Assembly (NCBI GenBank): GCA_050173015.1
Contig: JBFXLE010000001.1
Coordinates: 96,001-160,000, forward strand
Direction of reading: 5' to 3'
From: Calditrichaceae bacterium
GTDB taxonomy: Bacteria > Calditrichota > Calditrichia > Calditrichales > JBFXGD01
Length of the DNA: 64,000 nucleotides
Below, one piece after another: positions 1 through 64,000 of this stretch. Within the stretch, counting starts at the first letter, position 1, and each line of letters starts with the position of its first letter. Under the pieces are notes generated by a model that worked only from the letters and a program-made list of their open reading frames with translations, made no database searches and was not told the origin of the DNA. Both the position numbers and the translations under genes were made by a program.

Positions 1-266
1 TTAAAAATGAGTTTATCTATGATGCCATACCGGATGACTTGCTTCATGTCCTGCATGACACGGATAACAGGATTGAAAAATTAATGGTGTTCGGACATAA
101 TCCGGGAATTCCCGAATTTATATATTATTTGTCGAATAACCATATGCATAAAGTCCCGACATGTTCGATATGCGCATTGGCTTTGAATATAGAAAAATGG
201 AAACAAGCAGAATTCTCCTGTGGCAAAATACTTTTCTTTGAGTCACCAAAAATTTTTAAACTGTAA
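1..266 (+). CDS. sixA: SixA-type phosphohistidine phosphatase (histidine phosphatase family), 5'-truncated by the window edge
   Basis: The frame is open from the window start (..FIYDAIPDDLLHVL..). It contains the LMVFGHNPG motif and a VPTCSI..L C-terminal segment typical of SixA. Confidence 0.75.
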   Translation, partial: KNEFIYDAIPDDLLHVLHDTDNRIEKLMVFGHNPGIPEFIYYLSNNHMHKVPTCSICALALNIEKWKQAEFSCGKILFFESPKIFKL

Positions 267-487
267 GTGGATTCATCCTGTTTTTCACGCATGTATCTGA
301 ACGCAGGCTTAATAAAACTACACCCGCGCTTGTAACAGCACCGCTCCCAATGAGATGAAAATTAAAAGCAGAAACACACAAGCGATAAAACACGTTATAA
401 CCGGAGAAGAACTGATCAGAAGGATATATTAGCGGTTATCTTTCAGATGATTTAGACACAACTAAAATATTTTTTTGTGAGATCATC

Positions 488-3400
488 ATGGGAAAAAATA
501 TCTTTGACATCATCCGCTTGAGTAAAGAAGCGAAGAATAATTTATTCCGGACAGCAAAATCAGGTCTTCTATTTCTGAGTTTTATATTATACTTCCCGTA
601 TTACCTGTTCGGGCAGATCAATGATATGAAATTCGAACATCTTTCACTTGAACAGGGAATTGCCCATAACATGATTTATGACATTTATCAGGATCATGAG
701 GGCTTTCTTTGGTTCGGAACGATGTATGGATTGATCAAGTATGACGGGAAAAGTTACAAGATCTATCGCAATGATCCATCTGATCCCGGTTCAATTTCAT
801 TTGATGACGTACTTTGCATTTATGAGGATAGTGATGAACATCTGTGGATTGGGACCTGGGGAGGCGGGTTGAACAGATTTGACCGTCAAACAGAAAAATT
901 CATTCGTTATGAACATAACTCATCGGATAAAAAAAGCCTGAGCAGCAATGTTGTAAAGTGTATATATGAAGACCGGATCGGGGACTTATGGATAGGCACA
1001 GAAGACGGATTAAACAGGATGCCCGCGGAAATAAGAAAAGGGGGCAATAAAAAACTATCGGCCGCCGGGAATCAGTTTGATCGCTATTTCCTTAATTTAT
1101 GGGAATTAAATAGTCTGAGTAATAACACGATCACGGCAATTCAGGAAGATAATGCCGACAATCTCTGGATCGGTACACTCAACGGATTAAACCGATTTGA
1201 CAAAGTTACCGGTAAATTTACACGCTATTTTAGCTTAGATTCGGCCTACACAAGGACTTACAGTGATAAATTATTTGACTCCATTGATACTCTCAAAAGT
1301 AAAAATTATTTAATTGCTTCAATCCAGCGTGTTGGTGATAAGCAAAATTTGTCAAAGGAGTTTGCGCTTTCTGAAAAATCGACAGTGTTAGTTGTCTCTG
1401 TGGGTGAAGGCAAGAACGAGGTGTTAGGAGAAAAAGTTGATCAGATGTACGATTTTGGATGGCTTGAAAGTAATGGCCGGGTGATATGGGAAAGCCAATT
1501 TAATCAAACCTATTTTGCGGGCGGGGCGATGAAAAACAGGATCAGGGCGGACCTAATCAGCCTTAACCCGGGCACCTACCGGATTCATTATCAAACAGAT
1601 GACAGCCATTCTTATGAAAACTGGAATAACCACGCTCCCAATCATCCGGACTTTTGGGGCATCACAGTTTTTGAAGTCCCTGAGAAGCAGGCAGGTGAGC
1701 TTAGAAAAGAACTTAAGCATATTATCAATCATCAACAGAATTCAATATCTCATAATCACATATCATCCTTATGTCAGGGAGAGGATGAAGAAATCTTATG
1801 GGTTGGCACTTTAGGTGGAGGCTTAAACAAACTCAACACAACAACCGGTCATTTTAGTCACAAAAAAAACGACCGTGTATTCTCAGGAAGTCAAATCAGT
1901 AATTTTATAAACACAATTTATATGGAAGAATCGGGAATTCTATGGATTGGTTCTCCGGATGGTTTGAGTAAATTTGATCCTGTGACCGGGGAATGTCGTC
2001 TATATAGCCATAACCCGATGGATCCTTACAGCCTGAGCAGCGATAATGTAACTTCAATCAGAAAAGATCGGTCCGGTATTCTCTGGATAGGCACTTTCTG
2101 GGGAGGTATCGACAAATTTGATGACCGGAAAGCACAGTTCACTCATGTCAGACAAAATATTTCAGGTGTATCAGGGCAGCTTAACAACAATGTTTTTGCC
2201 CTGGTCGAAGATCGGAAAGAATGTATCTGGTTTGGGACTCCGGGGGGTGGACTAACGGTATATGATTGTAACATGAGAAAATTTAAAAATTATTACCATA
2301 ATTCAGAAAATTCCGGCAGTTTAGGAAGTAATTCGGTTTGGTCGCTACTTGAGACCGATGCCGGAAGCATCTGGATCGGCACGTTTGGCGGAGGACTTAA
2401 CAGATATGATTCGGGGACAGATACATTTGAGAAATTTTATTATAATAAAAAAAATCCAAATAGCGTGAACGGGAACATGATCCTTTGTCTGTTAGAAGAT
2501 CATGATGGATATATATGGTTTGGTACTAACGGATCCGGGCTATATCGTTTTAATATTGATGACGGAAAGTTTACAAATTATCATCATGATCCCAACGACT
2601 CAAATAGTATTGGTAATAACTATGTTTATTCGCTACACGAAGACAGAGAGGGAAACTTATGGATCGGCGGCACCGCGGGATTGGACAAATTGAATAGCGA
2701 TCGCACCAAGTTTAGGGCCTTTCGTCATAATCCATCTGATTCAACAAGTTTAAGTTATGATTATGTCTATGTGATTCACGAGTCAAAGTACAGACCGGAC
2801 GGATTGCTATGGATCGGAACCGCCGGCGGACTTAATAAATTTGATCCGATATCGGGAAAATTTAAGCATTTTACCGAAGAGAATGGTTTACCGAACAGGG
2901 TGATATGCGGCATCCTTGAAGACATAAACGGTTTTTTGTGGATAAGCACAAACCGGGGATTATCAAAATTTGACAGAAAAACAGAGAAGTTCAGAAACTT
3001 TGATCTGGCTGATGGTCTACAAAGCAATATGTTTAACCGCGGGGCATATACCGCTTTAGAGTCGGGGGAACTCGTTTTCGGCGGGATTAATGGGTTTAAT
3101 GTATTTAATCCGATTGCTCTGAAATCCAGGGCCTATATTCCCTCGGTATTTATCACAGCATTTGAGAAATTTAACCAACCGGTTATTTTTGACAAATCCA
3201 TAACAGATATCCGAAAAATTAATTTATCCCACAAGGATAATTTCTTTACTCTCAGATTCGCCTCGCTGGATTACAGAAATCCTGAAAAAAATCAATATGC
3301 CTATAAACTGGAAGGTCTGGATCGGGACTGGATTTACAGCGGTAATATCAATTTTGCCAGCTATACAAATCTTAATCCGGGTAGCTATACATTCAGAGCA

Positions 3401-4222
3401 AAAGGAACGAACAGTGATGGAGTTTGGAATGAACGGGGAACCTCGGTTGTCATCATCGTTCATCCGCCTTATTGGCAAACATGGTGGTTTAAGTTGTTGA
3501 TATCATTGACATTGATCGCAGGATTATTGTTCTTTATCCATCGCATAAGAGACAAGGAAAAACGAAGAAGTTTATTTAATAAAAGGATGGCCGAATTGAA
3601 ACTTCAGGCTCTGCGATCACAAATGAATCCGCATTTTTTGTTTAACACTTTAAATTCGATCCAGTATTTTATCAGCTGTAATGATCAGAAATCAGCTCAG
3701 AACTACTTATCAAAATTTTCAAAATTGATGCGCAGTACGCTTGATAATTCAGAGAAATCAACGATTCCCATCAGTAAGGAAGTTGAAGCTCTTAAAATAT
3801 ATCTGGAACTTCAGTTACTCAGATTTGAGGATAAATTTGAATACAGGATCAGCATTGATCCGCTGCTGGATATCTATAATATTGAAATCCCTACGATGAT
3901 TATACAGCCTTATGTTGAAAACGCAATAACGCATGGCCTGAGAAACAAAACTTTAAAAGGGGAAATTATTATTTCAATTAAACTTGATGCCGGAATCATT
4001 ATCTGTACGATCGAGGATAACGGAATCGGAATTGTTAAAGCTTTAAAATTAAAAAAATTGCACAAAGATGATCATACATCCACCGGTATGAGAGTGACAC
4101 GTGAAAGAGTAGATATCATTAATTCGGCCCGAAAAGATAAAATAAATGTCGCGGTGACGGATCTGGGTGAAATGAATCCACAAAAATCGGGGACCAGGGT
4201 GACTATTTTTATACCGGTATAG
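488..4222 (+). CDS. Membrane sensor histidine kinase: periplasmic two-component beta-propeller repeats, Y_Y_Y domain, TM helix and LytS-type His_kinase/HATPase
   Basis: Many ED.xG.LWIGT.xGL propeller repeats, YAYKLEG..Y.NL.PG.YTF (Y_Y_Y), PPYWQTWWF followed by a TM helix, an H-box LRSQMNPHFLFNTLNSI, QPYVENAI.HG and IEDNGIG. Confidence 0.93.
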   Translation: MGKNIFDIIRLSKEAKNNLFRTAKSGLLFLSFILYFPYYLFGQINDMKFEHLSLEQGIAHNMIYDIYQDHEGFLWFGTMYGLIKYDGKSYKIYRNDPSDPGSISFDDVLCIYEDSDEHLWIGTWGGGLNRFDRQTEKFIRYEHNSSDKKSLSSNVVKCIYEDRIGDLWIGTEDGLNRMPAEIRKGGNKKLSAAGNQFDRYFLNLWELNSLSNNTITAIQEDNADNLWIGTLNGLNRFDKVTGKFTRYFSLDSAYTRTYSDKLFDSIDTLKSKNYLIASIQRVGDKQNLSKEFALSEKSTVLVVSVGEGKNEVLGEKVDQMYDFGWLESNGRVIWESQFNQTYFAGGAMKNRIRADLISLNPGTYRIHYQTDDSHSYENWNNHAPNHPDFWGITVFEVPEKQAGELRKELKHIINHQQNSISHNHISSLCQGEDEEILWVGTLGGGLNKLNTTTGHFSHKKNDRVFSGSQISNFINTIYMEESGILWIGSPDGLSKFDPVTGECRLYSHNPMDPYSLSSDNVTSIRKDRSGILWIGTFWGGIDKFDDRKAQFTHVRQNISGVSGQLNNNVFALVEDRKECIWFGTPGGGLTVYDCNMRKFKNYYHNSENSGSLGSNSVWSLLETDAGSIWIGTFGGGLNRYDSGTDTFEKFYYNKKNPNSVNGNMILCLLEDHDGYIWFGTNGSGLYRFNIDDGKFTNYHHDPNDSNSIGNNYVYSLHEDREGNLWIGGTAGLDKLNSDRTKFRAFRHNPSDSTSLSYDYVYVIHESKYRPDGLLWIGTAGGLNKFDPISGKFKHFTEENGLPNRVICGILEDINGFLWISTNRGLSKFDRKTEKFRNFDLADGLQSNMFNRGAYTALESGELVFGGINGFNVFNPIALKSRAYIPSVFITAFEKFNQPVIFDKSITDIRKINLSHKDNFFTLRFASLDYRNPEKNQYAYKLEGLDRDWIYSGNINFASYTNLNPGSYTFRAKGTNSDGVWNERGTSVVIIVHPPYWQTWWFKLLISLTLIAGLLFFIHRIRDKEKRRSLFNKRMAELKLQALRSQMNPHFLFNTLNSIQYFISCNDQKSAQNYLSKFSKLMRSTLDNSEKSTIPISKEVEALKIYLELQLLRFEDKFEYRISIDPLLDIYNIEIPTMIIQPYVENAITHGLRNKTLKGEIIISIKLDAGIIICTIEDNGIGIVKALKLKKLHKDDHTSTGMRVTRERVDIINSARKDKINVAVTDLGEMNPQKSGTRVTIFIPV

Positions 4223-4379
4223 ATGATCGGCCCGACATCACTAAACCGGGATAAACAGATATGAGAATTAATCATGGAAAAAAGGACGTTTTATAAAATA
4301 ATGGAACAATTTGACATTAAATGAAATGAAATAAATAGCATACCATTTGTTTTGAGTTAATAAATTTTTGAGGCGAGAG

Positions 4380-5168
4380 ATGTTAAAAGCCGTTATAATT
4401 GACGATGAAGAAAAAAGCAGGTTGCTTTTACGGAATCTAATACATGACCATTGCCCTAATGTTGAGATTTTGGCTTTGGCCGAATCTGTAGAATCAGGAC
4501 TGGAAGCGGTAAGGTTAAACCACCCGGATGTTGTTTTTCTGGATATTGTCATGCCCCCGGGTGACGGATTCAGCCTTCTGGAGAATGCCGGCGATTTAAA
4601 TTTTAATGTGATATTCACAACGGCTTACGATCAGTACGCGATTAAAGCCATAAAATTTGGCGCTGATGATTATCTCTTGAAACCAATCAATATTGAAGAT
4701 TTACAGACTGCCGTCAATAAACTGGAACAAAAACTGACAATAAACAATAGCGAAACAGAAATTGAAACCAAAATTGAAGGATTAGTCGAACTCGCTAATA
4801 TCAGGGCGGCGAATCGAAAAATTGGCTTGCCCATGCAAAATGGAATTACTTTCATAAAGATAAGAGATATTGTCCTTTTTAAAGCTGAGGGGAATTATTG
4901 TCTTGTCTATCAGAAGGAAACGAGTGAGAAGGAAATTGTCTCAAAAACACTGCGTGAATACGAAAATCTTTTAACCAGGTTTAACTTTTTCAGGGTCCAT
5001 CGTTCCTACCTGATTAATCTTGCTCATATAAAGGAATATTCACGTATTGGCCACTCCGCCAATTACGAAGGGGATGGAGGAAGTGTCATCATGATGAATA
5101 ATATGATCGTCCCGGTTGCCAGGGAAAGACGTAAGCCTTTGCTGAACAGGTTTTCAAAACCATTCTAA
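4380..5168 (+). CDS. LytTR-family response regulator (copy 1)
   Basis: Receiver domain (IIDDE, FLDIVMP, TTAY, YLLKP) plus LytTR domain (AEGNY, FFRVHRSYLIN). ATG at 4380 chosen, downstream of GAGG. Confidence 0.93.
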   Translation: MLKAVIIDDEEKSRLLLRNLIHDHCPNVEILALAESVESGLEAVRLNHPDVVFLDIVMPPGDGFSLLENAGDLNFNVIFTTAYDQYAIKAIKFGADDYLLKPINIEDLQTAVNKLEQKLTINNSETEIETKIEGLVELANIRAANRKIGLPMQNGITFIKIRDIVLFKAEGNYCLVYQKETSEKEIVSKTLREYENLLTRFNFFRVHRSYLINLAHIKEYSRIGHSANYEGDGGSVIMMNNMIVPVARERRKPLLNRFSKPF

Positions 5169-5344
5169 ACTGAAAAAGATTCCCCTTTTATTTATCAAAT
5201 ACACCTTCCACTAAATAAAAACTTCCGTTTAAAAACTTCCCGCAATAATATTTAAAGATATTCGATTATAATTTTTGAAGATTTCGCGCTAAGAATCTTC
5301 AATTAGAATAGTAATGAGACTGACATCCCTCATTACCTCCACTG

Positions 5345-5377
5345 CTGGCCTGATTTCCTCTCAGGCCAGTTTTTTTT
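5345..5377 (+). terminator. Intrinsic terminator
   Basis: CTGGCCTGA-tttcctc-TCAGGCCAG followed by a run of Ts. Confidence 0.8.
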
Positions 5378-5819
5378 AGGGTAGAATTTAAAATGTATCG
5401 AGAAGAATAGATATCCGGAAGTCCCCGCCACCTGTATAAATATGTTACAATTTAAATAACTATTCGAAAACTACCATACAATAGAAAATTCATACAGTTC
5501 ACAAATAAAAACATACTACTGAATCAATTACTATAATTTCTGATAACCATAACGTTTTATATTGACCTCAAATAAATGTCTGAGCGCGCAATACATATTC
5601 ACCATGTTTCTGATGTTGTTTCTATAGGGATATAGTGAAAATCGAATTCACAGATTATTCATTTTCATTCAGATCTATTTCAGTTGAAAGCCGGGTGAAG
5701 AGAAAACATGATCGCATAATCACCAGGAGGAGGAGATATATGATAAAACAAATTGTCATCCAATGTGAGATGAAGCTGAGGAAAATTAAATTATCCAATC
5801 AAATTTTTAAGGAGGATGT

Positions 5820-8800
5820 ATGCATATATATACACGACTAATGATGCCTCAATCAGTATGGCAGTCGGGTAAACTTCTGCTTATCCTTTTATTGCTTTTT
5901 GGGATGAATACTTTTGTTTCGGGGCAATCCAACGGGAAGATTGCGGGTGTTGTTGTAGATAAGGCTTCGGGTGAACCGTTGCCTGGAGTGAATGTGACCC
6001 TTGAGAACACTCTTCTAGGGTCCACGACTGACCTTGACGGGTACTATGTGATTCTGAATGTACCGGTTTCAACGTTTGATATCCGGGCCAGTTATGTAGG
6101 ATATCGGGATATGGTGTTTGAAAATATAAGGGTATCTGCTAATATCACCACGGATATAAATTTTGAGCTTGACCAGACTACGCTTGAATTGGGAGAAGCC
6201 GTTGTTGTCATTGGGCAGAGGCCCCTGGTTGAAAAAAATGTCACTCAAAGTTATTCGCTCGTAACATCTGATGCGATCGAGGCCATGCCGGTCAGGGGTG
6301 TGCAAAACATCATTAATCTGCAGGCATCGGTTGTTGTTCAGGACGGCAATGTCTATATCCGGGGCGGCAGATCCAATGAAACCGGATATTATCTTGATGG
6401 CGCTTCAATCACCAACCCTCTCAATAACGCGAGCGCTGTTAATATCATTCATGACGCTGTTGAAGAAATTCAGGTTTTAGTGGGTGGTTATACTGCCGAA
6501 TTCGGAGGCGCCAATTCCGGTATCGTTAGAAGTGAGCTAAAAACCGGATCTTCTGAGTATCACTTTTCACTTGATATGCAGACAGATAAATTTGTTAAAT
6601 CAGGCGAACAATTTTTGAGTACAAATTCTTTCCAGGATCATATCCTCACGGGTACTTTTAGCGGTCCGCTCTGGTCAAATAAGATCAGATTTTATTCTGC
6701 TCTGGAAAACACGTATGAGGGAGACTGGGTCAAACGCTTTAGCGAGGGTTTCAGGTTTGATGAATCAAATTTAGAGAACCCTCTTGTGGATGGCAACCGC
6801 AGAAATGCCAACGTCATCGCCGGCCATCCGGATACCGTAAAGGTGCTTGAGTATATAGATGGTTTTACGCCTAAAAACAAGCGCAACAGGTGGACCACAA
6901 ACAACACATTGCTCTTTGATTTAAAACCGTTACAGTTCCGGCTGAGCGGTGTATATACATGGCAGGAATTATCCAACAATCCAACGCCTATTCTGGATAT
7001 GTTAAACTTCCGCGAACGGCCAAACATTACAAATAATGTTCTGCTATCAGGGAAAATAACACATGTACTTAATCCAACGACTTTTTACGATTTAAATGTC
7101 AGTTATTTTTATAATAACAACGAGACAGAAGATGATTATTTCGGGACCGACTGGCGTTCATGGTCTGACAGCGCCAAAGTAGCTAATCATACGAACGGCA
7201 GAGTCACATACAGAGATCAATTCAGACAACAGTATGATTATGAATTAAATGGATTTCCTCTTTCAAGAGATGGCTCGCTGGTGGGGAACTATATCACATC
7301 AGAGCAGACATACATTGGTGGAGTCGCGAATATTGTAAGTCAGGTCACCAGATATCATGAAGCAAAAGCCGGTGTGGATGTAAGATACTACACACTGCGC
7401 AGATTTTCTATCAATCCGCAAGTAATATCGCTGACCAATCAGTACGGCACTGAAGAAGCTGTACCCGAAGCGGCATGGAAAGAATTTACCTCAAATATTT
7501 ACGGATACGACCGTTTTGGGAAAAAAATTGATGGTGGATTTGACGGACCTAAACACCCCCTCTTTTTGGCCTTTTATCTTCAGGACAAAATTGAATTTAA
7601 AGATTTAATTATCAATGCCGGATTACGATTTGACTATTTCGACACGGATGACAGAGAATTAAAGGATCCCGCGAATCCGGAAATAATAGAAGCGGAAGGA
7701 ACCATTGCCGAGTCGGCATGGAAAGATCTGGATCCATTCCAGCAGATAAGTCCCCGATTAGGTCTGTCATTTCCTATCAGTGACAATACCGTGTTCTATA
7801 CCCAGTACGGAAAATTTATACAGATGCCGGAACTGGATAATATCTACTTCAACTCGCGAGATTTCGGAACACAGATCGTCAGCGGCGGAAACTACTACAT
7901 CCAGCCGATTGGATTTGGGATAGGGCCTATGCGGACAACGTCTTATGAAATTGGCTTCCGCCAGAGTTTATCAAGTGTTGCTGCCATTGATGTCACAGGA
8001 TTTTATAAAAATACGAAAGGACAGATAACGGTTGAAAGACAAGCAGGCGCGCCGGGAGCGTTGATTACCACGTATGATTATTTGACTAACGGAGATTTTG
8101 CCACAACGAAGGGTGTAGAAATCCGATTGAATCTCAGAAGATCAAAACGTCTCCAGGCTCAGATGAACTATACATATACATCGGCAGAAGGTACCGGATC
8201 AGGTGAAACATCATATCATGGCGCTGTTTACAGAAACACCGTAAAACCCACCATCACTTCGCCGCTTGATTTTAATCAGACACATCGGGGATCGATAAAT
8301 CTTGATTACCGTTTTGGCCCGGGAGATGGCGGAAAAATATTAGAAAATTTTGGTGCGAATGTGCTGTTCACCTTCAATAGCGGGCACCCATATACAAAGG
8401 TAACCTGGCCATCGGGCGGACAAGTAAACGCTTATGAGGCGGGTGTGGATTATATGCTCGATACACGTGACCGGGAGGCGATCGAAGCCATAAACTCATC
8501 AACAACTCCATGGAATTTTAATGTTGATCTTCGTCTGGATAAAAGTGTCAAAGTATGGGAAAAACTAAATTCCACATTTTATGTGCGTATCAATAACCTT
8601 TTTAATATCCAAAATGTAATCAATGTGTACGAAGGTACAGGCAGCGCGGAAGACGATGGATTTATTTCAAATCCGGCGCGTTCTTCGGCTTTTGTGAATA
8701 CCTACGGCGGGCAGGATTATATCAATATGTATCGAGCGATCAATCTGGATAATGGGCAGGCGTACTGGGATAACATCGGAAGACAGCTTTATGCGAATCC

Positions 8801-8837
8801 CAGACAAATACTGTTCGGAGTCAGACTGGTCTATTAA
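5820..8837 (+). CDS. TonB-dependent outer-membrane receptor with N-terminal carboxypeptidase-regulatory-like domain (Oar-like)
   Basis: Signal peptide, GKIAG.V.D..GEPLPGVNV N-domain, plug motifs IRGGRSNE and GGYTAEFG, barrel motifs YLQDKIE..NAGLRFD and SPRLG.SFP, and C-terminal RQILFGVRLVY. An alternative start lies at 5841. Confidence 0.92.
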   Translation: MHIYTRLMMPQSVWQSGKLLLILLLLFGMNTFVSGQSNGKIAGVVVDKASGEPLPGVNVTLENTLLGSTTDLDGYYVILNVPVSTFDIRASYVGYRDMVFENIRVSANITTDINFELDQTTLELGEAVVVIGQRPLVEKNVTQSYSLVTSDAIEAMPVRGVQNIINLQASVVVQDGNVYIRGGRSNETGYYLDGASITNPLNNASAVNIIHDAVEEIQVLVGGYTAEFGGANSGIVRSELKTGSSEYHFSLDMQTDKFVKSGEQFLSTNSFQDHILTGTFSGPLWSNKIRFYSALENTYEGDWVKRFSEGFRFDESNLENPLVDGNRRNANVIAGHPDTVKVLEYIDGFTPKNKRNRWTTNNTLLFDLKPLQFRLSGVYTWQELSNNPTPILDMLNFRERPNITNNVLLSGKITHVLNPTTFYDLNVSYFYNNNETEDDYFGTDWRSWSDSAKVANHTNGRVTYRDQFRQQYDYELNGFPLSRDGSLVGNYITSEQTYIGGVANIVSQVTRYHEAKAGVDVRYYTLRRFSINPQVISLTNQYGTEEAVPEAAWKEFTSNIYGYDRFGKKIDGGFDGPKHPLFLAFYLQDKIEFKDLIINAGLRFDYFDTDDRELKDPANPEIIEAEGTIAESAWKDLDPFQQISPRLGLSFPISDNTVFYTQYGKFIQMPELDNIYFNSRDFGTQIVSGGNYYIQPIGFGIGPMRTTSYEIGFRQSLSSVAAIDVTGFYKNTKGQITVERQAGAPGALITTYDYLTNGDFATTKGVEIRLNLRRSKRLQAQMNYTYTSAEGTGSGETSYHGAVYRNTVKPTITSPLDFNQTHRGSINLDYRFGPGDGGKILENFGANVLFTFNSGHPYTKVTWPSGGQVNAYEAGVDYMLDTRDREAIEAINSSTTPWNFNVDLRLDKSVKVWEKLNSTFYVRINNLFNIQNVINVYEGTGSAEDDGFISNPARSSAFVNTYGGQDYINMYRAINLDNGQAYWDNIGRQLYANPRQILFGVRLVY

Positions 8838-8887
8838 TATAGGATTATTGGTGTGAATATGATAACCAAATGGTGAAGGAGATCATT

Positions 8888-11800
8888 ATGTTTAAAATAA
8901 ATATTTCTCTCGCAATCGGTTTGATTGCGGGAGTATTTATTCTGATGTCTGCACCGGTTTCAAATGCCGCGGAAAGCAGTAAAGATAAGCATAAAATTGT
9001 TAATATATACAAACCCGGGGCGGATAAATCAACGCGGACACTCTCAAATATATCAAATTGGTCATATTGGATATATCATACAGGAAAATCGGCTCTCGAT
9101 CCCAACGGTAATTCCGGGGGAATATATCCGCGTGGAACGGCGGGCGTGATATTCCAGGATGGTATTGTTTGGGGAGGATATGTCAGGGATCCCGGCACCA
9201 TGATTCCGTTGCGTGTCGGCGGGCAGACATATAATATTGGAACCACACCGGGGTGGATAAAAGAGGATGGGACCGCCGTATCTGCCGATGATCCCAGAGC
9301 AAGGATTTACAGGATACGATCCGACTGGGAAACTCTTACCGTTGAGCAGGTAAGGCAGGATGCAGGCGAACTCAATCAGAAACGCGCGGAGGACGTCACT
9401 GAGACAGAAGCGCAGGCGGTTATTGATCAATATGCCCTTGACTGGAATGAATGGCCGGTCGATTTAGGCGCTCCGGTTGATGAGAACGGAAATCCGGGTA
9501 TCGCGGATGCTGATCAGGTCATCTGGTTTGTTGTAAATGATTTAACGGAAGCGAATACTCTTAATTTGTATGGCTCGCCCCCTATCGGTATCGAACTTCA
9601 GATCACGATGTGGGCTTACAATCAGCCGACTTCTACGCTGGGTCAGTTGCTGTTTAAAAAATTCAAATTTATCAATAGGTCAGGCTTTTTTATCGATTCA
9701 ATGTTTGTCTGCCAGTGGTCAGATCCTGATCTTGGAAGCGCCGCTGATGATCTTGCCGGATGCGATATAGAACGCAGTCTTGGTTATGCTTATAACGGCT
9801 TCAGAACAGATGGGGATTTTACGGCTTTTGGTTTGGCGCCGGCCGCGGTCGGTTATGATTTTTTTCAAGGGCCGATTGTCCAGGGTGTAGCGGGTGAAGA
9901 TAAGAATATGAACGGTATCGATGATGCTGAAGATTCAGCGGTATTTGATCTAAAGCGGAAAGAAGGATTTATTAATTTGCCTATGACGTCCTTCTTTTTC
10001 TTTGCTGCCGGAAGTCCCATTAGTGATCCGGATCTTGGAGACTATGAATCCACAAAAGAGTTCTACAATATGCTGAACGGATTTACACCTACCAATGATT
10101 TGAATAATCCCACACCTTACATAGTGGGGTCCGGAATCTCTAAGGGTGAAGCGACAAAATTTCCTTTGAGCGGCGATCCCTTTTTGGGGACCGGTGATCT
10201 GGACGCGACCGGTGGTAATTTGCCTGCGGGTGACCGGAGACTTGGCCTTGTTTCCGGGCCGTTTACAATGGCGCCCGGTGATACCCAGGAGGTCGTTGTG
10301 GCTGTGGTCGGCGGAATTATATTGCAATCCGGCGGTGATAACCGGAACGCGGTTGCCCAGTTAAAGCTGAATGATGATTTTGCCCAGTTTATATATAATA
10401 ATCTGTTCCAGGGCATTCCAAAGCCACCATCAAATCCTATTGTAAAAACAACACCGCTGGAAAGTAAAATTGTTTTAAACTGGGGGTTTGACACGGCGAG
10501 GGTTCAGGATACAGAACAAGATGATCCCATATTGGGGTTCGACTTCGAAGGGTATAATGTTTATCAATTACCCGGGCCTTCTTCAAGCAAAGACCAGGCT
10601 ACACTGATAGCTACTTTTGATAAAGTGAACGGAATACAGATTATCCGCGCCAAACAGTTTCTGGCATCCTTTGGCGATGTGGTGGAAATTCCGGTACAAA
10701 AGGGCACAGACTCAGGGCTCCAGAGATATTTTGTACTTGAAAAGGACTATATTAACGACGAGCCGTTATATGCCGGAAACACATACTATTTCGCTGTCAC
10801 CGCATATAATTACAACGACGATCCTACGGTTCCCGAACCAACACTGGAATCTCCGCTAAGCGGAATAGCTGTTATCCCGCAACCCACCTTACCCGGCGTT
10901 CGATATGAAGGTTCTCCGGGCGGTGATGTTACGGTAGATCATCCATCGGGTGCAAGTGACGGGATTGTCCATGTATCAGTGATCGATCCGGCTGCCGTGA
11001 ACGGGCATCAGTATAAGGTGTTTTTTACCGAGGACACAGATACCAATTCAGCTACCTTTGGTGAATTGTTCTGGAACGTAATGGATATGACAGATAATAA
11101 GATGGTCGTTGAAAATCAAATTCAGGTAGCGAGTCTGGAAGAAACCCAAACTCAGCCAATATTTGACGGAATCCAGGTCAAGGTTACCGGTCCTGCTCTG
11201 AATTTTAAGAACTTTGAAACGGTGGCAAACGCAAATGGGGTGTTAGATCCTCCGGATGGCGCGGCGGCAGATTTTCAGGATTTTCCATCCTTAAGGCCTT
11301 CTGACGCTCAGCAGGTCGGTGACGGGCATTGGATGATTCATACCGGTGAAGCTCCGGATGGTTCAAGAGGATCGTATAGCGCCTTCATAAGCAGAGTAAC
11401 TCAGAGTGGCGCGCGTTGGCCTCTGATTATTCCGAATGACTTTGAAATACGGTTCAAACCGGGTGGAAAAGGTCTGATTCCGGCAGCGTTTGGTACAGGC
11501 CCTCAGGCGCTTATCGATATGCCGTTCGAATTGTGGAATATCGGTTCGGGTACTCCGGATGATCCCAGTGACGATTACAGACTCTTTCCCTACGTTCTTG
11601 ATGTAGATGAGAACGGCGCGTACAATTTACTGGATCAACCCACACTTGACGGGTTGGGCTTTGGCGACAGAGCGGATCATTCCGCGTCCGGCGCCAATAA
11701 TGATCCATACACCGATTGGTTTTATTGGGTTATCCCGGAAGATGAGAGCCCAGGGGAATCCGGATATAACACGCTTCTATCACAGATTGAAGCGGATGTA

Positions 11801-12340
11801 ACGGGTTATTCCTATTTAGATGGAACCAATGGGGATGTTATCCGGCGGATGGTATTATTGAATTGGAATGGCGGAGACGTGGAAGCCGGTGTTTATAACC
11901 AAAATATGCCTGAGGAAGGAACGGTTTTCAGAATTTCTTCTACAAAGCCAAATACTCTTATAGATGAGTTCGCGTTTACCGCGCCGACGACAACCTTTAG
12001 TTCCGCCATCGCGAAATCAGATGTGGACAAGGTCAATGTATTCCCGAATCCTTATTACGCGTTTAATCCATCAGAGCCTAATCGCTTTGAACGCTTTGTA
12101 ACGATTAACCATCTTCCACAGTCGGCAACGGTACGCATATTTACCTTAACCGGAATACAGGTAAGAAAGCTGGTAAAAAATGATAACACACAATTCCTTC
12201 GCTGGAATTTAACTAATGAATCTGATATACCGGTTGCCAGCGGAATATATATCGCGCATGTGGATATGCCGGCACTTGGTAAGACCAAAGTGCTCAAAAT
12301 ATTTATTATCATGAGTCAGGAAATGTTGAAATTTTATTAG
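8888..12340 (+). CDS. Large secreted acidic protein with T9SS type A-like C-terminal sorting domain
   Basis: Signal peptide after an AAGGAG RBS (ATG 8888). Contains an FN3-like FEGYNVY..YYFAVTAY segment and a C-terminal VNVFPNPY..IFTL.G..V..W.L.N....VASGIY CTD. Confidence 0.82.
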   Translation: MFKINISLAIGLIAGVFILMSAPVSNAAESSKDKHKIVNIYKPGADKSTRTLSNISNWSYWIYHTGKSALDPNGNSGGIYPRGTAGVIFQDGIVWGGYVRDPGTMIPLRVGGQTYNIGTTPGWIKEDGTAVSADDPRARIYRIRSDWETLTVEQVRQDAGELNQKRAEDVTETEAQAVIDQYALDWNEWPVDLGAPVDENGNPGIADADQVIWFVVNDLTEANTLNLYGSPPIGIELQITMWAYNQPTSTLGQLLFKKFKFINRSGFFIDSMFVCQWSDPDLGSAADDLAGCDIERSLGYAYNGFRTDGDFTAFGLAPAAVGYDFFQGPIVQGVAGEDKNMNGIDDAEDSAVFDLKRKEGFINLPMTSFFFFAAGSPISDPDLGDYESTKEFYNMLNGFTPTNDLNNPTPYIVGSGISKGEATKFPLSGDPFLGTGDLDATGGNLPAGDRRLGLVSGPFTMAPGDTQEVVVAVVGGIILQSGGDNRNAVAQLKLNDDFAQFIYNNLFQGIPKPPSNPIVKTTPLESKIVLNWGFDTARVQDTEQDDPILGFDFEGYNVYQLPGPSSSKDQATLIATFDKVNGIQIIRAKQFLASFGDVVEIPVQKGTDSGLQRYFVLEKDYINDEPLYAGNTYYFAVTAYNYNDDPTVPEPTLESPLSGIAVIPQPTLPGVRYEGSPGGDVTVDHPSGASDGIVHVSVIDPAAVNGHQYKVFFTEDTDTNSATFGELFWNVMDMTDNKMVVENQIQVASLEETQTQPIFDGIQVKVTGPALNFKNFETVANANGVLDPPDGAAADFQDFPSLRPSDAQQVGDGHWMIHTGEAPDGSRGSYSAFISRVTQSGARWPLIIPNDFEIRFKPGGKGLIPAAFGTGPQALIDMPFELWNIGSGTPDDPSDDYRLFPYVLDVDENGAYNLLDQPTLDGLGFGDRADHSASGANNDPYTDWFYWVIPEDESPGESGYNTLLSQIEADVTGYSYLDGTNGDVIRRMVLLNWNGGDVEAGVYNQNMPEEGTVFRISSTKPNTLIDEFAFTAPTTTFSSAIAKSDVDKVNVFPNPYYAFNPSEPNRFERFVTINHLPQSATVRIFTLTGIQVRKLVKNDNTQFLRWNLTNESDIPVASGIYIAHVDMPALGKTKVLKIFIIMSQEMLKFY

Positions 12341-12384
12341 GATCACCTGATTTGTGAAAAATAATTACCAAAGCGAGGGAGACA

Positions 12385-13428
12385 ATGATGAACTATAGAT
12401 ATTTTACGAAATGGTTGATTGTTCCGGTCGTCCTGATAGGATTTCTGGTAACACCCGGAATTTCCGGAGATGATGCAAGGATAGGGACTGCAAGCGGTCT
12501 TCAGCTTCAGCTTCCCGTTGGGGCGAGAGACATAGCAATGGGGGGAGCAAATCTGGCGCTTACTTCCGGTGTGGATGCTATCTATTGGAATCCGGCCGGC
12601 TTGCCCAGAATGGAAAGCAGGGTGGGGGCGCAATTCTCAACCATGAGCATTTTTAATGATATAAAAGTGCATTATCTTGGGATCGGGGCAAAGATGGGGA
12701 ACTTCGGAACTGTTGCCTTCAGTATCAAGGCGCTAGATTTTGGTGACATTCCTCTTACGACAAATCAGGATATGGACGGTGCTTCGGGACAGACATTCTC
12801 ACCGACGTTTGTTACAACGGGAGTGACTTATGCCAAAGAGCTTACTTCTGCAGTGAATGTTGGGATTACCGCAAAGGTTATTCTGGAAAGTATTCCAAGC
12901 GCGGATGCCAGCGCTTTTGCGTTCGATATTGGCTTACAGTATGACGATCTGGGAGGCCTGGAAGGGGTTTCATTTGGTGTGGCTATCAAAAATATCGGAA
13001 CCAACATGAGATATGGCGGATCAGGCTTATTAGAGGAAGTACAGGATCCGGCCTCGGGAAGACAGGATTTTCTAAAACGTGAAGCGTCATCGAATCAGCT
13101 TCCCGCTTCTTTTGAAATCGGCGCGGCTTACAAACGGAGTGTAGCGGAAAACAGTAACATTTTACTCAGTTCTTTATTCCAAAACAATAATTTTGGAAAT
13201 GATGAATTCAAAATAGGAGCTGAGTACAACTACTCGAAGTTCGTTTTTCTCAGGGGCGGCTATAATTTTGTCAGTAAAACCGATTCCGATGATCAACTAT
13301 ACACATTTACTCTTGGCGCGGGCCTGAGTTATAAACTAGGTACAACAAATCTGGGTATCGATTACGCGTATCGTGATTCTCAATATTTTGACGCGAATAA
13401 CATTTTTAGTCTGACTGTAGGATTTTAA
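12385..13428 (+). CDS. PorV/PorQ-family outer-membrane beta-barrel (T9SS shuttle/anchor family)
   Basis: L.LPVGARDIAMGGA..A...AIYWNPAGL, FDIG.QY, IKNIG, GAEY...LRGGY, IDYAY and terminal F. Confidence 0.88.
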   Translation: MMNYRYFTKWLIVPVVLIGFLVTPGISGDDARIGTASGLQLQLPVGARDIAMGGANLALTSGVDAIYWNPAGLPRMESRVGAQFSTMSIFNDIKVHYLGIGAKMGNFGTVAFSIKALDFGDIPLTTNQDMDGASGQTFSPTFVTTGVTYAKELTSAVNVGITAKVILESIPSADASAFAFDIGLQYDDLGGLEGVSFGVAIKNIGTNMRYGGSGLLEEVQDPASGRQDFLKREASSNQLPASFEIGAAYKRSVAENSNILLSSLFQNNNFGNDEFKIGAEYNYSKFVFLRGGYNFVSKTDSDDQLYTFTLGAGLSYKLGTTNLGIDYAYRDSQYFDANNIFSLTVGF

Positions 13429-13434
13429 CTAAAG

Positions 13435-13468
13435 CAAAAGGTCAGCAGATTTTCTGCTGACCTTTTTG
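13435..13468 (+). terminator. Intrinsic terminator after the PorV-family gene
   Basis: AAAAGGTCAGCAGA-ttt-TCTGCTGACCTTTTT inverted repeat. Confidence 0.85.
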
Positions 13469-13506
13469 TTGTTTATCCTCACCGGACCATTAAATGGATC
13501 TCTTAC

Positions 13507-14295
13507 ATGATCAGAACAATCATCGTCGATGATGAGGAAAAGAGCCGCAAAATATTGACCGGTATGCTAAAAAAGAATTGCCCGCAGGTCGAAGTTGCAG
13601 CGGGCGCGGATTCAGTGGCAGCCGCTAAGGTTTTAATCAATAAATATAATCCTGATCTGATATTTTTAGATATTATAATGCCTGTTTCAGATGGATTCAC
13701 CCTTCTGGAAGACCTTGGTGACCGAAACCCTGAAATAATATTTATCACTTCCTATCATCAATATGCAATAAAAGCAATAAGGTTCAGCGCTCTGGATTAT
13801 CTTCTCAAGCCCATACATAAAGAAGAGCTGCAAATCGCGGTGAATAAGGTTGAAAAACGCATAAAAGAGCGGGACGCCAGGAAATTGCTTAATGAACGTA
13901 TAACCGTCTTTCTGGAGAATAATTCGGTTGTCGGAATGAATAAAAAAATCGGGTTAGCCACGCAAAGCGGCATATTTTTCGTGAAAATAGGTGATATTGT
14001 CTTATGCAAGGCGGAGGGTAACTATTCAGTTATATTTTTAGCTACCGGGAGAAAAGAAGAAATTGTGGCGCGCACACTCAGGGATTTTGAAGATCTTCTA
14101 TCCGACTATAATTTCTTTAGAATACACCGTTCGTACTTAATAAATTTGCTTCAAATTGTAAAATACAACCGTACCGATTTGTCATCGGCACATCATAGCG
14201 ACGGAGGAAGTGTATTATTGAGCAACAACATGATCCTTCCGGTATCGCGGGACAAACGAAAGCAGCTTCTTGAGAGAATCGCAAAACCGTTTTAG
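13507..14295 (+). CDS. LytTR-family response regulator (copy 2, paralogue of 4380..5168)
   Basis: Receiver domain (IVDDE, FLDIIMP, YLLKP) plus LytTR (AEGNY, FFRIHRSYLIN). Same C-terminal KPF as copy 1. Confidence 0.93.
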   Translation: MIRTIIVDDEEKSRKILTGMLKKNCPQVEVAAGADSVAAAKVLINKYNPDLIFLDIIMPVSDGFTLLEDLGDRNPEIIFITSYHQYAIKAIRFSALDYLLKPIHKEELQIAVNKVEKRIKERDARKLLNERITVFLENNSVVGMNKKIGLATQSGIFFVKIGDIVLCKAEGNYSVIFLATGRKEEIVARTLRDFEDLLSDYNFFRIHRSYLINLLQIVKYNRTDLSSAHHSDGGSVLLSNNMILPVSRDKRKQLLERIAKPF

Positions 14296-14502
14296 AAGAT
14301 CGGATGAAAAATGGAATACGATGTTTATCAAAGCGTATGGTCGCTGGTGAGATGGTTCCCAGCAGGTCATTTAAACAAATGGATAAAGTAACGATTTAAC
14401 AAATGAAATTTTACAATAGTGGAAAGAAATTTTGACTGGAGATGGGACATATCTGAAAATGGTGGAAAAGATTTTAAGACAATGTGCTGATTCATTACAT
14501 CA

Positions 14503-14545
14503 GAAAAAAATAAAGCCGGAAAAGAATTGCTTCAATCCCGGCCTT
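14503..14545 (-). terminator. Probable intrinsic terminator of giant repeat gene 1
   Basis: Minus strand GGCCGGGA..TTCCGGCT followed by TTATTTTTTT. Duplicated at about 19961-20002. Confidence 0.6.
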
Positions 14546-14567
14546 ACTTTCGGGGGCAAACGGGTTA

Positions 14568-17500
14568 CTATTTGATAAAAACCATTTTCTTTATATCACT
14601 AAATTTTTTCGATGTCCCCGGTGTATCCGCCTCGATTCGGTAAATATAGAGTCCGCTCGAAACCTTCACACCGGAGTTGTTTCTTCCGTCCCATAACAAC
14701 TTATATAATCCCGCCTTCTGTGTTCCGTTGACAAGCGTATAGACTTCCTGGCCGAGAACGTTGTATATTTTCAAAGTCACTTTCGAATCGGTAGCCAGCT
14801 GATATTTTATAGTCGTTGTCGGATTGAACGGATTTGGATAATTCTGGCCGAGCATAAATTGTGAGGGTATGGCTATTTCCTGGATAACCGGAGAGTGATA
14901 AGTAATTTGACCGGTTATGGAAACATCAGCCAGACGGTATGAATAGATGCCGCCGGCGGTTACCGATGTGTCGGCATATTCATAAGAATGAGCGACACTT
15001 GAATTACCCTGTCCGGGAATTTTTTCAATAAGACTGTATGAGTAATTTGTTTCATTCACATCAAGTTGACCGTCATTAATTTTTTCCAGTTCTTCAGTCA
15101 GAATAAGTTTCTTCTCGATCATCCAATACGCGTTTTCCAGCTCACTCTCCGTTTCCCACTGAAGAATGACGCGACCATCCTGAGCGCTTGCTTTAAAGGA
15201 AGTGAGGCTGACCGGAAGTGAGGTATCATTCGAATTTGCCACCGGTGTGTTCTCAACACTGGTGTACGCGCTGTAAATCAGGTTACTGGCGATGCTGGCA
15301 TTTTGAAGCCCGGCGGATTGATCGATCACGACGCTCACATTTGAACTGTTGCCGATGGTGACACTCGATGGCACGGTGATAATCAGTGTATCCGGATTGG
15401 TGGCGGTACCTGTTCTGAGTACAACGGCTTCCGCGGCGGTACTGTTGACGGTCACTTTTGAAGTGGCCGGGGTACCCTGTGTAAATGTCGCGTCATCCGG
15501 AAGCAACAGGCTGATGGTGCTGGTGCCCGAAACCAGGCGTCCGAGTGAACCGGTCTGGAAGTCATATTGATACCTGGCGATGGTGGATGGAATCGCCGGG
15601 GAAATAGTGACTGTTAAGTTGGATATGGTCGTTGTCGTGGCCAGCATGGTGTAGGCGGCTGATGTGCCATCCACCGGCTGAACGCTGGTGCGCGCCTTGA
15701 GCGTATAACTTCCAAAAATGGATGGATTCATAATGCCCGCGCCGGCAGCGAAGGCCACACTGACATAATTACTATTGGCAATCGCGTTTGGTACGGTGAT
15801 TGTCACGGTACGTGTGGATGAATTTGTTGTCACCGTTGACGCGGCCGTGTAATTGGTTGGATTGGCAGCCGCTCCGTTGGCAACAGTCACATTGGAGGCC
15901 GTGATGCTGGATGGCACCAAAGTGTTGAACGGAAATGTGATGGTGATCGTACCTGAACCGGCAGAAAGAGCGCCTGAAGCCCCGACCCGGAAATTAATCG
16001 TGTTCTGTGTGGTAGCGTTTACCACATAGGACGTCAGAGTAGCGGTAATCCCGGTGACAGGTCCGGTGCTTGAAATCGCGTAAGAGTTGGATGTGATGTT
16101 GGTTGGTTCAGCGGAAGTCTTTACTTGTAAAGTATAGGTTTCCTCAACCGGATTGGTAATCGGTTTTGTGGTTCCATCCAATACGATGGAGAGATTGGCG
16201 TTGTTGCCTATAGTTACACCGGAAGGAACGGTAATGATGACACTTTTTGAACTCACACTGATATTGGAGGCGATCGAAACAGGCGCGCCGGAATTCACAG
16301 AGATGGTGGAGTTATTGTAATTTGTCAGAGTCGTGCTTACTCCTGTGGCAGAACCGTATGTAATCGTGATGGTGCTTGTCCCGGCCAGCAGTCTCCCGTT
16401 TGTCCCGACTTTAAAATTAACCGTGTATGAGGTCGCGGCGGAAGGAACCGCCGAAGCCGGTGTCACATTCGCGGCGGTAACGGTGCTGGTCGTTTGTGTA
16501 ATGCTGTATGTGGGGGATGTGAATGGTCCCGCTTCAGCGGTGGTAATGACTTTGAGTGTGTAACTGCCGACAACTGTCGGATTTATAACACCCATGGCCT
16601 GATTAAGCAGAACCGTTGACGCAGTCAGATTATTGATAGAAACCGGTGTCTTAATGATCAGCGTATTGGTTGAAATTGTCGGATTAACGGTCGGATTGAC
16701 CCCGTTAACCGTTACATCCGTTTTGCTTACGGTCGCGGGAAGACCCGTGTTGGATGGGAATTCAATACGGATCTCATCACCGGCAATCAGGGCCCCGGTA
16801 GAACCGGTGGTAAATTTTACCGAGTATCCGGCGCTGGCGTTCTGAGTGGTCGGTGAAGGAGTGACCGAACTGACAAAAAGCGGCTGGGTCAATAAAATTG
16901 AATAGTTTCCCGACGCGCCGGTTGTATCGGCAAAAGCGTTATCCGATGATGTTTTGACATTGATGTTATATGTTCCCGCGGTACTTCCGTTGGTTAATCC
17001 CGAATTGGACAGAAACTTAACGGTCGCGGCGGTACTGTTTCCGATTGTCAATCCGTTTGGAACGGTTAACTGAACTGCGCCGCCGGCCCCGCTGCTGGTG
17101 ACTGATAAATTATCACAGGGCGTGGCGTTCACTTCAACGGTACTCGCTGTCATGGAAGCCGGTACAATGGTGCCGCTATCAAAATCGATAGTGATGGTGC
17201 TGGATCCCGCCGCGGTACCGCCGGCTAATTTACCGGTTGCTGATGTGGTAAATCCAATGGTGTAAACACTGTTTGACGCGTTGATGACCGCCGGGCTTGC
17301 CGACGCGGTCAGCCCGGTGACCTGACCTGTTCCGCTGCTGATGGTATAAGCGGATGAGGTAACCGGAATTTCATCGGTACTGGTGCTCATTGTAACTTTG
17401 TAAAAACTGGCGCTCGGAACAACCGGATTGACAATATTGGCTAACTCAGAAATGTAGATGTCAAATCCACCGCTCACTACTCTGGATCTTACAGCTGCGG

Positions 17501-19487
17501 TGACAGTTCTGCTTGCCGGGTCTGATGAAACGGAATGTGCAGCTATACCATTTATACTAACATAATTTTCGTTAATGGTTGATGGTAGAACCGTTCCTTC
17601 GGGGAAAATGATGTTTACGTAATCTCTATAAGTAAAATTGAATATTTCCCAAACATCAAGGTTTGCAGTGGTAACAATTGAAAAGGTATAAGCGGATACC
17701 TTATTCACGGTAGGAGTTGAAACAGTAACTGAAGATATGGTGATAGCGGTTCCCCCAATATTAAAATCTGCCGACACTACATCAGTCGGCTCCACACTTG
17801 TCTTTACAAGTATGTTATAGTTTTTGGACGTATTGGGATTTCTAACTGGATCGGAACCTGTCCCTCCGATAAAAAGAACCACATTGTCCCCATTATTTGT
17901 GAGAACGGTGGAAGGAACGGTAACCTGAATAGTTCCTGCCGCGCTATTTGGAGTGATCAGGTTTGTGGGTATTGCTACGGGTGTACCCTGGGCTACCGTA
18001 ATGGTACTTGCATCATATTCTGACAAAGTTTCGCGTATCTCAAAATTTGGATCATTAAATGTAAGCGTGATTGTACTCTCCCCGGGTTTTAACCGGCCTC
18101 TTGAACCAAGATTAAAGTCAACAGTATAGGCTGAATACGCACGTCTTGTTGCATTTGACGGCGAGACAATCGCCTGGGAAATTGTAGTGGTTGTATTGAA
18201 AACCGCATATGGATTTGACTGGACAACGGTACGGTCTTTACTGGTTTTTAAACCGATGCTGTAGTCTCCGGCAATCGATGGATTCAGATAACCGGCAGAA
18301 CTGTTAAACGCCACGGTGACATCGGTAGAATTACCGATGTTGATTGGTGTGACAATTACCAGGGTATCCTCATCCGTAGCATCAGATTTTTGAACATCAA
18401 TGGCGTAAGCATTGTCGGAAAACCCGCCGCTGATAACGGATATGTTTAATGGTGACAGGTCATTTGGTAAAAAGGTGTTTTGCGGAAATATGACATAAAT
18501 GGAATCCAGGACAGCGCTCAAACCGCCGGAGGAACCGGTGCGGAAATCAAAGATGAAATCACCGCCCTGATTGACCATGGCCGGTTTAGTATCAATTGCC
18601 GTGATGGATAATTGTCCCACCGGGGAAATGGTATATATATTGGATATGACATCCGTGGTTTCGCTGCTGGTTTTTACATTTACCGTATAAGTACCGTCAG
18701 TAGCAGGATTTTTTAAACCGCTTCCGACTGCAAATCTGGCGTCAATTGGGCCGTTATTATCGATGTTAATCGGGGTGGTAACCACGACGGTAGTCCCGGT
18801 TGCGGTAGCCATGGCAGATGTTCCGTTTATCGTCACACCGGATAGCGCACCGGCCGGAACTGTGGTGCCCGCCGGAAAAGTGATGGTGATGGTGCTGGTA
18901 TTTGCGGAAAGCCCGCCTCCGGAACCCGTGGTAAATGATACCAAGTAATCGGCTGATTCCCCGCCGACCGAAGGATTTGGGGTCACCGCCGCGGCGCTAA
19001 CCGTAGAAGTGGATGCGGATATAGTATAGCTGGAATATGTTACAACGCCCTCAATACTGGTTCCGGCATCAAGATTGTAATTACCGGAACTCGATGGATT
19101 CTTTATATTTGCGCTTTCGGCAAATGAAAGAATAATAGTTCCCCTCTGAGCAACATTCACAGGTGTGAGGATAGAAACTTTTTGACCATGTACATTAACC
19201 ACGTTGGCTGTAGTATTATTAACAGTAATTGTAGAAGGGTTGATCGTAGAAGGAACAACTGTATTTGAATTAAACACAACAATGATGCTATCAACATTTG
19301 CAGTGATATTTTTGGGATCCCAAAGAAAAAAACCATTGCCAAGTCTCATAGAAATATCATATTTGGCGTAATTATTTGTTTGATTGGGAGTTACGGTAAC
19401 AGAATTTACCTGAATGGCATGTGCTTTATTAGTGAATAGAAGTGTCACTAATAAGGCCGGTATTATAAATTTTAATTGAGTTTTCAC
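14568..19487 (-). CDS. Giant secreted Ser/Thr/Val-rich surface protein: signal peptide, 10 Ig-like beta-sandwich repeats, LPVxL domain and FlgD-type T9SS CTD (paralogue 1)
   Basis: 1639-aa ORF with GTG start preceded by GGAGG. Ten ~135-aa units (Y.V.F..G..G.L....ITI.FP...NP...G.Y...V.TS), SLPVSLTSF, and QNYPNPFNPTTTI.Y...IYNVLGQEV...WDG.N..G..VSSGLYIY. Confidence 0.88.
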   Translation of the reverse strand: MKTQLKFIIPALLVTLLFTNKAHAIQVNSVTVTPNQTNNYAKYDISMRLGNGFFLWDPKNITANVDSIIVVFNSNTVVPSTINPSTITVNNTTANVVNVHGQKVSILTPVNVAQRGTIILSFAESANIKNPSSSGNYNLDAGTSIEGVVTYSSYTISASTSTVSAAAVTPNPSVGGESADYLVSFTTGSGGGLSANTSTITITFPAGTTVPAGALSGVTINGTSAMATATGTTVVVTTPINIDNNGPIDARFAVGSGLKNPATDGTYTVNVKTSSETTDVISNIYTISPVGQLSITAIDTKPAMVNQGGDFIFDFRTGSSGGLSAVLDSIYVIFPQNTFLPNDLSPLNISVISGGFSDNAYAIDVQKSDATDEDTLVIVTPINIGNSTDVTVAFNSSAGYLNPSIAGDYSIGLKTSKDRTVVQSNPYAVFNTTTTISQAIVSPSNATRRAYSAYTVDFNLGSRGRLKPGESTITLTFNDPNFEIRETLSEYDASTITVAQGTPVAIPTNLITPNSAAGTIQVTVPSTVLTNNGDNVVLFIGGTGSDPVRNPNTSKNYNILVKTSVEPTDVVSADFNIGGTAITISSVTVSTPTVNKVSAYTFSIVTTANLDVWEIFNFTYRDYVNIIFPEGTVLPSTINENYVSINGIAAHSVSSDPASRTVTAAVRSRVVSGGFDIYISELANIVNPVVPSASFYKVTMSTSTDEIPVTSSAYTISSGTGQVTGLTASASPAVINASNSVYTIGFTTSATGKLAGGTAAGSSTITIDFDSGTIVPASMTASTVEVNATPCDNLSVTSSGAGGAVQLTVPNGLTIGNSTAATVKFLSNSGLTNGSTAGTYNINVKTSSDNAFADTTGASGNYSILLTQPLFVSSVTPSPTTQNASAGYSVKFTTGSTGALIAGDEIRIEFPSNTGLPATVSKTDVTVNGVNPTVNPTISTNTLIIKTPVSINNLTASTVLLNQAMGVINPTVVGSYTLKVITTAEAGPFTSPTYSITQTTSTVTAANVTPASAVPSAATSYTVNFKVGTNGRLLAGTSTITITYGSATGVSTTLTNYNNSTISVNSGAPVSIASNISVSSKSVIITVPSGVTIGNNANLSIVLDGTTKPITNPVEETYTLQVKTSAEPTNITSNSYAISSTGPVTGITATLTSYVVNATTQNTINFRVGASGALSAGSGTITITFPFNTLVPSSITASNVTVANGAAANPTNYTAASTVTTNSSTRTVTITVPNAIANSNYVSVAFAAGAGIMNPSIFGSYTLKARTSVQPVDGTSAAYTMLATTTTISNLTVTISPAIPSTIARYQYDFQTGSLGRLVSGTSTISLLLPDDATFTQGTPATSKVTVNSTAAEAVVLRTGTATNPDTLIITVPSSVTIGNSSNVSVVIDQSAGLQNASIASNLIYSAYTSVENTPVANSNDTSLPVSLTSFKASAQDGRVILQWETESELENAYWMIEKKLILTEELEKINDGQLDVNETNYSYSLIEKIPGQGNSSVAHSYEYADTSVTAGGIYSYRLADVSITGQITYHSPVIQEIAIPSQFMLGQNYPNPFNPTTTIKYQLATDSKVTLKIYNVLGQEVYTLVNGTQKAGLYKLLWDGRNNSGVKVSSGLYIYRIEADTPGTSKKFSDIKKMVFIK

Positions 19488-19636
19488 TTTAATTATATCC
19501 TCCCCGATGATATATCTTAATCAATCAAAAAAATGATCAATATACTATAACAAGAAAAAATAGGCTGTTTATCGTGTAGTTTTTATACTCGGTAACGAGA
19601 ACTTAAAAAGTAAGTTTTTTTTTATATTTCATACAC

Positions 19637-19648
19637 AACTGGTCAGTT
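19637..19648. promoter_or_regulatory. Palindromic operator-like site upstream of giant gene 1
   Basis: AACTG-GT-CAGTT, 150 bp upstream of the GTG. Matched at the same distance upstream of gene 2. Confidence 0.5.
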
Positions 19649-19960
19649 TCTTCACAAAATTTTTATTAATATCCTTCGAATGTTAACCATTTTTGACATA
19701 TCCAAAATGATATAAATACAAAAATGCGGCAAATTAGAAAGAGTGTAAAATTTAAAATAAACAGACAGTTGTTTTTTTCCTAATATATTTAGTTAAAAAA
19801 TAATTGGAGTATGATAAACCTTCGAAGTTATGAAATTTTGCTGATAAATCAAAAATATTTGTAGGGCCATATCCAATATCTGAGACAATGGATTCTGCTA
19901 GTATTATTGTTGATACCCTCAGGAGTTCAGACTTTTTGGGATTAGCACCATCTGGTTACG

Positions 19961-20002
19961 GAAAAAATAAAGCCGGAAAAGAATTGCTTCAATCCCGGCC
20001 TT
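19961..20002 (-). terminator. Probable intrinsic terminator of giant repeat gene 2
   Basis: Copy of the 14503-14545 hairpin and T-tract. Confidence 0.6.
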
Positions 20003-20024
20003 ACTTTCGGGGGTAAACTGGTTA

Positions 20025-23000
20025 CTATTTGATAAAAACCATTTTCTTTATATCACTAAATTTTTTCGATGTCCCCGGTGTATCCGCCTCGATTCGGTAA
20101 ATATAGAGTCCGCTCGAAACCTTCACACCGGAATTGTTTCTTCCGTCCCATAACAACTTATATAATCCCGCCTTCTGTGTTCTGTTGACAAGCGTATAGA
20201 CTTCCTGGCCGAGAACGTTGTATATTTTCAAAGTCACTTTCGAATCGGTAGCCAGCTGATATTTTATAGTCGTTGTCGGGTTGAACGGATTTGGATAATT
20301 CTGGCCGAGCATAAATTGTGACGGTATGGCTATTTCCTGGATAACCGGGGAGTGATAAGTAATTTGACCGGTTATGGAAACATCAGCCAGACGGTATGAA
20401 TAGATGCCGCCGGCGGTTACCGATGTATCGGCATATTCATAAGAATGGGCGATGCTTGAATTACCCTGTCCGGGAATTTTTTCAATAAGACTGTATGAGT
20501 AATTTGTTTCATTCACATCAAGTTGACCGTCATTAATTTTTTCCAGTTCTTCAGTCAGAATAAGTTTCTTCTCGATCATCCAATACGCGTTTTCCAGCTC
20601 ACTCTCCGTTTCCCACTGAAGAATGACGCGACCATCCTGAGCGCTTGCTTTAAAGGAAGTGAGGCTGACCGGAAGTGAGGTATCATTCGAATTTGCCACC
20701 GGTGTGTTCTCAACACTGGTGTACGCGCTGTAAATCAGGTTACTGGCGATGCTGGCATTTTGAAGCCCGGCGGATTGATCGATCACGACGCTCACATTTG
20801 AACTGTTGCCGATGGTGACACTCGATGGCACGGTGATAATCAGTGTATCCGGATTGGTGGCGGTACCTGTTCTGAGTACAACGGCTTCCGCGGCGGTACT
20901 GTTGACGGTCACTTTTGAAGTGGCCGGGGTACCCTGTGTAAATGTCGCGTCATCCGGAAGCAACAGGCTGATGGTGCTGGTGCCCGAAACCAGGCGTCCG
21001 AGTGAACCGGTCTGGAAGTCATATTGATACCTGGCGATGGTGGATGGAATCGCCGGGGAAATAGTGACTGTTAAGTTGGATATGGTCGTTGTCGTGGCCA
21101 GCATGGTGTAGGCGGCTGATGTGCCATCCACCGGCTGAACGCTGGTGCGCGCCTTGAGCGTATAACTTCCAAAAATGGATGGATTCATAATGCCCGCGCC
21201 GGCAGCGAAGGCCACACTGACATAATTACTATTGGCAATCGCGTTTGGTACGGTGATTGTCACGGTACGTGTGGATGAATTTGTTGTCACCGTTGACGCG
21301 GCCGTGTAATTGGTTGGATTGGCAGCCGCTCCGTTGGCAACAGTCACATTGGAGGCCGTGATGCTGGATGGCACCAAAGTGTTGAACGGAAATGTGATGG
21401 TGATCGTACCTGAACCGGCAGAAAGAGCGCCTGAAGCCCCGACCCGGAAATTAATCGTGTTCTGTGTGGTAGCGTTTACCACATAGGACGTCAGAGTAGC
21501 GGTAATCCCGGTGACAGGTCCGGTGCTTGAAATCGCGTAAGAGTTGGATGTGATGTTGGTTGGTTCAGCGGAAGTCTTTACTTGTAAAGTATAGGTTTCC
21601 TCAACCGGATTGGTAATCGGTTTTGTGGTTCCATCCAATACGATGGAGAGATTGGCGTTGTTGCCTATAGTTACACCGGAAGGAACGGTAATGATGACAC
21701 TTTTTGAACTCACACTGATATTGGAGGCGATCGAAACAGGCGCGCCGGAATTCACAGAGATGGTGGAGTTATTGTAATTTGTCAGAGTCGTGCTTACTCC
21801 TGTGGCAGAACCGTATGTAATCGTGATGGTGCTTGTCCCGGCCAGCAGTCTCCCGTTTGTCCCGACTTTAAAATTAACCGTGTATGAGGTCGCGGCGGAA
21901 GGAACCGCCGAAGCCGGTGTCACATTCGCGGCGGTAACGGTGCTGGTCGTTTGTGTAATGCTGTATGTGGGGGATGTGAATGGTCCCGCTTCAGCGGTGG
22001 TAATGACTTTGAGTGTGTAACTGCCGACAACTGTCGGATTTATAACACCCATGGCCTGATTAAGCAGAACCGTTGACGCAGTCAGATTATTGATAGAAAC
22101 CGGTGTCTTAATGATCAGCGTATTGGTTGAAATTGTCGGATTAACGGTCGGATTGACCCCGTTAACCGTTACATCCGTTTTGCTTACGGTCGCGGGAAGA
22201 CCCGTGTTGGATGGGAATTCAATACGGATCTCATCACCGGCAATCAGGGCCCCGGTAGAACCGGTGGTAAATTTTACCGAGTATCCGGCGCTGGCGTTCT
22301 GAGTGGTCGGTGAAGGAGTGACCGAACTGACAAAAAGCGGCTGGGTCAATAAAATTGAATAGTTTCCCGACGCGCCGGTTGTATCGGCAAAAGCATTATC
22401 AGACGATGTTTTGACATTGATGTTATATGTTCCCGCGGTACTACCGTTTGTCAGGCCTGAATTTGACAAAAATTTTACGGTCGCGGCGGTACTGTTTCCG
22501 ATGGTCAATCCGTTTGGAACGGTTAACTGAACCGCGCCGCCTGCTCCGCTGCTGGTGACTGATAAATTATCACAGGGGGTGGCGTTCACTTCAACGGTAC
22601 TCGCTGTTATGGAAGCCGGTACAATGGTGCCGTTATCAAAATCGATGGTGATGGTGCTGGATCCCGCCGCGGTACCGCCGGCTAATTTACCGGTTGCTGA
22701 TGTGGTAAATCCAATGGTGTAAACGCTGTTTGCCGCGTTGATAACCGCCGGGCTTGCCGAAGCGGTTAGCCCGGTGACCTGGCCGGTTCCGCTGCTGATG
22801 GTATAGGCAGAAGAGGTAACCGGTTTTAAGTCCGCACTTGTGTTCATAACAACTTTATAATAAGTGGCGCTGGGAACGACTGGGTTAACGATACCCGCAG
22901 TGTTATAGATATCGACATCAAATGGACCGCTTGCAGGAACAGCTACGCTAACTACAGCGTTTACAGTCCTGGTGGAAGGGGAAGTTGTTACCGAAGATGG

Positions 23001-24932
23001 CTGGGCACCGTCAATCCTAACATCTGACGTATTAATGCTTGATGGGATCGTTGTACCTTCAGGGAAAATAATTGTAATATCATCTTTATAGCCTTTATTT
23101 GGGCCATTTGTAATAACTTGCAATTCCGAAGTATTAGTGATGTCAAAAGTATATCCGGAGCTGCTGTTCACCGCCGCGTTTGTCAAGGTGATCGAATTTA
23201 TGGTGATGGCTTCTCCGCCAATATTGAAAGCTGCGGAGAGCACATCTGTGGGTTCGACGCTAGTTTTTACCTTCAAATTGTAATTATCAGAGGGTGGATT
23301 TGTTATTGGATTTGTCGAGCTACCCCCAAGATAAATAACCACATTATCACCATTATTGGTGAGTACCGAAGAAGGAATGGTTATCTGAACAGTCTTTGCC
23401 GTATTATTCGGAGTGATCAGGCTGTCCGGTATAGAAACGGGCGTGCCCTGGGCTACCGTAATGGTGCTGGCATTATAATTTGACAAAGTCTCGCTTATTA
23501 AAAAGTCTGGATCATTAAAGGTAAGCGTGATCGTACTCTCTCCGGATTTTAAACGTCCCCTTGAACCAAGATTAAAATCAACGGTGTAAGCTGAAGTACC
23601 TGTTCCAGAATTCGATGGTGTGACAATCGCCTGGGAAACAGTCGTGTTTGTATTGAAAACCGCATATGGATTTGACTGGACAATGGTACGGTCTTTACTG
23701 GTTTTTAAACCGATGCTGTAATCTCCGGCGATGGACGGATTCAGATAACCGGCGGAACTGTTAAAGGCCACGGTGACATCAGAAGAATTACCGATGTTGA
23801 TAGGTGTGACGATAGCCAGTGTATCCTCATCCGTGGCATCAGCTTTTTGAACATCAATGGCATAAGCATTGTCAGAGAATCCCCCGCTTATCACTGATAT
23901 GTTTAAAGGTGACATATCTGTCGGTAAAAAGGTGTTCTGCGGAAAGATGATATAAATGGAGTCCAGAACAGCGCTCAAGCCGCCGGAAGAACCGGTACGG
24001 AAATCAAATATAAATTCACCGCCCTGATTAACCATGGCCGGTTTAGTGTCAATTGCCGTGATGGATAACTGTCCGGCAGGAGAAATGGTATATACATTGG
24101 ATATAACATCCGTGGTATCGCTGCTGGTTTTTACATTTACCGTATATGTGCCGTCAGTAGTCGGATTCTTTAATCCCGTTCCAACGGCAAATCTGGCGTC
24201 AATGGCGCCGTTGTTATCTATATCAATGGGCGTGGTAATGACAACAGTCGTATCGGTGGCGGTCGCGATGGTGGCCGTTCCGTTTATGGTCACACCGGAT
24301 AATGCCCCGGAGGGAACGGTCGTGCCCACCGGAAAAGTGATGGTAATGGTACCGGTATTGGCGATAAGCCCGCCGCCGGAACCGGTCGTGAATGACACCA
24401 GATAATCGGCCGCTTCCCCGCCAACCGAAGGATTTGGCGTCACCGCCGCGGCGCTAACCGTAGAACTGGATGAGGATATGGTATATGACATAGAATCAAA
24501 ACCCTCAATGCTGGTCCCGGCCTGCAAAGTGACATTTCCAGCGACTGCCGGATTTTTAATATTTGCGCTAACTGCGAAAGAAAGAGCAATGCCTCCCCCA
24601 CTTCTTATATACACAGGTGTGAGTATTGAAACTCTTTGTCCATGTATATCAACAATATTTGCCGCCGTATTATTTACTGTAATTGTTGAAGGTGTGATGG
24701 AAAAAGGCACAGTGGTACTTGGATCAAAAATGACGATGATGCTGTCTTGGTTAGCCGCTAAATCCTTTTTGCTGCCGTTGCTAATCGTCATGGAAATGTC
24801 ATATTGAGCGTAATTGTTGGTCTGATTTGGAGACACGGTGACGGAATTGATTTTTAGAGCGTATGCATTGCTAAAAACAAAAAGGCTCATCGCCGCCAAC
24901 ATCGCGCTTAAGTATTTTAATTTTCTTCTCAT
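20025..24932 (-). CDS. Giant secreted Ig-like repeat surface protein with T9SS CTD (paralogue 2)
   Basis: Same architecture as 14568..19487. Start placed at ATG 24932 (MRRKLKYL.. signal peptide) because the ~25 nt upstream (CATCAGGGAAGGTATAATTAAT) aligns with the RBS region of gene 1 (CATCGGGGAGGATATAATTAAA). Confidence 0.88.
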   Translation of the reverse strand: MRRKLKYLSAMLAAMSLFVFSNAYALKINSVTVSPNQTNNYAQYDISMTISNGSKKDLAANQDSIIVIFDPSTTVPFSITPSTITVNNTAANIVDIHGQRVSILTPVYIRSGGGIALSFAVSANIKNPAVAGNVTLQAGTSIEGFDSMSYTISSSSSTVSAAAVTPNPSVGGEAADYLVSFTTGSGGGLIANTGTITITFPVGTTVPSGALSGVTINGTATIATATDTTVVITTPIDIDNNGAIDARFAVGTGLKNPTTDGTYTVNVKTSSDTTDVISNVYTISPAGQLSITAIDTKPAMVNQGGEFIFDFRTGSSGGLSAVLDSIYIIFPQNTFLPTDMSPLNISVISGGFSDNAYAIDVQKADATDEDTLAIVTPINIGNSSDVTVAFNSSAGYLNPSIAGDYSIGLKTSKDRTIVQSNPYAVFNTNTTVSQAIVTPSNSGTGTSAYTVDFNLGSRGRLKSGESTITLTFNDPDFLISETLSNYNASTITVAQGTPVSIPDSLITPNNTAKTVQITIPSSVLTNNGDNVVIYLGGSSTNPITNPPSDNYNLKVKTSVEPTDVLSAAFNIGGEAITINSITLTNAAVNSSSGYTFDITNTSELQVITNGPNKGYKDDITIIFPEGTTIPSSINTSDVRIDGAQPSSVTTSPSTRTVNAVVSVAVPASGPFDVDIYNTAGIVNPVVPSATYYKVVMNTSADLKPVTSSAYTISSGTGQVTGLTASASPAVINAANSVYTIGFTTSATGKLAGGTAAGSSTITIDFDNGTIVPASITASTVEVNATPCDNLSVTSSGAGGAVQLTVPNGLTIGNSTAATVKFLSNSGLTNGSTAGTYNINVKTSSDNAFADTTGASGNYSILLTQPLFVSSVTPSPTTQNASAGYSVKFTTGSTGALIAGDEIRIEFPSNTGLPATVSKTDVTVNGVNPTVNPTISTNTLIIKTPVSINNLTASTVLLNQAMGVINPTVVGSYTLKVITTAEAGPFTSPTYSITQTTSTVTAANVTPASAVPSAATSYTVNFKVGTNGRLLAGTSTITITYGSATGVSTTLTNYNNSTISVNSGAPVSIASNISVSSKSVIITVPSGVTIGNNANLSIVLDGTTKPITNPVEETYTLQVKTSAEPTNITSNSYAISSTGPVTGITATLTSYVVNATTQNTINFRVGASGALSAGSGTITITFPFNTLVPSSITASNVTVANGAAANPTNYTAASTVTTNSSTRTVTITVPNAIANSNYVSVAFAAGAGIMNPSIFGSYTLKARTSVQPVDGTSAAYTMLATTTTISNLTVTISPAIPSTIARYQYDFQTGSLGRLVSGTSTISLLLPDDATFTQGTPATSKVTVNSTAAEAVVLRTGTATNPDTLIITVPSSVTIGNSSNVSVVIDQSAGLQNASIASNLIYSAYTSVENTPVANSNDTSLPVSLTSFKASAQDGRVILQWETESELENAYWMIEKKLILTEELEKINDGQLDVNETNYSYSLIEKIPGQGNSSIAHSYEYADTSVTAGGIYSYRLADVSITGQITYHSPVIQEIAIPSQFMLGQNYPNPFNPTTTIKYQLATDSKVTLKIYNVLGQEVYTLVNRTQKAGLYKLLWDGRNNSGVKVSSGLYIYRIEADTPGTSKKFSDIKKMVFIK

Positions 24933-25084
24933 ATTAATTATACCTTCCCTGATGGTATACCCCCCGTTATATTCGGAAATCATTGTATTTCTCCGCTTCA
25001 TTAAAAATATCCATTTCTGGCCTTACTATTTATACTCGGCACTGACTAATTGATTAATAAATTATTTTTGAATAAATCATGGTT

Positions 25085-25096
25085 AACTGGTCAATT
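25085..25096. promoter_or_regulatory. Operator-like site upstream of giant gene 2
   Basis: AACTGGTCAATT (one mismatch to the gene 1 site), 153 bp upstream of the ATG. Confidence 0.45.
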
Positions 25097-25358
25097 TTTT
25101 TGCAATTATTTTAAAAATTCTTGTTTTATGCTCAATAATTGTGAAAAAAGTAATTTTAAGAAAAAAACATAAGAATTTTCAGGGTAAATATAAGTTTTCA
25201 TAGTTTTCTGATAATTGATAAATCTCACAAATGAATCAATTCACATTAATTATCAGTATTTTGTTTTCAATGCCGGTAGCCGACTTATTTCCTTGTATCT
25301 GAAATGTGGGTATATTAGCTTAATTTTTAAGAAAATCTGTTGAATTTATAAAGCGAAG

Positions 25359-26261
25359 ATGAAATTTACAATGATAAAGTTTGCCGCGATCGATATAGGT
25401 TCAAATGCTGTCCGGCTTCTGTTTTCACAGGTATTTCCCGAATACGATCCACCGGTATTTAAAAAGATTTCCCTGATCCGTATGCCGCTCCGCCTGGGAA
25501 ATGACGCGTTTATTGATCATAAAATATCCCCGGAAAAATCCCGCAAGCTCATTCAAACAATGCAGGGCTTCAGACATTTGATTGATTCCTATGAACCTGT
25601 CGATTATATGGCGTGCGCGACTTCCGCTTTACGCGAATCAGAAAACGGCCCTGATCTTGCCATTAAAATTAAGGAACTCACCGGGATAAACATTGAAATC
25701 ATCGACGGCAAAAGAGAGGCGGAAATCATTTATTACACTCATATCGCGGAGTCATTGCAAAATAAGATCTTCTATATTTATCTGGATGTGGGCGGGGGCA
25801 GTACTGAAATCACCTTTTTTAAAAAAAGTAAAGTGACGCGGTCAGCTTCATTCAATATCGGCGCCATCCGTCTTTTAAACAATCTTGTGCCGGAGACCGC
25901 CTGGCAGGAAATGAAAATGTGGCTAAAGGAGAACGTATCCGGTGAGGAGAAAATAAATATCATCGGCAGTGGAGGCAACATTAATAAATTATACCGGCTT
26001 GCAAATCAAAAAAATGATAAACCTCTATCATATAATAAACTAAAACGTATGGAATCATATCTGAGATCATTTTCCACTGATGAACGCGTTAAGAATCTGG
26101 GATTGCGTCCGGACAGAGCCGATGTCATCATACCGGCGACAAAAATCTATTTATCCGTCATGAAGTGGGCAAAGGCCTCACATATTTATGTTCCGCAGAT
26201 AGGACTCGCGGATGGCATGATTCATGTTATATATGGGAACCACAAACCAACCAACGCTTAA
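25359..26261 (+). CDS. ppx: Exopolyphosphatase Ppx/GppA family (short form)
   Basis: AAIDIGSNAVRL, ATSALRE, DVGGGSTEI, GSGGNI and PDRADVI motifs. Confidence 0.9.
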   Translation: MKFTMIKFAAIDIGSNAVRLLFSQVFPEYDPPVFKKISLIRMPLRLGNDAFIDHKISPEKSRKLIQTMQGFRHLIDSYEPVDYMACATSALRESENGPDLAIKIKELTGINIEIIDGKREAEIIYYTHIAESLQNKIFYIYLDVGGGSTEITFFKKSKVTRSASFNIGAIRLLNNLVPETAWQEMKMWLKENVSGEEKINIIGSGGNINKLYRLANQKNDKPLSYNKLKRMESYLRSFSTDERVKNLGLRPDRADVIIPATKIYLSVMKWAKASHIYVPQIGLADGMIHVIYGNHKPTNA

Positions 26262-26282
26262 AACATAATTTTCGGATTTAAA

Positions 26283-27455
26283 TTGAATACATCTGATGTA
26301 CTGATTATAGGTGCCGGCGCGGCCGGTTTAATGTGCGCTCTTGAAGCGGGTAAACGCGGCCGCTCGGTAATCATACTTGAAAAAGCGGATAAACCGGGGA
26401 AAAAAATCAGAATTTCGGGCGGGGGACGTTGCAATTTTACCAATCTGCACACAAGTCCGGAACATTTTATTTCTGAAAATCCGCATTTTTGTAAATCGGC
26501 GCTGGCCCGATACCGGCCGGCAGATTTTATCGATTTGCTCAAGAGTCATTACATTCCTTTCCACGAGAGATTGCATGGGCAGTTATTCTGTGATGAAAGC
26601 GCGGGGCGGATTATTGAGATGTTTGAAAGTGAATTGAAAAAACAGGATGCTAAAATTATCGTGAACGCCGAAATTCAGGAGGTCAAAAAAGGCGAAGCGG
26701 GTTTTAATATTTTAACCGGGCAAGGAAACTTTTTTTGCGATTCTCTGGTCATCGCGACCGGCGGGCCGTCGATACCCAAAATGGGCGCCACTAACTATGG
26801 GGTTCACCTCGCGGAGCGATTTGGTCTTAATGTCGTTCCATTAATGCCGGCACTGGTCCCATTAACCTGGTCAGATAAGGAGAAAGATGATTTTAGTGAA
26901 CTGTCCGGCATATCAATTGACGGAGAAGTTTCGTGTAACGCCCGTAATTTCAGAGAGAAAGTATTATTCACCCACCGCGGTCTGAGCGGTCCGGCAATTT
27001 TGCAAATATCCTCATATTGGAATCCGGGAGACAGCATTTATATCAACCTGCTTCCGGATATGGATTTTCAGGAACTACTCATGAAATACCGATCAAAAAA
27101 ACAAAAAGTTGAAAATTTCCTGAGTCAGTACCTTCCAAAGCGCCTGTCACGGATTTTCTGTTTATATTTTGGGTTTTCGGGATGGATCAATGAATATAGT
27201 GAACAAGAGTTGAAAAAACTCGCAGGCACTATTCATCGCTGGGAAATAAAACCAAACGGCACCGAAGGGTACCGGACCGCCGAAGTGACCAGAGGCGGCG
27301 TTGACACCAATGAACTATCATCCAGGACAATGGAATCAAAAAAGATACCTGGATTGTATTTTATCGGAGAAGTGGTGGATGTGACAGGGCATCTCGGCGG
27401 ATTCAATTTTCAGTGGGCCTGGGCATCAGGTTTTGCGGCGGGGCAGTATGTCTAA
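26283..27455 (+). CDS. HI0933/YhiN (BaiN/RdsA)-family NAD(P)/FAD-dependent oxidoreductase
   Basis: IIGAGAAG, GKKIRISGGGRCNFTN, LFTHRGLSGPAIL, AEVTRGGV and GGFNFQWAWASG. Confidence 0.92.
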   Translation: MNTSDVLIIGAGAAGLMCALEAGKRGRSVIILEKADKPGKKIRISGGGRCNFTNLHTSPEHFISENPHFCKSALARYRPADFIDLLKSHYIPFHERLHGQLFCDESAGRIIEMFESELKKQDAKIIVNAEIQEVKKGEAGFNILTGQGNFFCDSLVIATGGPSIPKMGATNYGVHLAERFGLNVVPLMPALVPLTWSDKEKDDFSELSGISIDGEVSCNARNFREKVLFTHRGLSGPAILQISSYWNPGDSIYINLLPDMDFQELLMKYRSKKQKVENFLSQYLPKRLSRIFCLYFGFSGWINEYSEQELKKLAGTIHRWEIKPNGTEGYRTAEVTRGGVDTNELSSRTMESKKIPGLYFIGEVVDVTGHLGGFNFQWAWASGFAAGQYV

Positions 27456-27488
27456 AAAAAAGAGACGCCGGGAATCAGCGTCTCTTTT
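27454..27488. terminator. Bidirectional intrinsic terminator between convergent genes
   Basis: AAAAGAGACGC..GCGTCTCTTTT hairpin flanked by A and T tracts. Confidence 0.8.
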
Positions 27489-27506
27489 ACATTAATTAAT
27501 ACGGAG

Positions 27507-28589
27507 TTAATTGTTTTTCTTCTCAAAATCCTTCATATATCTTACCAGCGCCTCAATGGCTTCAACCGGAACCGCGTTATAAATGGAAGCGCGAATACCG
27601 CCGACTGAACGATGCCCCTTGAGACCGATCATGTTGTTCTCTATCGCGCCGGCGATAAATTTTTGTTCAAGCTCTTCGGAAGGAAGGCGGAAAGTGACGT
27701 TCATTAACGAGCGGTCTTCCTTGCGAACGGTGCCTTTGTAAAAATCGGTACTGTCAATCGCCGTGTAAAGCAGATCCGCCTTTTTACGGTTCATTGCCTC
27801 AACCTTTGAAAGTCCGCCTGAATTTTTCATCCATTCAAGTACCAGTTTTATCAGGTAAATTCCAAAGGTAGGCGGCGTATTATATAAGGAATCTTTTCCG
27901 CCGATGATTTTGTAGCTGGTCATTGTCGGAATGTTTTTGGGACTTCTCTCGAGGAGATCCTCTCTGATAATCACGATTGTGACACCTGACGGTCCCATAT
28001 TCTTCTGAGCGCCGGCATAAATCATGGCAAACTTGCTTACATCGACCTTTCTGCAATTGATATCAGATGACATATCGCAGATTAACGGAACGGAGCCGGT
28101 TTCAGGGAATTTCTGCCATTGTGTTCCGTAAATCGTGTTGTTGGAAGTCATATGCAGGTAAGATGCATCCGGGGTGAGTTTAAAGCCATCCGGAATGTAA
28201 GTGAAATTTTTGTCCTCCGAAGAGGCAATCACATTAACATTTTTACCAAGTTTTTTTGCTTCTTCGATAGCTTTTGTGGACCACGTTCCGGTGTTGATGT
28301 AGTCTGCTGATTTGCCATCGGGTAAAAGATTCATCGGAACGGCTGCAAATTGTAAGGTGGCGCCACCCTGAAAAAACAAAACTTTATACCCGTCCGGAAT
28401 TCCCATGATTTCTTTCATGAGGTTTTCCGTATCCTTGATTATTTTATCAAAAGTCTTGGATCGGTGACTCATTTCCATTACGGAAAGGCCTTCGCCCTTG
28501 TAGTTTAACAAATCACGCTGAGCTTCTTCCAAAACAGACAGTGGCAATGCTGCAGGTCCGGCGTTAAAGTTAAAAATACGATCTTTCAT
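27507..28589 (-). CDS. serC: Phosphoserine aminotransferase
   Basis: FNFNAGPAALP, MEMSHRS, DMSSD, YAGAQKNMGPSG (PLP lysine), NTPP and KGHRSVGGIRASIYNA. Confidence 0.96.
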   Translation of the reverse strand: MKDRIFNFNAGPAALPLSVLEEAQRDLLNYKGEGLSVMEMSHRSKTFDKIIKDTENLMKEIMGIPDGYKVLFFQGGATLQFAAVPMNLLPDGKSADYINTGTWSTKAIEEAKKLGKNVNVIASSEDKNFTYIPDGFKLTPDASYLHMTSNNTIYGTQWQKFPETGSVPLICDMSSDINCRKVDVSKFAMIYAGAQKNMGPSGVTIVIIREDLLERSPKNIPTMTSYKIIGGKDSLYNTPPTFGIYLIKLVLEWMKNSGGLSKVEAMNRKKADLLYTAIDSTDFYKGTVRKEDRSLMNVTFRLPSEELEQKFIAGAIENNMIGLKGHRSVGGIRASIYNAVPVEAIEALVRYMKDFEKKNN

Positions 28590-28893
28590 GACACTATTCC
28601 TCCGTTGATATAATAAAAGACCACTTGCTGATCATATGTAAGTATAATAATATACTAAGATTGCATTATAAAATGTATTTATTTTTTTATTAATCGAGCT
28701 GAATTTTACTTCTAAATAAACTGAATAATCTGAATAAAAATTTATTATATTTGCACACAAAAGGGCGTTAGGATAGATTGTTTATACCGGTCGGGAAAAT
28801 ACACATGAAAAGTAAAGAATATAAACGAACCGGATTGATAAGACACCGTATAATTTATACTATATGACTGGAAAATAAACAGAAAGGTAATTT

Positions 28894-29370
28894 ATGAATA
28901 ATCGGAATAAAGCGCTCGGATTGATTCTGATTTTTCTTGGATTTATTTTTTTACTTGATAACCTTCATATCATCAGTTTTAATTTTTTGCAAATTTGGCC
29001 CATCCTTATTATTCTCGGGGGAATTGGTTTCTGGCTCGGATTTTTCCTGAATAAAAAGAATATTTCACTCATCATACCGGGTACAATTCTGACAATATAC
29101 GGATTTCTGTTTTTTTACTGTAACTGGTTTGGCTGGCACCATATGCAGAATTTATGGCCTGTATTCCTGATGGGACCCGGAATCGGGTTTTACTTGCTTT
29201 ATTTTCTGGGGCCCAGAGAAAAAGGATTGGTTATTCCGGCTACGATTCTGACCGTTCTGGGGCTATTGTTTATACTCCGTCATCTTCAGTATGTCAAATA
29301 CTGGCCGGTGATTCTTATTATCGGCGGGATTATCATCATTTTTTTAAGAGAAAAAGATACTACCGTTTAG
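28894..29370 (+). CDS. Small polytopic membrane protein (DUF5668 / LiaI-LiaF-like WP repeats)
   Basis: GLILIFLG..FLLDNL...WPIL.I..G start with three WP-containing hydrophobic units. Confidence 0.7.
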   Translation: MNNRNKALGLILIFLGFIFLLDNLHIISFNFLQIWPILIILGGIGFWLGFFLNKKNISLIIPGTILTIYGFLFFYCNWFGWHHMQNLWPVFLMGPGIGFYLLYFLGPREKGLVIPATILTVLGLLFILRHLQYVKYWPVILIIGGIIIIFLREKDTTV

Positions 29371-29406
29371 CGCTGTCAAAACAACAATTACCGGAGTTTT
29401 TAATTT

Positions 29407-30669
29407 ATGAAATTTACCATCAGTATTGTATTTCTTCTATTTCTATTCGGAATTACTTTGGCTCAAAACAACAAAAAACAGGATTTCGATTCCCATTCAA
29501 TTTATTATCAGCAGAGTGATACTGAATGGTTTCTTTACGGAAATAATTCAAAAATTCAGACAGCGGCAAAATATAACCGAATCCCATGCCGGACAATCGC
29601 CGTCAACCCAAAAATCATTCTGATCGGGAGCATTGTGTTTATTCCGGATGCCGTCGGTCTAAAACTGTCAGACGGAACTTACCATGACGGGTATTTCCTC
29701 GCGCATGATAAACTGGCGTCAGATTCAGGGTCATCATTGGGTATTTATACAGGTGGCAATAGTGAATGTGATTTCAGGGGACATTTAAAAGACGGTAAAA
29801 AGATAAACTTGTATGTGGTTCGGGGAATCATGGAGCGCGTGACCCGTCTTAAATTTAGTCAGGAATATGAATTAAATTCTCCAAAACCGACCTGGAAGAT
29901 GGCTTATTCAGATTTTGATAAACTGATGAAAGATGGCAATAAGAAAAATCTGACGGTAAATGAACGGATACAGTATTATTCTGAACTGGGACTTGGAACG
30001 CCTTATGTGATATTTAATCTGGGCGAAGGGCCGGGCGCGAGTCCCGATCCTGATCCGCTGATCGATTTTGGCCGGGTTGATTGCATGACTTTTTGTGAAA
30101 ACACGCTTGCCCTTGCCATATCCGGCTCGTATGACGAAATGTATAATAATCTGCAAAAAATCCGCTACAAAGGCGGTAAAATTGATTATATCACCAGAAA
30201 TCATTATACGATCGCAGACTGGCTGCCCAATAACAGCTGGCTGCTCCGGGATGTTACGGATGATATCGGCAGGGGGTACACCAGGAATCTTGTTAAACAA
30301 ATCGACAGGCAGGCATTTTATCAGAATAACGGCGTTGACAGGAACAAAATTGAGAAACCCGTTCCCGTCCAGACCATACATGTAAAATATGTACCCACTG
30401 AAGATCTGTTAAAAGTAAAAAATCGTTTTCAGGGTGGGGAGATCGTCTCCATCGTGACCACCTATCCGGGGGTTGTATCGGCTCACATGGGTATCATTGT
30501 AAAGGATGAATGGGGAAATATTATTTTCAGACACGGAAGCAGCCGGAAAGAGACATCCGAAGTGATTGATCAAAAATTTGAAGAAGTGGTGGAAGATCTT
30601 TCCAAATCAAAATCCAGAATTGGAATGATCTTTATGCGCGCGCTGGAAGATTTCAGAATACCGGATTAA
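29407..30669 (+). CDS. Exported protein: degenerate 3D (MltA-like) domain fused to a DUF1460 NlpC/P60-type amidase domain
   Basis: Signal peptide, TIAVNPKII.IGS.VFIP...DG.YHDGYF.A.D (3D-like), then LGTPY, VDCMTFCE, IRY.GG...RNHY..DW and SAHMGI..HGSS (DUF1460). Confidence 0.72.
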   Translation: MKFTISIVFLLFLFGITLAQNNKKQDFDSHSIYYQQSDTEWFLYGNNSKIQTAAKYNRIPCRTIAVNPKIILIGSIVFIPDAVGLKLSDGTYHDGYFLAHDKLASDSGSSLGIYTGGNSECDFRGHLKDGKKINLYVVRGIMERVTRLKFSQEYELNSPKPTWKMAYSDFDKLMKDGNKKNLTVNERIQYYSELGLGTPYVIFNLGEGPGASPDPDPLIDFGRVDCMTFCENTLALAISGSYDEMYNNLQKIRYKGGKIDYITRNHYTIADWLPNNSWLLRDVTDDIGRGYTRNLVKQIDRQAFYQNNGVDRNKIEKPVPVQTIHVKYVPTEDLLKVKNRFQGGEIVSIVTTYPGVVSAHMGIIVKDEWGNIIFRHGSSRKETSEVIDQKFEEVVEDLSKSKSRIGMIFMRALEDFRIPD

Positions 30670-33320
30670 TAATTAGGCAGATAGGTGCTTCCGCTTGGAT
30701 GTTTGGTAACCTTAATATCTTTTAACACTGAAGATTTAATGTTGATCTGGAAACTATAATAATCTCGCAATGGCTGCCAGTCAAATGACATCTCCCAGCA
30801 ATGCAGATCGCGGTAAATGCTGAAGTTTTGGGTAGTAATATCGTGATTTGTCAAGTCAAAGCGCGCGTTCCAGCTTATTTTCCAGTTTTTTGTTAACTGC
30901 AGCCCCGCCCTCGCTGAAATATCGATGCGTTCCACGGGTGTATTGATATCAGACCTGTTAAAGGAATAGTTCATTGTGAGAGATGTGGTCCAGGGGATTG
31001 AAAGCTTTTTCGTTTCTTCCATATAGTCCTTCACATCCTGTTCGATAAATTTACTTTCCAGGATGCCCTCATTCTGATTTTCATTTTGCAGATCCGATTC
31101 ACTCTGCGCGCCGTTTTCGGCGGATTTTCTTCGGCTTGCCGGGCCGTCTTCCGATTTGTCTTTGGCAAAACTTTTATTGCTCAGACTGTAGCCGTAGGAG
31201 GCGGACAGATTGAGAAGACGGGGTAAGAAATTACCGTCAGAAAAGATATATTCATCACGATACCCGGTTCCTGTTCTTCCCGCTTTGTAGAAGGTGTGGG
31301 AAGCACTCACGGTCAAATTGTTATTCAAAATTTTTGCCCTGAAACTAGTGGACAAATTACTCCAGTTCAGGCTGTCCTTTTTGAAATCATAGGCGGTTGA
31401 AAAATTAAGAGTAAACAAATCAATCTTGCTTTCTTTTCCCTCGTCATTAACCAGTTTCGCCTGAAACAAGTTCGCCAGCTGAATATTCACTCTTCTGGAT
31501 TCACTTTGCGGGGTGCCGCCAAACGCCGAATTCTGAAACCGGTCAATTTTCTGTTCTACTCCATTAGTATCGGTAACCGTGTCATAGTATCCGTAATATG
31601 AACTTGAAAAATCGGGAGTATAGCTCATACTTATCGATGGGTCCATCTTGTGCCGGATGGCTTTAAGTTCTCCGATATTTGGTTCAAATAGGCCGTACAT
31701 GGTGGTTTTAACCCCCAGGCTGGATGTAAAAGTACGCCTTGCCGCGAATTGGGATTTCTGTCTTTGGATGATCTGGTTGGTCTCCTCATCCAGCTCTGCT
31801 TCAGTGACTTCGTTAACCCAGTCTTCCGTGTAATTGAGGGAAGGTGATACATTAAAATATTTCAATACTTTCTGTGGAGACGTGAAGTTAAACTGATGAC
31901 GAACGCCGGATTTTTGCGTGTCATCAAATGTTTCCAGGCTGTCATTGAGCGGCACATGCGATCCTTTATGCAAAAGATTACCGCTGTAGGAATAATAAAT
32001 ATTCTGGTACCAGTTCCGTTTGCTTCCCAGGCTTTTTCCCGTCACCGATTCAAAAATGCTGCTTTGCGAGTGGTTAAAAGAAAGGCTGGGAAGGGTATAA
32101 TCCAGTCTTTCCGTCTGCAGGTTTTCCGTTTGGCTCATACTCAGGGTCATGCTGTTTTTAGTGCCTTTCCAGCTCTTTCTCACGGAAAGGTTTGAGCTGA
32201 TATTCTGATTTAAACGGTCGTTGACGTTTGATGAGAGATCCTGTGAAAAACTTTTATCGCTCTGAAAACTTCCGGAACCTGATATGCTCAGAGTCGGATT
32301 GATGGTCTGGCTATGATTAAACCGGATACGCCAACGCTCCTGGCGCTGGCCGCTGCTCGGGTCTTTCGGATAATACTCCGTGGAAAGATTTCCGTTAAGG
32401 AAGTAACGCAGGGTATAGCGAAAATCTCCGCGAAATGTAAATCCGAGCCGGTCGTAATAATCGGTAAGAAAGGTGCCGTCAAAATAGTCGTTTGGCGCCC
32501 AGTAATATCCTATTCCTCTTAAAAACCGGCCTCCTGCCTGGCTTTCACCGTAGGAAGGCACCACTAAGCCTGATTGCCGCCCGCCTTTATTGGGAAATAT
32601 TCCAAAGGGCAAAGCCATTACAGGTACATCGGCAATATAAAAATAGATCGGCTTGGCGACGACCTTGTCTTTTGTTTTAACCCGCATCTTTGAACTTTTA
32701 AAATAGAAATGAGGATGATCAATATTATCGCAGGTAGTAAAATATCCGGTTTGCACGAGAAGGGTTTTATTCGATATTTTATTAATCTGTGACCCCTTGT
32801 AATAACCGGGATCCATCTTGGTTTTACCCTGGGTGATTTTGCCCCGTTTGGTGTCAAAATTATACTCGATAAAATTACCTTCCATCGGTTCGGTGCCTTT
32901 TTCAGAAAAAACAGGGGTTCCCGAATAATATTCAAACCCGTCCGCGTCAACGGAATCGAGAATTCCGTTCGAATATAAAGTATTTATGTTACGATCGACT
33001 TTGATGAACGCGGCAGTTAGCGTCATATCCTGATATTCGATTTTCGCGTTTCCATGGAGATAGATCGTATTGTCATTGTAGCTCAGATCAATTTGATCTG
33101 CCCAATACCTGATCGGTCCTTCTAACTGCCCGTCTTTTGGTTTTGCCGATTTGACAGTATCCGCGGTGGCTTTTTGAAGCAGTGAATCAGCTTCGACAGA
33201 CACTTCCTGGGCATGCAGAATACTTGCCTTTACCGAAAAGATAATGGTAGTCAAAACTATTATCGGCGCAAGAAAATGAAGAATGTTGATTTTCTCTGAA
33301 TGATTCACTGGTCTCTTCAT
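30666..33320 (-). CDS. lptD: LPS-assembly outer-membrane protein LptD
   Basis: N-terminal OstA-like segment (YNFDTKRG, FTTCD..HPHFY, PFGIFP..RQSG..P.YGE) and C-terminal YRDLHCWEM.F.W motif of Bacteroidota-type LptD. Confidence 0.88.
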   Translation of the reverse strand: MKRPVNHSEKINILHFLAPIIVLTTIIFSVKASILHAQEVSVEADSLLQKATADTVKSAKPKDGQLEGPIRYWADQIDLSYNDNTIYLHGNAKIEYQDMTLTAAFIKVDRNINTLYSNGILDSVDADGFEYYSGTPVFSEKGTEPMEGNFIEYNFDTKRGKITQGKTKMDPGYYKGSQINKISNKTLLVQTGYFTTCDNIDHPHFYFKSSKMRVKTKDKVVAKPIYFYIADVPVMALPFGIFPNKGGRQSGLVVPSYGESQAGGRFLRGIGYYWAPNDYFDGTFLTDYYDRLGFTFRGDFRYTLRYFLNGNLSTEYYPKDPSSGQRQERWRIRFNHSQTINPTLSISGSGSFQSDKSFSQDLSSNVNDRLNQNISSNLSVRKSWKGTKNSMTLSMSQTENLQTERLDYTLPSLSFNHSQSSIFESVTGKSLGSKRNWYQNIYYSYSGNLLHKGSHVPLNDSLETFDDTQKSGVRHQFNFTSPQKVLKYFNVSPSLNYTEDWVNEVTEAELDEETNQIIQRQKSQFAARRTFTSSLGVKTTMYGLFEPNIGELKAIRHKMDPSISMSYTPDFSSSYYGYYDTVTDTNGVEQKIDRFQNSAFGGTPQSESRRVNIQLANLFQAKLVNDEGKESKIDLFTLNFSTAYDFKKDSLNWSNLSTSFRAKILNNNLTVSASHTFYKAGRTGTGYRDEYIFSDGNFLPRLLNLSASYGYSLSNKSFAKDKSEDGPASRRKSAENGAQSESDLQNENQNEGILESKFIEQDVKDYMEETKKLSIPWTTSLTMNYSFNRSDINTPVERIDISARAGLQLTKNWKISWNARFDLTNHDITTQNFSIYRDLHCWEMSFDWQPLRDYYSFQINIKSSVLKDIKVTKHPSGSTYLPNY

Positions 33321-33433
33321 ACATTATTTACAGTTTTCAAATTAATCATACGTCATTTTCCCGGGAAAGATCAGGGAATAATGATTCAGGCTAAATAAAT
33401 CGACCTAATATAAGGATTTTAGAAAAAAATGAG

Positions 33434-33475
33434 AAAAAAAATGCCTGATTCCTGGTAATAGGACAATCAGGCATT
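33434..33475 (-). terminator. Intrinsic terminator after rnr
   Basis: AATGCCTGATT...AATCAGGCATT stem with a minus-strand T-tract. Confidence 0.7.
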
Positions 33476-33491
33476 GAAAAACATTGCCAAT

Positions 33492-35711
33492 TTATGAACG
33501 TTTGCGTCTCTTTCTGTTTCGGGGACGGCGTTCTTCATTGATTTTCTTGATCGGTTTTGGATTAGATTTTCGGTTTTTATTATCCTCATTTTCCAGGAAG
33601 GTGAATTCAATCTCTTTTTTCTCCAGGTCAACAGAGAGAACGCGAACAGTGACCTCATCTCCAAGGTTTATCCGGCGTCCGGTGTCTCTTCCCGTCATGG
33701 AATATGTTTTTTCATCATAAATATAAAAATCATCAACCATATTGGAGATTTGCACAAGACCTTCGATCAAAGTGTCTTCCAGTTCTACAAAGATACCGAA
33801 GGACATAACCCCTGATACAAAGGCTTTATATGTTTCACCCACGTAGCGGTTTATATATTCCGCCTGTTTCAGCTTTATCGATTCGCGTTCCGCTTCCATA
33901 GCCAAACGCTCCATTTTAGAAGATTGAGCGGCAATTTTTCTCAGTTTATTGCGAACGCCTTTCTCAGGAGGAACAGAGGATTTTTCATAATGCTTCAGCA
34001 GCCGGTGAACGGTTAAGTCCGGATAGCGCCTGATTGGAGACGTAAAATGGGTGTAGTCGTCAAATCCGAGTCCAAAATGGCCGATATTTTTGTCAGAATA
34101 TATGGCTTTCATCATCGATCGCAGGGCAACCTGCTCAATAATTATTTCCTCTTTCGTTCCTTTTATTGATTCAATAACCTGTTGGAAAAATTTTGAGGTG
34201 ATCTTTTTTACAGGTTTAACCGCGACACCCAGGGCATGCAGGAAGTCAAAGAATTTTGCCATTTTTTCTTCATCAGGTTTTTCATGAATTCGGTAGAGAA
34301 AAGGAAGGAGATCAGATTTCCGCGGACTAATGTTACGGATATGTCTGGCAACTACCTGATTGGCCATCAGCATAAACTCTTCCACCAAACGATGGCTATC
34401 AAGTCGCTTTTTGGGTATGATTTCAACAGGCTGTCCCTTCTCGTCGAGGACAAACCGGACTTCCGGCGTTTCAAAGTCGATTCCGCCTTTTTCAAATCTT
34501 TTCCGGGTGAGGGCTTTACTCAATTCCTGCATATTACGGACGTCATCGGCAAGAGCGTCTTCGGTCTCATTATCAATGATCGCCTGAACTTCTTCATAAG
34601 TGAACCGGCGTTTGCTATGAATAACGGATGGGGCAATATTATATTTAACCACATCAAGTTTGGAATCCATTTCCATAAAACATGAGTAAGCGAGTCGATC
34701 CACCCGCGGTTTCAGGCTGCAAAGATCGTTTGAAAGTCTTTCGGGAAGCATGGGGATCACTCTGTCAACAAGATATACACTCGTCGCCCGCTCCAAAGCC
34801 TCCTTATCTATGGAAGAGTTTTCTTCTACATAATGGCTGACATCTGCAATATGCACACCTAAAATCCAGTTTCCTTCAGGAGATTTTTCAATGGATACCG
34901 CGTCATCAAAGTCGCGCGCATCAACTGGGTCAATGGTAAAACATGTCAGGTCACGTAAGTCAAGTCTTCCCGTATATTCTTCGGGACGGATATCGGGAGA
35001 TATCTGTTTTACGGATTGCTCAATATCCTTAGTAAAATTTATTGCCAGGTTATAAGAGTATGCGACGGATATAACGTCCACACCGGGATCACCGGGATTT
35101 CCGAGTATTTCGGTAATGGTGCCTTCCGGATTATGCTGATCACTCTCCCAGCGATCAAAAGTGGCCAGGACTTTCTGTCCGTCCTGAGCATTCATTGCTT
35201 TTTCTTCCGGAATTAATATGTCGCGATTGATTTTGCGTTCATCCGGCGTCACAAAACTGTAGTATTCGGTTTTGTGATAGGTCCCGACAATCTTTTTTCT
35301 GAAGCGTTCAATAATGCGCGTGACATAACCTTCGAGTCTTTTACCTCTTGATGCAGCATAAAGTCGAACCTCTACCCGGTCACGATCAAACGCGGTATTC
35401 AGATTCTGCTGGGCGACGAATATATCAACGTCCTGACCTTCAACAGCTACAAACCCAAAGCCGCCCCTCGTCGTTCTGAGTTCACCGATGAGTTCCTGCG
35501 CCTGTTGCGGATAAGCATATTGTTTGTCCCTGACATGAATGATTCGTCCGTCCGAAACCAGCGCCTGAATACTGCTATCAAACATATAGTAATCTTTTTT
35601 GTGAATGCCGAGCGCCTGGCTGATGTGTTTTTTGGGAACGGGGACACCAGGAGATTCCTTTAGTAGTGCAACGATAGCTGATTGGATTTTTTTTGACACG
35701 TTTTTTTTCAT
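33492..35711 (-). CDS. rnr: Ribonuclease R
   Basis: CSD domains, FTIDPVDARDFDDA, HIADVSHYV, EEFMLMAN, YTHFTSPIRRYPDL, an S1 domain and a basic tail. Confidence 0.96.
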   Translation of the reverse strand: MKKNVSKKIQSAIVALLKESPGVPVPKKHISQALGIHKKDYYMFDSSIQALVSDGRIIHVRDKQYAYPQQAQELIGELRTTRGGFGFVAVEGQDVDIFVAQQNLNTAFDRDRVEVRLYAASRGKRLEGYVTRIIERFRKKIVGTYHKTEYYSFVTPDERKINRDILIPEEKAMNAQDGQKVLATFDRWESDQHNPEGTITEILGNPGDPGVDVISVAYSYNLAINFTKDIEQSVKQISPDIRPEEYTGRLDLRDLTCFTIDPVDARDFDDAVSIEKSPEGNWILGVHIADVSHYVEENSSIDKEALERATSVYLVDRVIPMLPERLSNDLCSLKPRVDRLAYSCFMEMDSKLDVVKYNIAPSVIHSKRRFTYEEVQAIIDNETEDALADDVRNMQELSKALTRKRFEKGGIDFETPEVRFVLDEKGQPVEIIPKKRLDSHRLVEEFMLMANQVVARHIRNISPRKSDLLPFLYRIHEKPDEEKMAKFFDFLHALGVAVKPVKKITSKFFQQVIESIKGTKEEIIIEQVALRSMMKAIYSDKNIGHFGLGFDDYTHFTSPIRRYPDLTVHRLLKHYEKSSVPPEKGVRNKLRKIAAQSSKMERLAMEAERESIKLKQAEYINRYVGETYKAFVSGVMSFGIFVELEDTLIEGLVQISNMVDDFYIYDEKTYSMTGRDTGRRINLGDEVTVRVLSVDLEKKEIEFTFLENEDNKNRKSNPKPIKKINEERRPRNRKRRKRS

Positions 35712-36649
35712 CAGACAACCTTTATTTTTAGAACACGCGGTATCCGGTTTAGATCATTTATAATCTCGATCGTTTTAAAATTGTAGGATTTTGCAATTTG
35801 GATAACCTTTTCGGGTTGTGATCCCGTCATTTCAAAAAAAGCAAATTCGCATCGGGGAGTATTGTCATTCGCCAGGAGGGATATAATCCTTCTGTAGAAC
35901 GATAAGCCGTCATCCTGATCAGTAAGCGCAGTTAACGGTTCATGTTCCTTTACCTCATTTTCAAGCAAATTGATTTCATCTATAGAGATATATGGAGGAT
36001 TGGATACCAACACGGAAGCGCTTTCCGGAAAATGATCCGGCCAGGGTTTAAAGATATCGTGCTCCATAAATTGCATGGCGGACGCGGAATTGTCTCTGAG
36101 CGGTTTGTTGTTTGATTCCGAGATCAGATGAAGATCCGCTGAAATGTTATTGAGCGCGGCGTTTTCCCGGGCGACTTCCAATGCTTTAACTGAAATATCT
36201 GTCGCAAAAACACGGGTCTCGGGCCAAAGCAGTCTGATACTGACCGGTATGCACCCGCTACCGGTGCCGACATCTATTATCACAGGATTGCTGCCATGGT
36301 AATGCTCTTTTAGTTTCAGGATTTCCTCAACCATAATCTCGGTCTCAGGCCTTGGGATCAGCACATCGGGGCTGACTTTAAATGAAAATCCCATAAATCC
36401 CGTTTCACCAAGTATGTATTGCAGCGGCTCATGATTAAGACGACGTTTAATAAAAGCTCTGAAATCTTCAAGCTCGTCCGGCAGAATCGGCCGTTCAAAA
36501 TTCATATACAGTTGAACACGGTTAAAATGGAGGACTTTTCCCAACAATTCCTCGACATTCAGTCGGGCATTTTCTATTTTTTTTTCTTCCAAATATTTTG
36601 TGGTGGTATTTAGAAGATTCAATAAATTCCAGGTCTGTGTTTTGTTCAT
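35711..36649 (-). CDS. prmC: Peptide chain release factor N5-glutamine methyltransferase
   Basis: EPLQYILG, VLIPRPETE, DVGTGSGCI and VSNPPYI. Confidence 0.95.
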   Translation of the reverse strand: MNKTQTWNLLNLLNTTTKYLEEKKIENARLNVEELLGKVLHFNRVQLYMNFERPILPDELEDFRAFIKRRLNHEPLQYILGETGFMGFSFKVSPDVLIPRPETEIMVEEILKLKEHYHGSNPVIIDVGTGSGCIPVSIRLLWPETRVFATDISVKALEVARENAALNNISADLHLISESNNKPLRDNSASAMQFMEHDIFKPWPDHFPESASVLVSNPPYISIDEINLLENEVKEHEPLTALTDQDDGLSFYRRIISLLANDNTPRCEFAFFEMTGSQPEKVIQIAKSYNFKTIEIINDLNRIPRVLKIKVV

Positions 36650-36800
36650 AAGAAATTAAAATATATAATGATTTAATGATCTTTAAAGCAATTATTGTTT
36701 CAATTTTTAATATAGTGAAAATTGTCTGCTAAATATAGTTAAAAATAGGTAAAAAGCTTCCTGATCGGAATTTGCGCCCGGATTTTTCAAATAATTTCTT

Positions 36801-36829
36801 TTGCATTTAATTGAAATAATTATTAAAAT
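36801..36829 (+). promoter_or_regulatory. Sigma70-type promoter of the heme operon
   Basis: TTGCAT (36801-36806), 17-bp spacer, TAAAAT (36824-36829). Confidence 0.6.
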
Positions 36830-36830
36830 C

Positions 36831-36844
36831 TGACTGGTCAGTCA
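36831..36844. promoter_or_regulatory. Palindromic operator at the predicted transcription start (candidate TetR site)
   Basis: TGACTG-GT-CAGTCA, a perfect 6-bp inverted repeat immediately after the -10 box. Confidence 0.65.
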
Positions 36845-36864
36845 TCTTATAATTGAGGAACCAG

Positions 36865-37689
36865 ATGCAGTTTCTAATCAGTTTTATGAACACGATTTTG
36901 CCATTGCTTTATTTCGCGACCACCTTTTTTTATGCCCGGTATTTCTGGCGCGAAGACAGTTCGGCAAAACGATATGTGACGCCGATGCTGCAAATAACCG
37001 TTCTAATCCATTTTATTGATGTTGTAACAAGGGGAATTTATTACAAGCATTTTCCGCTTGCGACAATTTTTGAAGCTTCCACTGTGCTGGCGCTCTCTGT
37101 CGCGGCCATTTACATGTATATTGAATCCCGCATAAAGGAAAAATCAACGGGATATTTTATTCTGGTGTTTGTGTTTTTTATGCAGGTGATCTCATCCGCG
37201 TTTATAGACTTCGTCCATGTGATTCCTGAAATACTTCACGACCGTTTGTTTATTTTTCATACAAGCGCCGCGATCCTCGGATATTCTGCTCTGGCCATAT
37301 CCGCCATTTACGGGTTGATGTATTTGCTGCTGACGCACGACATAAAAAGCAGCCGGTTTGGAGTGATTTACAGTCGTTTACCATCCCTTGAAATTCTTAA
37401 CGAAATGAATCTCAAGGCGGCGACCATCGGTTTCTTTTTTCTCACAATCGCCATTATACTCGGAGAAATTTGGACAAAAAAAATATATGGCACCTTGCTT
37501 CATTTTGATTATAAAATTTTAATTGCAATAATTACGTGGTTTATTTACGGGCTTGAAATCTTCGGCAAAAAGTTTTTCGGCTGGAGCGGAAGGCGGTTAG
37601 CGATTCTGTCACTCAGCGGATTTGCCATTATTATTTTTTCGATGATTGCCGTAAACACGTTTTTATCATCATTTCACAGATTCGATTGA
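36865..37689 (+). CDS. Cytochrome c assembly (CcsA/HemX-like) polytopic membrane protein
   Basis: About eight TM segments, conserved H (FHTSAAILGY), RLPSLE.L, G..W and D.K motifs. Sits directly before hemA. ATG at 36865 follows GAGGA. Confidence 0.85.
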   Translation: MQFLISFMNTILPLLYFATTFFYARYFWREDSSAKRYVTPMLQITVLIHFIDVVTRGIYYKHFPLATIFEASTVLALSVAAIYMYIESRIKEKSTGYFILVFVFFMQVISSAFIDFVHVIPEILHDRLFIFHTSAAILGYSALAISAIYGLMYLLLTHDIKSSRFGVIYSRLPSLEILNEMNLKAATIGFFFLTIAIILGEIWTKKIYGTLLHFDYKILIAIITWFIYGLEIFGKKFFGWSGRRLAILSLSGFAIIIFSMIAVNTFLSSFHRFD

Positions 37690-37696
37690 TTAATTT

Positions 37697-38980
37697 ATGG
37701 AAAAAAATATTTTTCAAATATATCTGCTGGGACTCAGTCACCGCGTAGCAACTGTTGATATTAGGGATCACGCGGCATACGCGGAGAATGACCTTCCCGC
37801 TGCCCTGGAAAAATTATTAAAATGTAACGGGGTAGAGGAAGGATACATCCTGTCAACCTGCAACAGAACGGAAATATATGTGTTGGCCAGGATTTCGCCG
37901 GATGTCCGTTCAACCCTGGAAAACTTTTTAAAAGATACCCGCAAATCATTTGATCCCGGTGATTTTAAGGTGATGTATTTTTATGAAGGCGATGCGGCGA
38001 TCGGGCACCTCTTTAAAGTCGCGGCGGGAATGGATTCAATGATTCTTGGTGAACCCCAGATCCTCGGACAGGTAAAGGATGCTTACAGGATTGCATCAGC
38101 GGCGGGTACAACAAAACTCATTCTAAATCGTCTGCTTAATTTAGCATTTACGGTTGGAAAGCGGGTGCGGACAGAGACTGCTCTGGCGATAGGAGCTGTG
38201 AGTGTGGCCTTTGCCGCTGTGGAGCTCGCGCAAAAGATTTTCAAAGATCTGAATAAACACAAAGTATTATTAATAGGCGCGGGAGAAACCGGTACACTGG
38301 CGGCACAACATCTGATTGAAAAAGGTGTGAAACAACTTTTCATTACCAACAGGACATATGAAAAGGCCGCAAAACTGGCGGACGACTTGACCGGAACAGC
38401 TGTTCCCTTTGATGATATGAATTCGGTTTTACCGGAAGTTGACGTAGTTATCGGGGCAACAAGCGCGCCGGAGTTCATTCTTTCAGAATCAGATATTCGC
38501 GAAATCCAGGGACGTCGGGGTTCCCGTCCGCTCTTCCTTATTGATATCGCGATACCGAGGGATTTTGATCCAAAAATCAATCGGCTTGAAAATGTGTTTT
38601 TAAACGATATGGACGGATTGCAACAAATTGTCGATAAAAATTTGTCTAAACGCAGGCAGGAAATCCCCGAAGCCATGATTATCATCGATCAGGAAATTTC
38701 CAATTTTACCGATTGGAAAAAATCCCTCCGGGTAACGCCGACAATTATAGCTCTGCGCGAAAAACTTGAAGAAATTCGCCGCCTGGAACTTGATAAACAT
38801 AAGCACCGCGTGAGTGATAAAGAATTAGAACAGATGGAACTGATTACCCGCGCGGTAATTAATAAAGTGCTGCATCTGCCTACGGTGCAACTCCGCGGAT
38901 ATAACAACGGACAATTGGAAGGCCTTCTGCGTATAGACGTGGTTAGGGAAATGTTTGGACTGGAGGAAGAACATGAGTAA
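37697..38980 (+). CDS. hemA: Glutamyl-tRNA reductase
   Basis: LSTCNRTEIY, GMDSMILGEPQILGQVK, GKRVRTET, IGAGE and DIAIPRD. Confidence 0.97.
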   Translation: MEKNIFQIYLLGLSHRVATVDIRDHAAYAENDLPAALEKLLKCNGVEEGYILSTCNRTEIYVLARISPDVRSTLENFLKDTRKSFDPGDFKVMYFYEGDAAIGHLFKVAAGMDSMILGEPQILGQVKDAYRIASAAGTTKLILNRLLNLAFTVGKRVRTETALAIGAVSVAFAAVELAQKIFKDLNKHKVLLIGAGETGTLAAQHLIEKGVKQLFITNRTYEKAAKLADDLTGTAVPFDDMNSVLPEVDVVIGATSAPEFILSESDIREIQGRRGSRPLFLIDIAIPRDFDPKINRLENVFLNDMDGLQQIVDKNLSKRRQEIPEAMIIIDQEISNFTDWKKSLRVTPTIIALREKLEEIRRLELDKHKHRVSDKELEQMELITRAVINKVLHLPTVQLRGYNNGQLEGLLRIDVVREMFGLEEEHE

Positions 38981-39908
38981 GAAGGTACGGATCGGAACTC
39001 GAGATAGTGAACTGGCGCTCTGGCAGACGCATTGGGTGCGGAAAAAATTGAAGGAGCTGAATCCGGCGATAACTATTGAAATTATAGAGGTTAAAACCAT
39101 CGGTGATAAAATACTGGATACACCGCTATCTAAAATCGGGGACAAGGGACTTTTTACAAAGGAAATCGACCGGGCTCTGCTTGATAATGAAATAGATTTA
39201 GCGGTGCACAGCATGAAAGATGTGCCCACAACCATACCTGAAGAACTTACAATCGCGGCGATCACCGGACGATGGCATGCAAATGATATTCTGATTTCAA
39301 GGGATAATCTAACGATCGATACACTACCCGAGGGGGCGTCGATCGCGACAGGGAGTCTTCGAAGAAAAGCGCAATTGTTAAATTATCGTAAAGACTTCCG
39401 AATTATCGATCTTAGAGGCAATCTGAATACACGATTCAGAAAGTTTGACGAAGCGGATTGGGACGGTATGGTTCTTGCCCAGGCCGGTGTGGAGCGTTTA
39501 GGATGGCAGGACAGAATATCGGAACGCATTTCATTGAACATTCTTCTCCCGGCCGTCGGTCAGGGAAGTTTTGCGATTATTTGCCGCGAAAATGACCGAG
39601 ATACTAAGAATCTGCTAAAACCGCTGCATGATGATCATTCAGCAGCCGGGATACGCGCTGAAAGAGCCTTGCTGCATAAACTGGAGGGCGGATGTCAGGT
39701 ACCAATCGGGGCATACGGTGAGATTGTTCAGAATCGACTCCGCCTGAAGGCGTGTGTCTCAAGTCTTGACGGCCAGACGCTCATTGAAGATATGGCGGAA
39801 GGCGCGATCAATTTGCCGGAAGAATTAGGTATATCGGTTGCGGAAAAACTGATTTCCATGGGTGGAAAAGAGATATTGGACCGCATCATAATGGAAAACC
39901 GCGCATGA
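38973..39908 (+). CDS. hemC: Hydroxymethylbilane synthase (porphobilinogen deaminase)
   Basis: IGTRDSELALWQ, GLFTKEI, AVHSMKDVP, LRGNLNTR, PAVGQG and LEGGCQVPIG. Confidence 0.97.
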   Translation: MSKKVRIGTRDSELALWQTHWVRKKLKELNPAITIEIIEVKTIGDKILDTPLSKIGDKGLFTKEIDRALLDNEIDLAVHSMKDVPTTIPEELTIAAITGRWHANDILISRDNLTIDTLPEGASIATGSLRRKAQLLNYRKDFRIIDLRGNLNTRFRKFDEADWDGMVLAQAGVERLGWQDRISERISLNILLPAVGQGSFAIICRENDRDTKNLLKPLHDDHSAAGIRAERALLHKLEGGCQVPIGAYGEIVQNRLRLKACVSSLDGQTLIEDMAEGAINLPEELGISVAEKLISMGGKEILDRIIMENRA

Positions 39909-40564
39909 GAAAATCCAATCCACAACTTCATAATGAAAGGCGATGTCAGATCTTGAATATCGCCGAGGAAATGTTCGCCTCGCAGAAATTTCATGAAGTG
40001 CTGATGGATGAGGTGGCGAAAAGGGCAAATATTGCCAAAGGAACCATCTATAATTATTTCAGAAATAAAGAAGAACTTTTTTTATCAATCATAATCAGAA
40101 AGCTGGATAATCTCCTGCATCTGTTATGCGAACGGGTTGATCATAACACGGACGCGCTGACAACGCTTCGCAGGGTGGTCATTCATATGTACAGTTTTTT
40201 GGTAAAATATCCTGATTTTTTTAGAATCTGGTACAGAGAAAAAATCAAATTTTCAGCCGGAAGCGGTGATAAAATTGATCAAATGTATCATCAGATACGG
40301 GAATTAATGGTTCGTACTCTCGAAAGAGGCATTGATGAAGGGATCATTCTTCCGGATCAGAATCTGCTGTTTAAAACAGATCTGATTCTGGGGATCATTG
40401 ACGCGGCGGTAATCAGAGCTCAAAGCCTGGCGGTAGATGAACAGCGCGCTGAAAGAGTGTTGATGTTTGAGTTTATCCTGAATGCGATCGGTACATCGCA
40501 CGCGCTCAGTTTGCATGAAAATGGGGTCGATTTGCCGATAAAAGAGGCGGTGGTGAATGAGTAG
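39905..40564 (+). CDS. TetR/AcrR-family transcriptional regulator embedded in the heme operon
   Basis: HTH: ILNIAEEMF...F...MDEVAKRANIAKGTIYNYFRNKEELF. Overlaps hemC (ATGA) and hemD. Confidence 0.92.
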   Translation: MRKSNPQLHNERRCQILNIAEEMFASQKFHEVLMDEVAKRANIAKGTIYNYFRNKEELFLSIIIRKLDNLLHLLCERVDHNTDALTTLRRVVIHMYSFLVKYPDFFRIWYREKIKFSAGSGDKIDQMYHQIRELMVRTLERGIDEGIILPDQNLLFKTDLILGIIDAAVIRAQSLAVDEQRAERVLMFEFILNAIGTSHALSLHENGVDLPIKEAVVNE

Positions 40565-41360
40565 TTTAAGCGGGAAAAAAATATTAATCTGCCGCGGCAG
40601 GGAGCAATCCCTGGAACTGGAATCGGTGCTTCACGCCAAAGGAGCCGAACCTGTTTTCTTCGCGCCGTTCACCGTGGAAATAATCGATTCGGAGAAAGAA
40701 ATTGCCATCGAACGGGAATTAAAAAATATCACCCGTTATGACCTGATTCTTTTTGGCAGTCCGAACGGGGTGTCCTCTTTCCGCCACTACATGAACAGGT
40801 ATCTTATTTCTGACAAAGTGATGAGCAAAATTGAGGTAGGTATTGTCGGAAACAAAGCGGCTAAGAGATATAAGAAATTGTTCCCGAAAACAGATATTAG
40901 ATATAAAGCCTTAGCGATCAATGATCTCCTGGAAATAGTCAGCAAATCCGGGAACGACAGGAAATTAAACGTATTGAATCCGACCAGTGAACAGTCCCTA
41001 AAAAATATCGAGGTAGAACTCCCTGAAAATATAACTTTAATACGAATTCCCATCTATAAAACAGTGGCAAACACCGAAATAGATGAGAGCAGTATCGCTG
41101 AAATAAATAAATCAAAATTTGATATGGTTGTTTTCAGCAGTCCAAGTTCTTATGATTATTTTGTCGAACAGCTTGGTAAAACCTTCCTGATGTCCGGGAT
41201 TTCAATGGCGGCATTCGGTAAAACAACGGCCGGACACATTCAGAAAAACGGATTTAAAGCGGATGTTGTCCCGGTCAACGCGGAAACAGACAATTTAATT
41301 ATGGCGATGGAATCATTTTTTGACAGGATAAATACGGGTGTAACCACTGCCGGCGGGTAA
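40557..41360 (+). CDS. hemD: Uroporphyrinogen-III synthase
   Basis: LSGKKILICR..Q, LFGSPNGV, IYKT, FSSPS and FGKTTA, plus operon context. Confidence 0.85.
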   Translation: MSSLSGKKILICRGREQSLELESVLHAKGAEPVFFAPFTVEIIDSEKEIAIERELKNITRYDLILFGSPNGVSSFRHYMNRYLISDKVMSKIEVGIVGNKAAKRYKKLFPKTDIRYKALAINDLLEIVSKSGNDRKLNVLNPTSEQSLKNIEVELPENITLIRIPIYKTVANTEIDESSIAEINKSKFDMVVFSSPSSYDYFVEQLGKTFLMSGISMAAFGKTTAGHIQKNGFKADVVPVNAETDNLIMAMESFFDRINTGVTTAGG

Positions 41361-41430
41361 AATACGGCAAATAAATTATCAATAATAAGATATAAACATA
41401 AATTTCGAATGACGGGAGACAGGCATAGTG

Positions 41431-42465
41431 ATGGATGAAAATACAAATCACCTCTTTATAAAGGCATGTTTTGGACAGCGGGTTGAACGCACACCGGTTT
41501 GGATGATGCGGCAGGCGGGCCGTTATTTGCCTGAATACCGGCAGATCCGACAAAAATATAATTTTACCGGTATGTATAAAACACCGGATGTGGCGACCGA
41601 AGTCACTCTTCAGCCGGTGGATATTCTCGGAGTCGACGCCGCCATTCTTTTCTCGGATATTCTGGTGGTTCCCGAAGCGATGGGCATGGAGCTGCATTTT
41701 ATAGAAGAGAAGGGGCCTCAGTTTACGGATCCTCTGCGGTCCGTAAAACAAATACGGCAATTACCGGCAATCCACGCGGAAAGTGAACTCGGATATGTTC
41801 TGCAGGCGATCAGAAATATCAGACAGGAATTGAACAATCGCGTTCCCCTGATCGGATTCAGCGGGGCTCCCTGGACGCTCGCCACTTATATGATCGAAGG
41901 AAGCGGATCCAGAAATTATAAATATATCAAAACACTGCGATTTGGAAATCCGGCCTTATTACATGAATTGCTGGAAAAAGTGACTGTCACGGTTATCGAC
42001 TATTGTAAAGCACAAATTGAAAACGGGGTTCAGGCGGTGCAGTTGTTTGACAGTTGGGCTGGAATGCTTGATGAAGAAGGATTTTACGAATTCGCGCTTC
42101 CCTACGTACAAAGAATCATCAAGGAGATACGTAAACCCGGAGTTCCTGTCATTTACTTTGCTAAAGGGGCAATGGCCTGGCTGGATAAACTAAGTCTTTC
42201 CGGCGCTGATGTCCTGGGACTTGACTGGACAATTGATCCGGTCAGGGCTGTAGAATTAATCAAAAATAAAACCGCTCTGCAGGGAAATCTTGATCCAACG
42301 GCTCTTTACGCGCCACCCGCGGAAATCCACGCGCATGTCAAAAAAATGCTTAAAGGATTTAATGGCGCGGCCGGCCATGTCGCCAATCTGGGACACGGAA
42401 TTTTGCCTGATATACCGGTGGATCACGCGAGGGCATTTATAGACGCGGTAAAAGAAGAAAGCTGA
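41431..42465 (+). CDS. hemE: Uroporphyrinogen decarboxylase
   Basis: PVWMMRQAGRYLPEY, AAILFSDIL, IGFSGAPWTLATY, QLFDSWAG and NLGHGI. Confidence 0.97.
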   Translation: MDENTNHLFIKACFGQRVERTPVWMMRQAGRYLPEYRQIRQKYNFTGMYKTPDVATEVTLQPVDILGVDAAILFSDILVVPEAMGMELHFIEEKGPQFTDPLRSVKQIRQLPAIHAESELGYVLQAIRNIRQELNNRVPLIGFSGAPWTLATYMIEGSGSRNYKYIKTLRFGNPALLHELLEKVTVTVIDYCKAQIENGVQAVQLFDSWAGMLDEEGFYEFALPYVQRIIKEIRKPGVPVIYFAKGAMAWLDKLSLSGADVLGLDWTIDPVRAVELIKNKTALQGNLDPTALYAPPAEIHAHVKKMLKGFNGAAGHVANLGHGILPDIPVDHARAFIDAVKEES

Positions 42466-42529
42466 AATTGCCGGGAATCATTAGTCAGGGACTGATAATC
42501 CGTTTATTTAAATAAAAGAGATTAATATC

Positions 42530-43927
42530 ATGAATAAATCATTAAACTTAGATATCGCGCTCGAGCTTTTGAAGAAATATGATCGTCCGGGTCCGAGATA
42601 TACAAGCTATCCGACAGCTCCCCATTTTCACGAAGGATTCGGATCAAAAGAGTTTGAAGAAGAAATTATACAAACGAACGAGGTTGGTCAGGACGGTGAC
42701 TTATCGCTCTATTTTCATTTGCCGTTTTGTCAATCACTTTGCTATTATTGCGCGTGTAATGTGATAATTACTCACAGCTCAGATCGTAAGGCATCCTATG
42801 TCGAATATTTGAAAAGAGAAATAGACGCTGTGAGCAGCAGAATAAATCCAAACAGAAAAGTCGTTCAGCTCCACTGGGGCGGGGGGACACCCACATATCT
42901 TTCAGCGGAGCAGATCGAAGATATCGCTATGTATATCCGCGACCATTTTAACTTTGCAACCGATGCAGAAGTAAGTATTGAAGTCGATCCAAGAGCTTTG
43001 ACTCCGGCCCATCTGCCGGTTTTGAGAAAGGTAGGATTTAACAGAATCAGCATGGGCGTACAGGATTTTGATCCCAAAGTACAGGAAGCGGTCAACCGGA
43101 TACAGCCGGAAGAGATGACTCGCGGAGTAATTCAGGAAAGCAGGGATCTTGGATTCGATTCGATCAATGTAGATCTGATTTACGGCCTGCCATTTCAAAC
43201 GGTCGATACCTTTGTCAAGTCAGTAGATAAAATTATCAAAATTTCACCGGATCGTTTGGCGGTTTTTAATTATGCCCATGTTCCCTGGATGAAGAAACAT
43301 CAGAACATAATTCAACCGGAAACACTTCCTTCAGCCGGCGAGAAATTGTCAATACTGAAGATGGTTATCGAAAAATTGACAGGCGCCGGATATGTAATGA
43401 TCGGGATGGATCATTTTGCAAAACCGGCTGACGAACTCAGTGTCGCCCTGAAGGAGAAAACGTTATACAGGAATTTCCAGGGATATACTACGCGGGCGGG
43501 CGCGGAAGTTTACGCCATGGGCATCACTTCTATCAGCCAGTTGCACAATGTCTATGCCCAGAATGTAAAGACAACTAAAGAATATGAAGAAATGATTGAC
43601 GATGGAAAGCTTCCCGTTTCTCTGGGGTACCGTCTAAATGATGACGATCAGGTGAGAAGACATGTCATTACAGAACTTATGTGCAATAATGTTGTTGAAA
43701 AAGCGGAGGTGAACAAAAAATATGGAATCGATTTTGACTCCTACTTTGCCGATTCCATAGCACAATTGGACGAGTTTGTAAATGACGGACTTATAAGCCT
43801 GCAGCCGGACCGGATTCAGGTTCATGAAAATGGCCGCCTGGTGGTGAGAAATATCGCCATGGCGTTTGACGCCTATCTGGAAGCTGATCGACAGAAACAA
43901 AAGCCAATTTACTCGAGAACAGTTTAA
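42530..43927 (+). CDS. hemN: Oxygen-independent coproporphyrinogen III oxidase (radical SAM)
   Basis: GPRYTSYPTA, YFHLPFCQSLCYYCAC, HWGGGTP and GMDHF..RNFQGY. These are true HemN rather than HemW signatures. Confidence 0.95.
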   Translation: MNKSLNLDIALELLKKYDRPGPRYTSYPTAPHFHEGFGSKEFEEEIIQTNEVGQDGDLSLYFHLPFCQSLCYYCACNVIITHSSDRKASYVEYLKREIDAVSSRINPNRKVVQLHWGGGTPTYLSAEQIEDIAMYIRDHFNFATDAEVSIEVDPRALTPAHLPVLRKVGFNRISMGVQDFDPKVQEAVNRIQPEEMTRGVIQESRDLGFDSINVDLIYGLPFQTVDTFVKSVDKIIKISPDRLAVFNYAHVPWMKKHQNIIQPETLPSAGEKLSILKMVIEKLTGAGYVMIGMDHFAKPADELSVALKEKTLYRNFQGYTTRAGAEVYAMGITSISQLHNVYAQNVKTTKEYEEMIDDGKLPVSLGYRLNDDDQVRRHVITELMCNNVVEKAEVNKKYGIDFDSYFADSIAQLDEFVNDGLISLQPDRIQVHENGRLVVRNIAMAFDAYLEADRQKQKPIYSRTV

Positions 43928-43943
43928 TCAGGTGGATAAAATT

Positions 43944-45386
43944 ATGCTAAAGAATGAAACGACCGATACTGTCATTGTGGGGGCGGGTATATCGGGTCTT
44001 ACTACGGCGCGCAATTTGGTGAAAAAGGGAATAAAGGTAAAAATTCTCGAAAAAAACAGCGTTGCCGGCGGCTCGATCCGCACAGAGAAAAAAGACGGAT
44101 TCCTGGTTGAATACGGGCCAAACAGCGCGCTCGAAACCACACCGTTGCTCGGTGAGCTCTTCAAAGATCTGAAAATAGATCATCAGATGTTATATGCCAA
44201 TGAAAAATCCAATAATAGATATATTGTGCGCGGCGGGAAGCTTCAGGCCTTACCCATGAAACCGCTGGCTTTTTTAAAAAGCGGTCTTTTTTCGACGCGG
44301 GCAAAATTAAGGCTGTTTAAAGAACCGTTCATCGCGCCATCACCTGCCGAAACCCGTGAAACCCTTGCTCAGTTTGTGGAGCGACGTCTGGGGAAAGAAT
44401 TTCTGGATTACGCGATAGATCCGTTTGTGGCCGGTGTTTTTGCCGGATTACCGGAAAAATTATGCGTTCAGAGCGCGTTTCCAAAGCTTTACGAAGTGGA
44501 ACAAAAATACGGGAGTCTGATAAAAGGGACTATAAGGGGCGCCCGCGAAAGACGGAAAAGTAAAGAAACTTCAAAACAGCGCGCGAAAATGTTTTCATTT
44601 GAAGACGGGTTGCAGACCGTTATTGATGCGCTGGTAAATGAACTTGGAAACAATCTTGTTACTGAATCGCAAATCACGGGAATTTCAAAGATGAAGGATG
44701 GCGGTTACGAAGTTTCTTACCGGAACAGAGAAGAAGAGTTCCTGATCAGGACAAAATCGGTTTTGTTAACCGTGCCCGCTCATGTGTATGAAAAACTTCC
44801 CTTCCATTTTGAAGTGACTCCCGGAGCATTCTTCAAAACAATTCCCTATCCTCCTGTGACAATGGTTTTCTTTGGATACAGGAAAAAACCGGAAAATGTC
44901 AATCTTGACGGATTCGGATTTTTAATACCAAAAAAGGAAAATAAAAACATTCTTGGCTCCATCTGGAGCTCGACCATCTTTCCGAATCGCGCGCCGGAGG
45001 GAGGAGCGGCATTTACGACTTTTGTGGGCGGCAGCCGCCAGCCGGAAAACGCGATGCTGACCGAAGATAAGATTGCCGAAATGGTGGAAGAAGATTTTAA
45101 AAGCCTGATGGGAATAAATCAAAAGCCGGATGTGGTGGTGATTAAAAGATGGGAACAGGCGATTCCTCAATATAATCTTGAGCATATTGAAATGATCGGC
45201 TCGGTTGAAAAATTTGAAAAAAAGAATCCGGGTATGTTCATTTCCGGTAATTTCAGAGGCGGCATCTCGGTAGCCGATTGCGTAAAGCAGGCAGATGCGA
45301 TGAGTTTGACCGTTTCGGAATTTATAAACAGTGAAGTTGATAATATCAATTATCAAAATGTATCAAAAACGGGAACAGATAAATAA
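43944..45386 (+). CDS. hemY: HemY-type FAD-dependent proto-/coproporphyrinogen oxidase
   Basis: VGAGISGL, GG.IRT...GFLVEYGPNS, DPFVAGVFAG, GFGFLIP, AIPQY and GN..GG.SV.DC. Confidence 0.92.
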   Translation: MLKNETTDTVIVGAGISGLTTARNLVKKGIKVKILEKNSVAGGSIRTEKKDGFLVEYGPNSALETTPLLGELFKDLKIDHQMLYANEKSNNRYIVRGGKLQALPMKPLAFLKSGLFSTRAKLRLFKEPFIAPSPAETRETLAQFVERRLGKEFLDYAIDPFVAGVFAGLPEKLCVQSAFPKLYEVEQKYGSLIKGTIRGARERRKSKETSKQRAKMFSFEDGLQTVIDALVNELGNNLVTESQITGISKMKDGGYEVSYRNREEEFLIRTKSVLLTVPAHVYEKLPFHFEVTPGAFFKTIPYPPVTMVFFGYRKKPENVNLDGFGFLIPKKENKNILGSIWSSTIFPNRAPEGGAAFTTFVGGSRQPENAMLTEDKIAEMVEEDFKSLMGINQKPDVVVIKRWEQAIPQYNLEHIEMIGSVEKFEKKNPGMFISGNFRGGISVADCVKQADAMSLTVSEFINSEVDNINYQNVSKTGTDK

Positions 45387-45430
45387 AATTTAAATCGATT
45401 TATTAGCCGAAAAAATATGGAGTACAGACG

Positions 45431-46420
45431 ATGTTCAAACCTTATTACAGACCTCGGCGTCTGCGCAGAAATCCGCAAATACGAAACCTTGTCCGTGAGA
45501 CGATTTTAACACCCGATGATTTGATCTTGCCATTATTTGTTGCCGCGGGTAAAGATATAAAAAAACCGATCAGCAGCATGCCGGGACATTTTCAGCTCTC
45601 ACTTGAACATCTTGTCAGTGAAGTAAAACAGATATGGGATAAAGGAATCCAATCCATTATTTTGTTTGGTATTCCCGAGCACAAAGATGCCTTTGGCACA
45701 GATGCCACCAGTGACGAGGGTATCATAGCGCAAGCGATCAGCGCAGTAAAGAAGGCTGTTCCGGATATGTATGTTATCTCGGATGTCTGTTTTTGTGAAT
45801 ATACCGATCACGGTCACTGCGGAGCGCTCGTGGGACATGATGTTGATAACGATGCCACGTTGGAGATGCTCCAGAAACAAGTGCTGGTTCAGGCGAAGCA
45901 TGGTGTCGATATGGTCGCTCCTTCGGGCATGATGGACGGAATGGTTGGGGCCATCCGTCAGGCGCTGGATGGTGAGGGGTACATCAATATTCCGATTATG
46001 AGCTATGCTGCGAAATACGCGTCCGGATTTTATGGACCGTTCCGTGAAGCGGCGGAATCAACTCCGGCGTTTGGTGACCGCAGCACCTATCAGATGGATC
46101 CTTCAAACGCGGATGAGGCCATGCGTGAAGTCGCGCTCGATGTGGAAGAGGGGGCGGATATTGTCATGGTTAAACCGGCCATGCCTTACCTGGATCTTAT
46201 CCATCGAATCAAAACCGAATTTAGAATGCCCACAGCCGCTTATCAGGTATCCGGTGAATTTGCCATGCTCAAAGCGGCGGCGGAAAAAGGCTGGCTGGAT
46301 CATGATCGCGTGATGATGGAATCACTGACTTCGATTAAGCGCGCAGGCGCGGATATGATTATTACTTATTTCGCCAAAGAAGTGATCGACGCGCTGGAGA
46401 AGAAGAAAAGTGGGAAGTAA
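45431..46420 (+). CDS. hemB: Porphobilinogen synthase (ALA dehydratase, Zn-type)
   Basis: [38 protein letters not shown] and [10 protein letters not shown]. Confidence 0.97.
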
Positions 46421-46448
46421 GAAGTAGGAAGTAAGAAGTAGGAAGTAA
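46414..46448 (+). repeat. Heptamer tandem repeat (GAAGTAR)x5 starting at the hemB stop codon
   Basis: GAAGTAA/GAAGTAG units, followed by AAAAAGA-type low-complexity units. Confidence 0.9.
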
Positions 46449-46615
46449 GAAGTTTAAGAAAAAAGATAAAAGAAAAAAGAAAAAAGAAAAAAGAGTGAAG
46501 AGTAGGGGCGTCTGAATCCGGGCAGGCGATGTCATAGTCAACCGCGGTGAAACCGGTTAATCTACCCGTATGTCATGCCGCAGGCATCTTTGGCTACCTT
46601 GGAAGGATGTAGAAC

Positions 46616-46639
46616 GTAGGGACAAGGCATGCCTTGTCC
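46616..46639 (+). repeat. GTAG-type REP-like palindrome
   Basis: GTAG followed by the perfect 20-bp palindrome GGACAAGGCATGCCTTGTCC. Confidence 0.7.
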
Positions 46640-46641
46640 GG

Positions 46642-46760
46642 GAAGTAGGAAGTAAGAAGTAAGAAGTAGGAAGTAAGAAGTAGGAAGTAAGAAGTAAGAA
46701 GTAGGAAGTAAGAAGTAGGAAGTAAGAAGTAAGAAGTAAGAAGTAAGAAGTAAGAATTAA
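46642..46760 (+). repeat. Heptamer tandem repeat (GAAGTAR)x16 plus one degenerate unit
   Basis: Counted directly from the sequence. Confidence 0.92.
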
Positions 46761-46794
46761 AGAGCGTTAAGAGAAAAGAGTGTAAGAGTTAAGA

Positions 46795-46817
46795 GTAGGG
46801 GCGCGATGCTCGCGCCC
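46795..46817 (+). repeat. GTAG-type REP-like palindrome
   Basis: GTAG-GGGCGCGA-tgc-TCGCGCCC. Confidence 0.65.
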
Positions 46818-46969
46818 AAGAAAAAGAGATAAGAAAAGAAGATTCAACTTTTGTGTTGTTGAAATCTTCGGGGAGATAATTTAACAGTTATCTAATGCTG
46901 GAATTTTGATCAGATTTTGATTGCTGGCAAACAGTCTTTGGAAAATATAATGTAATAACGGAGTTTTGC

Positions 46970-48259
46970 ATGTTATCACAGGATAAAAGTAAAAAATTAT
47001 TTGAAAGATCACAAAAAGTTACTCCCGGCGGGGTAAATTCACCTGTCCGCGCGTTCAAATCGGTGGAAGGAACTCCCGTTTATTTTTCTCACGGGAAAGG
47101 GTCCCACACGTTTGATGTTGATGGCAATGACTATATTGATTATGTGGGATCGTGGGGTCCGCTTATTGTAGGATACTCACACCCGCGAATTATTTCGGCC
47201 TTAAAAGAAGAAGCTGAGAAGGCGACTAGTTTTGGAGCGCCGACCGAGCTGGAAATTGAACTGGCGGAACTCATCACAGAGATAATGCCTTCTGTTGAAA
47301 TGGTACGAATGGTAAACTCGGGTACGGAAGCCACAATGAGCGCTGTCCGTTTAGCAAGGGGATATACGGGGCGTCATAAAATTATTAAATTCAGTGGCTG
47401 CTACCATGGGCACAGCGACAGTTTTCTTATTCAGGCCGGATCGGGAATGACGACACTCGGCACACCTAATAGTCCCGGGGTGACTCCTTCTACAGCCGAG
47501 GACACGTTGATCGCTCGATACAATGATCTGGGTTCTGTTAAGGAATGGATTTCAAAGTTTCCGGATCAGATCGCGGCAATCATTGTGGAACCTGTGGCGG
47601 GTAATATGGGCGTTATTCCTCCGGTGGAGGGTTTTCTTGAGGGTTTACGCAAGGTGACAACTGATAACGGGATAGTGCTAATTTTTGATGAAGTGATGAC
47701 CGGTTTCAGGGTGGCCAGAGGCGGCGCTCAGGAGGTTTATAACATAAAGCCGGATTTGACAACTCTTGGTAAAATCATCGGAGGTGGAATGCCGGTGGGC
47801 GCCTATGGCGGTAAAAAAGAAATTATGGAGCAGATATCACCGGCCGGTCCCGTCTATCAGGCCGGTACACTATCCGGAAATCCGCTTGCAATGAGAGCCG
47901 GTTTGGAAACGTTAAGGATTCTAAACGAGCCCGGTTTCTATGAGACGCTGGAGGAAAAGGCAAAATTATTAGACAACGGGATCCGTGAAAATCTAAAACG
48001 TCTAGGAATGCCATTATATCAGACCAGAGTTGGTTCCATGGGTTGCCTGTTTTTTAATACTGAAATAGTGCATGATTATGATAGCGCCGTACGATCGAAT
48101 ACAAAAAAATACGCGAAATACTTCTGGAATATGCTGGAAGAAGGGGTGTACCTGGCGCCTTCACAGTTTGAAGCGTTCTTCATCTCCGCGGCGCATTCGC
48201 AAAATGATATTCAAAAAACCATCGAAGCAAACTACCGCGCGTTAAAAAAAGTGATTTAG
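46970..48259 (+). CDS. hemL: Glutamate-1-semialdehyde 2,1-aminomutase
   Basis: [54 protein letters not shown] and [10 protein letters not shown]. Confidence 0.97.
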
Positions 48260-48325
48260 GGATTTGTTGCTCAAAAATGTATTATTAGCATCAAAATAGC
48301 TATGCATTAAATACCCTGATATTTG

Positions 48326-48362
48326 AAACCGTTGGCTGCCTGGACAGTCAGCGGTTTTTTTT
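48326..48362 (+). terminator. Intrinsic terminator ending the heme cluster
   Basis: AAACCGTTGGCTG..CAGTCAGCGGTTT stem (with G-U pairs) followed by a T-tract. Confidence 0.75.
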
Positions 48363-48475
48363 GAATCGCGTAATAAGGTATTTGTTAAAGTTAAAAAAAT
48401 AAATTGCAAAAGAGCGGCATTTTTTTAAAATTACGCTTCGACTTTGATTTACTGAAACAATATACAGAGGATGAT

Positions 48476-50644
48476 ATGACTGATTCGGAAATGCTTCAAT
48501 TAATAGCCGGGGAACTGGAACTAAACCTTATCCAGGTAAAAAATACGGTGGAATTATTAGACACAGGGAATACGGTTCCATTCATTTCACGATACCGTAA
48601 AGAAGTCACCGGTTCACTGGATGAAAATCAGATACGTGATATTGAAGAGCGAATTCAATATTTAAGAGCTTTAGAAGCGCGAAAAGAAACGATCCTTAAA
48701 TCTATCGATGAGCAGGGAAAACTTACTCCGGAGTTAAAGGGAAAGATATTAAAGGCCCTGAAGTTGCAGGAAGTGGAAGATCTTTATCTGCCCTATAAGC
48801 CAAAGAAAAGAACACGCGCGACCGTTGCCAGGGAGAAGGGACTTCAACCGTTAGCGGATATGATACTAAATCAGGAAATCATTTCGGGCATTCCGGAAGA
48901 TTACGCCGCGCAGTACGTTAATCCCGATAAAGAAGTGAACACTGCCGAAGATGCCTTGAACGGGGCAATGGATATAGTCGCGGAAACGGTAAGTGATGAC
49001 GCCGATGTGCGAAAAGTAACCCGGAAAATCACATTTGATGACGGGTTGATTATTGTCGAAGGTAAAAAGATGCAGGAACGCACGCCATATGAGATGTATT
49101 ATGATTATTCCGAAGCTGTTTCAAAGATTCCACCGCATAGGATTCTGGCCATCAATCGGGGCGAAACAGAGGGAATTTTAAAAGTTTCATTCGATGTTCA
49201 GATAGAAAGAATAACGTCTGAAATCGAACACCTGTATATCAAAAATAAGGCGTCTATTTTTACGGAGCAGCTGAGTTTGGCCATAAAGGACAGCTACAAT
49301 CGCCTGGTGGCTCCTTCCATTTTTCGTGAAGTCCGGACGGCTTTGACTGAAAAAGCGGATGAACACGCGATTAGCGTATTTGCCACTAATTTAAAAAATC
49401 TGTTATTACAGCCGCCTGTGAGGGGAAAAATGATTATGGGGATCGATCCCGGTTTCAGGACCGGATCAAAGGTTGCCGTAATTGACAAAACCGGAAAATA
49501 TCTGGAAGGTACAACCATTTATCCTCATCCGCCGCAGCAGAAGTATTTTGAAGCAAAATCAACGGTTAGAAGTCTTGTCAATAAATATGGTGTCGATATC
49601 ATAGCTATCGGTAATGGAACGGCCAGCCGTGAGACGGAGCAGATGATTGCAGATGTCATTGCTGAAATGAAAGACGAAAAGAAGCTGTCATATATCATCG
49701 TCAGTGAAGCGGGAGCATCGGTCTATTCCGCTTCAAAGGTTGCTCAGGAAGAATTTCCTGATCTTGAAGCCAGCATGCGCGGAAATATTTCCATTGCCCG
49801 GCGATTGCTTGATCCGCTGGCAGAACTCGTAAAAATTGATCCGAAAAGCATCGGGGTCGGACTTTATCAGCATGATGTAAACCAGAGAAAACTGGCACAT
49901 ACATTGGGTCAGGTTGTTGAGTCAGGAGTGAATTCAGTCGGCGTGAATCTCAATACCGCTTCCGCATCCCTCTTAAGATATGTTTCGGGACTTACGAGCA
50001 GGACGGCTGAAAACATTGTAAAACACCGTGATAATAATGGCCCGTTCAGAGATAGAAGTGAGTTGAAGACCGTGGATGGGATTGGCGCCGTCGCGTTTGA
50101 ACAGGCCGCGGGATTTTTACGTATTCCCGATGGTGATAACTCACTGGACAATACTTCCATACACCCTGAATCATATAATGCCACAAAAATGATGCTCCAA
50201 AAATTCCAGATTTCGGACATAAGGGAGGAAGGCAAGAAGCTCAGATCTAAAATCAATAGCGAAAAAATAGAATTATCTGATTTGCTTGCAGAGCTTGGAA
50301 TCGGTGAGCCGACGTTCAGAGATATCCTTCTAAATCTGGAAAAACCCGGCCTGGATCCTCGTGACGAGATGCCCAAGCCGATACTTAAAAGCGATGTTTT
50401 AAAAATGGAAGATCTCAAAGAAGGAATGGTTCTTAAAGGGACGGTTCGCAATGTTGTTGATTTTGGGGCGTTTGTCGATATTGGCGTCAAACAGGATGGA
50501 CTGGTTCATATCAGCCGCATGGCCAAGCGCTATGTAAAAAATCCCATGGAAGTGTTGGCCGTGGGTGATGTAATAGATGTGAAGGTGGTGTCTATCGACT
50601 TTGAACGGGGTCGCATCGGGTTGACAACGGTCCTGGAAGATTAA
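48476..50644 (+). CDS. tex: Tex-family RNA-binding transcriptional accessory protein
   Basis: TVPFISRYRKEVTG, EDLYLPYK.KKRTRA, GIDPGFRTGSK, GNGTASRE, DPKSIGVG.YQHDV and an S1 domain. ATG at 48476 follows GAGG. Confidence 0.95.
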   Translation: MTDSEMLQLIAGELELNLIQVKNTVELLDTGNTVPFISRYRKEVTGSLDENQIRDIEERIQYLRALEARKETILKSIDEQGKLTPELKGKILKALKLQEVEDLYLPYKPKKRTRATVAREKGLQPLADMILNQEIISGIPEDYAAQYVNPDKEVNTAEDALNGAMDIVAETVSDDADVRKVTRKITFDDGLIIVEGKKMQERTPYEMYYDYSEAVSKIPPHRILAINRGETEGILKVSFDVQIERITSEIEHLYIKNKASIFTEQLSLAIKDSYNRLVAPSIFREVRTALTEKADEHAISVFATNLKNLLLQPPVRGKMIMGIDPGFRTGSKVAVIDKTGKYLEGTTIYPHPPQQKYFEAKSTVRSLVNKYGVDIIAIGNGTASRETEQMIADVIAEMKDEKKLSYIIVSEAGASVYSASKVAQEEFPDLEASMRGNISIARRLLDPLAELVKIDPKSIGVGLYQHDVNQRKLAHTLGQVVESGVNSVGVNLNTASASLLRYVSGLTSRTAENIVKHRDNNGPFRDRSELKTVDGIGAVAFEQAAGFLRIPDGDNSLDNTSIHPESYNATKMMLQKFQISDIREEGKKLRSKINSEKIELSDLLAELGIGEPTFRDILLNLEKPGLDPRDEMPKPILKSDVLKMEDLKEGMVLKGTVRNVVDFGAFVDIGVKQDGLVHISRMAKRYVKNPMEVLAVGDVIDVKVVSIDFERGRIGLTTVLED

Positions 50645-50678
50645 AAAAAAAGACTCACGAGTGCGTGAGTCTTTTTTT
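50643..50678. terminator. Bidirectional intrinsic terminator
   Basis: AAAAAAAGACTCACG-agtg-CGTGAGTCTTTTTTT. Confidence 0.85.
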
Positions 50679-50686
50679 AAGATGCA

Positions 50687-51064
50687 TCAGGATTCATTAA
50701 TCAGTTCCTGAACCATATCTTTCAGTTGAGTGATTGTAAACGGCTTTTTCAAAAAACGTTGTCGGGTGTTCATGGGAGTGTCCGCAAACGACTGGTCATT
50801 TTCAAATCCGGACATAAAGATCGCGAGAGCATCCGGCAGGAATTTCTCGACCTGCTTATAAGTCTCCTCTCCAGACATATTGGGCATATACATATCAATT
50901 AACAGCAAACCGATTTCTTCCTTGTGTTTGGAAACAAGCTCAATTGCTTCAAATCCGCTGCTTGCCTGGAAAGATGTAATATCCATTAAGGACAACACTT
51001 CTGCTATTATTTCCCGAAGCGCTTCTTCATCATCCACAATTAAAGCTATTTTAACGTCGCGCAA
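50687..51064 (-). CDS. Single-domain response regulator (receiver only)
   Basis: LIVDDE, LLIDMYMPNMSG, MSG and FLKKPF. Confidence 0.88.
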   Translation of the reverse strand: MRDVKIALIVDDEEALREIIAEVLSLMDITSFQASSGFEAIELVSKHKEEIGLLLIDMYMPNMSGEETYKQVEKFLPDALAIFMSGFENDQSFADTPMNTRQRFLKKPFTITQLKDMVQELINES

Positions 51065-51211
51065 AAGTTGCTACCTATATAATTAAACTTATTATAAACA
51101 GATATTATATTCTTTTGAATTTTTCAAAATTAAGTGAAAAAGTAATTATATCCAAATTTGATTACCTAAAATCCGAAATAATTATACCCGAACCAATCAG
51201 TTCAATGTTTA

Positions 51212-53371
51212 TTATTTTTCACTCATAGTTGTCACACCATCCCAATCCGGACTGGGGCTCGTAAATTTGAAATCAATACATCTTTTTCGATACATTTGAG
51301 ACGGATAATCCTCAGGGACCAATTTGAGACAATATTCAAACAAATCTATGGCCTCTTTCCAGTTTTGTTTTCTGTATTCTATGATTCCTTTATGATATAA
51401 TTCAAGCATTTCCAGATAATTTTGATTCAGAGAAGCGCTTCTTTCGGCGATTAATTCGAAAACCTCAATCGGTTTCTGTTTTCCTTTTACTCTTATCAGA
51501 TCAAGGGGACGTGTAAAAAAATCGTTTTTTATAATGTCATGCGTGAATTCACTGATCATAATTTCCGTCCCGTAAAATTTGTTCGCGCCTTCCAGACGGG
51601 AACCTAAATTGACGTGATCACCCATGACGGTATAATCAAAAACATTTTTTGATCCCATATTCCCAACGATAACTTCACCGGTATTAATTCCTATTCTGGC
51701 CCGGAGCATAGGTTTGTTTTCTTTTTTCCAGTCAGCGCGAAGTTTTTCCAGCTGACGCTGCATTTCAAGAGCAGCGACGCAGCCGGCTCTGGCGTGTTTC
51801 TCATAAAAAACAGGCACCCCAAATTCTGCCATGATCGCGTCACCTTCATATTTATCAATAATTCCGTCATTCTTCAGAACAATATCTGTCATCGATGTGA
51901 GATATTCGTTCAGCAATGATACAAGCTGCCGTGGGGATAGTTTTTCGGAAATGGTTGTAAATCCCACCACATCAGAGAACAGAACAGTCACAACGCGCTC
52001 TTCGCCGCCGAGTGTTAATTTATCGGGATTATTGATGATATCCTGTACCACTTTTTCAGGAACATAATGCGCAAATGCTCCCCGCAAGACGCGTTTTTCG
52101 CGCTGGGACAACAGATACTGATAAACGGTATTACCGACAAAGCTGAATAATATGACCAGTACCGGACTCACAACCTGCAGGAAAATATTAAACTGCTTAA
52201 AAGCGAATACTGAGATAAGGACATACCCGATGGTTACAACGATGGTCACAAACAAGCCCCAGGTTGTATGAACAAAGCGTGTAATAAAAAACACACCGAC
52301 GGCCAAAATAAACATAATCAAAAGACTGACGCTTAAAGACGGCGTTATCAGATAATTATTTTCAAGAATGGCAAGTATGGCATTTGCATGAATTTCCACT
52401 CCCGGCATTTCGGTTTTTACCTGTGCTCCTTCCGCTGAATAATGTTCGAGAAACGGGGTGGGAAAATTATCATGAAGTTCATGCATCGTCGATCCGATGA
52501 GCACGATTTTATCTTTAAATTTTCCTGAATATTTTAGACCCGCCGGAATGCCCAGTTCCGGGTCACCGGGATCATCAAATGAATCAATGTCATACTCGTC
52601 CCGAAGATCAAAATCTTCATCGTCAAGAATGCTGTCAAAGGAATAATAAGGGAACGTAAACGCCGGGCCTTTATAATTAATCAGGAAGCTGTTTGGATCG
52701 TATTTTGGAATCTTATATCCGGACAAATAGAAAAAATTTTTATCCGTTTTTAAGGCATTGGATTTGTTAGTTCCTTCCTTCGCGCGAATCATCTGCGCGG
52801 CAAAAGAAGGCAATAAAGAGTCGTTGTATTGTTGACCGACAAGGTAGCGTCTGTAAAAACCATCAATATCCGCCTCTATAGCCACCAGACCCCAGGAGGT
52901 GTTGCCGGATAAAAATTTCTCGTAAGGCGGAATGATGGTTGTGTATGTATAATTCTGTGAAGTCTGGAGCAGTTTTCCCACCAGAACCACATTATCATAT
53001 AACGAGAGTACGCGTGTAAGTTCATCATCCTGATCAGGACCGTATTTATCAGGTTGATCAAAAATAACATCGACTCCGATCGCTGCGGCCCCCGCTTCTT
53101 CAAGGTTCTCAATAACGTGAGCAAAATAAGATCGCGGCCACGGCCAGCGGTGTGGTGTCGATTCGTCAGACTGGTCATCAATTCCAACGATCACCACCGG
53201 ACTGTCCTCAAGAGATTCAGGTCCGCGCAGCGCGAAACGCAGATCCAGAAGCTTTAGTTCAAGAGTCTGAAATGTGGTGGTATAGCTTAAAAGAAAAGCC
53301 AGAGACACCGACAATACTATAACAAGGAGAAAAATAAAAGGATTATATTTAGACATTGATGTTTTCATCAT
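51212..53371 (-). CDS. CHASE2-domain membrane class III adenylate cyclase with C-terminal TPR-like segment
   Basis: CHASE2 (IDD.S...RWPWPR, D.DG..RR, KIVLIG, PTP, MPGVEIHAN), 3 TM helices, and a cyclase domain (LFSDVVGFT, DKYEGDAIMA, YTVMGDHVNLGSRLE). The Lys/Thr specificity residues indicate ATP as substrate. Confidence 0.93.
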   Translation of the reverse strand: MMKTSMSKYNPFIFLLVIVLSVSLAFLLSYTTTFQTLELKLLDLRFALRGPESLEDSPVVIVGIDDQSDESTPHRWPWPRSYFAHVIENLEEAGAAAIGVDVIFDQPDKYGPDQDDELTRVLSLYDNVVLVGKLLQTSQNYTYTTIIPPYEKFLSGNTSWGLVAIEADIDGFYRRYLVGQQYNDSLLPSFAAQMIRAKEGTNKSNALKTDKNFFYLSGYKIPKYDPNSFLINYKGPAFTFPYYSFDSILDDEDFDLRDEYDIDSFDDPGDPELGIPAGLKYSGKFKDKIVLIGSTMHELHDNFPTPFLEHYSAEGAQVKTEMPGVEIHANAILAILENNYLITPSLSVSLLIMFILAVGVFFITRFVHTTWGLFVTIVVTIGYVLISVFAFKQFNIFLQVVSPVLVILFSFVGNTVYQYLLSQREKRVLRGAFAHYVPEKVVQDIINNPDKLTLGGEERVVTVLFSDVVGFTTISEKLSPRQLVSLLNEYLTSMTDIVLKNDGIIDKYEGDAIMAEFGVPVFYEKHARAGCVAALEMQRQLEKLRADWKKENKPMLRARIGINTGEVIVGNMGSKNVFDYTVMGDHVNLGSRLEGANKFYGTEIMISEFTHDIIKNDFFTRPLDLIRVKGKQKPIEVFELIAERSASLNQNYLEMLELYHKGIIEYRKQNWKEAIDLFEYCLKLVPEDYPSQMYRKRCIDFKFTSPSPDWDGVTTMSEK

Positions 53372-53392
53372 TCAAACCTATGGGTGATTGAT

Positions 53393-53421
53393 AAAAAATA
53401 AAGGTTCCCTTTCGGGAACCC
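53393..53421 (-). terminator. Intrinsic terminator-like hairpin between the barrel gene and the cyclase gene
   Basis: Minus strand GGTTCCC-GAAA-GGGAACC-TTTATTTTTT. Confidence 0.7.
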
Positions 53422-53434
53422 ATGTCATTAGATG

Positions 53435-55801
53435 TTAAAAGTTTATTTCATAGCGCGTACTAAGAATCGAATCGGACCAGTCAGCGTTATCCCCGTAATC
53501 TATATAATCGTATCTGAGAGATAGATTTCCATAGGTCAGATTTCTCAAAGTCAGCCCGGTGGTGTAGTTGATACGGTTGTAATTTTCATCAAGTGTGCTG
53601 CTTGATGTCGTTATATCCTGCAGTGTTATGTTCAGGAACGGCCTAAGATCGCTTTCCATGACAGCATTTATGAGATTGTAATCCAAACCAATAAATATCT
53701 TATTGATATCGGTATTGCGTTCGGTGTCATTTTTTCCAAAAATGCTGGAGGACTGTGAATAGCTGAATTGTGTAGTGAGAGGAAATGAAAATTTATTGCG
53801 GATTCCGATACTGTAAAGAGTGAATTCCGATTGATTTGATTCGGTTGCCGCGTCATCTCTTAAAAAGTTGGAGGCACTAAAGGTGGCTGTATTTTCGACG
53901 CTGCCGGTTTTGAATTTATAGCTGGATGACAGGCCGATTCGTTGGGTGGAATTGTCTTCCGGGTAGAGCAGAGAATCCGAGGTAAGCGGATTTAAATCAT
54001 TTTTCCGGGATTGGTTTCCATAGGACAGAGTGACACTTGGCAGATTCTGCATGGGAAAATAGGAAATTGCTCCTCCAACATCCGTATTACTTGTTTGCGC
54101 GTTATCCTGATCGAGATTATCATCATATGCTTTGAAATAAATATTAAGATAAACCTGATTGCTTAAAAGACGAACATTGTCATTGATAAAAATCCCGCGG
54201 ATGCCTTTTAATAAATACGGATTTCCGGGAGTTGTGTAGTCAGGATCGATGCTCTTATATGTAAGCTTCAGGTTGTGTCTGAAATAATTAAGGCGCGTTT
54301 CGAACTGCATGGCGACACTCGGAATTGGAGCGAGGCCCTGACTGATCGTTAAAAAGCCTGTTTTTTCCATAAAATTCACAAATGATTCCGCCAGGTCTTT
54401 TTCTGAGCCGGTCAGATCATATCTGTCTGCCAGTGTATCAAAATCCACTTCGGTAGAGGCGTCGTTGTTTATGATGCTGGCATGAACACTGCCTATGAAT
54501 TGAATTCTGTGACCGTCAAAATCAAGGTTCAGGGTACTTCCCAGAGCTAACGCTTCGCGCGGATTCGCTCCATATTTAATGGAATTAGGATCATCTTTAC
54601 CATTAACCAGATCCAATCCCCAGCTCACGTGAGAGCCAAATTTAAACTCCGGTCTGATGCTGAAAAAGGATTGCTCATAACTTCCATACTGGGAGATCCT
54701 GTTTTCATCTGAATTATAGACACCTTCAACCGCCCTTGCTGTCTGTCCAACACTTATATCAAGGTTAAAGTACTTCAGGTTCACACCCATGCCTAACCCG
54801 AGAACTCTCCGGTCCCAGAAAGCAAGCGGATCATAGTAGGCGGTAAAATCCCCCCCCTTTAAATAAATATTGGAATTTTCCCAAAAATTATAGCGCAGGC
54901 GGATTCCAAACCGGTTTTCAGCCTGGCTGTTATAGCTCTCTTCCGAGCTCATCAGACCCGATGCGCCAATATCAAATGCGTTGTAACTCCCGTTAAAATC
55001 AAATCCACCCCGGAAAAAATTATCGGAAGATTCAGAAATATTCTGGTAACGGTTGTCGATAAAAATATTTGTGCGTGAGGTGAAACCGGTTTGCCCGGTG
55101 ATTGTTTCGTTAATTTTAAATGACCAGTTTTTTTGCGCGAGAAGATTACCGTTTTGATCATACACTTTAAATTCGGCGTCATGTGGTCCGGAACGGATTG
55201 ATTTTGGAAGAAAAGTGTATAAATTTTCCTCTCTTATCAATAAAGTTGATACATTAATCCCGTCAATTAACAGGCGCGTACGGGTAAAATCCACAAGATC
55301 GGGATCGAACGGGATCGACACGGCAATCATAAATTCATCTTCGCTGACCGCTTCAAAAGGCTCCGGGCTAAGCAAAAGAAGTTCATAGGGGGTAGAAGCC
55401 GGACCCGTCTGCTGTACCTCCTGCGGAGCAATCTCCATACGGAACGGATTGACATCAGGAGTATACTCAGGGAGGGACAGGACCTCACCTGACGCATCTT
55501 CAAACGCAAAATAGTATTCCACGGCACCGGAATGAATTTTCTCCGTTGGGAGATCGGCATAGAGGCTAAATCCGTCATTTTTAAGTTTGACAGAGCTAAA
55601 TTCATGTTCTCCCTGGCCTCTGTAAAGCAGAGTAGCATTATAGAGGCGCTCCTGCCGGTCAAGTATTCTTATCTCCAGATGCGCGATTTCGCCGTTGATG
55701 ACAGGATCCGGAACATCGTGAGAGAGCTGCCTGGAAAGCGATCCGGCCGAAACGATCTGAAAGAAAAATACGATGAATACGAATATTAAAAGATTCTTCA
55801 T
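53435..55801 (-). CDS. Exported hypothetical protein: N-terminal Ig-like domains and a probable C-terminal outer-membrane beta-barrel
   Basis: Signal peptide after an AGGAG RBS (ATG 55801). The C-terminal two-thirds is made of alternating amphipathic beta-strands and ends in ..TRYEINF (BAM beta-signal-like). Confidence 0.65.
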   Translation of the reverse strand: MKNLLIFVFIVFFFQIVSAGSLSRQLSHDVPDPVINGEIAHLEIRILDRQERLYNATLLYRGQGEHEFSSVKLKNDGFSLYADLPTEKIHSGAVEYYFAFEDASGEVLSLPEYTPDVNPFRMEIAPQEVQQTGPASTPYELLLLSPEPFEAVSEDEFMIAVSIPFDPDLVDFTRTRLLIDGINVSTLLIREENLYTFLPKSIRSGPHDAEFKVYDQNGNLLAQKNWSFKINETITGQTGFTSRTNIFIDNRYQNISESSDNFFRGGFDFNGSYNAFDIGASGLMSSEESYNSQAENRFGIRLRYNFWENSNIYLKGGDFTAYYDPLAFWDRRVLGLGMGVNLKYFNLDISVGQTARAVEGVYNSDENRISQYGSYEQSFFSIRPEFKFGSHVSWGLDLVNGKDDPNSIKYGANPREALALGSTLNLDFDGHRIQFIGSVHASIINNDASTEVDFDTLADRYDLTGSEKDLAESFVNFMEKTGFLTISQGLAPIPSVAMQFETRLNYFRHNLKLTYKSIDPDYTTPGNPYLLKGIRGIFINDNVRLLSNQVYLNIYFKAYDDNLDQDNAQTSNTDVGGAISYFPMQNLPSVTLSYGNQSRKNDLNPLTSDSLLYPEDNSTQRIGLSSSYKFKTGSVENTATFSASNFLRDDAATESNQSEFTLYSIGIRNKFSFPLTTQFSYSQSSSIFGKNDTERNTDINKIFIGLDYNLINAVMESDLRPFLNITLQDITTSSSTLDENYNRINYTTGLTLRNLTYGNLSLRYDYIDYGDNADWSDSILSTRYEINF

Positions 55802-55827
55802 GATAATCTCCTGACGCAAGGAATTGA

Positions 55828-56511
55828 CTACTTAATTTTCTTCGCCTTGAATTTCAATGTTTTTCTTTGTCCCTGTTCATTTTGAAATTCAAATTCAAAT
55901 TCATCGATTGATTCTTCATCATCATCGAGCTGCGGTTTTTCGCCCGGCTTTGTTTTACGTACGATCGGTTTGGCGTTCAGCGAGCTGACATAACCTGTTT
56001 CACCTTCTCTCAACAAGGCCGAACCTTTTTCATTGCTCAGTTCAACAACACCGTCTTCTCCGAAATAAAAAGTCCCCCCCTTAAATTCCTGAACCGTCCA
56101 AAAAATGGTGCCCTTCACAGAGGCGACGGATGTTGGAGTGGATACCCGGTATGATGCTTTTTGACTGGTTATTTTTGAAAATATAGTACCAACTTCGACA
56201 AAAATATTTTTTGCGATTCCCGCGTCTTCTTTGGTTGTATTGATAACGCATGTAGAGTTAGGGCGAATTCGCACGAGACTGGCGTCATCAATAAATTTGA
56301 TTGCTATGTAGCCATCTTTTCCCGTGACAACCTGGTCGCCGGATTCAAGACGGTAGCCGCGTTTAATCTTAGAATCTATTTTCGAGTCAGCTGTTTTTAC
56401 ACTGATACTGCCCTTTGACTTTATAACAACGGCAACAGGATTGGCTGAAAATGACAGGCCAACCGCAAGCAAAAGGATGATAGAAATAAAATTGATTTTT
56501 AAGTTCTTCAT
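55828..56511 (-). CDS. Exported FecR-domain protein
   Basis: Signal peptide, L.SGDQVVTG.DG...F.DD.S.VRIRPNS and VSTPTSVASVKGT.F, followed by an acidic linker and short C-terminal module. Confidence 0.85.
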   Translation of the reverse strand: MKNLKINFISIILLLAVGLSFSANPVAVVIKSKGSISVKTADSKIDSKIKRGYRLESGDQVVTGKDGYIAIKFIDDASLVRIRPNSTCVINTTKEDAGIAKNIFVEVGTIFSKITSQKASYRVSTPTSVASVKGTIFWTVQEFKGGTFYFGEDGVVELSNEKGSALLREGETGYVSSLNAKPIVRKTKPGEKPQLDDDEESIDEFEFEFQNEQGQRKTLKFKAKKIK

Positions 56512-56521
56512 ATCCAGCCCC

Positions 56522-57625
56522 TTAGTTACTGCTTTGTAAAATTAAATCAAGAATTTCTACTTTTTGGCCTTTGTATTTATTTATAAGCTCATAGAGCTCC
56601 TGAGAAGTAATTTCCTGACCGTTTATCCGGACTGATTTTAAATAGTACTCCAGCAGACTTTTTGATATTTCATCCGCCTTTTCAGCGCCGACAAAATCCG
56701 CGAGCAGTTCTTCAATATCGCCTTTAATCAAAAAGTCCTGCATATTGGACATATTTGAAGGATCCATAAGTTTGAATTGCCAGACTTCACTGAACAGCGC
56801 GTCTTCACCGGCTGATGTGGGGATAAACGATCTTACAAGCCAGTAATATGTTTTGCCAAACTCCAGTGGAAGAGCGCCAATGGCGGGATATTGAACAGAA
56901 AGGGAAGATATTCTTTCCGACGCCCAGCTCGGCGTCATGTTCAATATGTCGTCAATTGTCTGAAGGCCCCGTCTTTTCTCAAAAACGAGTACCTGGTAAT
57001 CACCGCTTGTGCCGATCCATTGGAATAACGGAAATTCCATATAAATTTCTTCCGGGCTGCCGTATCCGATCAAATTACCGGGTGTGACAAGCTGAACTAA
57101 TGATGGATTAGTGATGCTAAAAAAGATTTTATCATCATGGAAATTTCCGGTCGGAGTGAATATATCGATACGCAAATTGTAGTTACCAACCGGCAGCCGG
57201 CCGGAGGAGAGCAAATCTCTTTGCAAATCATTCCCCGCTTCCTTTACACCGCTCTCATAAAATCGGACAGGAGACTGCCCGTTAAAATCAAATTGATTAT
57301 TGATAAGTACGATGTTATCTGTGGAGTAAGGCCCCCCCGCAGGAATCGTAAAATCACGCGATTTTGCCAGGAAAAGAGGATCAGAATCACGTGTGATCCT
57401 GATTTCCATTCTGCTGTTTGGGATTGCGGGTCCGGAATTTATAATGTCAACTTCAAATAATCTCTTGCCCTTGCCGGTCTGCATAAGGTCAAGATCAGAC
57501 AAGTAGACAGTTTTGTAGACATCCGTATCAAGCAAACGGATATTCAAATTAACCTGAGCTTCAGAAAAGGAAAAACTAAGCAGAATAATAGCTGCCACAA
57601 AGCTCTTCAGAATAGAATTCTTCAT
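56522..57625 (-). CDS. Exported hypothetical protein with Ig/FN3-like (DUF928-like) segment
   Basis: Signal peptide (..SEA|Q), LPVGNYNL, PLFQW..Y...V.E and PLEFGKTYYWLV. Confidence 0.6.
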   Translation of the reverse strand: MKNSILKSFVAAIILLSFSFSEAQVNLNIRLLDTDVYKTVYLSDLDLMQTGKGKRLFEVDIINSGPAIPNSRMEIRITRDSDPLFLAKSRDFTIPAGGPYSTDNIVLINNQFDFNGQSPVRFYESGVKEAGNDLQRDLLSSGRLPVGNYNLRIDIFTPTGNFHDDKIFFSITNPSLVQLVTPGNLIGYGSPEEIYMEFPLFQWIGTSGDYQVLVFEKRRGLQTIDDILNMTPSWASERISSLSVQYPAIGALPLEFGKTYYWLVRSFIPTSAGEDALFSEVWQFKLMDPSNMSNMQDFLIKGDIEELLADFVGAEKADEISKSLLEYYLKSVRINGQEITSQELYELINKYKGQKVEILDLILQSSN

Positions 57626-57860
57626 ATTTCGATCCTCCCGAATCTATGTATGAAAGGAAATATATGTTTATAAAAGATTTGGTTCATGATTAAAGTCACA
57701 TGTAATTGTATTAAAAAAAGAACTGCAAACTGTAAAAGGTTACAGCTATTTACATTTTAAATCAATCAAAGAAAAAAATATTTTCTTACATACTCTAAAA
57801 TGCATCAACCTGAATCTTGGTGGAATTATTAAATCGGAGTTCTGAATTTCCGGTTACCTA

Positions 57861-58682
57861 TTATAATCCGGAAAATATTTCTTCAACAATACCGGCAACC
57901 AGGGCCAGAAATTTCTCTTTTACACGGTTGGCGGTGATGGTCACTTCTTCGTGTGAAAGTTTTTCAGCGCTTATGCCGGTGGCAAAATTGGTGATACAGG
58001 AAATACCAATGACTTTAATTCCTGCCTGGGCAGATACGATAACTTCAGGTACAGTTGACATGCTTGCCGCGTCACCGCCGAATTTTTGAATCATTTTCAC
58101 TTCTGCCGCTGTTTCGTAAGTCGGTCCGGTGGATGTCCACAGTACACCTCGTTTGAGAGCGATATGATTTTCCAGGGCAATCCGGTCAACCAGATCGAAA
58201 TATTCGGTGGCATAGGCGTTGGACATTTCGGGGAATCGGGGGCCTCCATATTCAGCCGGTCCGGTGAGCGGAGACTGGAACATAAAATTAACCTGATCGG
58301 TGATCAGCATCAGGTCGCCCGGCACAAATCGTGGATTCACTGTGCCCGCGGCGTTTGTCACTAAGAGTACCTTGATCCCGAATGCCTGCATGATGCGGAC
58401 CACGAATGTCACTTCATCCTGAGTGTATCCTTCATAATAATGCGTGCGCCCCTGAACCGCCAGCAGTTCAACCCCCTGATGACTTCCAAATACAAGATAG
58501 CCTTCATGGCCGGCGACAGTTGATGTCGGATAATGAGGAATCTTGCTTGTGGGGATCTTTACTTTGTTTTCGAGCGTATCGGCGTAAGCCCCGAGACCGC
58601 TTCCAAGTATAACCCCTGCTTTTGGTTTCATTGATGTATAAGATAAAATAAATTTTTGCGCTTCTTTAATTTTCAAGTTCAT
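57861..58682 (-). CDS. punA: Purine-nucleoside phosphorylase (trimeric PNP I family)
   Basis: ILGSGLG, STVAGH.G, QGRTHYYEG, TNAAG, GPTYETAAE, MSTVPE, TN.A.G and LSHEEV. Confidence 0.93.
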   Translation of the reverse strand: MNLKIKEAQKFILSYTSMKPKAGVILGSGLGAYADTLENKVKIPTSKIPHYPTSTVAGHEGYLVFGSHQGVELLAVQGRTHYYEGYTQDEVTFVVRIMQAFGIKVLLVTNAAGTVNPRFVPGDLMLITDQVNFMFQSPLTGPAEYGGPRFPEMSNAYATEYFDLVDRIALENHIALKRGVLWTSTGPTYETAAEVKMIQKFGGDAASMSTVPEVIVSAQAGIKVIGISCITNFATGISAEKLSHEEVTITANRVKEKFLALVAGIVEEIFSGL

Positions 58683-59224
58683 TTTGTTTCACTTTCGAAA
58701 TATGACTTTATGAATACCTTAACATATAATATAAATGAATATATGATGCCCGCTGCAGCGAGAATACTGGCGAATTCAAAAAGCTGTTTCTGTCCGAGAA
58801 TAAATAACAATATGGCGATAGCGATGATATTTACGGTTATTTTCCCGGGCATGTTGGATGGTTCTACCACGCTTTTTTTATTCAGAATAAACAGAGATCC
58901 GATCAATATAAGAACATCCCGCCCTACAATAACAATTAGAAACCATAATGGCAGATCCTGATACAAATAGAGCGCTATAACCCCTCCGCCAATTGCAATT
59001 TTATCGGCGACAGGATCAAGGATCTTTCCTAATTCCGTGATCTGATTAAGTTTTCTGGCAAAATATCCGTCAAGAAAATCGGTCAGCATTGCCAACAAAG
59101 TAACCAGCAACAAAATCAGGTTCTGTTTTTCTTTAATCAGATAAAAAAACGGAAATATGACAAATATTCTGCTAAAACTCAAACAATTTGATAACGTAAA
59201 TATTTTTTGTTTTTTCAATTCCAT
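58679..59224 (-). CDS. CDP-alcohol phosphatidyltransferase (PgsA-like)
   Basis: N.LS.SR and TDFLDGYFARKLNQITELGKILDPVADK. Confidence 0.9.
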   Translation of the reverse strand: MELKKQKIFTLSNCLSFSRIFVIFPFFYLIKEKQNLILLLVTLLAMLTDFLDGYFARKLNQITELGKILDPVADKIAIGGGVIALYLYQDLPLWFLIVIVGRDVLILIGSLFILNKKSVVEPSNMPGKITVNIIAIAILLFILGQKQLFEFASILAAAGIIYSFILYVKVFIKSYFESETK

Positions 59225-60930
59225 TCCACTAAAAAGGGCATAATAGCTAATGGCTGATTCTGAATTTTTCCTAAATGTTCCAATAAATATTCAATCTGCC
59301 CCATATAAGATCTGTTTTTTACGGAGATCACGTCAAAGAGCTGATAGAACAAAGATTTTTCTTTGGGGTAATAAACCAGTCGCACAGATTCATCTTCCGG
59401 GATACCGCTCATTTTTTTCGCGGCATCGATGGCGGTGTAAAACGACCCGGTTGTATCAATTAATCCGTTTTTGTATGCCTGGGAGCCCGTCCAAACGTGA
59501 CCCTGGGCAAGTGATTCAGTCTTTTCATAGGGAATACCGCGGGCAGTAGAAACCATTCCGACAAAGTCAGTATAAAAACTATTAATTAATTTATATACAA
59601 TGGCTCTTTCTGATTCGCTCCATGGTTTCATTATGGAGAAAAGCCCCGCGTTTTTTCCGCGTCTTAGGTGCTCGATATTAAGATCCAGTTTTTTGTATAA
59701 TCCGGTGACATTGAATTTCCCCGCATAGATCCCTATGGAGCCGACGAGACTCGCGGGATTTGCGATAACGGTATCGGCGCCCATCGCTATATAGAAGCCG
59801 CCCGATGCTCCGTAATCCGAAATAGACGCGATAACCGGCTTTTTCTCCGACGCTTTTACTATGGCGGACCAGATGATCTCTGAAGCGGTAGCGGAACCTC
59901 CGGGACTGTCAATTCTCAGTATAATCGCTTTTACACTTCCGGCAGCCGCGGCTTTTTCAAGTTCGCTAACAATGGTTGATGATCCCATCACTTTTCCGAA
60001 AACAGGATCATCCCCGTCCCCTCCGCTTGCGATTGTGCCCGAGCAATTGATGACCGCAATTTTCGATTTGTTTCTGATTTTCAGTGAACTGGCCGGAACA
60101 GACGCATAGCGCGTCGCTGAAATCTTTGTAGGATTCTTGACCCCGGTTTTTAATTTATCCCGCACTTCTGAGTAAAAAGCGGTTCCGTCAATTAAGCCAA
60201 TCTGCAGGGCTTCCTTACCGGTAAAGCCGGATGTCTCATTCATCAGCTTATAAACATCCCCGGTGGAGATGGATCTTTTTAAAGAAATGGTTTGAATGAT
60301 GTCTTCGAAATATTCATCTAGTATGGCTCCAAGAACCTCCCTCTGATCCGGAGACATTGTGCTTCTTGTATAGGGATCAGGCGCGTTCTTGTATTTACCT
60401 ATTTGGATAAATTCTGCCTCAATGCCAAACTTATTAAAAAGTCCTTTATAAAACATGATTTCAGAGTTAAGCCCCGTAATGAATAAATTTCCTGAGGGGG
60501 GCATGAATATGGAATCACAGGCGGTAGCCAGATAATATTCTTTTGTCATGGGTGTTTCAAGATAGGCGAATATTTTTTTCCCGCTTTTTTTATATTCATC
60601 GATCAGGATGTGCAGTTCCTGCAGCTTTGCGTATCCGGTCTGAAGAAAATTGATCTGAAGAATTACCCCATTAATGCGGTCATCGACCGCGGCCTTTTCA
60701 AGGTCCTCACGAATTTTTTTCATATCAAGAGAAGACCGCCCGAAAAAATCTTCCAGCGGATCAGGCGGCACATATTCAGGTAAATCTCCCGAAATTTGAA
60801 TATGCAGATACGAATTAGTAGCCACCGCGGGCTCAGAATCCAGAAGTGAATTCAATAGGAAAACGACCGCGATAATAAAAATGATAAATACAGAAAGTAT
60901 TACCGCAAGCCATTTTAAAAATGTCTTCAT
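59215..60930 (-). CDS. sppA: Signal peptide peptidase SppA (long form)
   Basis: N-terminal TM, YYLATACD, GKYKNA, LRIDSPGGS, ASGGFYIA, VGSIGI and GHVWTG. Confidence 0.93.
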   Translation of the reverse strand: MKTFLKWLAVILSVFIIFIIAVVFLLNSLLDSEPAVATNSYLHIQISGDLPEYVPPDPLEDFFGRSSLDMKKIREDLEKAAVDDRINGVILQINFLQTGYAKLQELHILIDEYKKSGKKIFAYLETPMTKEYYLATACDSIFMPPSGNLFITGLNSEIMFYKGLFNKFGIEAEFIQIGKYKNAPDPYTRSTMSPDQREVLGAILDEYFEDIIQTISLKRSISTGDVYKLMNETSGFTGKEALQIGLIDGTAFYSEVRDKLKTGVKNPTKISATRYASVPASSLKIRNKSKIAVINCSGTIASGGDGDDPVFGKVMGSSTIVSELEKAAAAGSVKAIILRIDSPGGSATASEIIWSAIVKASEKKPVIASISDYGASGGFYIAMGADTVIANPASLVGSIGIYAGKFNVTGLYKKLDLNIEHLRRGKNAGLFSIMKPWSESERAIVYKLINSFYTDFVGMVSTARGIPYEKTESLAQGHVWTGSQAYKNGLIDTTGSFYTAIDAAKKMSGIPEDESVRLVYYPKEKSLFYQLFDVISVKNRSYMGQIEYLLEHLGKIQNQPLAIMPFLVEWN

Positions 60931-60947
60931 AAATAATGCCTGTTATA

Positions 60948-62261
60948 TTATAAAGTGATCAGGAATCCGGCAATAGTAGCCGTCATAAAAGTTGCCAAAG
61001 ATCCGCCGAGAACGGCCAATAGCCCGTATTTAGCGAGATCACTTCTTCTTGTCGGCGCGATACCGCCGATGCCGCCGATTTGAATGGCGATAGATGAAAA
61101 GTTCGCGAATCCACAAAGGGCGTAAGTTGATATAATGACCGCCTTTTCACTTAAAACTCCGGTTGGTATCAATTGAGATAGATTTAAGTAGGCGATAAAT
61201 TCATTTAATACGACCTTCTGCCCGATCAAAGAACCGACATTTACAGCATCAGCCCATGGCACGCCAATTACCCAGGCAATGGGGCTGAGCACATAACCCA
61301 GGATAATTTCCAATGAGACCGGAGCGCCGGAGGCGGTTGTCAGTCCGAACATACCGGTTAAAACACCTTCCAGGATCCAGTTAATCATGGCGATGAGAGC
61401 TATAAAAGCCAAAAGCATTCCGGCGACGTTGAGCGCTAATTTCAGACCGTCGGCCGCTCCTGTTGCCGCGGCTTCAATGACGTTGGAGGAGGTCTTTTCA
61501 ATTTCAACCTTCACCTGGCCCATGGTAAGAGATTTCTCTCTTTCAGGGACAAGAATTTTAGCGATCACTATTGTCGCGGGCGCCGCCATAATACTGGCGG
61601 AGAGCAGATGTTTCGCGTAATATAGTTGCTGCGCGGGATCAGCGCCGCCCAAAAGGCCCACATAAGCCGCCAGCACGCCGCCGGCGATCGTAGCCATGCC
61701 CCCGATCATGAGTGTAAGAAGTTCGGATTTCGTCATTGTTTCAACATAGGGCCGAACGACCAGAGGGGCTTCGGTTTGACCGATGAAGACATTCGCTGCG
61801 ACCGAAATTGACTCCGAGCCGCTGATACTTAAAAGTTTAGCCATTACCCAGGCCATTCCCTGGACGATTTTTTGCATGATACCCAGATGGTACAAAACGG
61901 ACATTAGAGACGAGAAAAAGATTATTGTCGGCAAAACCTGGAACGCAAAAATGAACCCGACTCCTGTAGCTTTTAAAGGATCGGGAAAGGCTTCACTGAA
62001 AAGTCCCTGATCGGCCAGCGCGCCAAATACGAATGCAGAGCCCTCACCGGTAAATGAAATAATTTTTACAAAGAAGTTACCGATATAGTTAAAGAAGCTG
62101 GCTCCCCAAGGCGTTAGAATAACGAAAATCGCGAAAACAATCTGCATCGCGAGGCCTATTCCCACCTGTTTCCAGTTGATTTTCTTTTTATTATTCGAGA
62201 AAAGAAACGCTATACCGACTAATGATATTAAACCAAACACAGCAAATAAGAAATCGTTCAT
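60948..62261 (-). CDS. nupC: CNT-family (NupC) nucleoside transporter
   Basis: FAFQVLPTIIFFS, FIGQTEAPL, GMATIAGGV, K.VLNEFIAY and YALCGFANFSSIAIQIGG. Confidence 0.95.
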   Translation of the reverse strand: MNDFLFAVFGLISLVGIAFLFSNNKKKINWKQVGIGLAMQIVFAIFVILTPWGASFFNYIGNFFVKIISFTGEGSAFVFGALADQGLFSEAFPDPLKATGVGFIFAFQVLPTIIFFSSLMSVLYHLGIMQKIVQGMAWVMAKLLSISGSESISVAANVFIGQTEAPLVVRPYVETMTKSELLTLMIGGMATIAGGVLAAYVGLLGGADPAQQLYYAKHLLSASIMAAPATIVIAKILVPEREKSLTMGQVKVEIEKTSSNVIEAAATGAADGLKLALNVAGMLLAFIALIAMINWILEGVLTGMFGLTTASGAPVSLEIILGYVLSPIAWVIGVPWADAVNVGSLIGQKVVLNEFIAYLNLSQLIPTGVLSEKAVIISTYALCGFANFSSIAIQIGGIGGIAPTRRSDLAKYGLLAVLGGSLATFMTATIAGFLITL

Positions 62262-62845
62262 TCTGATTTATTCTCCTTCTCTTCATCCGCAGGCGGAACA
62301 AAGCAATTTCGGCATCGGGCTTCATAGATATCCGTCGCTCCAACAAGAATTCTGTCTGTGTCACCCGATTTTCTGTAAGTATGATTAGCGGGATTTCCGC
62401 AAATTGTGCATATGGCATGTGTTTTTGTGATGTATTCGGCAATGGCCAGCAGTTGTGGTATGGATCCAAAAGGTATTCCCCTGTAATCCTGATCCAGGCC
62501 GGCTACAATGACTCTCTTACCCATATTTGCCAGAGTTTGGCAAATTTTAACGATGGATTCATCAAAAAATTGAGCTTCATCGATACCCACGACCTGAGCT
62601 TCAAGAGCAAAAGTCAGAATTTCTTCCGGCTTTTGTATGGTTCTTGACTGAATTTTCTGAAAATCATGGGATACAATTTGTTCCTTACTGTACCGGTCAT
62701 CAATCTTAGGCTTGAATATCTCAACTTTTTGTCTGGCGATTGTCGCCCGTCGAAGCCGACGGATAAGTTCTTCTGTTTTTCCGCTGAACATGCTTCCGCA
62801 GATGACTTCGATCCAACCCGTGTGCTGTTTCACTACATGCATCAT
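62258..62845 (-). CDS. tdk: Thymidine kinase
   Basis: GSMFSGKTEELIRR, IDEAQF, AGLD and Zn-binding C..C / YEARCR.C. Confidence 0.96.
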   Translation of the reverse strand: MMHVVKQHTGWIEVICGSMFSGKTEELIRRLRRATIARQKVEIFKPKIDDRYSKEQIVSHDFQKIQSRTIQKPEEILTFALEAQVVGIDEAQFFDESIVKICQTLANMGKRVIVAGLDQDYRGIPFGSIPQLLAIAEYITKTHAICTICGNPANHTYRKSGDTDRILVGATDIYEARCRNCFVPPADEEKENKSE

Positions 62846-62871
62846 AATTTGAAATGTATCCTATTGTTTAT

Positions 62872-63498
62872 TCAGTTTCTGGTTCTTAGAAGCGATTCGA
62901 TTTTTGTAGTCAGTAAATCAATGGCGACTAAATTTTTTCCTCCGCGGGGGATGATAATATGGGCATGGCGTTTCGAAGGCTCAACAAATTGGAAATACAT
63001 CGGTCTTACGGTTTCTGTATATTGCGTAATAACCGATTCAACTGATCGGCCCCTTTCGTTGATATCTCTCCGCAGCCTCCTGATAAAACAGATATCCGGA
63101 TCGGTATCGATAAAGACCATGATATCCATCAAATCCCGAAGGCCGGGTTCGCTCAATATTAAAATGCCTTCCAAAATTACTATCGCGTGAGGCCCCACTC
63201 TCTTTGTTTCCTCAAGACGGCTGTGAGTCTTATAGTCATAGAGCGGATGTTCTATTGAATCACCATTCAGCAATTGTTTGATATGTTTTTGCAAAAGGGG
63301 GTGATCAAAGGAATCGGGATGATCAAAGTTCCTGCCGGTTCGGTCATCGAACGGGATATCTGAAAGATCATGATAGTATGAGTCTTCCTGAATCATCAGA
63401 ACTTTTTCTGAACCCAGTTTCTCAATGATCGTATTTGCGACAAGTGTTTTTCCTGAGCCGGATGCGCCGGCAATGCCAATAAGTATATTTTTGTTCAT
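62872..63498 (-). CDS. udk: Uridine kinase
   Basis: GIAGASGSGKT, DSYY, NFDHP, EGIL, RRLRRDI.ERGR and FVEPSKR.A..IIP.GG.N. Confidence 0.96.
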   Translation of the reverse strand: MNKNILIGIAGASGSGKTLVANTIIEKLGSEKVLMIQEDSYYHDLSDIPFDDRTGRNFDHPDSFDHPLLQKHIKQLLNGDSIEHPLYDYKTHSRLEETKRVGPHAIVILEGILILSEPGLRDLMDIMVFIDTDPDICFIRRLRRDINERGRSVESVITQYTETVRPMYFQFVEPSKRHAHIIIPRGGKNLVAIDLLTTKIESLLRTRN

Positions 63499-63899
63499 TT
63501 TTGGCTCAATTGTGATTCTTCAAACGCATATGGAAGTAATTCTCTTAATTTTAGAATCTTTTGATTTTTTCCATCAGTTAAAATTACATCAATTTCAGGA
63601 GCGTAATCATACAATAATTGTCTGCAGGCTCCGCACGGAGAGCAGAACTTACCGTCAATGGCGGTGATTGCAATTGCTCTGAATTTGGTAACTCCCTGGG
63701 AAAGAGCTTTTGTCAGAGCGACTCTTTCGGCGCAAATGGTCAGGCTGTAGGAACTGCTCTCGATGTTACATCCTGAAAAGATCTGGCCATCTTCATCCAG
63801 AAGAGCGGCGCCAACCCGGAAGTTGGAATATTTTGCCTGAGAATATTTGCGGGCGTTTTTCGCCGCGTCAATCAATTTACCGGCATCGTATTTAGGCAT
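63495..63899 (-). CDS. cdd: Cytidine deaminase (tetrameric)
   Basis: YSNFRVGAA, GCNIE, ICAERVA, PCGACRQ and LLPYAF. Confidence 0.96.
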   Translation of the reverse strand: MPKYDAGKLIDAAKNARKYSQAKYSNFRVGAALLDEDGQIFSGCNIESSSYSLTICAERVALTKALSQGVTKFRAIAITAIDGKFCSPCGACRQLLYDYAPEIDVILTDGKNQKILKLRELLPYAFEESQLSQK

Positions 63900-64000
63900 G
63901 GCAAATCCATTTTTTTGTATTAAAGTAATATAAGTTAAGATTTTTTAGGGGCGAATACAAAAGGATATTCATAAAGAAGGCACCTCCTATGCCCATTAAA

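Follow-up and report, generated by a model that had tools for sequence, protein, structure and literature searches.

A candidate TetR-family controller of a heme-biosynthesis operon in Calditrichota, with a predicted operator and an adjacent hemD

A few regulators are known to control bacterial heme synthesis at the transcriptional level: Irr, HbrL, the HrrSA type and PerR/Fur. Regulators can also be joined to enzymes: PutA, BirA and NadR are enzyme-repressor fusions, each a single polypeptide that combines a DNA-binding domain with an enzyme of the pathway it regulates. According to excerpts of PMC11442138, Irr from Bradyrhizobium senses heme while bound to ferrochelatase, and HbrL from Rhodobacter together with heme represses hem promoters. 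Heme-sensing repressors of the TetR family include HrtR (Lactococcus), FhtR (Enterococcus) and HatR (C. difficile), as described in portions of PMC10368836, and the reviews consulted list TetR-family heme sensors solely as regulators of heme efflux. A 2026 review of heme biosynthesis places regulation outside its stated coverage. Among openly accessible papers, the literature search turned up none that describes a TetR within a hem operon or a fusion of TetR to HemD, and the sections seen of the Ignavibacterium album genome paper mention neither. In public databases the fused proteins described below carry just the names 'uroporphyrinogen-III synthase' or 'TetR family transcriptional regulator'.

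The locus studied here lies in a 64,000-nucleotide stretch of DNA from a Calditrichaceae bacterium (the window), where open reading frames and Pfam/NCBIfam assignments give the gene order ccsA-like/hemA/hemC/tetR/hemD/hemE/hemN/hemY/hemB/hemL. The features are as follows.

36801..36806, + strand, -35-like hexamer TTGCAT, read directly from the sequence
36824..36829, + strand, -10-like hexamer TAAAAT, read directly, 17-nt spacer after TTGCAT
36831..36844, no strand assigned, predicted TetR operator TGACTGGTCAGTCA, a TGAC-N6-GTCA inverted repeat over the predicted transcription start, from sequence and comparison
36853..37689, + strand, gene for a CcsA-family membrane protein, first in the operon (PF01578, 1.8e-26)
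37697..38980, + strand, hemA, glutamyl-tRNA reductase (TIGR01035, 7e-131)
38955..39908, + strand, hemC, hydroxymethylbilane synthase (TIGR00212, 3.5e-106)
39905..40564, + strand, tetR, TetR-family regulator (219 aa, P0001), a split-form member of the hem-operon TetR/HemD family (PF00440, 1.8e-14)
40557..41360, + strand, hemD, uroporphyrinogen-III synthase (PF02602, 3.8e-32, 111.7 bits against a cut-off of 27.5)
41428..42465, + strand, hemE, uroporphyrinogen decarboxylase (TIGR01464, 1.4e-130)
42530..43927, + strand, hemN, oxygen-independent coproporphyrinogen III oxidase (TIGR00538, 2.8e-190)
43866..45386, + strand, hemY, protoporphyrinogen oxidase (TIGR00562, 2.4e-100)
45431..46420, + strand, hemB, porphobilinogen synthase (NF006762, 1.1e-154)
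46970..48259, + strand, hemL, glutamate-1-semialdehyde aminomutase (TIGR00713, 1.9e-191)
48325..48358, + strand, terminator-like hairpin 3' of hemL, 14-pair stem followed by a T run

A sequence-only reading of this DNA had placed tetR inside a hem cluster, overlapping both hemC and hemD, and the reading frames and domain assignments agree: the overlaps are 4 bp with hemC (ATGA) and 8 bp with hemD. All nine neighbours of tetR are the CcsA-family gene and hem enzymes by Pfam/NCBIfam, and the operon holds no transporter gene. The CcsA-family gene probably starts at the in-frame ATG 36865, which is preceded by GAGGA (36855-36859). A 550-bp repeat-rich spacer precedes hemL, which may have a promoter of its own (CTGGCA-16-TATAAT at 46924-46951). 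Independent metagenome contigs (X2, which covers the whole stretch, and record 11 of X6, which covers 40225-40665) cross the tetR/hemD junction without insertion or deletion, so the split form is not an assembly frameshift.

Relatives of this TetR sit in the same setting. A word-index protein search returned only five of them, and a full HMMER search with locus scans was needed to recover the rest. A relative lies among same-strand hem genes in all 80 genome loci (5 Calditrichota, 75 Ignavibacteria-type) and has a hem neighbour in 76 of 80 metagenome loci, the remaining four being contigs of just 1.3-1.7 kb; the compared genomes are kin, so these counts overstate independence. The gene directly 5' is hemC in 78 genome loci, and in the other two the contig starts at the TetR gene. 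The family is defined here by a gene between hemC and hemD, or fused to hemD, in a ccsA-hemA-hemC operon and by a TGAC-N6-GTCA site at the operon promoter, and the window has both. A match was seen in 78 of 121 genomes sampled from one Ignavibacteria family, and almost all of these matches lie in open frames of 460-500 aa. Another family (f5) hints that TetR absence goes with operon absence: in its TetR-less genomes hemA was not found in 5 of 5 with the query used, and they yield no promoter for comparison. One complete Ignavibacterium chromosome (L058) carries tetR-hemD in a rearranged locus, where ccsA and hemA gave no match and hemC matched only in part. Judged by these comparisons, the protein is a member of an undescribed TetR subfamily, found only inside hem operons and directly upstream of hemD.

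The protein itself is a recognizable TetR. Residues 16-61 match TetR_N (PF00440) with 53.6 bits against a cut-off of 24, and the AlphaFold2 model (pLDDT 89.2, pTM 0.82) is all-helical with 10 helices, as in the two-domain TetR/AcrR fold of 9-10 helices. Counting at E <= 0.001 gave 497 of 500 PDB structural matches, and those listed are TetR-family regulators. By sequence, the closest solved relatives among the best 60 of 187 PDB matches are FadR/YsiA (3e-27 and 9.4e-27), HrtR is absent from those 60, and structural matches to FadR have TM 0.81-0.83. The best NCBIfam match is likewise Bacillus FadR (NF053878), and since it scores 67.2 bits against a cut-off of 200, the protein is not a FadR. 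Across 30 family members the recognition-helix motif AKG..YNYF does not vary, in keeping with the conserved TGAC half-site of the predicted operator.

That operator was first noticed as a palindrome 1 bp after TTGCAT-17-TAAAAT, and this is indeed where it stands: TGACTGGTCAGTCA begins after a single base 3' of TAAAAT. The -35/-10 assignment is a consensus match only, of a kind common here (33 promoter-like sites in 12.2 kb vs 23.8 expected from shuffles), so taken by itself the promoter match is not significant. The window has the exact 14-mer once, and TGACTG-NN-CAGTCA occurs once in the 4,336,749-bp genome, where about 0.2 would be expected by chance on our own composition estimate. The looser TGAC-N6-GTCA occurs at 72 sites in this genome vs about 59 expected, and TGACY-N4-RGTCA at 14, the hem site being the sole intergenic one. 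A wider regulon in this genome was considered and set aside: the other 13 TGACY-N4-RGTCA sites are not intergenic, and the candidate C11 lies inside a 115-aa open reading frame.

It had been proposed that the same palindrome be sought upstream of other TetR-bearing hem operons, and TGAC-N6-GTCA is kept there at the same promoter position. Within 120 nt upstream of the first operon gene, it is found exactly in 34 of 66 loci and with at most one mismatch in 49 of 66. Its density is 4.29 per kb in these upstream regions vs 0.013 per kb in the other 1.14 Mb of these loci, an enrichment of about 330-fold. The 14-mer begins 1 nt after the -10 position in all nine TetR-bearing Calditrichota promoters examined. 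When seven Calditrichota promoters were aligned, 10 of the 14 operator positions were invariant in sequences otherwise 54% identical; of the 16 invariant columns, these 10 fall in the operator and 3 in the -10 hexamer (36824, 36828 and 36829). TTG stands at the aligned -35 position in six of the seven, locus L034 being the exception. Ignavibacteria have two sites, a distal one beside TTTG and a proximal one directly next to a TAtTTTTG box, with a spacing that is mostly 44 or 52 nt; they were called at 6 of 8 arm positions, a lenient threshold with about 0.5 chance matches per 130 nt by our estimate. The difference in number, one site in the window vs two in Ignavibacteria, counts against the explanation preferred below. 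Where the TetR gene is absent the site is too: it is found (at most one mismatch, within 120 nt) in 0 of 23 usable TetR-less Calditrichota hem promoters, and in TetR-less Ignavibacteria none of 4 promoters matches more than 5 of the 8 arm positions.

This co-occurrence with TetR across two phyla, together with the absence from TetR-less relatives, makes it very unlikely that the palindrome is not the site of this TetR and instead arose by chance, forms a leader RNA hairpin or serves another factor. The TetR-bearing locus L058 speaks for such a reading, since its 20.6 kb contain no TGAC-N6-GTCA site better than one mismatch. Against it, only the arms are conserved and the centre varies, and a population variant (X5) likewise changes the centre alone (T>C at 36838). 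A leader hairpin or riboswitch was dropped, given that Rfam gave no match at E <= 0.1 in 36000-48800 and that the leader RNA (36825-36900) folds no better than shuffled sequence (z = 0.09).

We therefore consider it probable, on sequence comparison, that the TetR (39905-40564) is an autoregulated repressor of its own hem operon, acting through TGAC-N6-GTCA at 36831-36844. A TetR dimer would bind the inverted repeat, and because the repeat lies 1 base after the -10 hexamer and over the predicted transcription start, the occupied site should block RNA polymerase. Transcription of ccsA-like/hemA/hemC/tetR/hemD/hemE/hemN/hemY/hemB would be lowered, and probably that of hemL too. The family, its exclusive hem context, the fusion to HemD, the conserved site with its promoter position and the co-occurrence of site and regulator all come from comparison of loci; repression rather than activation is suggested by the site position and TetR-family precedent. 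The earlier proposal of a dedicated TetR regulator of heme synthesis, with the palindrome as its likely operator, is supported by the hem-only context and the site co-occurrence.

The pairing with hemD, and the fusion of TetR to HemD in Ignavibacteria, were absent from the sequence-only reading. Wherever the contig continues, hemD lies directly 3' of the TetR gene. In Ignavibacteria the two are translationally fused into a single polypeptide of about 465 aa; among complete frames, 65 of 75 from genome loci and 52 of 58 from metagenome loci are at least 455 aa long and contain both TetR_N and HEM4. The six split genome loci tested have tetR/hemD overlaps of 8-53 bp, and the window is of this split form, with tetR translationally coupled to hemD. 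Its hemD (40557-41360) is the single HEM4 match in the genome (G000, 97.5% complete) and hence the working enzyme. Catalytic-type invariant residues are retained in 27 HemD sequences, and the HemD part of a fusion model resembles solved uroporphyrinogen III synthases (TM 0.77-0.80). In a tree rooted only at the midpoint, the fused forms group as a single clade (support 100/97) with the split forms outside, which makes the fusion probably derived and not required for function. The AlphaFold2 monomer of the fused protein has confident domains joined by a low-confidence linker (pTM 0.51), and as a model it offers no support for a fixed TetR-HemD interface. Co-folding two TetR chains with one HemD (alignments A2 and A3) gave a score of 0.00 against a mark of 0.32, which speaks neither for nor against binding.

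As for what the TetR senses, the signal is most likely a metabolite of the tetrapyrrole pathway, read at or near the HemD step, and the obligatory pairing seen in these sequences suggests that the HemD step, or the HemD protein, takes part in the sensing. One tentative possibility is that the TetR works with HemD as a trigger enzyme, in a complex here and within a single chain in Ignavibacteria. DNA binding would then be set by whether the enzyme is free or carries hydroxymethylbilane or uroporphyrinogen III, and operon output would track flux at the point where unprocessed hydroxymethylbilane would become dead-end uroporphyrinogen I. The constant adjacency of hemD, with its overlaps and fusions, the single HEM4 gene and the preserved catalytic-type residues and fold favour this, and Irr docked on ferrochelatase is a precedent (PMC11442138, in excerpt). 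Yet fusion may be fixed merely through co-expression of two adjacent genes, and both the lack of confident interdomain packing and the probably derived origin of the fusion weigh against it. The stronger form, in which TetR and HemD are one sensing machine and uroporphyrinogen-III synthase relays its occupancy or conformation to the DNA-binding domain of the TetR, is a shade more doubtful.

TetR repressors usually leave DNA when they bind their ligand, and with an end product such as heme as the ligand this would amount to positive feedback, a point against the autoregulated-repressor explanation. Another suggestion is that the TetR binds heme or a porphyrin like HrtR, FhtR or HatR, aimed at synthesis, with the ligand held in the C-terminal pocket by His/Tyr: release by heme as in HrtR would mean runaway synthesis. 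The suggestion had leaned on His/Met/Tyr/Cys residues in HLLCERVDH, IHMYS and MYHQ. All three peptides are present, and IHMYS alone stands up, as IH.YS (H94, Y96) is conserved at >= 90% across 30 family members; in HLLCERVDH the His and Cys are variable, as is the MYHQ motif, even among the 7 closest relatives. The sequence lacks a CP motif, and its nearest solved relatives are the acyl-CoA-binding FadR/YsiA, HrtR being absent from the best 60 of 187 PDB matches. The ligand argument is not supported, and we regard a heme or porphyrin sensor as rather unlikely. It would still be helped by K101, R171 and R184, which could pair with propionates, by the existence of heme-binding TetRs (HrtR His72/His149, FhtR residue 132; parts of PMC10368836 and PMC11442138) and by HbrL, which shows heme as a possible co-repressor of hem genes (PMC11442138, in part). 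The FadR affinity in sequence, family match and fold might instead suggest a cue from outside the pathway, such as acyl-CoA, redox or respiration, to which heme synthesis would be coupled. The FadR score is far below its cut-off, and an unrelated signal would hardly account for the hem-only context or the HemD fusion, which leaves this reading improbable.

These comparisons define a TetR subfamily confined to the hem operons of two poorly studied phyla, together with its predicted operator, a predicted regulon of one operon and a natural fusion of regulator and enzyme. It makes a directly testable system for how FCB-group anaerobes and facultative anaerobes set tetrapyrrole flux, and may offer a compact metabolite-responsive switch for porphyrin pathway engineering; Ignavibacterium album is cultivable, according to the portion seen of PMC3362086. 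If TetR and HemD do form one sensing machine, the whole hem operon would be tuned to flux at the hydroxymethylbilane step, avoiding uroporphyrinogen I, with the two proteins coupled by complex formation in Calditrichota and covalently in Ignavibacteria. Such a system would be the first TetR known to be coupled to an enzyme, and the first case of heme synthesis being controlled at the transcriptional level by a signal read at HemD.

Compared with known systems, the Ignavibacteria TetR-HemD shares with PutA, BirA and NadR the joining of a DNA-binding domain to a pathway enzyme, although those proteins have other folds and serve other pathways. Irr and HbrL are of the Fur and LysR families, not TetR, and the partner enzyme of Irr is ferrochelatase, the last step, rather than HemD. 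To our knowledge neither has a covalent fusion. As is proposed for the present TetR, they are transcription factors dedicated to hem genes (excerpts of PMC11442138). Bacillus subtilis FadR (YsiA; PDB 1vi0, 3whb/3whc, 5gp9) is closest by sequence (3e-27/9.4e-27) and fold (TM up to 0.83), but the window TetR falls below the family cut-off (67 vs 200 bits) and its context is heme synthesis, not fatty-acid degradation. HrtR, FhtR and HatR share the TetR family, short palindromic operators (15 nt; two 14-nt repeats) at the promoter and a heme-related operon that includes the regulator gene, as far as the extracts of PMC10368836 go. Heme releases these repressors, whose targets are heme efflux pumps, whereas here no heme efflux transporter is adjacent, the operon is biosynthetic and the sequence affinity of the TetR is with FadR-like TetRs.

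The TetR gene of the window lies among co-directional heme-synthesis genes, sharing 4 bp with hemC and 8 bp with hemD. The gene order, overlaps, promoter hexamers and palindrome that the sequence-only reading described for this region are all present. The junction of tetR and hemD is free of indels in independent metagenome contigs, so the two are truly separate genes here.

Promoter, operator and genes of the hem operon in the window. Genes are co-directional open reading frames (tetR on the + strand), named from Pfam/NCBIfam.
36801-36806, -35-like TTGCAT, read from the sequence
36824-36829, -10-like TAAAAT, 17 nt past TTGCAT
36831-36844, predicted operator TGACTGGTCAGTCA, one base past TAAAAT
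36853-37689 (+), CcsA-family membrane protein
37697-38980 (+), hemA
38955-39908 (+), hemC
39905-40564 (+), TetR_N protein, 219 aa
40557-41360 (+), hemD
41428-42465 (+), hemE
42530-43927 (+), hemN
43866-45386 (+), hemY
45431-46420 (+), hemB
46970-48259 (+), hemL, past a 550-bp spacer
48325-48358, terminator-like hairpin after hemL

The more likely start of the CcsA-family gene is ATG 36865, which has GAGGA ahead of it (36855-36859), rather than the ORF finder's TTG (36853). With the ATG start, the leader past the predicted transcription start would be just some 25-30 nt long. The RNA fold of the leader is not unusual (z = 0.09), and the leader has no Rfam match. Between hemB and hemL, at 46400-46760, purine-rich tandem repeats flank a GC-rich unique segment: the 7-mer GAAGTAA, with 5.7 copies at 46414-46453 and a further 17 at 46642-46760, and AAGAAAA, with 5.6 copies at 46456-46494. 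A promoter-like CTGGCA-16-TATAAT is found ahead of hemL at 46924-46951.

The strict palindrome TGACTGGTCAGTCA occurs once in the 4.34-Mb genome, and the hem-operon site is the only intergenic one among the genome's 14 sites of the form TGACY-N4-RGTCA; the regulon is probably this single hem operon. By itself the promoter-like match lacks significance, because the promoter scan found 33 such sites against 23.8 expected. In a population variant, on a metagenome contig from one run, position 36838 at the palindrome centre is C for T, and both arms are intact.

Across the relatives, an exact TGAC-N6-GTCA stands in the 120 nt ahead of the operon's first gene in 34 of the 66 loci having upstream sequence, and one with at most one mismatch in 49. 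We relied on these two counts because a threshold of 6 of 8 matching arm positions is lenient. Sites number 4.29 per kb in the 120-nt zone; elsewhere in these loci, over 1.14 Mb, they number 0.013 per kb. The palindrome had been proposed as a feature to look for in relatives which keep the TetR gene, and there it sits at the same promoter position: the 14-mer starts one base past the -10 position in 9/9 readable TetR-bearing Calditrichota promoters. An alignment of seven of these promoters, with a mean identity of 54%, has 16 invariant columns, 10 in the operator (36831-36836 and 36841-36844) and 3 in the -10 hexamer. The majority of Calditrichota sites have TGACTGACTGGTCAGT, and two split forms from other lineages have GAACTGACCGGTCAGTTC and GAACTGACTGGTCAGTAC, so the element can also be viewed as two overlapping 14-mers. 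Ignavibacteria have a distal site, (T/A)GACY-N4-RGTCA followed by TTTG, and a proximal site whose left arm is merged with TAtTTTTG, mostly spaced by 44 or 52 nt. In Bacteroidetes-type promoters the -33 element is TTTG and the -7 element is TAnnTTTG. Provided this assignment holds, the operator's position just past the -10/-7 element is kept across two promoter architectures.

The hem operons of 23 usable TetR-less Calditrichota genomes run ccsA-hemA-hemC, followed by hemD if it could be detected; none has a site with one mismatch or fewer within 120 nt (the nearest is at -144). In the Ignavibacteria family, the best arm match among four usable genomes lacking the TetR is 5/8. Two TetR-less Calditrichota genomes of one genus each carry two copies of TyACGACyTTGTCA upstream of the ccsA-hemA operon (L123, ~229 and ~429; L125, ~86 and ~133), possibly the target of another regulator.

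Judged from its gene neighborhoods, the TetR family is confined to hem operons. Scanning species-representative genomes gave 80 loci (5 Calditrichota, 75 Ignavibacteria-type MAGs), and the TetR match lies among same-strand hem genes in all 80; hemC is directly upstream in 78, and the other two contigs begin at the TetR gene. Seeding a metagenome scan with other short members of the family added 80 loci, 76 with a hem neighbor and the remaining 4 on very short contigs. By hhalign, both seed alignments belong to a single family (probability 100%, E 3e-77). In a full HMMER search, 1.84 billion representatives yielded 39 clusters at E <= 1e-30, and generic TetR matches numbered 62,877 at E <= 0.001. 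Among 41 relatives, an orthologue was found only in the same genus (94% identity) and in one genome of another order (49%), with the remaining TetR matches at or below about 35%. The gene is present in 11/86 Calditrichota genomes (3/8 families), in 78/121 sampled genomes of one Ignavibacteria family, and in 17/201 for the class containing that family.

At L058:7600-11400, in a complete Ignavibacterium chromosome, tetR-hemD is preceded only by a partial hemC match overlapped by an opposite-strand 455-aa ORF. Neither ccsA nor hemA is matched anywhere in this 20.6-kb locus, and its operator-like sites are no better than 1 mismatch, so it looks rearranged. An extra gene of about 203 aa lies between hemC and tetR-hemD in 42 of the 73 loci with a hemC match (e.g. 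L039:9352-9963), the 42 being Ignavibacteria-type. Its product is lipoprotein-like, has no Pfam match, and falls in the protein Atlas cluster 'peptidase propeptide/YPEB (PepSY-like)' with a score of 0.97. A hemA match is absent in many Calditrichota genomes, among them 14/41 relatives and 5/5 TetR-less genomes tested from family f5 (G071, G077, G079, G082 and G084; 90-98% complete); heme synthesis may be missing from much of the phylum Calditrichota.

In Ignavibacteria the TetR and HemD are typically one protein, a frame of about 460-480 aa with TetR_N, a TetR C-terminal domain and HEM4. In the L039 fusion, TetR_N spans residues 13-57 and HEM4 residues 221-449 (E 1.1e-47). Among complete frames, 65/75 in the genome loci and 52/58 in the metagenome loci are fused; the exceptions are the 5 from Calditrichota, a small number of split forms with higher GC, and some frames that are probably frameshifted. 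The TetR part runs to about residue 198 and HemD from about residue 208. In the fusion model, the TetR part resembles FadR-type regulators (TM 0.81-0.83) and the HemD part resembles solved uroporphyrinogen-III synthases (TM 0.77-0.80), and no PDB entry among the structure matches spans both. The one HEM4 gene found in the window's genome is the hemD adjoining tetR. In a maximum-likelihood tree the fused proteins form one clade (support 100/97), the split Calditrichota proteins form one group (89/96), and further stand-alone members fall outside the fused clade. Since split members branch outside that clade, the window's split state is probably ancestral, as placed by a midpoint root only. The split Calditrichota TetRs also have a conserved C-terminal extension, residues 195-211 of the window TetR, which the fused proteins lack; G196, T197, A200, H204, G207, D209 and P211 are invariant in 7 sequences, and residues 198-205 are modeled as a confident extra helix.

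We consider it likely that the TetR would act as an autoregulated repressor of the hem operon, because the site overlaps the predicted transcription start and TetR proteins offer precedent for this arrangement. The invariant TetR-HemD pairing suggests either sensing of the pathway at the hydroxymethylbilane/uroporphyrinogen step or a sensor of which HemD is itself a part. Rigid coupling of the two is disfavored by the fused monomer model, which has a pTM of 0.51 and a low-confidence linker. The closest solved relatives are the FadR/YsiA acyl-CoA binders (3e-27 and 9e-27), and the window TetR scores well under the FadR model cut-off. Three motifs, HLLCERVDH, IHMYS and MYHQ, had been put forward as ligand-binding candidates; IH.YS (H94, Y96) held up, being conserved in at least 90% of 30 members, and the other two are not conserved. 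F98, K101, Y102, F105, F106, E112, R171 and R184 are also conserved in these members.

Neither the fold nor the way in which repressor and operator work is unusual; the novelty lies in the pathway targeted, in the confinement to one kind of operon and in the fusion to an enzyme. Searches of the open-access literature yielded no description of a hem-operon TetR or a TetR-HemD fusion, and source databases give the fused proteins generic names. A passage in PMC10368836 describes heme-induced release of HrtR, and release of that kind would produce positive feedback in this operon. Heme, if it is the ligand, would instead need a co-repressor role like that reported for HbrL in a passage of PMC11442138. 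The same source describes Irr docking on ferrochelatase, which sets a precedent for the association of a regulator with an enzyme of heme synthesis.
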